Source: a virus
Lineage: Duplodnaviria; Heunggongvirae; Uroviricota; Caudoviricetes
Virus record (IMG/VR): IMGVR_UViG_3300031712_000052
Location: 1 to 30,665 of that record
Strand: one strand, 5' to 3'
DNA length: 30,665 nucleotides
Positions within the stretch are counted from its first letter, which is position 1, and each line of letters starts with the position of its first letter. The notes beneath the pieces were generated by a model. It had not been told where the DNA came from and ran no database searches. It saw only the letters and a program-made list of their open reading frames with translations. A program made the translations under genes and the position numbers. Shown here in pieces: positions 1 through 30,665 of this stretch.

Positions 1-1
1 T

Positions 2-976
2 GGAGTCATTACACTGGCTGGTCGTAAGCTTCTTCAGGGACAGACCTTCGATCATGCGGCTCTGGTCTCTGGTACTGCCATCCTTACGCTGACTGCTATG
101 AAGCCAGGTAAGAGTGGCATCAAGGCGCAGATACTTGCTGCCCCAGTAGAATCTGGTGCACTCTCCATCGCCTACTCTGACACGCTCACTTGCGTGCTGA
201 CATCTGGAACATCGGTCATCAATCTGGTTTCAACCGATCCTAGTGCGGTTGGTCTCCAGGTTGAGATCATACAGCCAGGCGCTGGTGGAACCCTGCGTGT
301 GACCTTCGATGCGCCAAACAACAGACTGGTTATCAGATTCGCTGATGGTGGAAGCACTGCTCAAGATGTTGTTGATGCTATCAATGCAACTGCATTTGGT
401 ATCACTGCTACTCTTGGTACTGCAGGTGGTGGAGTCTACACACCAGTAGAACCTAAGGCGTTTGTGTCAGTACGGCTGTTGACTGTACAGCCTGCTCAGG
501 GTGGTAGCACAGCCAATGCAGTGGCCACACTGATCAATGCTGATGGCTCTCCTTGCCGGGGCATCATTCGTGCGGCTGCTACGGCGGCTGGCACAGGTAT
601 TTCTACTGCAGTTCCAGTGACCCCACTTGCTGGCGGAGTAGGAAACTATGCCGGTAACGGTGTGACCGTAGCTGGTATCCCCTGCATGCCAAAGAACACT
701 ACAGGCACGGCTGGAGCTGCTGCTTGGATAGACAGTGGTGTAGTAGTCATCAATCCTGACATGACGGATGTTGATCCTCCTCGTGCATCGGGAGACATGG
801 TTGCTGTCAGAGTTCAATCGAATGGTGTATTCACCAGCCCACTTACGGTTGAGCTTGATGGACCTACAGGACCCTCTGGACCAAGTGGACCTTCTGGACC
901 AAGTGGACCTTCTGGACCAAGTGGACCTTCTGGACCAAGTGGACCTTCTGGACCAAGTGGAGCTGCTGGTGAATAG
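2..976 (+). CDS. Virion structural protein (fibre/appendage-like) with C-terminal collagen-like repeat; 5'-truncated
   Basis: The frame of ORF 98..976 stays open back to nt 2 ([33 protein letters not shown]...). The sequence is G/A/T/V-rich and beta-strand-like, ends in GPT-(GPS)10-GAA-GE, and lies in a structural gene block. Confidence 0.55.
860..961 (+). repeat. Tandem repeat encoding Gly-Pro-Ser collagen triplets
   Basis: The 18-nt unit GGACCAAGTGGACCTTCT occurs 4 times exactly (878-949), followed by a partial copy to 961 and preceded by two degenerate triplets from 860. Confidence 0.97.
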
Positions 977-996
977 TCTGGAGTAAGCAGTACAAG

Positions 997-1863
997 ATGG
1001 CTGATCACGAATCAGATCTGCTGGCCGTACTTGAAAAAGTCGGCCAGCAGAAGCCATCTCTCTTCGTAGATGCCGGTGAACCCGCTGTCCTCGATGCAGA
1101 CCTGGTGGTTGAAACTACTGACAAGACTAAGCCCGTTCTGACTCTTAACGACGTAGCCAGTCTTCCTCCTGTGATGGTGGGAGACATTCAGAACAAGAAG
1201 TCCACTCCAGTCACAACTAAGAATCTGTTTGTGCACCACGATTCTCATCCTGTGGTGTTTGACGTGGCACTGTTGCGTAAGTACGGAACAGACTGGTTTG
1301 AGTGGGAATCGGAGACTCTGTGGAAAGAGATCAAAGAAGATTTCCACGTACCATCTATATCAGATCATGCGAAGGCAAAGATTCAAGCGATTAAGACCCT
1401 GCACATAGGGCAGATGTACTGGACAAACTGGGAAGTGTTCTGTTGGATAACACAGGCACTTAACAACAACATTCCAGATTGGCAGGTACTTCAGAAGCCA
1501 TCTATCGCACAGCTCTTCAACAGTGTGGATGCGGCGGAGATGGTTAGGTCTGGTGAGGCATTTGTACTTGAGACACAAAGTTTTGTAGCTGCCAGCGTGC
1601 TGGACGAGAATGTTATGTACGCACCACACCCTATAGCGTTCTGTCAAAGCGAGATCAATAGATACCTTAGTGATAGGGGTCTTGAGTCCTCAGATATGAT
1701 CACAGAGGTGCAGCAGAAGTACAGGGAAATAATACGCACCCCAGAGGGTCTGACGCTGGAGGAGAACCCCGTCGATATACAGGTAGCCAAACTGAAGGTT
1801 GCGTGGGATTATCAAGCTTTAAGGAACAAGCAACTCAAGGAACAGTTGCTGTTGTTGTCATGA
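997..1863 (+). CDS. Hypothetical protein upstream of portal (288 aa)
   Basis: Long ORF with GGAG upstream and a Trp-rich globular core ([14 protein letters not shown]; [17 protein letters not shown]). Its stop overlaps the next ATG (ATGA). Confidence 0.75.
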
Positions 1864-2696
1864 GACACATAACCCAGTCCCACATGCATGCACTGGTTGA
1901 GCAGCTCCAGAAGGAGGCTGCTCTTCCGCTGTCTGGCATTCGTAAGCTAATTCCAGCGGTGCGTGAGGGTCTTAGCAATAGGATGGGCACCTATGGTGGG
2001 AAGCTTGCGATAGGCGCTGGCGCGGGGGCAGCAGTGGGAGCTGGTACTGCAGAGCCTGGTGAAAGGCTTCAGGGCGCTTCTAGAGGGGCTTTAGTTGGTG
2101 GTGGTTTGACTGGTGCTGGGTTGCTGGCTACCAAGGGTGGTAGAGAAGCAGCCAGCAAAGCAACCAAGAAGTTCTGGGACAGATCTAAGTACCAGTTCAC
2201 AGGCCACGGTATAGAAGGTAATCCAGCAGAACAACTTTCTAAAGCTAGGGAGTTAGGGGTGCTTCCAGAGTTGGCGGAGAAGCCACACGCTAAGGACCTG
2301 GCTAGAGATGCAGCCCACCAACAAGCATTCCAACAGGGCTGGCTGACTGTTCCTGGTGCAGTACACGGCATGGTTACACACCCAGGAAAACTGCTCCACA
2401 ATTCCTGGAATAGGATGGGTCAGCTCGAGAAGGGACTGACCGGTGCTGCCGGCGTTGGTATAACTATGGATGCTGCCAGACCTACTGAACCAGGTGGGCC
2501 TGGCAGGCTAGAACGTACCCTAGGCGATGCTGCAAGTACCGTGGGCTACACAGTAGGGCCCTCTGGCCTCTTGCCAAGCTACCTGTTGGGACATTGGGCG
2601 GGGAAAGCAGGAGAGGGTGTCGGCCGAACACTTGGGCAACTGGCGCCTAATAGCGGTGCTGGAGCTCTTACACCTGACGCAGGAGTAGTGGGATGA
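1860..2696 (+). CDS. Gly/Ala-rich putative virion internal protein (278 aa)
   Basis: ATG 1860 is coupled to the upstream stop and is preferred over the ORF-track start 1803. It has an N-terminal EQLQKEAA motif and glycine-zipper-like segments. Its stop overlaps the portal ATG. Confidence 0.7.
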   Translation: MRHITQSHMHALVEQLQKEAALPLSGIRKLIPAVREGLSNRMGTYGGKLAIGAGAGAAVGAGTAEPGERLQGASRGALVGGGLTGAGLLATKGGREAASKATKKFWDRSKYQFTGHGIEGNPAEQLSKARELGVLPELAEKPHAKDLARDAAHQQAFQQGWLTVPGAVHGMVTHPGKLLHNSWNRMGQLEKGLTGAAGVGITMDAARPTEPGGPGRLERTLGDAASTVGYTVGPSGLLPSYLLGHWAGKAGEGVGRTLGQLAPNSGAGALTPDAGVVG

Positions 2697-4735
2697 GTGC
2701 AGGTTTAGGTGGTGCAGATTCCTCTGCTCTCCGCTTCTCTAGGACTAGAGGACGTACCGGTAGCTCCTCAGACTACGGTCTGCAATACCCTAGCCCGTTC
2801 TTCGATATCGGACAGACCTACTTGCCAGCTACGGTCAAGCAGATGTTCCGGTGGTGTCGGTACTACTTCCTGGTGAATCCACTGATCAATGCCGTAGTCT
2901 CCAAGATGGCAGACTACCCCATTACAGACATCATCCTAGACACCGAAAAGCAAGATTTGAAGGAGAGCTGGAACAGCTTTCTCAATGAGCAACTAAGGTA
3001 CCGTCCTTTTCAGATCGAAATAGGTCTGGACTATTACACCTACGGGAATGCTCTTGTCAGCATCTTTTATCCATTCGTGAAGATTCTTCGTTGCACACGC
3101 TGCGGATTCGAGAAGCAGGCATCTGATGCCATATACAGGTTCATGAACTTCGAGTTCCACTGGCAGTGTGAGCAGTGCGATCATTCTGGTATAGCCAAGG
3201 TCCGGGACCATTACATCAAGGCACCCAAGGGTATCAGGCTACTACGATGGAATCCGGAAGACATTGACATCCGATACAACGACATCAGCGGGGAGTACGA
3301 GTACTACTATTCGATCCCGGTGCAGCTGAAGAACGACATTATAATAGGCAAAAAATCGGCGGTAGAGAGTGTGCCCCAGCTGTTCATCGACGCCCTTCGT
3401 TTGAGGAAGGCTGTCGTGTTCAGCAGGGACAATATCTACCACTTCAAGCGGCCTACCCTTGCCGGCAAAGATAGAGGCTGGGGTACTCCTATGATTTTGC
3501 CAGTACTGAAGGATACCTTCTATCTGCAGGTGCTCAGGAAGGCCCAGGAATCCATAGCTCTTGAGCATATCGTTCCCCTGAGGATGCTGTTCCCACAGTC
3601 GGGTTCTGCCACCAGTGACCCCTACACCACAGTCAACTTGCAGGACTGGCATGATCAGATTGCGGGCGAGCTACGTCGGTGGCGTGCAGACAACAACTAC
3701 ATACCCATCCTACCACTTCCTATTGGTCAAGAGACGATAGGCGGCGATGGCAGGGCCCTACTTCTCAGTCAAGAGATTCGGGTATGGTCTGAGCATATTG
3801 TTGCTGGTATGGGAGTACCCAACGAATTGATCTTTGGTGGGCTTAGCTACTCAGGATCTAACGTGTCTTTGCGCATGCTCGAGAACATGTTCTTGGGCTA
3901 CTTGTCTGACCAGTTATCCCTATTGCGGTGGGTGATTGACAGGACAGCATCCTACTTGAGCTGGCCCAAGGTGGGGGCAAGGTTCAAGCCGTTCAAGATG
4001 GCGGACGATCTACAGAGGAAGGCATATCTCTTCCAGCTTAACCAAGCTGGCAAGATGTCTGATGAGTCCTTGATGGCAGATGCTGACTACGACTCGGCTA
4101 AAGAAGACAAGATCATGGAAGTGGAGGCTTCTCGTAGGGTAGCTGCGATGAAGAAGCAGCGACTGCTACAGGCGGAGATGGAGGGAGAGGCCATGCTTGT
4201 CACAGCCAAGTGGCAGAACAAAGCACAAGCCAAGGCCATGGTGGAGCAGGCTGCGATACAGACAGAAGCGGCCAAGGAACAGATGACATTCCAGTCAGAG
4301 ATTCAGAGTGGAATGATGCAAGATCAAGCGGCTGCACAAACGGGTCAGCCTGCACCACAGAAGTCTCCAGACATGGCACCCACACCAAGAGACCCATCCT
4401 TGATTTCACCTCCAAAAGAGATCACATCTCCACTCAGTCTGAGCAGCATTCAACAACATCCAGCTACAGCCACCAACACAGATATCGCGGGTGGGATGAA
4501 TGTAGACTTGCTGTACATGGCTAGACAACTGGCGGACAAGATATCGAGGCTCACTCCTGCAGAGAAGCCAGTAACGCTCAGACGTCTACAAGAACGCAGC
4601 CCAGAGTTGCATGATACGGTTGTTGGGCTAATGATGAGCGGAGCAAATGGCCCCACCGCTGCCTCAGCCGCGTCTGCGAGAGCCCTGCCTATGCAGAGAC
4701 CTCCACAGCGAGGACCTGAAGCAGCGATGGTTTAG
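2693..4735 (+). CDS. Portal protein (680 aa) with Cys4 insertion and Q/A/P-rich C-terminal extension
   Basis: Portal-like segments: NPLINAVVSKMADYPI; YHFKRPTLAG..GWGTPMILPVL; IVAGMGVPNELIFGG..YSGSNVSL. Size and head-module context fit. Assignment is by recalled family motifs, not a search. Confidence 0.78.
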   Translation: MSAGLGGADSSALRFSRTRGRTGSSSDYGLQYPSPFFDIGQTYLPATVKQMFRWCRYYFLVNPLINAVVSKMADYPITDIILDTEKQDLKESWNSFLNEQLRYRPFQIEIGLDYYTYGNALVSIFYPFVKILRCTRCGFEKQASDAIYRFMNFEFHWQCEQCDHSGIAKVRDHYIKAPKGIRLLRWNPEDIDIRYNDISGEYEYYYSIPVQLKNDIIIGKKSAVESVPQLFIDALRLRKAVVFSRDNIYHFKRPTLAGKDRGWGTPMILPVLKDTFYLQVLRKAQESIALEHIVPLRMLFPQSGSATSDPYTTVNLQDWHDQIAGELRRWRADNNYIPILPLPIGQETIGGDGRALLLSQEIRVWSEHIVAGMGVPNELIFGGLSYSGSNVSLRMLENMFLGYLSDQLSLLRWVIDRTASYLSWPKVGARFKPFKMADDLQRKAYLFQLNQAGKMSDESLMADADYDSAKEDKIMEVEASRRVAAMKKQRLLQAEMEGEAMLVTAKWQNKAQAKAMVEQAAIQTEAAKEQMTFQSEIQSGMMQDQAAAQTGQPAPQKSPDMAPTPRDPSLISPPKEITSPLSLSSIQQHPATATNTDIAGGMNVDLLYMARQLADKISRLTPAEKPVTLRRLQERSPELHDTVVGLMMSGANGPTAASAASARALPMQRPPQRGPEAAMV

Positions 4736-5160
4736 CCACTATCTTCCTTCTTATTCTGTTGTTCCACAGACAGCTTTGTGGAGACTATGTATCTCCACCG
4801 CTTCTGGTGTTGCGAGGTTCTTGCAGTCTTCTGTCGTGCCAGGTGTTCCTCATACGGCTTGCAGTCCTTGTATACTGCAGCCGCCATTTCGTCTGGCCAA
4901 TTCGGATCAACTGATGGAATGTTTGCCTTGTACTTCTCTACGAATCCTTCTGCGATGAACTTTGGGAACCACCAGGTTTCTGTTGGTTGTCCTTCTTTGT
5001 GTCCTCTGGGTTCGTATACTGGCCGCATTCCGAATTCGCCCTTATGTAGTTCTAGGTAGAAATTCAGTGGGTTTTCAACAACCATAAAACACATCTCTCT
5101 GAAATTCTCCCATGTGACTTCTGGTACCGTGGGATCTATGACTCCAGTGTACCTTGGCAA
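4732..5160 (-). CDS. Hypothetical protein (142 aa, TTG start)
   Basis: A strong SD AAGGAGG lies 7 nt before TTG at 5160, preferred over the ORF-track start 5211. Its stop overlaps the portal stop (TTAG at 4732-4735). Confidence 0.7.
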   Translation of the reverse strand: MPRYTGVIDPTVPEVTWENFREMCFMVVENPLNFYLELHKGEFGMRPVYEPRGHKEGQPTETWWFPKFIAEGFVEKYKANIPSVDPNWPDEMAAAVYKDCKPYEEHLARQKTARTSQHQKRWRYIVSTKLSVEQQNKKEDSG

Positions 5161-5198
5161 AGCTGTTCCTCCTTTCTTTGTGGTGATGGTCGGACGGT

Positions 5199-5225
5199 AG
5201 GTAGCCCACACCTTGTGGGCTACCT
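5199..5225. other. Perfect inverted repeat (12-bp stem, 3-nt loop)
   Basis: AGGTAGCCCACA-CCT-TGTGGGCTACCT, intergenic between two - strand genes. Confidence 0.85.
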
Positions 5226-5238
5226 CGTCCTTCCCGTA

Positions 5239-5740
5239 TTACAACAAACTGTTCTCTAGTAGGGCAGCCCCCTCCTCGGGGTCTCCCTCTCCCAATACCC
5301 TGTGCAGACAATGCCTACACAGTTTTCTGGTTGCGGCAGAGCCGTCTTCTACAAACACTTCCTCGCTTAGATCAAGCCTGCCTAATGTGATCTGATTGCC
5401 GTATGGATTGGCATCGAAATCTCCATCACACACAGCACAGTATCGTGTGCTTATAGCGTGCACACTGTCATCTACCTCGTTGTAGACATTATCGAAGCAC
5501 TTTGTGCCAGATAGATACTTCCGCTTGTATACCCTCAGGTAGTTCACCAGGTGGCACATCTGCCCACGAGTGGAACACAAAGAAGTTCGGGTCTTTGCGC
5601 ATAGGGAGTATCTTGCCATTTTCGATCACTACTAACTCTGCTCCTATAGGCTCAGGAGGTTCATCTGGGTCGTCGTTCTCCATAGGAGAGGAACAGATTC
5701 TACAGACAAAGCTCGGTCTGATGATTAGCGGCGCAAGCAT
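5239..5740 (-). CDS. Cys-rich putative Zn-binding protein, split over two overlapping frames (5489..5740 and 5239..5619)
   Basis: The upstream frame has CRIC...LVVIENG...FH. The +1 frame has CHLVNYL...CAVC...VFVEDG...CRHC. The true start and continuity are uncertain. Confidence 0.45.
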
Positions 5741-5803
5741 GTTTCCTGGGGATCATTAGTACTGTCATATATGCCGCCAAAAGGCTGAAGACAAAGTGCC
5801 AAA

Positions 5804-5926
5804 TCATTTCTCGTCTTGACCTGCATCGGAGTAGTTCTCCTCTTTTCCACCTTCGATCTCATCGAAAAGGCTGTCCTTGAGATCATCCATAGGTCCACTG
5901 GTTTCTTGGTGGTCGGACTCAGGCAT
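5804..5926 (-). CDS. Small acidic protein (40 aa), not in ORF track
   Basis: MPESDHQETSGPMDDLKDSLFDEIEGGKEENYSDAGQDEK, with 14 D/E against 3 K. AGGGGT lies upstream. It is the first ORF after the - strand motif at 6013-6039. Confidence 0.5.
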   Translation of the reverse strand: MPESDHQETSGPMDDLKDSLFDEIEGGKEENYSDAGQDEK

Positions 5927-6012
5927 CTAAACATAACCCCTGTACTTAGGTGTTGCCTCTGTGTCAACCTTAGACACAGCCAGAAGTAAAGTTATCTTAC
6001 TTCTGTACTATC

Positions 6013-6039
6013 CTTATAACGCTTACCGACTTACAATTT
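6013..6039 (-). promoter_or_regulatory. Putative phage promoter motif, copy 1 (AAA-N18-TATAAG)
   Basis: - strand: AAA TTGTAAGTCGGTAAGCGT TATAAG. Intergenic, at the head of the first inverted island. Confidence 0.55.
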
Positions 6040-6104
6040 CATACCCACCAGTCGGGTATCTCTGGTAGTTTGGTGGGGTAACAACACACATTTAGGAGAG
6101 ATTC

Positions 6105-9100
6105 GTGGCACGTATTGTCCCGGCAGAGGGGTTTGATCTCCTCAAAGACCGAGTACAAAATGCAGTCAGCGGTCTCTTCCCGATAGTAGGGAAGAAGAAC
6201 ACGCTAGAGCTTCACGACGTAGCTGTCAGGGACAACCTGGATAGCGGTGACTTCAGGTCTCAGAAGGAGGCCAAACTTGAGGGTAAGTCGTGGGCGGTAC
6301 CGGTGGAGGCTACGGTCTCTTTGAAGGACAATGCTACGGGTAAGGTGATAGATAGGCAGAAGATCAAGCTAATGAGCTTGCCTAAGATCACTAACCGATA
6401 CAGCAGCATAGTTGATGGTCAGGAGTACCAAGTAGATAACCAGTGGCGTTTGAAGCCTGGCGTATACAATATGATCAAGGCTGACGGTGCATTAGAATCG
6501 CACTTCAATGCACCAGGAGGTGGTTTCAAGATCCACTTTGACCCAGCTACTCGTGAGTTCTCTATGGGGTATGGTAACTCCAACATACCTCTCAAGCCTT
6601 TACTCCATGCTATGGGAATGCCGGAAGAGGAGGTAGAGAAGAGGTGGGGTAAGGATATTGCGGCTGCCAATCACGCAGACATGCCCAAGGCGTTGGCTAA
6701 GTTCTACAAGTCTGATACGGGCCTCAAGCCCGCGTCCATCATGACTTCAGAGGATATGCGTGCTCACTTCTGGCAAGTCATGGATAACACCAAGATGAAT
6801 CCAGACGTCAACATGCTCACGTTGGGTAAGCCACACTCCAACGTGACTGGTGCTACGCTACTAGATGCTTCCGTCAAGTTGCTCAAGATTTCTCGTGGAG
6901 AGGCCAAGCCAGATCCTAGAGACGCCATCATGTTCAAGGACCTTCACTCGATGGAGGACTTTGCAGCTGAGAGAATAACTCGAGGCTCTAGAGACATCTT
7001 ACGTAAGATCGGAAATACGGTAGACAAGAAGGACAAGGTCAGAGACATCATAGCTCCGGACATCTTCAATAGACATATACGGCAGCTGTTCTCCAAGAAC
7101 TCTTTGTCTTCAGTACCAAGCCAGACCAATCCTCTTGAAATGATCTCTGCTCAATTCAAGACCACCATCACAGGAGATGGTGGTATCAAGAGCGAGCACA
7201 CAGTCTCTGATGAAGCGAAGCTGATAGACCCGTCCCATTTGGGCTACCTGGATCCCATACACACACCAGAGGGCAAGGAGACTGGCATCACTCTACGACT
7301 GCCCATAGGTGTTACCAAGAACGGCCATGATGTCACCATCCGTATGTACAATCTACATACTGGTAAGACTGAGGACGTCAACCCAACAGTTGCCTACAGG
7401 TCTCATGTAGTCCTTCCAGACCAAGTCAAGTGGGTAGAAGGCAAACCAGTACCCATAGGACCCTCCATAAAGATCAGTGGTCTTGAGAATGAGATCTATG
7501 ACGGCTCCATAAAGAGTGCGGACTATGTAATGAAGGACCCGATGCAAATGTTCTCGTTTGCATCGAACCTCATCCCTTTCATGCCAGCTGACCACCCGAA
7601 CAGAAGTACAATGGCCGGTCGGCAAATGGAGCAATCAGTCTCTCTACTGCACAGAGAGGCCCCACTTGTACAGAGTTTGGCAGGTGTACATAGCTTCGAT
7701 CACTTTGTTGGAGGCTTTGCTAGTCACCATACTCGTGATAGTGGCACTGTTGCTCAGATCAAATCAGATGCTGTAGTTATTAAAGGCGCAGATGGGAAGA
7801 GGCACGAAGTTCAGATTTATGATCACTTTCCGTTGAATGAGGACAAAGCCTTTCTACACTCCACACCCATAGTAAAGGTGGGAGATAAGGTAACGGCTGG
7901 GCAGACGGTGGCCGACACCAACTACACCAAGAACGGTGTGTTGGCTTTGGGTACCAATCTTCGTGTTGGGTTCATGCCATACAAGGGGTACAACTACGAA
8001 GATGGTATTGTAGTTACGGAGAGTGCCGCTAAGAAGCTCACGTCAGAGCATTTACACAGGCACTCAATCGAGAGGGATGTGGCTCACGTCCTAGATAAGC
8101 GTAAGTTCCAGGCGTACATACCCACTGGTATGAATAGAGCCCAAGCTGAGAAGCTTGATGACGAGGGGGTTATCAAGCCTGGCACGGTGGTTATGCCTGG
8201 TGACACTCTCATAGCTGCTCTACGCGCTTCAAATGAGTCAGAGAAGCGGGAGGATGTGCAGCTATCCAAACTGCACAAGTCGATTGTACGGCCATTTAAG
8301 GATGCCAGTGTTACATGGGACAACGACTACCCAGGGGTTGTGAAAGAGGTCGTTAAGACTGGTCATAATGTTGCCGTTCACGTGAAGACAGAAGAGACTC
8401 TAGAGATTGGAGACAAGATCACAGGCCGCCACGGTAACAAGGGCATCATTACTAAGATCATACCTGACCATGAGGCGCCACATACCAAAGATGGTAGGCC
8501 CATAGATGTGATCTTAAACCCATTGGGTGTTACTTGTAGAACCAACCTAGGGCAGGTGTTGGAGGTTGCTGCAGGTAAGATTGCGGAAAAGACAGGCAAG
8601 ACATACTTTACCAAGAACTTCAAACCAGGCGCAGACTTACATGCCCAGGTTACACAGGATTTGGCTAAGCATGGCTTGACGGATAAGGAAACTGTCTACG
8701 ATCCTAGTAACGGAAGACCTATGGGAGATGCACTAGTAGGGCCTATGCATGTCCTCAAATTGCACCACCAGGTAGAAAAGAAACTCAGTGCTCGAGCCCT
8801 GGGTTATGGGTACGCCTACGATAGGAACAAGATACCCAAAGGCGGTGGTCCACATGGCGCTCAGTCTCTAGGAGTGTTGGGTCTGTACTCTATGCTTGCT
8901 CACGGAGCTACAGCAAACCTTCGCGAGATGAATACATTGAAGAGTGATGCAGGCCAAGGAGATCAATTTTGGGCTGCTTTACAAGCAGGAGAACTGCTCC
9001 CTACCCCAAAGCCTACATTTGCGTACAACAAGTTCATCAGTCTGATCAAAGGTCTGAATGTGAATGTAGAGAAGACTGGAAACAGTCTGACGCTTTCTCC

Positions 9101-12100
9101 TATGACAGATAAGCAAGTCCACGAGATGAGCAACGGTGAGCTCAAAGATCCATCTAAGATGACTGTTGCTAAAACCATGCGGCCTGAGCCAGGTGGTCTA
9201 TTCGATCAGAAGATTACAGGTGGTATGGAGGGGGATAAGTGGAGTCACTTCGTATTGCCAGAAGCATTCCCGAATCCAGTATTTGAGGGAGCCATAGTAA
9301 AGCTGACTGGACTCAAGACTAATCAGTATGATGGACTGATCGCAGGTACACTAGCCTATGATCCCATTACAGGTAAGTATGGTGACCCGCTGAAGATTAA
9401 GGGCGGTCTAGTGGGTGGTAAGGCTTTTGCTGCACTACTAGGAAAGATAAATGTGAAGAAGGACCTGGTTGCTGCCTTGGATAAGTTGCAGAAGCCAACA
9501 CTCAAGGGGTCCTACCTAGACGACGTAAACAAACGGGTCAAGTTTTTGAAGGTGCTGGATAAGATCGGTGTCAGCCCCCGTGATGCATACATGATGCAGA
9601 GTGTGCCAGTACTTCCCCCATCCATGCGTCCTTTGCCCATCCTTCCAAACGGTACTATAAGTGAAGATGACTTGAATGGTCTGTACAAGAATCTGCATCT
9701 GACTGCATCCAGATACGCAAAAATGTCCCCGCTCATACCGGACGATGATCAGTCTAAGGTGGAGCTGAGACAAGAAGTGTATGATGGTTTGCGTGCGCTG
9801 GCGGGCATAGGCAGCTACCCACGTGGTATTCGTAGAGGCATCTTGGACTACATTGCCGGCAAGCGTGTAGATCCCAGTACTGGTGCCAAGGTGGGCCCTC
9901 CAAAGGAGGGATTCTTCCAGGAGCAATTGGTCACACGCAAACAGGATATGACTATGCGTGGAACGATTGTCCCAGAGCCCTCACTCAGCCTAGATGAGGT
10001 TGGAATACCAAAGTCTGCAGCTCTAGAACTGTACAAGCCTTTCGTGATTCGAGAACTACGAAATTTGATGGGCATCTCTCCTCTGCAGGCACAGCAGAAA
10101 ATGCAAGAGGGTGGGGAGATAGTAGACCGAGCTTTAGATAGGGTCATCCTCAGTAGGCCAATACTCCTGAAGCGAGACCCCGTGCTTCACAAGTATGGTA
10201 TCCAAGCATTCAAGCCCCGTATTGTCGGTGGAAAGGCTGTTCAAATCCACCCACTAGTCACCAGTGGTTTCAATGCGGACTTCGATGGAGACGCTATGGG
10301 TGCCTTCGTACCTGTAGGCTCAGAGGCCGTGGCTGAAGCACACAAGATGTTCCCCTCCAATAACCTGTTCAGTCCCGCTACTGGTAAGTTGATGTACTCC
10401 CCATCCGGAGAGAGTAGGCTGGGTTTGTATGGACTCACACGTGTAGGAGCTGTCACCAGCCATGAATTCTCTACGATTCAGGATGTGGAGGCTGCGGTCA
10501 GAAAGGGAGAGGTAAAGCTCACAGACCAAATAAAGGTTGGAGGTATACACTCTACAGTTGGCAGGTTCATGGTCGCTGGTGCATTACCAGAGGTTATGAG
10601 GGGAGAGTATCTTGGGAAGACGGACCCTCTAAATGCATCAGCTCAAGAAGAGCTGATGACACGCATCGCGAAGGAGCACAAGAACGAGTACGGACAGTCC
10701 ATCAACAAGCTCAAAGATCTAGGCAACATGTGGGCCACTCAGACTGCCTTTTCAGTTGGTCTCAAAGACGTAGCTCCTATACGGGAAATTAGAGATCAAA
10801 TACTAGCCAAGGCGGATGCCCGAGTAGAGAAGTTGTCAGGGCCGTCTAGAGACGCCAAAGCCATTGAGATCTATGCGAAGGCCACAGAAGAGTTAAATGC
10901 CCACTTGAGGGCCGTACCAGAAGAGGGCAACAATCTCATGTTGTTGCACAACACGGGTATGAAGGGTGGCACGGACACCGTAAGACAGACTAGAGCTGCA
11001 CCTATGCTCATGGCCAATCATAAAGGGGAGATCATACCCAACCCTGTACGTAAGTCTTATGCTGAGGGCTTAGACATTGCCGGTTACTGGACAGCTACCA
11101 GTGGTGGTCGCAAGGGTGTCATTCAGAAGGTTCAGGCAGTTAGAGAGCCTGGTCATATCACTAAGCAGGTTATCAACTCTACGATGAATAACCTCATTCT
11201 AGATCATGACTGTGGTACTAACAAAGGGATCGCTCTATCCGTAGATGAGAAAGATATTCTAGATAGATTCACAGCTGCAGATGTCAGACTTGGCAACAGG
11301 ATAGTAAAGTCAGGCACACTAATCACCCCAGAGTTGCGAAGTGCTCTCAGGAACAACAATGTGGGTAAGGTGGTAGTTAGATCTCCGCTGCGTTGTTTGC
11401 ATGGACCTGGTCTGTGTCAGATGTGCTATGGCCTGACGGAGAATGGAACTCTACCGGAGAGGGGACTGAACGTAGGCATTCTTGCCGGTCAGGCTATAGG
11501 TGAACGTGCAACACAGCTAGCCATGAAAGCATTCCATACTGGTGGTACTGCCTCATCGAAGTCGGCACTTGTTGATCAGTTTGAACAGGTGCAAGACCTG
11601 TTGCTGTTCCCGAAGAATTTGCCAGGTTCAGCAACACTGAGCACAGTATCTGGTAAAGTAACCAAGATAGAAAAGGATACGGCTGGAGGTCACAACGTAC
11701 TCATAGAGGGGGAGCGGCACTACATCCCGCTGTCTAGAGGAGTACCAGTCTATGACAAAAAGCCTTTGGTAGTTGGTACAGAGGTCAAGAAGGGCTTGCC
11801 CATCTCAGATGGTAGGGTGAACCCGCATGAGATGCTGCCTCTGACTGGAATTGAACCAGTACAGGTCATGTTGGCAGATAATCTGGATGACATGTACAAA
11901 GGTCAAGGAATTCGTAGACGTAATCATGAGGTAGTGATCAAGGCGCTCACTAACCTCACCAAGATAAAGGATGCAGGCTCTTCCACACACTTCATTCGAG
12001 GTGACTTTGCGCCCACTACATTCGTGTCCTCATTGAATAGAAGTATGGCTAAGGGAGAACGGCCTATAGTTCATGAGCCCATACTCAAGGGTGTGAATGT

Positions 12101-12284
12101 ACTACCACTAGACATGCAGGAAGATTGGATGGCCAAGCTCAACCACGAGGGTTTGGCAGATACTGTGATCAGCGCAGCACAACAGGGATGGAGAAGCCAT
12201 ATACACGGCCTACATCCAATTCCTGCGGTCGTTTACGCCGCCGAGCTAGGCAAGCCACCTAAAGAACATCCGGAGTGGTACTGA
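6105..12284 (+). CDS. rpoBC: Fused beta/beta-prime multisubunit-type DNA-directed RNA polymerase (2059 aa)
   Basis: Beta motifs: DPIHTPEG, GYNYEDGI, GDKITGRHGNKG, LNPLGV..R.NLGQ. Beta-prime motifs: catalytic NADFDGD (nt 10272-10292), VPVLPPSMRP, LKRDPVLHKYGIQAF, Zn site DCGT..RSPLRC..LCQMCYG, trigger loop QAIGERATQLAMKAFHTGG. One uninterrupted frame with the junction near aa 990. GTG start with AGGAG SD. Confidence 0.97.
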   Translation: MARIVPAEGFDLLKDRVQNAVSGLFPIVGKKNTLELHDVAVRDNLDSGDFRSQKEAKLEGKSWAVPVEATVSLKDNATGKVIDRQKIKLMSLPKITNRYSSIVDGQEYQVDNQWRLKPGVYNMIKADGALESHFNAPGGGFKIHFDPATREFSMGYGNSNIPLKPLLHAMGMPEEEVEKRWGKDIAAANHADMPKALAKFYKSDTGLKPASIMTSEDMRAHFWQVMDNTKMNPDVNMLTLGKPHSNVTGATLLDASVKLLKISRGEAKPDPRDAIMFKDLHSMEDFAAERITRGSRDILRKIGNTVDKKDKVRDIIAPDIFNRHIRQLFSKNSLSSVPSQTNPLEMISAQFKTTITGDGGIKSEHTVSDEAKLIDPSHLGYLDPIHTPEGKETGITLRLPIGVTKNGHDVTIRMYNLHTGKTEDVNPTVAYRSHVVLPDQVKWVEGKPVPIGPSIKISGLENEIYDGSIKSADYVMKDPMQMFSFASNLIPFMPADHPNRSTMAGRQMEQSVSLLHREAPLVQSLAGVHSFDHFVGGFASHHTRDSGTVAQIKSDAVVIKGADGKRHEVQIYDHFPLNEDKAFLHSTPIVKVGDKVTAGQTVADTNYTKNGVLALGTNLRVGFMPYKGYNYEDGIVVTESAAKKLTSEHLHRHSIERDVAHVLDKRKFQAYIPTGMNRAQAEKLDDEGVIKPGTVVMPGDTLIAALRASNESEKREDVQLSKLHKSIVRPFKDASVTWDNDYPGVVKEVVKTGHNVAVHVKTEETLEIGDKITGRHGNKGIITKIIPDHEAPHTKDGRPIDVILNPLGVTCRTNLGQVLEVAAGKIAEKTGKTYFTKNFKPGADLHAQVTQDLAKHGLTDKETVYDPSNGRPMGDALVGPMHVLKLHHQVEKKLSARALGYGYAYDRNKIPKGGGPHGAQSLGVLGLYSMLAHGATANLREMNTLKSDAGQGDQFWAALQAGELLPTPKPTFAYNKFISLIKGLNVNVEKTGNSLTLSPMTDKQVHEMSNGELKDPSKMTVAKTMRPEPGGLFDQKITGGMEGDKWSHFVLPEAFPNPVFEGAIVKLTGLKTNQYDGLIAGTLAYDPITGKYGDPLKIKGGLVGGKAFAALLGKINVKKDLVAALDKLQKPTLKGSYLDDVNKRVKFLKVLDKIGVSPRDAYMMQSVPVLPPSMRPLPILPNGTISEDDLNGLYKNLHLTASRYAKMSPLIPDDDQSKVELRQEVYDGLRALAGIGSYPRGIRRGILDYIAGKRVDPSTGAKVGPPKEGFFQEQLVTRKQDMTMRGTIVPEPSLSLDEVGIPKSAALELYKPFVIRELRNLMGISPLQAQQKMQEGGEIVDRALDRVILSRPILLKRDPVLHKYGIQAFKPRIVGGKAVQIHPLVTSGFNADFDGDAMGAFVPVGSEAVAEAHKMFPSNNLFSPATGKLMYSPSGESRLGLYGLTRVGAVTSHEFSTIQDVEAAVRKGEVKLTDQIKVGGIHSTVGRFMVAGALPEVMRGEYLGKTDPLNASAQEELMTRIAKEHKNEYGQSINKLKDLGNMWATQTAFSVGLKDVAPIREIRDQILAKADARVEKLSGPSRDAKAIEIYAKATEELNAHLRAVPEEGNNLMLLHNTGMKGGTDTVRQTRAAPMLMANHKGEIIPNPVRKSYAEGLDIAGYWTATSGGRKGVIQKVQAVREPGHITKQVINSTMNNLILDHDCGTNKGIALSVDEKDILDRFTAADVRLGNRIVKSGTLITPELRSALRNNNVGKVVVRSPLRCLHGPGLCQMCYGLTENGTLPERGLNVGILAGQAIGERATQLAMKAFHTGGTASSKSALVDQFEQVQDLLLFPKNLPGSATLSTVSGKVTKIEKDTAGGHNVLIEGERHYIPLSRGVPVYDKKPLVVGTEVKKGLPISDGRVNPHEMLPLTGIEPVQVMLADNLDDMYKGQGIRRRNHEVVIKALTNLTKIKDAGSSTHFIRGDFAPTTFVSSLNRSMAKGERPIVHEPILKGVNVLPLDMQEDWMAKLNHEGLADTVISAAQQGWRSHIHGLHPIPAVVYAAELGKPPKEHPEWY

Positions 12285-12287
12285 TCT

Positions 12288-13532
12288 ATGGCTGCTTCCT
12301 TTAAGAACTCCGCTTCTAGAACTGGTAACAGAACAGCAAGGTTCGAGACCGGTGTAATAGCCAGCGTAAACGTCCAGAACATGACGGTGGATTGGACTGC
12401 ACAGCACAGCGGAAAACAGATGGCTGGAGTACAGGTGATGTCGCCCTACCTGCACTACAACAATGGGGAGGGGTACAACTTCTGCCCGGAGGTGGGGGCA
12501 ATTTGCGTGTTGTGCTGGCCCTCTGATGAGGAGTCTCCTTTTGTCATGGGCTTCATCACAGCTCCAGAAATAGTAGGGGCTGCCTCTGGAAATGTGCAAC
12601 AGGAGTCGCAGGACCCGGATGTAGAGAGTCCTGATGACATGCCTTCTGCTCAGACCACCAACTCAGGTGGTACTACCACACCCAAGACTACAGACGCCAG
12701 CTATCGTGCTGGTCGTCCTGTAATGAATCCAGGCGACATATGGATACAGGGTAGGGATGAGAACTTTTTGATCTTGAAGAGGGGTGGAGTTCTTCATATA
12801 GGATCTACGAACGTATGCCAGCGTGCCTATGTCCCTATTGCCAATTACATTCGTGACTTCTGTGAGAACTACGAGCTCAACACAGCGGCCGGTTCTTTGT
12901 CTTGGCTAGTTCATCCTGTCGAGAAAGATCCTGGGGGCAATGCACCCACTGAGTTCACCCTACTGGCCAGGGAGTTTGCACAAGACAGGAATGCCTCCAT
13001 CAAGGTTAGCGTAGGTTCTTTGAATTCAGAACCTAAGCCTCCTGGCGGACCTAGTGATGACAAAACATTCATAGAGGTTGTGATTGCACCCAGTAACATA
13101 GATCCAGCAAGTGGCCAGGTGTCGGGAGACCCAACTTACGTACTGAGGATATCTAAGGATGGCCACTCCTACTCCATGCAGGCTGGCAATCGTACGGTGG
13201 AGGTGAAGGGTAACGATTCCCTGACTGTTGAAGGAGACCAAACCATTCAGGTAACCGGAGACCGTTCAGTAACTGTGCAGGGTAAGGTTACTGAGACCAT
13301 CACAGGTGAACATAACATCACTGGGTCGGATGCAAGTACCGAGACTTGGGCTAAGATCAAGGTAATCGATGCTCCCCTCACAAAAATAGGTGGTCCTGAC
13401 GCTTCCGAGCCGGGCACTCTTGGGTTAAAGTTGTTGGAGTGGCTTGCTACCCACACACATGTGCCGTACTCTCCACCCATACAGGCGGGAACATTGCAGT
13501 CCATTCTATCCAAGAAAGTGATGCTTAAATAG
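12288..13532 (+). CDS. Contractile-tail central spike (gp5/gpV/VgrG-like, 414 aa)
   Basis: N-terminal OB-fold-like segment (ETGVIASVNVQNMTVDW...P.VGAICVL), 8-residue beta-helix repeats (VEVKGNDSLTVEGDQTIQVTGDRSVTVQGKVTETITG), and a C-terminal HxH metal-tip motif (THTH). Confidence 0.8.
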   Translation: MAASFKNSASRTGNRTARFETGVIASVNVQNMTVDWTAQHSGKQMAGVQVMSPYLHYNNGEGYNFCPEVGAICVLCWPSDEESPFVMGFITAPEIVGAASGNVQQESQDPDVESPDDMPSAQTTNSGGTTTPKTTDASYRAGRPVMNPGDIWIQGRDENFLILKRGGVLHIGSTNVCQRAYVPIANYIRDFCENYELNTAAGSLSWLVHPVEKDPGGNAPTEFTLLAREFAQDRNASIKVSVGSLNSEPKPPGGPSDDKTFIEVVIAPSNIDPASGQVSGDPTYVLRISKDGHSYSMQAGNRTVEVKGNDSLTVEGDQTIQVTGDRSVTVQGKVTETITGEHNITGSDASTETWAKIKVIDAPLTKIGGPDASEPGTLGLKLLEWLATHTHVPYSPPIQAGTLQSILSKKVMLK

Positions 13533-13535
13533 ATC

Positions 13536-13817
13536 ATGCCACTAGTTGCCTCCGCAATGTCTGACGCCATCTATACTCTGCTGATAGCAAAGCCTATCGG
13601 CATGCAGCCTGTGATGACCCCTGTGCAGACACCAAAACCAGATGGGACGGTGGATGTAAAGTCAGCGGTCACGGGCATGCTACCAGTAACACTAGACCCA
13701 ACTTTGGCAAGACTGATCTCAGACTCGGTAGCCACTGCAGTATGTAACCAGATACTATCCGCAGCTATAGTCACGGTTGCTGGTCCTACAGGACCACTAC
13801 CTGGAAAAATCACGTGA
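13536..13817 (+). CDS. Small hypothetical protein, probably baseplate-associated (93 aa)
   Basis: Fills the gap between the spike and the next gene with 3-nt and 10-nt spacers. Function is inferred only from position. Confidence 0.6.
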   Translation: MPLVASAMSDAIYTLLIAKPIGMQPVMTPVQTPKPDGTVDVKSAVTGMLPVTLDPTLARLISDSVATAVCNQILSAAIVTVAGPTGPLPGKIT

Positions 13818-13827
13818 GGAGTTCATC

Positions 13828-15843
13828 ATGGACCTGTTTCTAGACAACGAGCCTATTCAGATCGAAAAGACTGGCATGGAGGCAGGCTTGAGCGAAGATG
13901 CCAATGACTGGCCTCAACAGATCTTAGATGAACTGTATCGACAGGTGCCCTACGCCAGTGACTATGCGCCGAAGGTCGTGCTTCGCACCATTGATGCAGA
14001 CCGTAGGTATGGTCTTGGTCAGATAGAACTACTCAACAAGATGGCGATCAATCCTAGGGATGATGATACTCCCGAGGTGTTGAAGGGTAGACAAAAGGCT
14101 CTGATTCCAGTCATCATCCAGGACGGTAAGCTCAAGCCGCTGGATGTTCTGATGTACGATGGGAAGGTAGAACCCCTGACGGATGAGCGGTTGAAGAAGG
14201 CCCTGTTCCGGCCCAACCTGTTCGAGGCTATTCGTGAACGTCCTGGGGACATCTCTTTGATTGAGCAGCTGTACCCACCGCACAGGCAGTATGGCGGTGC
14301 TCGTGGTCCTATGATGGCGGACATAGGTGCTGCCGGTATGGGCAAGGAGAGTAGCGCCCAGCTACCATTCCTATTCGATGCCATTCTACCCACCATCACA
14401 GAGGAACAAGCTGCAGACGTTATCGAGAAGATGGGTGCAGACAACTCTGTTGTGTATGCACAAGTGACGAAGAACCCAGTAGTTGGTGAGTTCCTTCACA
14501 AGCTGGGTAGTGCAAGCCTGGCGGAGGCTGCTGGACCTGACTACCTGAGGAAGGTAGCTGGAGCCATCATACCCAACGTCATGCAAATTCAAAAGATCGA
14601 AGGTGGCTTTAGGATCAAGACTGCGAATTCAGAAGCACTCATTCCAGACTCTCAAGACATTCCCCGTCCAGCAGCAGTAGGTGCGCTGGGTGGAGACATG
14701 GTGTCCAGAGTAGAGGCTGATGGCACTACGACCATCACTACTCAACCTGTGGTCAAAGAGACTCTTCTTGATCTTCAGATCGAAGTGGTCAACAAATTCG
14801 GTCTCTACAAGGTGAAGACACAGGATGAGAACCGAGAGCTAGTAGGGTGGGTGTTCCCGAAGGTCATGGACTTCAGTGGCACACTTCTACCGATGGCGCT
14901 GTTTACGAATGGTAGCGAGTCGGCAATGCAAGAGAACATTGCTGGTGTGCCACTTGGTCGGCACACAGACCTTTTGGACACAGACCCAGAGGGTTTTGGC
15001 TCCTTCTACTACGCCACTCCAGAGGGTGCCATCGCATTTGTACCCGTCAACATTCATGCGACTGTTGAGACCCCAGAGGGCACTGGGTTCAAGTGTGACA
15101 CTGTTACTGGTGAACAGCTGATCATAACCAAGGTGCCTGGTCTGAAGGAGGTGTCTGTGATTGAGGAAGGACACTACGGAATTCCTGAGGACTGCGGATT
15201 CCTGTCCTTCAACGAAGTAGTTGACTTGGCCTCGTCTCCGGATGAGTACACCAAGGTGGCAGAGGCTAGAGCTCTGCCGACTGCTGTCCGGGTAATAACG
15301 GACAGTGGGATCAACTTTACATTCCAGGGGGAGGCCATAGACAAGTTGGCAGGTGTCATGGAGTCCTTGTGTTTGGACAAGGATGGTGCCGTCTTCTTGG
15401 GCACGGTACTAGGGCAAGAACCGGTACAGTTTGAGAAGGACCTGGTAGGCATGCGTAAGCAGGCAAGCCAGGAGATGTGGTTCTCTGCTAGACCAGTTAC
15501 GCTGTTCAAGGACTGCTTCCAGAAGGCCAAGTCAGCAGCTGCTGACTACTTGAAGAGCCTACCTAACCTACGGGCTTACCTGCTCAAGGAAGCGGCCATG
15601 CTCGAGGACCCGATATCAGTAGACAAGATACTGTCGGTAGGGTTCATCAACCCAGAGAACGTCACCATCTTTGCTAGCTACGTGCCAGAGTTCGAGGCAG
15701 TTATACGGAAGTTAGCAGAGTTACTAGTGGCTACACGTATGGGTCTCAACTCCGTGGATGAGGGTGCTCTACAACGGTCCATGGTTCATCTAGACAAGGT
15801 GGTTGCTGGTCTGAAGACACTTGGTGCCTTACCACAAGCATAG
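13828..15843 (+). CDS. Large hypothetical virion protein with multiple KxA motifs (671 aa)
   Basis: SD GAGGAG precedes ATG 13828, preferred over 13777. Contains KVAG, KVAE, KLAG, KQAS, KSAA, KEAA and KLAE. Confidence 0.75.
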   Translation: MDLFLDNEPIQIEKTGMEAGLSEDANDWPQQILDELYRQVPYASDYAPKVVLRTIDADRRYGLGQIELLNKMAINPRDDDTPEVLKGRQKALIPVIIQDGKLKPLDVLMYDGKVEPLTDERLKKALFRPNLFEAIRERPGDISLIEQLYPPHRQYGGARGPMMADIGAAGMGKESSAQLPFLFDAILPTITEEQAADVIEKMGADNSVVYAQVTKNPVVGEFLHKLGSASLAEAAGPDYLRKVAGAIIPNVMQIQKIEGGFRIKTANSEALIPDSQDIPRPAAVGALGGDMVSRVEADGTTTITTQPVVKETLLDLQIEVVNKFGLYKVKTQDENRELVGWVFPKVMDFSGTLLPMALFTNGSESAMQENIAGVPLGRHTDLLDTDPEGFGSFYYATPEGAIAFVPVNIHATVETPEGTGFKCDTVTGEQLIITKVPGLKEVSVIEEGHYGIPEDCGFLSFNEVVDLASSPDEYTKVAEARALPTAVRVITDSGINFTFQGEAIDKLAGVMESLCLDKDGAVFLGTVLGQEPVQFEKDLVGMRKQASQEMWFSARPVTLFKDCFQKAKSAAADYLKSLPNLRAYLLKEAAMLEDPISVDKILSVGFINPENVTIFASYVPEFEAVIRKLAELLVATRMGLNSVDEGALQRSMVHLDKVVAGLKTLGALPQA

Positions 15844-15858
15844 TTCTAGGGGGCTGTC

Positions 15859-16767
15859 GTGGACATAAACAGATCCCCAGCTGAGGTCTTTATCTGCTTC
15901 TTGATCAGTCAGCAGAAGCACTCAGTGGATACTATTATCCACGTGTTGGAAGATCACAATCTCTACTCTGTCAATCGTAGATACATAGAGAAGCTACAGG
16001 AAAAGATGCTTCCTTTTCCAGAGCCTTGGGCGCCAACGCCCAACCTGGGAACTGAGGATGAGCAATTAGCTACGAGAGAGTACCTACGTACTCACAGCAT
16101 CCATGACCTGTGGTACCCCAGCGCGGGGGCTCAAGAAGCCTTCCAGATTCTAGGCAATCCAAGGCTAAGAGAAAGCACTGAACAGCTCCTGCTGTCTCCC
16201 TTGCGTATAGAGGAGACAGTCAGGAGACTGAATGAGCATCACAAAGTCAAACTGACAGTGGAAGGAGTAGAGGCGTTTGGCCACTACTTCTGGAATCGCA
16301 AGCTGCTCTCCATGGGGGAGTGGGTTGCGTACATGGATGACAAGCCTGCGGCCTATTCCCGTATCGTTACTCTGAAGGCATCACCAGACATAGCAGACAT
16401 GGTTGTGCCTTGGTTGGCTGGGATGTCGGGCCCTCCTTCCAACATCAACACTGGAGCTGTAGCACGCCGTATGCGTGACGTAGCATTCCTGAAGGTGTTG
16501 GAGATAGAAAGAGAGCCAGCATCTTTAGATCATGCCAACATGATGAGTAAGTACATGTCTGTCATCAAGGCAGCTGAGGACGAGATGCGCCAGAGTGACG
16601 TGGCTCTGCGTGAGGTTCTGAATGCCTTCGAGAAGTTCCGAATGAAGAAGGACAATCACAGAGTTCCTGCTATCGAAGATGTGGCTGGTGTAAACTACAG
16701 CCAGTCTGGTAGTGGGACTGATGTGCTGTCTGAGGCCGACCGATTACTGGAGGAAGCTGATGGCTGA
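15859..16767 (+). CDS. Hypothetical protein (302 aa); possible packaging-associated factor
   Basis: Long ORF with GTG start and AGGGGG upstream, a helical C-terminal half, and a position two genes before terL. Function is not established. Confidence 0.65.
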   Translation: MDINRSPAEVFICFLISQQKHSVDTIIHVLEDHNLYSVNRRYIEKLQEKMLPFPEPWAPTPNLGTEDEQLATREYLRTHSIHDLWYPSAGAQEAFQILGNPRLRESTEQLLLSPLRIEETVRRLNEHHKVKLTVEGVEAFGHYFWNRKLLSMGEWVAYMDDKPAAYSRIVTLKASPDIADMVVPWLAGMSGPPSNINTGAVARRMRDVAFLKVLEIEREPASLDHANMMSKYMSVIKAAEDEMRQSDVALREVLNAFEKFRMKKDNHRVPAIEDVAGVNYSQSGSGTDVLSEADRLLEEADG

Positions 16768-17278
16768 GAAACTAGAGATTGTACCGTTCAAAGCTGATGA
16801 GAATGAGTGTGCTGCAGTAGGTACGCTACCTACTGCCCCTTGCACTGCAGGGGCACTTGCCAGCGCCATTCCGAAGTTCAAAGAATGTACCATAGGCAAA
16901 CTATTTGTGGAGTTTGGGGCTAAAGATGGCTTGTTGATCTATCACCTCTACCACACAGATCGAAAGCACATATTCGATTCTGCCACAAGTAAGTTGGATG
17001 GTGGCTGCTCTGCTGAAGATAGGCAGTCCATAGCAGAGCTGGCAAACAATGCTCTAGAGGCGACGCCTTGGTGGCCTGGTATGCAGGCATGCCTAATGGC
17101 TGCAATATCAGATCAATTCAGAGACACCCCGTCCAGTGTGAAGTACGTATCGGAAGTAGACAGCTGGTCAGTGGTAATGCCTATGGAGACCATGCCACTT
17201 GGTGTACAAAGTCCGGAGCATGTAGCTGCTTTCGTACTCAATGTAGCGCACAGGTTGGGGCAAGCAGTAGCTGGCTAA
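16760..17278 (+). CDS. Hypothetical protein (172 aa)
   Basis: GGAGG precedes ATG 16760, which overlaps the upstream stop by 8 nt. Preferred over 16712. Confidence 0.65.
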   Translation: MAEKLEIVPFKADENECAAVGTLPTAPCTAGALASAIPKFKECTIGKLFVEFGAKDGLLIYHLYHTDRKHIFDSATSKLDGGCSAEDRQSIAELANNALEATPWWPGMQACLMAAISDQFRDTPSSVKYVSEVDSWSVVMPMETMPLGVQSPEHVAAFVLNVAHRLGQAVAG

Positions 17279-17479
17279 AATTGTGGGGTAATTGTTGGCC
17301 GGCTCTGCCGGCCTAGGCTTACGAGTAAAGGCCACCACAAGCAGTAACACCTGCCTACACACCCTACCAACCACGTGTTATGATTGCTAAGATCCCTTAC
17401 TCGTTGTTGTTTCTATTTTTTTACCGAGTGGGTTCTGCGAAGAATGGTGTGATGGCTATCTTCCATTCCTGTCAAAGTA

Positions 17480-17506
17480 CTTATACCCGATCTTTCGAAC
17501 TATTTT
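17480..17506 (-). promoter_or_regulatory. Putative phage promoter motif, copy 2 (AAA-N18-TATAAG)
   Basis: - strand: AAA ATAGTTCGAAAGATCGGG TATAAG. Divergent from the terL start, with no convincing ORF downstream. Confidence 0.6.
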
Positions 17507-17518
17507 TCACGAGCATTC

Positions 17519-20500
17519 ATGGCCACAATCACACTGGCAGAGGCTGAACTTCTTAGATCTGCACACACCATTCCACTCTCATACTGTTTTGATGATCATG
17601 GAATAGTCGAACCTATCTTTGATTATGATGAGGGTGGCGAGGCTGTAGACTTTGGTATAGACGAGGAGCCTGAAGAAGTAGACCCCTCTAGTGCTCTTAC
17701 CTCTACAGAGATGCTTGGTGTATCTCCATCCGACTTCGCAGAGACGGCGATTCGAGTTCCTGAAGCGGGTAGGATAGGTGACTTCTCATTTACCGGTCGT
17801 GAGTACCTGCGTAAGATATATGATACGCCTGCAAACAAAGTTCTCATGCTTTGCGGCCGGCAGGTAGAGAAATGCTGTCTCGCAGCAAGCATGATTTCTA
17901 TGGAAGACGGCGGTGTAACACCCCTAGAGAAGATTTGTGTAGGAGACAAAGTAGTAGGCATGTCTCCTGATGGTGCGCATACACAAATAGGATCAGTAAC
18001 TTGGAAGTCTGCAAAACTTAGAAAGACTTGCGTAAAGATCAAGACTAGACAGGGCCATACTGTGGTGGTGGCATTGACCCATCCAATGCGCACCTGGGGT
18101 GGCTGGTCAATCTCTGGTGGTCTCTCTGAGCAGGAGCATATTGCGGCAGTTCGGAGAGCTGGGGAGTTTACAAGTACTTCTACTCCGCCAGATAGAAAGG
18201 TGATCTTAGCAGCGTACATGATTGCAGAAGGGTACTTGCCCGAGCAAGATACGTGTACCTTTACTCAGGGCGAAGGGCCAGTCTTGCAGGAGTTTCTAGA
18301 GTTGGTTGCAGGTGATGACTATAGCCCCAATGAGAGAAAGCCTGGCCTGTGGAGTATTCGATTCAATGCAGAGTCTGCCGTACTAAAACTGGTGAAGGAG
18401 TGTGGTATCTGGGGAGAGTTGTCTGCAGACAAGCATGTACCAGACTTTGTGTGGGGATTAGATCAAAGACAAACAGCCCTATTCATCAATCGTTTATGGG
18501 CCGGCGATGGCCATGCAAGTTTGCAAGATTCATCGTACCACCTGGAGTACGATTCTATTTCTGAGCACTTGATCAAAGATGTGCAGCGTCTTCTATGGAA
18601 GTTTGGCATTCCTTCCAGTACACGTAGATGGAAACCCACATTGTACAAAGGTACTGACAAGTGGGCGTACAAGCTGCGGATAGAAACACAAGCTGGGGCT
18701 GTCAGATTCATAGAAGACATTGGTGCTCTTGGAAAGACAGAGGACATTCCAATCATCGACGTAGATACTAACTCCAACAGGGATGTGTACCCGGCTGGTA
18801 TTGTGGAGGATATAGCTATCATACACAGGTCTAGAAACGGCTTCCGCAGCGGGCCCTACGTACCACAACCATCCCTAAGATCTGCCGGACTTAGGGAGAA
18901 ACCTAAGTACTTGTTGAGTCATGACAAACTTGAACAGTATGTAGACTTCTTCAGATCAGACACAAGATTTGATCAAGATAAAACATCTGCCCTTGCTCAA
19001 CACCTGAGCACGGATTTGTACTGGGATGAGATAGTGAGTATCGAAGAGGTGGGAGAGCAGGATTGTTATGACATCACTGTGGATGGTACTGACAGCTTCG
19101 TGGTAGATGGACTCATCACACACAACTCGACTACACTGGGCAACCGGCTGCTCTGCTACTCAGCCCTCACCAACAACTTCAGGTCCCTGTACGTAGCTCC
19201 TTCAGCGGAACAGGCGAAGGTCTTTTCCAATGACCGCATCAAGGATGTCATAGATGCGTCCCCCATGCTGAGGTCCTACACCTCAGCTAAGATCAACCAG
19301 GCTGTCTTCTTCAAGAAGTTTATCAACTACTCTCAGATCAGACTTCGTTATGCGTATCTAACTGCAGACCGTGTTCGTGGTATTCCTGCAGACATGGTAC
19401 TGATCGACGAGCTTCAAGACGTTTTGATCGATAACATCCCAGTCATCGAGCAGTGTGCCTTCCACTCTAGCTACAAGCTATTCTTGTACTCAGGCACACC
19501 CAAGTCAGTAGATAACACCATAGAATTCTACTGGTCTGAGTTCTCCTCACAGAACGAGTGGGTAGTACCCTGTGAGCGGCATGGGTTACCCAGTGACTCG
19601 AGTACCTGGCATTGGAATGTTCTAACGGAGAAGAACATAGGGTCTACGGGGCTCATCTGTGACAAGTGTGGGGAGTCTATAACCGCACGGCATCCCATGG
19701 CACAGTGGGCTGCCATGAACCCCATGCGGGAGGACAACAAGGACAAGGTTACCTTCGAGGGATACCGCATTCCTCAGATCATGGTCCCCTGGGTAGACTG
19801 GGAAGAGGTACTAGTAGCCCAAGAGCAATACTCCCGTTCCCAGTTCATGAATGAGAAGCTTGGTAGGTCCTATGACTCCGGTGTACGACCAATCACCCGA
19901 GCTCAACTGCAGGCTGTGTGCAAGCCTGAGATCGTACTGGGTGACATAGAGTCCTTTCGTAGACTAGCGCAGGGTATGTCCATCTATGCTGGAGTGGACT
20001 GGGGTCCTGGAGAGAACGCCAGCTTCACTCACGTTTCATTTGGTGGATACTTCGGCACAGGCAACTTCTCCATCTTCTGGTGTCATCGATTTACTGGGCA
20101 AGACCTAGACCCAGAACGGCAGCTGGACCTACTCACGCAGATGTTGTCTCAGGTACACGTTAAGATCATAGGTGTAGACTACGGTGGTGGTTTCTATCAG
20201 AACGACAAGCTCATCAAGCGTTTCGGCGCCAACAAGGTAATGAAGTACCAGTACAATCCTAGGCAAAAAAAGAAGATCTATTGGGAGCCAAACCTGCGTC
20301 GCTGGATGTGCCATCGTACAGAGGTAATGAGCGATGGGTTCAATGCTCTGAAGGCAAAGAAGATAGACTTGCCCAGGTGGGAGGACTACCAGGACCCACA
20401 TGGTACAGACATCCTCAACATCTTCACCGAGCACAACGAGAGACTCAGGATGAACGAGTACAAGAAGCCGCCGGGAAAGACGGATGATGCATTCCACTCT

Positions 20501-20599
20501 ATGCTTCTGTGCTTGTTGGCATCTTGCATAGAGAGACCACGTCCAGACATCTTTGCACCTATGCAGGACAGCGGCCTTATGGAGAATTACAGCTTCTGA
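17519..20599 (+). CDS. terL: Terminase large subunit, intein-containing (1026 aa precursor; 608 aa spliced)
   Basis: Split Walker A GRQVEK/STT, Walker B MVLIDE, coupling motif YSGTP, Cys cluster (CERH..CDKC), and nuclease acidic motifs AGVDWG, GVDYGGG, DDAFHS. Confidence 0.92.
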   Translation: MATITLAEAELLRSAHTIPLSYCFDDHGIVEPIFDYDEGGEAVDFGIDEEPEEVDPSSALTSTEMLGVSPSDFAETAIRVPEAGRIGDFSFTGREYLRKIYDTPANKVLMLCGRQVEKCCLAASMISMEDGGVTPLEKICVGDKVVGMSPDGAHTQIGSVTWKSAKLRKTCVKIKTRQGHTVVVALTHPMRTWGGWSISGGLSEQEHIAAVRRAGEFTSTSTPPDRKVILAAYMIAEGYLPEQDTCTFTQGEGPVLQEFLELVAGDDYSPNERKPGLWSIRFNAESAVLKLVKECGIWGELSADKHVPDFVWGLDQRQTALFINRLWAGDGHASLQDSSYHLEYDSISEHLIKDVQRLLWKFGIPSSTRRWKPTLYKGTDKWAYKLRIETQAGAVRFIEDIGALGKTEDIPIIDVDTNSNRDVYPAGIVEDIAIIHRSRNGFRSGPYVPQPSLRSAGLREKPKYLLSHDKLEQYVDFFRSDTRFDQDKTSALAQHLSTDLYWDEIVSIEEVGEQDCYDITVDGTDSFVVDGLITHNSTTLGNRLLCYSALTNNFRSLYVAPSAEQAKVFSNDRIKDVIDASPMLRSYTSAKINQAVFFKKFINYSQIRLRYAYLTADRVRGIPADMVLIDELQDVLIDNIPVIEQCAFHSSYKLFLYSGTPKSVDNTIEFYWSEFSSQNEWVVPCERHGLPSDSSTWHWNVLTEKNIGSTGLICDKCGESITARHPMAQWAAMNPMREDNKDKVTFEGYRIPQIMVPWVDWEEVLVAQEQYSRSQFMNEKLGRSYDSGVRPITRAQLQAVCKPEIVLGDIESFRRLAQGMSIYAGVDWGPGENASFTHVSFGGYFGTGNFSIFWCHRFTGQDLDPERQLDLLTQMLSQVHVKIIGVDYGGGFYQNDKLIKRFGANKVMKYQYNPRQKKKIYWEPNLRRWMCHRTEVMSDGFNALKAKKIDLPRWEDYQDPHGTDILNIFTEHNERLRMNEYKKPPGKTDDAFHSMLLCLLASCIERPRPDIFAPMQDSGLMENYSF
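17873..19126 (+). mobile_element. Intein with LAGLIDADG homing endonuclease (418 aa)
   Basis: Block A CCLAASMISMEDG, block B ..LTHP, LAGLIDADG-like ILAAYMIAEG and FINRLWAGDG, and blocks F/G CYDITVDGTDSFVVDGLITHN followed by +1 Ser. Confidence 0.95.
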
Positions 20600-20618
20600 G
20601 GGTGCAATTGTGGCCTAA

Positions 20619-20658
20619 AGAGAAGCCAACTCGGTCGGAGTTAGCGAGTGGCTTCTCT
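20619..20658. terminator. Stem-loop between convergent transcription units
   Basis: AGAGAAGCCA (20619-28) pairs with TGGCTTCTCT (20649-58), extended by CTCG/CGAG after a 1-nt bulge. No U-tract is present, so the terminator role is uncertain. Confidence 0.5.
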
Positions 20659-20692
20659 ACAGGTCCGCCCTTTCGAGCGCCTGTGTCCGGAA

Positions 20693-21043
20693 TCAAACGA
20701 TCTTACAGTCAAGTTCCGGCTGTAGATGCATGGCCAGGTCCATCAGATTTGTTGAGTCGAGTTCTGCCAGCTCTCTCCTGGACTCCTCAGGCAGTCTGCC
20801 AAAGTATCGGCCGTAGGCTTGCTCCAGAGTGATGGCCGGTCGGTCAGAGATCGGAGCAGGTTCGAAGTCCTCTACCAGTCCAAGACCAATGTAACCAAGC
20901 TTGTCACCAGTGCCGGACACACGTACAAACGTGTTGCATACAATCTCTTTGATCCAAACAATGTCTCCCGCTTGGAAGATCTCATTGCCTGACCCGAGCT
21001 CCACATAACGTTTGCAGCGTACACGATCTCCAGCATTCAACAT
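20693..21043 (-). CDS. Hypothetical protein, SH3/KOW-like N-terminus (116 aa)
   Basis: AAGGAG precedes ATG 21043 (MLNAGDRVRCK...FQAGDIVWIKE). The ORF-track extension to 21346 crosses promoter and palindrome sequence and is rejected. Confidence 0.7.
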   Translation of the reverse strand: MLNAGDRVRCKRYVELGSGNEIFQAGDIVWIKEIVCNTFVRVSGTGDKLGYIGLGLVEDFEPAPISDRPAITLEQAYGRYFGRLPEESRRELAELDSTNLMDLAMHLQPELDCKIV

Positions 21044-21048
21044 GACTG

Positions 21049-21063
21049 TCTCCTTGTAGGGGT
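21049..21063 (-). repeat. 15-nt leader element ACCCCTACAAGGAGA, copy 1 (copy 2 at 21755-21769)
   Basis: Exact 15-nt duplicate. Both copies end 5 nt before a - strand ATG and include the SD. Confidence 0.8.
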
Positions 21064-21097
21064 TAAATCTGGGGTTAGATTTCCTTGATCTAATATT

Positions 21098-21124
21098 CTT
21101 ATACCCGACTGGGGTACCTAATTT
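21098..21124 (-). promoter_or_regulatory. Putative phage promoter motif, copy 3 (AAA-N18-TATAAG)
   Basis: - strand: AAA TTAGGTACCCCAGTCGGG TATAAG, 54 nt upstream of ATG 21043. Confidence 0.65.
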
Positions 21125-21133
21125 GCAGCTAAA

Positions 21134-21155
21134 GAAGAACCCATATGGGTTCTTC
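21134..21155. terminator. Perfect 22-bp palindrome; likely - strand intrinsic terminator or operator
   Basis: GAAGAACCCATATGGGTTCTTC. It is followed by TTT on the - strand and lies just upstream of promoter copy 3. Confidence 0.55.
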
Positions 21156-21311
21156 GAAGGCGCCGCACAGGATGCCGAACGCTCCCTATGCAGTAGCCCA
21201 GTTCTTCTCTGCTGGACAGAGGGCGCATAACCCCCTGTGGCCTGCCCTGGTTTGACCCCCGAGGCTTTCGCCCGAGCCCAGAGCAGACCACGAGGAGAAT
21301 CTTGTGAGGTC

Positions 21312-21749
21312 CTACAGCGAGGACCTGAACTTCTGAATCCAGCCACGGTCGCAGTACGATGCTGCAGTAGCTGTCATTGACACTTCAGCAGAGTCCCCTA
21401 CCTCCAACCCAGTCAGCCTGCTTGCCAATTTCGCAGCAGCTTTCCTGGCAGCAAGCTTTGCCAGGCACCACTTGCCGATGCTGTAGGCACCTTCAGCGGC
21501 CGTTATGTAGAAAACTGCCTTGGCTGAACCAGCGAAGAAGTGGTACGACTTGTCACCAGCGGGGGCAAGGCGGATGTTCCTGAAATCCTGGATCATCCCT
21601 ACTCCCCAGTTGCCGCCACGTTGGAAGAAGCCATGGGCTGCAAGTTCCTTGTCGCTGGGGAAGATCGCAGGCTCAGCTCCCTTGCTGTGGTGGGTGGTCT
21701 TGGTCTCTGTGCTCTCGGTCCTTTCGGTCTCTTCGGATGGGGTTTTCAT
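21312..21749 (-). CDS. Hypothetical protein (145 aa)
   Basis: AAGGAG precedes ATG 21749 (MKTPSEETERTES...), preferred over 21776. Confidence 0.65.
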   Translation of the reverse strand: MKTPSEETERTESTETKTTHHSKGAEPAIFPSDKELAAHGFFQRGGNWGVGMIQDFRNIRLAPAGDKSYHFFAGSAKAVFYITAAEGAYSIGKWCLAKLAARKAAAKLASRLTGLEVGDSAEVSMTATAASYCDRGWIQKFRSSL

Positions 21750-21838
21750 GATGCTCTCCTTGTAGGGGTCGCCCAATTACAGGTCGGCCTAGTTTGTAGA
21801 AGCCAACCCAACTGGGCTAGGTCTTCTGGATCAATATA

Positions 21839-21865
21839 CTTATACCCTACTAGAGCCCTGTTTTT
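21839..21865 (-). promoter_or_regulatory. Putative phage promoter motif, copy 4 (AAA-N18-TATAAG)
   Basis: - strand: AAA AACAGGGCTCTAGTAGGG TATAAG. Intergenic, upstream of the 21749 gene. Confidence 0.65.
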
Positions 21866-21914
21866 GCGCCTAAAACGTGGCTTTTGACCACTTTAGGGGG
21901 TCATTTTTTGCTTT

Positions 21915-22433
21915 TCAGGATATGCTGGCTAAGAGGTCACCGTCTTTGATCATAACCGTGCCCCTCTTGGTAAGTGTGCCTGGATACTTCCTACACATGA
22001 CTACAGCAGCATCCCGTAGGTTCTTTCTGCCTTTATCAAGTAGGGCGTATAGCTGTTGTATACGAGCACTGTCTGGGAGTTTGGGGTCCTGTCGTACCTG
22101 GGTCATCATCTTGGTACAAAGCAGGAAGAATGGCTCCCAGGTATGATCAAAAGACACTATTGGCTGTAGTCTGGTAAACTCGTACTCTGAAAGCTGTATG
22201 AAATACTCGGCCCATCGATCTATTACCTCTAGAGCCACCCCTTTTTGCACTACAGCTACCAATTGAACAGCATCTTGGTATAGCTGCAACAATGCATCAT
22301 CCTTCACTGTGCGGAAGTGGGATAAATCCAGACCATTCACGCGCAGTAGGAAAGCTACCTGTTTCTCTAGACCATCCATCCTTGCATCGAGTAGTCTTGT
22401 AGAGTGTTCGGCCTCGTCTGCTTTGCTTCCCAT
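21915..22433 (-). CDS. Hypothetical helical protein (about 172 aa)
   Basis: GGAG lies 9 nt before ATG 22433. The frame is open to 22484, so the start is uncertain. Confidence 0.65.
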   Translation of the reverse strand: MGSKADEAEHSTRLLDARMDGLEKQVAFLLRVNGLDLSHFRTVKDDALLQLYQDAVQLVAVVQKGVALEVIDRWAEYFIQLSEYEFTRLQPIVSFDHTWEPFFLLCTKMMTQVRQDPKLPDSARIQQLYALLDKGRKNLRDAAVVMCRKYPGTLTKRGTVMIKDGDLLASIS

Positions 22434-22477
22434 GTCTTTGTGCTCCATGCTATCACTAGTGAAGTATGTCAGGTGCG

Positions 22478-22507
22478 TTGACACGCAACTAGTGCACTCC
22501 GTATCAT
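22478..22507 (+). promoter_or_regulatory. Sigma70-like promoter (TTGACA-N18-TATCAT)
   Basis: Perfect -35 at 22478-83 and a 5/6 -10 at 22502-07, just upstream of SD GAGGAG and ATG 22528. Confidence 0.45.
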
Positions 22508-22527
22508 ACCTCTAAGAGGAGAAATCA

Positions 22528-23472
22528 ATGAGCGATTCTCTACCACTGGGCCTGGCTTTACAACAGGCAGCAAAACCAGTAGACCCAGAACAGCTAGAGT
22601 TGATGGGTAAACGTGCTGCTGCCGCCTACAGCGACCGGGGTATCAAACTCTCCGATGCAGTGGTGGAAGTGGTGAAAGAGGCCATGCTATCACCAGAACA
22701 GGTGAAGAGGGTCTGCGAGTTCGCCAATACCAATGCCTACCTCTCCGAATTTGAGAAGGCCGGGGAGATGAGGAATGTCACCTTCGAAGGTGGCCCAGCT
22801 AATCCCAGTGTGGTCCTGAAAGACCTGAACGACGGAGGCAACCCTATGCTCAGCAAGGTAGGATCTAGTGACTACATCCAGCATGATACAGCTGGGCACT
22901 ACAAGACGGCTGGAGTTACTGATGAAGCCCTTGCTGAGGCATTCGGCATCAAGGCTGGGGACAAGGAAAAGACTGCATCAGTACATGCAGAGGTGTCTAG
23001 AGATCATATGAGCCACTACAATCCAGTAGACGAGCTCAATGATTTGAGACTATGCCTGGAGGGAACTAGGGAGACTATGATCAGTAAGCTCTCTACTTCC
23101 GGTGTGGTCTATGATGATGTGTCCTCAGACCTCTGTAAGACCGCAGCACAAGAGCTTGAAACTGGTACACCCATGGGGGACATAGCTCGAGTGTGGGCTG
23201 GTTATGCACCTAGTGCACTGCTGTTAAAGGAGGCCACGGCTATAGTGGTCAAGCATCTACAGAGCCGTGGGCACTCGGAAGAGGAGTTGGCTAAATCGTT
23301 CAGCAAGACAGCCAGTGCCGGAACGCTACCTAACCCATCACATCCCCTGGTGGAGCAGTTTGTGGCCTTCACCAAGATAGCACACGGTCATCGTGTGCTT
23401 AAAAGGAGCATCGAAGTGCTAGACGAACAGTTGACAGCAGTTCGTTCTAAGCTGCACGAGATGATCCAATGA
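22528..23472 (+). CDS. Putative head/core protein with KxA motifs (314 aa)
   Basis: Strong SD. Contains KTAG, KTAS (twice) and KTAA. First gene of the head block. Confidence 0.75.
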   Translation: MSDSLPLGLALQQAAKPVDPEQLELMGKRAAAAYSDRGIKLSDAVVEVVKEAMLSPEQVKRVCEFANTNAYLSEFEKAGEMRNVTFEGGPANPSVVLKDLNDGGNPMLSKVGSSDYIQHDTAGHYKTAGVTDEALAEAFGIKAGDKEKTASVHAEVSRDHMSHYNPVDELNDLRLCLEGTRETMISKLSTSGVVYDDVSSDLCKTAAQELETGTPMGDIARVWAGYAPSALLLKEATAIVVKHLQSRGHSEEELAKSFSKTASAGTLPNPSHPLVEQFVAFTKIAHGHRVLKRSIEVLDEQLTAVRSKLHEMIQ

Positions 23473-23735
23473 TTACCTGGCAGTCCGCGATACCCTGGAT
23501 AGTGATACTGAGTTTGATAGCCTCAGCTTTCGGCTCAGTAGTGGGCACGTATCTGGGCTTGAAGATATGTTCAAAGCATTGGCAGTGCCCACTGTATACA
23601 CGTAAGCATGTGGAAGATTGGATGAAAGAACTGGGTAAGGGGCGCTCTAAGAATAGAGTTGTTCGCGAAGACCCAGAGAGTCCCCCAGAATCAGTGCCTG
23701 GAGAGGAATTCCATGCAGCCATCCCAGTACGCTAA
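23469..23735 (+). CDS. Small single-pass membrane protein (88 aa)
   Basis: ATGA coupling to the upstream gene, a hydrophobic stretch IPWIVILSLIASAFGSVVGTYLGL, and a charged C-terminus. Confidence 0.55.
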   Translation: MITWQSAIPWIVILSLIASAFGSVVGTYLGLKICSKHWQCPLYTRKHVEDWMKELGKGRSKNRVVREDPESPPESVPGEEFHAAIPVR

Positions 23736-24021
23736 GGTACTAGGTATCCTTCGTAGCAAGACAGCAGGTCTTGTGGGAGATGCTGCTGGCTTTGTGGGCA
23801 AAACTACAGGTCACTTGTGGAATGCTGCGAATGCAGGCGCACAGGCTACAGCCGGGCATCTAGGTAGTGTTGGAGCACCAGCAGCCTTGACGGGCCTTAT
23901 CACAGCTGCTCCTACACTAGGAGCAGGATACGGGGCCTACAAGGGTGTCACTGGGGCAAAGAATAAGCTAGATGAGTGGAAGTACCAAAGACAGCTACGA
24001 GCACAGGGGTATGATCAATGA
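23713..24021 (+). CDS. Small Gly/Ala-rich virion protein (102 aa)
   Basis: GAGG precedes ATG 23713. Contains SKTAG near the N-terminus and a glycine-zipper-like segment. ATGA-coupled to the next gene. Confidence 0.65.
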   Translation: MQPSQYAKVLGILRSKTAGLVGDAAGFVGKTTGHLWNAANAGAQATAGHLGSVGAPAALTGLITAAPTLGAGYGAYKGVTGAKNKLDEWKYQRQLRAQGYDQ

Positions 24022-24638
24022 ACCCAGTAGAAGAGTTTCTTCAGGATAAGTCTGCTTCTGTTGTTGGTGAGGTAGGAGAGGGCGTCGCAAAGAGGGCACC
24101 TGGGCTCTTGAGGTCCATACTAGATGGCCTACGCTCTGGAACCTCACCCCTAGAGACACATGCACAGAGGTTCGGCTACAACCTTGGTGGTAACCTACAG
24201 ACTGCTGCTGTGGTAGGAACCGCCGGTCTTGCGCTAGATGCCGGCATTCGTGGTGCCAGGCAGATGATAAACCTGGGTGTGGACAAGGTCAAAAAGCCTA
24301 TGGAGTACAAGGCTATGATCGAAGCCCATCCTGAGCTACAAAAGGAAGATGCTGGAAGAGTTCAAGCCTACTACAACTCCCTCAGGCACATGTCCCCACA
24401 CATGGCTGCTGACCCTGTGATTGCAGGGTCATTCGTTCGTAATTTGCTTGATAGAGGCCCAGAAGGTAGCCCAGCAGTACCAATGGAAACAGCCAACATG
24501 TTGGCCGGCATCCAGAAGTCAGTATCTGGCGTACAGAAGGACAGGGGTATGTTGCCTGCTCAATCACCCGCACTGGGCATGATGTCAGGTGCGGTCAAGC
24601 AGATAGATCCCAGCTCTGGAGACAGATACGCTAAATGA
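24018..24638 (+). CDS. Putative virion protein (206 aa)
   Basis: Begins MNPVEEFLQDKSAS and has an Ala/Gly hydrophobic segment. Coupled to the protease gene by ATGA. Confidence 0.72.
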   Translation: MNPVEEFLQDKSASVVGEVGEGVAKRAPGLLRSILDGLRSGTSPLETHAQRFGYNLGGNLQTAAVVGTAGLALDAGIRGARQMINLGVDKVKKPMEYKAMIEAHPELQKEDAGRVQAYYNSLRHMSPHMAADPVIAGSFVRNLLDRGPEGSPAVPMETANMLAGIQKSVSGVQKDRGMLPAQSPALGMMSGAVKQIDPSSGDRYAK

Positions 24639-26482
24639 TCATAAAGGTCTGTCAGTATCAAGCTCACCAGCCTAGCGGTGAGCGACTCATTCAAGTCTTC
24701 CAGCCGGGGGACATGGATAAGGCTGCAGCCTTTTTCGGTATGGGTAAGACTGCAGCCCCACTCCTTCCATCCGTTAAGAGCTTGCTGGAGAACATTAAGT
24801 CCAGCCCGCGTAAGATAGTCATCCTGGTGAATGCCCTGGGAGCTGGGGAATACTGGGGCTCCAACATCAATGGAGACTACTTCCCGGAAGTTGCTCTACT
24901 TCATAAGGGTTCTGACTATGGCTACGAGACTTTCAGAACTGCTGGTTTGTTCAAACACCATGTGAACAAGGACCCATCCCGTAGCTTCGGTACCATACTG
25001 TTGTCCGTATGGAACGATATGATGAAGCGGGTAGAGTTGGTGATTGAGATAGATCGCGACAAGGCATTTGAAGTTGGCGCTGTAGATGTCTGTGACAAGA
25101 TAGACCAAGGTATATTTCCAGACGTCAGCATGGGCTGCAAGGTTCCTTATGATCTGTGCTCATACTGTACAGACTGGAAACGGTACGAGACAGCCAAGGC
25201 TACTTTTGATCCGCACGTACACAAGAGCATAGCCGATGCGGTATTGGCAGTACATAAGCAGCAGCCCATCAGAGGTATATCTGTTACTCGCAATGACTAT
25301 TGCGAGCACCTGCGCAAGGCTCTCAATAAGATCATGCCGAATGGGGTGAAGAACTATGCCATCAATGATTACCCCAGGTTCTTCGACATCTCAGTAGTGT
25401 TCATAGGTGCGGACAAGACGGCGAAGGTGATGGCCAAGTTAGCCTCAGTAGGAGCAGGAGAGGCAGTACCATCGTGGAGGGTGGCGGAGGATGAAGGGTA
25501 CCTTCCAGATGTGGAGGAGCAGATGGAAAAGGCAGCGCACGCAGTAGAGCTGCCTGATGGAAGTGGTTTCTTTACAGGTACCGTAGATACCAAGAAGCCT
25601 ATAGGTCATCTGAAGCCTAGGGCTAAGGTTGCTGAGATCAAATCTGGCGAGATAGAAAAAGACATCACTCCTTCTCAGTTCGGCGGTAAGGCTGTTTCGG
25701 CTAGACCGGACCTACCTAATGAAGTCCTGGATAGACTTGGCTCCTCTGATTTGAGTGAAGCTCTTTCTACTCCTGCGATGATGGGCATGCTTCTCAAGCC
25801 TCGGGAGTTCCAGAGAATCACCATCATACACATGGGGAACAAGCCACTAGCTGATGAGCTAGACAGGCACAGCATGGTGTTTGGGCCCACGGATGATGTA
25901 GAGAGCCCAGGGGAGATGGGTTCAGAGCATATGAGTGATGTGCTCAAGAAGATACTGTTGCCCTTTATGGAGGACAAGAGTTTCCTGGAGCCAATAGCCA
26001 AGAGAAGGATGGTCAGAATCACCATAATGGGCGGTCCAAAGGGGGAGCCAGAGGATGAAAAAATAGCATCATCAGACCGCTTCCTACTGAAGATAGCTGC
26101 GTCCTATAATGGGTACCTACAAGAGCTAGCCCACTGTTTGCATGAAATTCCCTATGCTATCAGCTCCGACACAACACTCTGGAACAAAGTCTACGGCCAG
26201 GGGCTGGGGGATATGTTCTGTAAGACAGCTTCTGAAGTTGGTCCAGTTTTGGGAGCAATGGGAGCCGCTGAGATACTTTCTGCTCTTGCTGCCTACAAGA
26301 GAAGGCAAGCAGACCAAAAGGGAGATCAAGTGGGCTTTCTGACCGACTTGGCTGCAGAGCATCCCCACATACTGGCAGCTTTGGCTGGATTGGGTATGCT
26401 ACACTCAGAAGGATCTTCCCTTCCGGGTGATTTGATAGCAAGATTGACCAGGATGGGAGAGAAGATAGTAACACCTCGGTGA
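24635..26482 (+). CDS. Prohead maturation serine protease (HK97/assemblin-like) with Cys cluster and C-terminal extension (615 aa)
   Basis: SNINGDYFP, LFKHHVNKD (candidate catalytic His), DVSMGC (candidate catalytic Ser), and CSYC..CEHL. Lies upstream of scaffold-like and capsid genes. Confidence 0.8.
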   Translation: MIIKVCQYQAHQPSGERLIQVFQPGDMDKAAAFFGMGKTAAPLLPSVKSLLENIKSSPRKIVILVNALGAGEYWGSNINGDYFPEVALLHKGSDYGYETFRTAGLFKHHVNKDPSRSFGTILLSVWNDMMKRVELVIEIDRDKAFEVGAVDVCDKIDQGIFPDVSMGCKVPYDLCSYCTDWKRYETAKATFDPHVHKSIADAVLAVHKQQPIRGISVTRNDYCEHLRKALNKIMPNGVKNYAINDYPRFFDISVVFIGADKTAKVMAKLASVGAGEAVPSWRVAEDEGYLPDVEEQMEKAAHAVELPDGSGFFTGTVDTKKPIGHLKPRAKVAEIKSGEIEKDITPSQFGGKAVSARPDLPNEVLDRLGSSDLSEALSTPAMMGMLLKPREFQRITIIHMGNKPLADELDRHSMVFGPTDDVESPGEMGSEHMSDVLKKILLPFMEDKSFLEPIAKRRMVRITIMGGPKGEPEDEKIASSDRFLLKIAASYNGYLQELAHCLHEIPYAISSDTTLWNKVYGQGLGDMFCKTASEVGPVLGAMGAAEILSALAAYKRRQADQKGDQVGFLTDLAAEHPHILAALAGLGMLHSEGSSLPGDLIARLTRMGEKIVTPR

Positions 26483-26562
26483 TGTTAGGGGCCTCGTACC
26501 CCGAAGAAACAGAAACCGATCATGGAACCTAACGATCAACCGAGACACACAGGAGTTACCAA

Positions 26563-27381
26563 ATGAGCATGGATGCACAACTAGCAGAGATCTATGGCAC
26601 TGGCCAGTCGGCTAATGCTGAAGATGATCAGGTGAAGTTGGCTGCTGCTGAGCTTCTTGTTAAGCTGGCAGGGGACAACAACGTGGACCTTAGCCAGTTC
26701 AGCGATCAAGAAGTAGCTGATATGGTTGCGGAATTGCAGAAGGAAGCAGAACTTCCTCCACAGTTCCAGAAGAAGGAAGAGGGAGAAGAGAAGAAGGACG
26801 AGAAGACAGAGTCCAAGGAGACTCCAGAATCGAAAGAGTCTGCTGAATCCTCTTCGGAATCCCCAGAAGACAAGAAAGCCGAAGCTGCTGAGAAGGTGGC
26901 AGAAGCTGACTTCCTGGGCCGTGTAATGGCTCACTCGTTTGCACAAGAGTGCAAGGAGATCGAAAAGGAAGCCGGGCTCAAGGACAAGGCAGTTGGTGCT
27001 GCTAAGGGCCTTCCAGCATTCTTGAAGAACAAGGGTGTTGCTGCTGGTAAGACTGCAGTTGAAGGCGTTAAGAAGCATCCATTTGCTGCAGCTGGTGCTG
27101 GCTTTGCAGCCGGGGGTGCAGCTGGTGGAGTAGCTGGCAGAGCATCTAAGAAAGAGAAGAAGGGTGAGGCAGATCAAGCAGCCCTTGATGCTCTTGCTGA
27201 GCAGCGTGCACTAGCCATGGCTAAGGAAGCCGGCTGGGTAGATCCAGAGGGCAACCTTGTTGCTCCTCCTGCACCTGCTGCAGAAGAAACCAAGACAGCG
27301 TCCCCCCTGGACCTGGCTGTAGAGCGTAGAGCTCTCGAGATGCTGGAAGCTAGCGGCTACCCAGTGACTTGGAACGAATAA
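26563..27381 (+). CDS. Acidic scaffold-like/internal head protein (272 aa)
   Basis: SD AGGAG, E/K/A-rich low-complexity sequence, and 7 KxA[SAGE] motifs. Lies between protease and capsid genes. Confidence 0.75.
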   Translation: MSMDAQLAEIYGTGQSANAEDDQVKLAAAELLVKLAGDNNVDLSQFSDQEVADMVAELQKEAELPPQFQKKEEGEEKKDEKTESKETPESKESAESSSESPEDKKAEAAEKVAEADFLGRVMAHSFAQECKEIEKEAGLKDKAVGAAKGLPAFLKNKGVAAGKTAVEGVKKHPFAAAGAGFAAGGAAGGVAGRASKKEKKGEADQAALDALAEQRALAMAKEAGWVDPEGNLVAPPAPAAEETKTASPLDLAVERRALEMLEASGYPVTWNE

Positions 27382-27392
27382 CAACAACCCCA

Positions 27393-27689
27393 ATGACCGG
27401 TATTTGCATGTCGGCGTTTTTCGAAGAGTTGACCAAGGTGGCCGGAGAAGTCCGTGCCCCTGATAGTCCTTGGACTTCCAAGACTATTGGGGCTCCACGT
27501 GCCAAACTGACCAACACTCAATTCCCGAAAGCGCCGACTGCACCCGGTCCATTGAATCTGAAGCTGGTGCAACCGGCGGCAAAGTATGGTCCGCGCCCTA
27601 ACTACTCCCAACCGAATGTTGAGGTTCCAGCAGGAGCCAATCCAGACATTGGGGGCATGGCACGACAACAACCGCCACCTTTAGTTTGA
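27393..27689 (+). CDS. Small Pro-rich protein (98 aa; alternative start 27408)
   Basis: Contains AFFEELTKVAG, a helix-plus-KxA pattern like its neighbours. Fills the gap between flanking genes. Confidence 0.6.
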   Translation: MTGICMSAFFEELTKVAGEVRAPDSPWTSKTIGAPRAKLTNTQFPKAPTAPGPLNLKLVQPAAKYGPRPNYSQPNVEVPAGANPDIGGMARQQPPPLV

Positions 27690-27704
27690 TCCCAGGAGGA
27701 CCTG

Positions 27705-28805
27705 ATGAAGTTTTCGCTACATAGCATGGTTGCGGCAACGGTGTCTGAAGCCGAAAGGCGCGAGAAGCTTGCAGCTTCAGATGACGAAGCCGTACACAAC
27801 GGAGAGAACACAGACATTTCGGATGCAAAGAGCAAGAGCCCCGGAGCATCCAACACACCACCCAATAACCCGGCTACTGTTCCTGAAAGGAACGATGCAG
27901 AGCAGCCGAACACAAAGACCTCCTCTGCTCTGGCTCTCAAGCTGGCTAGTGCAGTTGAGTTCCTCAATGAGAATTTCTTGAAGGTGGCGGTCGGAGAGAT
28001 TACTCCACCTACTCCTTCAGGTACTCCAGAGGCCAAGATAGGCCCTGGCGAGGGCACTGGTGCTACTCCTACCAACCTAGATGCACCTACACCAGGTGTA
28101 CAGACTGAGGCGGTAGGGCAGGCAACAGAACAGCAACAGCCTCCAATGAAGCCAGGTACAGACCCAGCTTCACCAGGTCAGACCAACACTGGTACGGCCA
28201 TGGAGACTGATATCAACAATCCCCCAGGTGGAAATGAGTCCTGGAAGGATAAGGACATTCTGAAGCAGAGTGCCGCAGAGCTTCTACAGAAGAGAGCTGC
28301 GGCAGCAAAGACAGCTGCTCCAGTAAACCAAGTAGACCGTGTACTTGGCATCATGAAGAAGCTGGCAGATGTTCCTCCTGAAGCAACTGCTTCTGAGGAA
28401 AGTGTGCCTTCTCTCCCTGGGCCTGCTGCATCCCAGAGAAAGATGATCGATAGCAACGAAGCAGCAAGAGACTACACTAAGCGTGACGCGAAGGCAGAGC
28501 CAAAAGAGCGGATGGGTGAGGTTCTTGATGAACCAGCTCAGAAGAAGTCGACGGATGCTGTCCTTCAGAACAACCTCTCCAACACATCCGAAGCTGGGGT
28601 GAAAATCTCCTCAGCTAAGGCTGCAGCGGCGAGGGCCCTACTCAGCAAGATTGCTGAGGCGGGTTGTGCTTCAGACGCATCGTCTGAAGATAAGGCGAGG
28701 GCCGAAAAGGTTCGGTCTATCGTCGAGTCCAAGCAGAAGGAAAAAGAGGGTCAGGGGCTTAGTGGGGGAACGGCATCGCCGTTCAACACAGGATCGAGTT
28801 TCTAG
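27705..28805 (+). CDS. Low-complexity scaffold-like/internal head protein (366 aa)
   Basis: SD GGAGG. P/T/E/A-rich disordered stretches alternate with helical KxA segments. Confidence 0.75.
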   Translation: MKFSLHSMVAATVSEAERREKLAASDDEAVHNGENTDISDAKSKSPGASNTPPNNPATVPERNDAEQPNTKTSSALALKLASAVEFLNENFLKVAVGEITPPTPSGTPEAKIGPGEGTGATPTNLDAPTPGVQTEAVGQATEQQQPPMKPGTDPASPGQTNTGTAMETDINNPPGGNESWKDKDILKQSAAELLQKRAAAAKTAAPVNQVDRVLGIMKKLADVPPEATASEESVPSLPGPAASQRKMIDSNEAARDYTKRDAKAEPKERMGEVLDEPAQKKSTDAVLQNNLSNTSEAGVKISSAKAAAARALLSKIAEAGCASDASSEDKARAEKVRSIVESKQKEKEGQGLSGGTASPFNTGSSF

Positions 28806-28814
28806 GAGGAACAC

Positions 28815-29204
28815 ATGGACAACAAGACTAAGATCAGTGCAGCCCAGGCCGCTCAGGTCTATGCCGAAGTGCCTGGTGTCCTTCGGAAGCTTGCTTCTGA
28901 GAAGGACCAACTCCAGGTGAAATTGGCAGAGGCGGAGAAGGAATTGGATGGTTACAGGTTGACCACCAGGATCACGAAGATTGCTCAGACAATGGAGGAC
29001 AAGAAGATCAATCTTGGCCTTTCCTTGGGTGAGCGTATCTCCAAGATCAAAGAGGCACATGCCAGTGGTCGGTCGCTCGATGCAATTGAAGAGGCGATTG
29101 ACATGACTGCACCAAATGGAGAGATGGCCAAGGTAGCAGGGGATGTAGGTGTGGATGGGGATAACGCACTTGAGTCGTATCTGCTTGGAGATCTAGCTCA
29201 GTAG
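28815..29204 (+). CDS. Coiled-coil scaffold-like protein (129 aa)
   Basis: SD GGAGG, heptad-like LRKLASEKDQLQVKLAEAEKEL, and motifs KLAS, KLAE, KVAG. Two genes before the MCP. Confidence 0.72.
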   Translation: MDNKTKISAAQAAQVYAEVPGVLRKLASEKDQLQVKLAEAEKELDGYRLTTRITKIAQTMEDKKINLGLSLGERISKIKEAHASGRSLDAIEEAIDMTAPNGEMAKVAGDVGVDGDNALESYLLGDLAQ

Positions 29205-29246
29205 CTAGACACCGAAGGTAACAGTAGCATCACAAGGAGACACCCA

Positions 29247-29696
29247 ATGATCGTAAATCTAGAGATCGTATCCGATGTCCAGGACATCGGCCGCAGGGAT
29301 TTCGCGGTGGCTGACAAGACACTCGTGAACCCAACAAACCCAAACTGCATCGTTGACGGAGAGTTTCTTAGTCTGAATATGGACTATCAGCTCGTTCGTT
29401 CTGTCAACGGCGTTCTTGGTTTCGCAACTTTTGCGGAAAGAGGACGTTTCGATGTGCAGGCAATCGGAAAGCTGACGGTTTTGTACTACAAGCCGTACGA
29501 AGCTGACACCCGCGTGTTCACAGCTGCTGGTCTTGCCCTTGGTGGACCACTGACCATCTCGGGTGCAGTTGTCACATCTGATGGTGTGACAAGGTCAGGT
29601 CTGATTGCATCTGGCGGCGGAATCGTACTCGGGTACGTGACTCGCCTCCCAGCAAACAATGGTGGTCGGCTAAGGTTCCTCAAGACCCTTGGCTAA
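29247..29696 (+). CDS. Putative capsid decoration/cement protein (149 aa)
   Basis: SD AAGGAG. A small beta-rich protein immediately upstream of the MCP, the usual position of head decoration proteins. Confidence 0.6.
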   Translation: MIVNLEIVSDVQDIGRRDFAVADKTLVNPTNPNCIVDGEFLSLNMDYQLVRSVNGVLGFATFAERGRFDVQAIGKLTVLYYKPYEADTRVFTAAGLALGGPLTISGAVVTSDGVTRSGLIASGGGIVLGYVTRLPANNGGRLRFLKTLG

Positions 29697-29736
29697 TTGG
29701 GTTTGATTAACAGGCTCTAACAAGAGGTAAATCAAC

Positions 29737-30665
29737 ATGAGCGTTCCTTCCAGAATCCTAAATGATCTCTTCACCCAGAAGCTGGATAGCAGCGAGGGCA
29801 AAGAGAAGATCGCAGAGTACGCTGGTACGTACATTCGTGACCGTTTGCGCGAAGTTTCCTTTGCGAGGAAGATCATTCCCCCGCAACAGGTGACCAGGGC
29901 AGACTGCCAGAGGTCCGTCAACCACGACACACTGGTGAAGATCATCGACATCGAGCCAAAGAGCAAGGCAATGTCTTTGACCTTCCGTGGTCAACCCACT
30001 GCACGTTTCGTACGTGCACCCCGTGCTGAAGTAGCCTTCTTCACCATCTCCTCGGAGAAGTTCGAGAAGACGGAGCAGGAACTTCTGGCATACGAAATGC
30101 CCATCACCAAGGTCATCGAAGACAACTCGGTGAAGGACATCCAAGAGATCGAAGACCGTGAGTTCTGCATCCACATCGAGGCTGCAGTACAGGCTCTCCA
30201 GGCAGAGGCCAATGGTAATCACACCACAACGCTGAACTGGTCCACAGTTCAGGCTGGCACGGTAGCTGAGTTCTCCGTACGCAAGGGTGAACTTGCTCGT
30301 CACGCAACCAGTTCCACATCAGCATCCCTACCTGTTCAGAAGACAGACTTCGTGAACATGTTCAAGATGCTGTCTGGAAACCGTCTGCGTGGTGAGATGG
30401 TTCTGATGACCGAAGTTGACTGGGATGACATCCTTCAGTGGACTGCGGAAGACGTTGGTAACAAGATCGTATCCGAGACCACGGTCGAGGGATACAAGTA
30501 CAACCTGCTCTTGGGCAGGGCATACTGCCGCACGGTCAAGACCGACATCCTCCGTCCAGGCAACCTGTACTTGTTCACGAAGCCGGACTTCTTTGGGAAG
30601 TTCTTCATCCTGAACAACACCAAGTTCTACATCGACAAGATCGCGAACTTGATCACCTGGCAGTC
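29737..30665 (+). CDS. Major capsid protein (HK97-fold), 3'-truncated; not in ORF track
   Basis: GAGGT precedes ATG 29737. The frame is open to the window end (309 codons: MSVPSRILNDLF...IRDRLREVSFARKIIPPQQV...DIQEIEDREF...). It follows the protease, scaffold and decoration genes. Confidence 0.85.
   Translation, partial: MSVPSRILNDLFTQKLDSSEGKEKIAEYAGTYIRDRLREVSFARKIIPPQQVTRADCQRSVNHDTLVKIIDIEPKSKAMSLTFRGQPTARFVRAPRAEVAFFTISSEKFEKTEQELLAYEMPITKVIEDNSVKDIQEIEDREFCIHIEAAVQALQAEANGNHTTTLNWSTVQAGTVAEFSVRKGELARHATSSTSASLPVQKTDFVNMFKMLSGNRLRGEMVLMTEVDWDDILQWTAEDVGNKIVSETTVEGYKYNLLLGRAYCRTVKTDILRPGNLYLFTKPDFFGKFFILNNTKFYIDKIANLITWQ

What the first reader, a model, noticed from the sequence alone, without database searches (positions are those of the whole stretch)
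6105..12284. Single-chain, compact beta+beta-prime RNA polymerase in a tailed phage
Seen: all core beta and beta-prime motifs occur in cellular order in one 2059-aa frame. The beta C-terminus (..KGLNVNVEK) runs straight into the beta-prime N-terminus (SLTLSPMT..) at about nt 9070-9090. The halves are about 990 and 1070 aa, against 1342 and 1407 in E. coli. No alpha, omega or sigma gene is recognisable in the window. Known: rpoBC fusions exist in Helicobacter and Wolbachia; phiKZ and AR9 RNAPs are split over several genes; crAss-like virion RNAPs are single-chain but far more divergent; a metagenomic Caudovirales lineage with deep-branching beta/beta-prime RNAPs has been reported (Weinheimer and Aylward 2020). 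Inference: a minimal, possibly alpha-independent two-barrel enzyme.
Basis: partly seen in the sequence, partly recalled or inferred. Interest (0 to 1): 0.88.

Follow-up and report, generated by a model that had tools for sequence, protein, structure and literature searches.

The report
Single-chain bacterial-type phage RNA polymerase
One 2059-codon gene of a large uncultured tailed phage joins both catalytic subunits of a bacterial-type RNA polymerase into a single slimmed-down protein; this layout is shared by hundreds of related phages, I found no paper describing it, and it may be carried in the virus particle.

Summary
ORF 6105-12284 (+) is one uninterrupted 2059-aa frame. It encodes a complete RNA polymerase beta (aa 1-990), a 4-residue connector (TGNS) and a complete beta' (aa 995-2059). 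All catalytic motifs are intact.

The fusion is not an artefact. An identical protein lies on an independent contig, 78 of 78 informative IMG/VR relatives span the junction in frame, and more than 150 distinct 50%-identity clusters are fused.

It was not recently captured from a host. The best cellular matches are only 27-32% identical and are spread over many phyla, and the phage clade sits on a long separate branch.

The small size comes mainly from missing lineage-specific insertions, the missing beta' zinc-binding domain and trimmed termini.

No alpha or omega gene was found in this genome or in five complete relatives. The genome does encode a FliA-like sigma outside the window.

The nearest cultured relatives are Salmonella phage Arash and Vibrio phage D69. 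They have beta fused to the N-terminal part of beta', with the C-terminal part as a separate gene. In Arash this protein gave the most spectra of any protein in the virion preparation, so virion packaging is plausible but only inferred here.

This scan has already met the same family on several other genomes. Verdict: a new variant of a known kind.

The parts
6094..6099 (+). Shine-Dalgarno AGGAGA, 5 nt before the GTG start
   Evidence: Sequence read. The family consensus N-terminus (MAxLxPxxxF) matches this start.
6105..12284 (+). Whole gene: single-chain beta-beta' RNA polymerase, 2059 aa plus stop
6105..9074 (+). Beta module (aa 1-990), including the N-terminal lobes that Pfam does not detect
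   Evidence: AF2 model pLDDT 88.1, pTM 0.82. Foldseek top 50 hits are all bacterial beta, TMq 0.76-0.81 over about 1090 columns. blastp to Salmonella RpoB.
8235..8282 (+). Flap-tip helix region (aa 711-726). A helix is present, but its sequence differs from the near-invariant bacterial LTPEE(K/R)LLRAIFGEK.
   Evidence: Model helix H715-723 with lower pLDDT; alignment block.
8409..8444 (+). Beta active-site motif GDKITGRHGNKG (aa 769-780). K771 and K779 are invariant in 70 family members.
9075..9086 (+). Four-residue connector TGNS (aa 991-994) between the beta C-terminus (GLNVNVEK) and the beta' N-terminal strand (LTLSPMTDKQV, equivalent to E. coli IALASPDMIRSW)
   Evidence: The junction region is conserved (0.61-0.71 column identity, about 0 gaps) in 134 members. 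It is modelled as a beta-hairpin in both half-models.
9087..12281 (+). Beta' module (aa 995-2059)
   Evidence: AF2 model pLDDT 89.0, pTM 0.82. Foldseek top 50 hits are all bacterial beta', TMq 0.73-0.86. phmmer to PDB beta', E 1e-104.
9219..9239 (+). Short loop GGMEGDK (aa 1039-1045) standing where bacteria have the 32-residue beta' zinc-binding domain (C-x-C...C-x-x-C). The domain is absent in the whole phage clade.
   Evidence: the family consensus has no Cys here.
9669..9803 (+). Clamp helices (coiled coil, aa 1189-1233), the site where sigma region 2 docks in bacteria. The fold is present, but the sequence has diverged from the near-invariant bacterial one and also varies within the family.
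   Evidence: Model helices H204-221 and H231-248 of the beta' half; alignment block; complex prediction with the phage sigma gave weak support.
10272..10292 (+). Catalytic Mg-binding motif NADFDGD (aa 1390-1396); the three Asp are invariant in the family
11211..11426 (+). Second beta' zinc site retained (C1703, C1764, C1771, C1774)
   Evidence: all four are nearly invariant in alignment A2.
11487..11552 (+). Trigger loop (..GQAIGERATQLAMKAFHTGG..), with H1811 invariant. The bridge helix lies upstream at aa about 1665-1695.
2693..4735 (+). Portal protein gene, conserved upstream neighbour of the RNAP gene (context)
   Evidence: 32% identity, E 2e-93, to Arash gp204 portal. A portal homologue lies upstream in 42 of 80 IMG/VR loci.
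6013..6018 (-). TATAAG box of a recurrent bipartite promoter-like motif (GAAAAT-like, 15-17 nt, (G)GTATAAG). It points away from the RNAP gene, towards the minus-strand genes 5967-4732.
   Evidence: k-mer enrichment and context listing.
12288..13532 (+). gp5-like tail spike/baseplate hub gene directly downstream (context: virion module)
   Evidence: Pfam Gp5_C and PHROG baseplate hub. A homologue lies downstream in 53 of 80 loci.

Best explanation
The gene encodes a catalytically competent, bacterial-type RNA polymerase core made as one polypeptide. A full beta is joined by four residues to a full beta' that has lost its first ~20 residues and its zinc-binding domain. It belongs to a large, old, phage-only clade found in tailed phages of about 170-200 kb, in which the fusion is conserved. 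Each complete genome checked has one such gene and no alpha or omega gene. I therefore infer that the covalent link replaces the alpha-dimer assembly platform, and that loss of the beta' C-terminal tail goes with loss of omega. I also infer that promoter recognition is by phage-encoded sigma-family factors: here a 202-aa FliA/WhiG-like sigma, reading a recurrent GAAAAT-N15-17-GGTATAAG-type motif. The gene is the first of a plus-strand virion-gene block, just after the portal gene, and its Arash orthologue gave the most spectra of any protein in the virion preparation. On that basis I think it more likely than not (about 55%) that the enzyme is packaged and delivered with the DNA to start phage transcription. 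Shown: the architecture, its conservation, intact motifs, the fold, the phylogenetic separation, and the absence of alpha/omega genes. Inferred: activity, alpha-independence, sigma use, packaging.
For: The frame is uninterrupted and the domains are in cellular order. The Asp triad, the two beta lysines and the trigger-loop His are invariant. AF2 half-models have pLDDT 88-89, and Foldseek top hits are all bacterial beta or beta' with TMq 0.73-0.86. The fusion is conserved: more than 120 clusters of about 2040-2080 aa, or longer with inteins; all 150 best 50%-identity representatives span or abut the junction; 78 of 80 IMG/VR loci span it in frame and the other 2 are truncated; the junction columns are conserved and gap-free. 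An identical protein lies on an independent contig. It is not cellular: the best of 595 genome contigs relatives are 27-32% identical and spread over phyla; the score drops sharply from the phage family to bacteria; in the tree the phage clade has support 0.976, bacteria 1.0, with a long separating branch. No PF01000, PF01193 or PF01192 was found in Arash, D69 or three 100%-complete relatives, and no PF01000 or PF01193 in the own contig. There is one RNAP locus per genome. The own sigma scores 70.9 bits on TIGR02937 against a cut-off of 42.9, and is FliA/WhiG-like. Sigma docking on the phage clamp helices: complex prediction gave WEAK support, score 0.32 against best control 0.00. That mark was reached by 58 of 80 solved complexes and 2 of 110 mismatched pairs, but at 0.60 or under by only 7 of the 80 and by both mismatches. 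The runs agree in at least 5% of contacts and the partner's pLDDT is at least 60. Like complexes are solved, so the pass may be from memory. GTATAAG is enriched in intergenic DNA: 8 of 16 copies against 11.8% of the genome being intergenic. Six of these lie 10-68 nt upstream of a same-strand gene. Virion link: portal-RNAP synteny with Arash. In Arash virion mass spectrometry, Gp206 gave 3516 spectra (the highest), Gp216 1210 and sigma Gp10 467 (PMC10585845).
Against: There are no activity, expression or proteomic data for this phage or for any fully fused relative. The Arash proteome lists 116 'virion' proteins, including ribonucleotide reductases, so carry-over is possible, and its authors say so. 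Arash is only 34% identical. The own sigma has no detectable homologue in five relatives, and three complete fused-clade genomes show only weak, sub-threshold hits to sigma region 4, so sigma use is not established across the family. Absence of alpha rests on Pfam-level six-frame searches, and host alpha could still be used. The contig is only 71% complete. The RNAP gene follows a divergent intergenic region and may have its own promoter, so its position does not fix its timing.
Confidence: 0.7

Rival explanations
1. It is the same single-chain enzyme, but it is not packaged. It is made after infection from its own promoter and serves as a middle/late polymerase, possibly assembling on host alpha and using host or phage sigma. 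Early genes are read by the host enzyme.
For: The gene follows a divergent intergenic region (5968-6104) and could have its own promoter. The Arash proteome is permissive, and its authors offer carry-over of abundant proteins as an alternative. According to an earlier first-stage note, the RNAP carries few copies of the candidate head-protease motif (not tested here).
Against: The gene is embedded in the virion gene block next to the portal across the whole clade. The Arash orthologue has the highest spectral count of any protein in the virion preparation, about 2.6 times the major capsid protein's count. The sigma-docking surfaces have diverged from the near-invariant bacterial ones.
Confidence: 0.22
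2. It is a recent capture of a host rpoB-rpoC operon, or of a cellular rpoBC fusion such as those of Helicobacter, Wolbachia or CPR bacteria.
For: Its closest solved structures and NCBIfam models are bacterial. Cellular fusions exist, including a 2284-aa frame in a Paceibacterota MAG.
Against: The best cellular identity is 27-32%, with no preferred phylum. NF007172 and NF011417 score 579 and 512 bits against cut-offs of 5372 and 4632. The phage clade is separate from all 23 sampled bacterial pairs, and the Paceibacterota fusion groups with bacteria. The phage family itself diverges down to 35% identity.
Confidence: 0.01
3. The fusion is an assembly or sequencing artefact that removed a stop or shifted a frame between two genes.
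For: A few relatives have two frames: L089 (adjacent beta and beta'), L091 (overlapping frames) and L090 (genes 4.3 kb apart).
Against: An identical protein lies on an independent contig. 78 of 78 informative IMG/VR loci and hundreds of clusters from JGI, ENA, Logan and NCBI are fused. The junction is conserved and gap-free. Arash and D69, which are isolate genomes, also fuse beta to beta'.
Confidence: 0.01
4. It is a catalytically dead polymerase relic used as a structural or DNA-binding virion protein.
For: It is encoded among structural genes and lacks the zinc-binding domain.
Against: The Asp triad, the beta lysines, the trigger-loop His and the second zinc site are invariant or nearly invariant across members that share only 35% identity. 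Many relatives carry inteins in this gene.
Confidence: 0.02

Closest known systems
RNAP of Salmonella phage Arash (Gp206 + Gp216) and of Vibrio phages D69/D148/D181
   Same: These are the sister clade in my tree. Beta is fused to beta' through the same short junction, the zinc-binding domain is absent, and the portal gene lies just upstream. No alpha or omega gene was found. A sigma gene is present.
   Different: There beta' is cut after the catalytic barrel, giving a 1525-aa beta plus N-terminal beta' and a separate ~606-aa C-terminal beta'. The second gene lies about 0.6 kb away in D69 and about 4.8 kb away in Arash. Here everything is one chain. Identity is only 31-34%. Their records and the Arash paper annotate them simply as 'beta' or 'hypothetical', and do not note the fusion.
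mReC, multisubunit-RNAP-encoding Caudovirales (Weinheimer and Aylward 2020, PMC7481178)
   Same: Uncultured tailed phages with bacterial-like, compact beta (about 1000 aa) and beta' (about 900-1000 aa) that branch apart from cellular enzymes.
   Different: Every mReC row in the part of their Supplementary Data 2 that I read lists two different proteins, and the paper mentions fusion only for crAssphage. I did not place my sequence in a tree with their sequences.
Cellular RpoBC fusions (Helicobacter/Wolinella, Wolbachia; NCBIfam NF007172, NF011417) and engineered E. coli beta-beta' tethers
   Same: Beta C-terminus joined to beta' N-terminus in one active chain. This shows that the topology is tolerated (established knowledge).
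   Different: Those are ordinary bacterial enzymes of about 2840-2890 aa that still use alpha2 and omega and keep the zinc-binding domain. This protein scores about a tenth of their NCBIfam cut-offs and is phylogenetically separate.
phiKZ/AR9-type jumbo-phage multisubunit RNAPs
   Same: Phage-encoded two-barrel enzymes with no alpha or omega. One of the two sets is virion-packaged (PMC7598289).
   Different: Those are split into 4-5 polypeptides, come as two paralogous sets, have no sigma, and are much more divergent (PHROG E 1e-30 to 1e-8 here, against 1e-104 to bacterial beta'). Here there is one chain and one copy, and a sigma is present.
Single-chain two-barrel phage RNAPs: crAss-like gp66, YonO, P23-45 tape-measure-fused RNAP
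   Same: Single polypeptide; some are virion-delivered.
   Different: Those are so divergent that cellular beta/beta' HMMs do not detect them (PMC7481178). This protein aligns end to end with bacterial beta and beta'.

Membership tests
Bacterial-type multisubunit RNAP catalytic core (beta + beta') | Beta' NADFDGD Mg-binding triad in a double-psi beta-barrel | tested here: met
   aa 1390-1396; the three Asp are invariant in 70 members; Rpb1_2, E 1e-25.
Bacterial-type multisubunit RNAP catalytic core (beta + beta') | Beta barrel with the two active-site lysines (GDK..GRxGNKG) | tested here: met
   aa 769-780; K771 and K779 invariant; Rpb2_6, E 3e-62.
Bacterial-type multisubunit RNAP catalytic core (beta + beta') | Full-length fold equivalence to bacterial beta and beta' | tested here: met
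   TMq 0.76-0.81 for beta and 0.73-0.86 for beta'; all top 50 PDB hits are bacterial.
Bacterial-type multisubunit RNAP catalytic core (beta + beta') | Beta' N-terminal zinc-binding domain | tested here: not met
   32 columns present in at least 60% of sampled bacteria are replaced by GGMEGDK, with no Cys, across the whole clade.
Bacterial-type multisubunit RNAP catalytic core (beta + beta') | Alpha dimer and omega partners encoded or used | tested here: not met
   No PF01000, PF01193 or PF01192 in five complete relatives, and no PF01000 or PF01193 in the own contig. Use of host alpha is not testable here.
Cellular RpoBC fusion (NF007172 / NF011417) | Score above the equivalog cut-off | tested here: not met
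   578.7 bits against 5372, and 511.9 bits against 4632.
Cellular RpoBC fusion (NF007172 / NF011417) | Placement inside Bacteria | tested here: not met
   Separate clade on a long branch; at most 32% identity to any cellular beta'.
mReC (Weinheimer and Aylward 2020) | Phage contig with high-scoring COG0085- and COG0086-type matches and an NADxDGD motif | tested here: met
   (portal, terminase, MCP and spike on the same contig).
mReC (Weinheimer and Aylward 2020) | Beta and beta' as two proteins | tested here: not met
   One ORF here. All mReC rows that I read have two proteins.
mReC (Weinheimer and Aylward 2020) | Clusters with the published mReC sequences in a tree | not tested
   Their sequences were not retrievable with these tools. 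I only show separation from Bacteria.
phiKZ/AR9-type jumbo-phage RNAP | Beta and beta' split into 4-5 polypeptides, with two paralogous sets (virion and non-virion) | tested here: not met
   Single chain. One locus in the own contig and in three complete relatives.
phiKZ/AR9-type jumbo-phage RNAP | No sigma-family factor in the genome | tested here: not met
   FliA/WhiG-like sigma, 70.9 bits on TIGR02937.
Arash/D69-type phage RNAP | Beta fused to beta' through a short junction; portal gene upstream | tested here: met
Arash/D69-type phage RNAP | Beta' divided after the catalytic barrel into two genes | tested here: not met
   The frame is continuous here through aa 1447-1530. Arash Gp206 ends at about query residue 1460-1479.
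Arash/D69-type phage RNAP | Presence of the enzyme in purified virions | not testable with these tools
   Known only for Arash, by mass spectrometry (PMC10585845).

The most novel reading that the evidence does not exclude
This is a self-sufficient two-protein transcription machine. A 230-kDa single-chain core folds and works without alpha or omega. A small phage sigma reads a lineage-wide GAAAAT-N15-17-GGTATAAG promoter class. The core, and perhaps the sigma, is packaged in the capsid and delivered through a contractile tail to start infection independently of the host polymerase. That would be the simplest natural bacterial-type holoenzyme, and the first virion-delivered one that is still closely comparable to cellular RNAP.
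Probability: 0.35. Interest if true: 0.85.

Novelty: new variant of a known kind. Interest (0 to 1): 0.68.

Why it matters
All cellular multisubunit RNA polymerases need an alpha-type platform to assemble. The only known exceptions are highly divergent phage enzymes, which are hard to compare with the bacterial one. This clade offers a natural, single-gene, bacterial-like core: about 30% identical to bacterial beta/beta', with the same fold, and with no alpha, omega or beta' zinc-binding domain.

If it is active on its own, it would show how far a two-barrel enzyme can be reduced. It would be a convenient one-gene orthogonal polymerase (plus a small sigma) for biochemistry and synthetic biology. 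It would also give a tractable system (Arash and D69 are cultured) for asking how a very large polymerase is packaged and delivered.

The family is abundant in metagenomes, and I found no description of it in the literature I could search.

Tried and rejected
1. Recent host capture was rejected: cellular identity is at most 32%, the hits are scattered over phyla, and the clade is separate.

2. Assembly artefact was rejected.

3. Membership in the Helicobacter/Wolbachia fused families was rejected on NCBIfam cut-offs.

4. I looked for homologues of the own sigma in Arash, D69 and three complete relatives. I used a six-frame protein search and phmmer of their sigma-like ORFs against all ORFs of this contig. 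Nothing was found, so sigma orthology across the clade is unresolved. PF04542 is also silent in the three complete fused-clade genomes, and TIGR02937 gives only sub-threshold region-4 hits there.

5. De novo k-mer enrichment in upstream regions gave only one enriched 8-mer, GGTATAAG. The motif set is small (about 8-10 sites), and I did not build a statistical model of the -35 part.

6. An RNA fold of the 5' region 5968-6110 is not better than shuffles (z -0.73).

8. Literature searches for a description of fused phage rpoBC found none. The library is limited to open-access papers and bioRxiv.

9. I could not place the published mReC sequences, archaeal, eukaryal or NCLDV enzymes, or phiKZ/AR9 subunits in my tree. 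The tree is therefore unrooted in effect, and 'deep-branching' cannot be told from 'fast-evolving'.

Full report
**Observation.** The window has one uninterrupted open frame at 6105-12284 on the plus strand. It is 2059 aa long and starts at GTG, 5 nt after an AGGAGA ribosome-binding site. Pfam finds beta domains followed by beta' domains in cellular order. The best matches among solved structures are bacterial beta' chains, with E about 1e-104. At nt 9060-9100 the protein reads GLNVNVEK-TGNS-LTLSPMTDKQV. GLNVNVEK corresponds to the bacterial beta C-terminus (E. coli ..GINIELED). LTLSPMTDKQV corresponds to beta' residues about 21-33 (IALASPDMIRSW). Only four residues lie between them, and there is no stop or frame change.

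**Reality of the fusion.** An identical 2059-aa protein is encoded on an independent JGI metagenome contig.
- A word-indexed search of 5.8 billion proteins returned more than 120 clusters at 45-100% identity. Almost all are 2040-2080 aa, or 2400-3600 aa when they carry inteins or LAGLIDADG domains. Their contigs reach 199 kb.
- An exhaustive HMMER search with a junction-spanning piece (aa 560-1480) returned 150 representatives of 50%-identity clusters. Their matches run across the junction, or are broken only by inserts.
- Among 80 IMG/VR loci, 78 span the junction in a single in-frame HSP. The other two are cut by a contig end.
- In an alignment of 134 full-length members, which diverge to 35% identity, the junction region (aa 961-1060) is as conserved as the catalytic regions and has almost no gaps.
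- A few relatives have two frames: L089, L090 and L091. L089 nests inside the fused clade, so its split is secondary or an error.

**What the protein keeps and lacks.**
- The NADFDGD aspartates, the two beta lysines, the trigger-loop histidine and the four cysteines of the second beta' zinc site are invariant or nearly invariant in 70-sequence alignments.
- AlphaFold models of the two halves are confident: pLDDT 88.1 and 89.0, pTM 0.82 for both.
- Foldseek aligns them end to end with bacterial beta (TMq 0.76-0.81) and beta' (TMq 0.73-0.86). Every one of the top 50 hits is a bacterial RNAP. The N-terminal 250 residues that Pfam misses are therefore the ordinary beta lobes.
- An alignment with 23 bacterial pairs shows where length is lost (beta' numbers corrected by +28). 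The losses are the E. coli insertions SI1 (beta 225-341), SI2 (beta 934-1045), beta 1127-1180 and SI3 (beta' about 957-1128), about 32 residues of termini at the junction, several small loops, the beta' C-terminal tail, and the 32-residue beta' zinc-binding domain.
- The zinc-binding domain is replaced by GGMEGDK in the whole clade, including Arash and D69.
- At 2059 aa the protein is about 25% shorter than E. coli beta plus beta' (2749 aa). It is about 10% shorter than the smallest bacterial pairs in my sample (about 2265-2300 aa, approximate).
- So 'compact' is right. It describes a trimmed bacterial core, not a radically minimal enzyme.

**Origin.** A scan of one genome for each of 185,579 prokaryotic species found 595 relatives. 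The best 80 are only 27-32% identical and are spread over Actinomycetota, Bacillota, Patescibacteria, Atribacterota, Pseudomonadota and others. Among unfused proteins the score drops sharply from the phage family (at least 37% identity, E at most 1e-114) to bacterial beta' (29%, E 1e-102).

I built a FastTree LG+gamma tree with 56 concatenated sequences and 1975 columns. It contains 22 bacterial pairs, one fused Paceibacterota frame, Arash, D69, L089 and 30 fused members. I left out the other 57 bacterial loci, and had no Archaea, Eukarya, NCLDV, phiKZ/AR9 or published mReC sequences to include. The tree separates a phage clade (support 0.976) from Bacteria (support 1.0) by a long branch. Bacterial phyla group together within the bacterial clade. 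Arash and D69 are sister to the fully fused clade. Recent capture is excluded. Without an outgroup, whether the clade is 'deep' or merely fast-evolving cannot be decided.

**Partners.**
- Six-frame Pfam searches find no alpha N-terminal domain (PF01000, PF01193) in this 133.5-kb contig, which is 71% complete.
- They find no alpha or omega (PF01192) in Arash, D69 or three 100%-complete IMG/VR relatives. One of those three has terminal repeats, and the closest is 60% identical in beta'.
- Each of those genomes has a single RNAP locus.
- Outside the window, the contig encodes a 202-aa sigma-70-family protein with regions 2 and 4. It scores 70.9 bits on TIGR02937 against a cut-off of 42.9, and its closest models are FliA/WhiG. 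The contig also encodes a 157-aa protein with region 4 only.
- Arash and D69 have clear sigma genes. The three complete fused-clade genomes show only weak region-4 hits. The sigma of this contig has no detectable homologue in any of the five genomes.
- The two sigma-docking surfaces, the beta' clamp helices and the beta flap tip, are present as structure. However, they have diverged from sequences that are almost identical across bacterial phyla, and they also vary within the family. This fits fast co-evolution with phage-specific initiation factors, but that is an inference.
- A complex prediction of the clamp region with the own sigma gave weak support only: score 0.32 against best control 0.00. 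The mark was reached by 58 of 80 solved complexes and 2 of 110 mismatched pairs, but at 0.60 or under by only 7 of the 80 and by both mismatches. The runs agree in at least 5% of contacts and the partner's pLDDT is at least 60. Like complexes are solved, so memory cannot be excluded.

**Promoter-like motif.** The only 8-mer enriched in upstream regions is GGTATAAG. Of 16 GTATAAG copies, 8 are intergenic, although only 11.8% of the contig is intergenic (binomial p about 2e-4, my calculation). Six of these lie 10-68 nt upstream of a same-strand gene. Most are preceded 15-17 nt upstream by a GAAAAT-like box. Earlier notes of this scan report the same TATAAG-type box in other fused-RNAP phages and in Arash and D69; I did not recheck those genomes. 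In the window the motif heads two minus-strand blocks of small genes (6013, 21839). It does not head the plus-strand virion block that begins with the RNAP gene.

**Context and likely role.** The gene lies between a portal gene and a gp5-like spike gene. The portal gene (2693-4735) is 32% identical to the Arash portal, E 2e-93. Further downstream are a large terminase with an intein, a prohead-protease-like gene and the major capsid gene. The portal-RNAP-spike neighbourhood recurs in the relatives.

For Arash, the authors' mass spectrometry of purified particles found the beta-beta'N protein Gp206 to be the most detected protein (3516 spectra). Gp216 gave 1210 spectra and sigma Gp10 gave 467. 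The authors suggest either packaging for early transcription or carry-over of abundant proteins (PMC10585845). Their list of 116 proteins is permissive. I therefore rate packaging at about 55%.

**Comparison with known systems.** The enzyme works like a bacterial core. It fails membership in the cellular fused families. It differs from phiKZ/AR9 enzymes, which have split subunits, two sets and no sigma. It differs from crAss/YonO-type single chains, which cellular HMMs do not detect. The mReC set of Weinheimer and Aylward contains two-gene forms in every row I read, and the paper does not mention a fused form in these phages. The Arash record and paper call Gp206 simply 'beta'. Four literature searches found no description of this fused family.

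This scan has already reported the same family on several other genomes. My results agree with those notes. I reached the Arash and virion reading and the GGTATAAG enrichment before I read the corresponding notes.

**Verdict.** It is a new variant of a known kind. Its interest is moderately high because it offers a natural one-gene bacterial-type polymerase that is probably independent of alpha and omega and possibly delivered by the virion.

Noticed in passing
window 17519-20599 (+): The large terminase gene (1026 aa) carries an intein with a LAGLIDADG homing-endonuclease domain (Intein_splicing 126-536, LAGLIDADG_3 319-402), ahead of the GpA-type ATPase domain.
   Followed up: partly
relatives P0004-P0017, P0122, P0138 and others: Many orthologues of this RNAP are 2400-4700 aa because they carry one to several inteins or homing-endonuclease domains (PF14528, PF14890, PF05204, PF03161). 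The copy in this window has none.
   Followed up: no
L031:163-7014 (Candidatus Paceibacterota MAG, DATJQA010000074.1): A single 2284-aa open frame covers both rpoB and rpoC in a CPR bacterium. This is an apparently cellular beta-beta' fusion that groups with Saccharibacteria in my tree, and so is independent of the phage fusion.
   Followed up: partly
window 6013-6018 (-), 21839-21844 (-); contig 47737, 79553, 101864, 103396: A recurrent bipartite promoter-like motif, GAAAAT-like box then 15-17 nt then (G)GTATAAG, lies upstream of blocks of small genes. It is absent in front of the plus-strand virion block.
   Followed up: partly
L091:5270-11432 (JGI 3300027792, Ga0209287_10000809): A relative 60% identical in beta', with the same gene order, has the RNAP in two frames that overlap by 56 nt (928 + 1143 aa). 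This is a frameshift near the junction, and it could be real or a sequencing error.
   Followed up: no
L001:5914-10491 and L092:142-1962 (Arash); L002:4920-9503 and 10142-11971 (D69): The break in beta' in Arash and D69 falls after the catalytic barrel (query residue about 1460-1479). That is near where cyanobacterial gamma (rpoC1) ends in the NCBIfam alignments (query 1103-1478).
   Followed up: no
window 5981-6005 (+): A 9-bp inverted repeat, CAGAAGTAA..TTACTTCTG, lies in the divergent intergenic region upstream of the RNAP gene. The fold of the whole region is not better than shuffles (z -0.73).
   Followed up: yes
L155 (IMGVR_UViG_3300017989_000171, 46,462 bp): This fused-RNAP contig comes from metagenome 3300017989. 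Weinheimer and Aylward list only two-gene mReC contigs from that metagenome. This hints that fused forms were filtered out of, or absent from, their version of the data.
   Followed up: no
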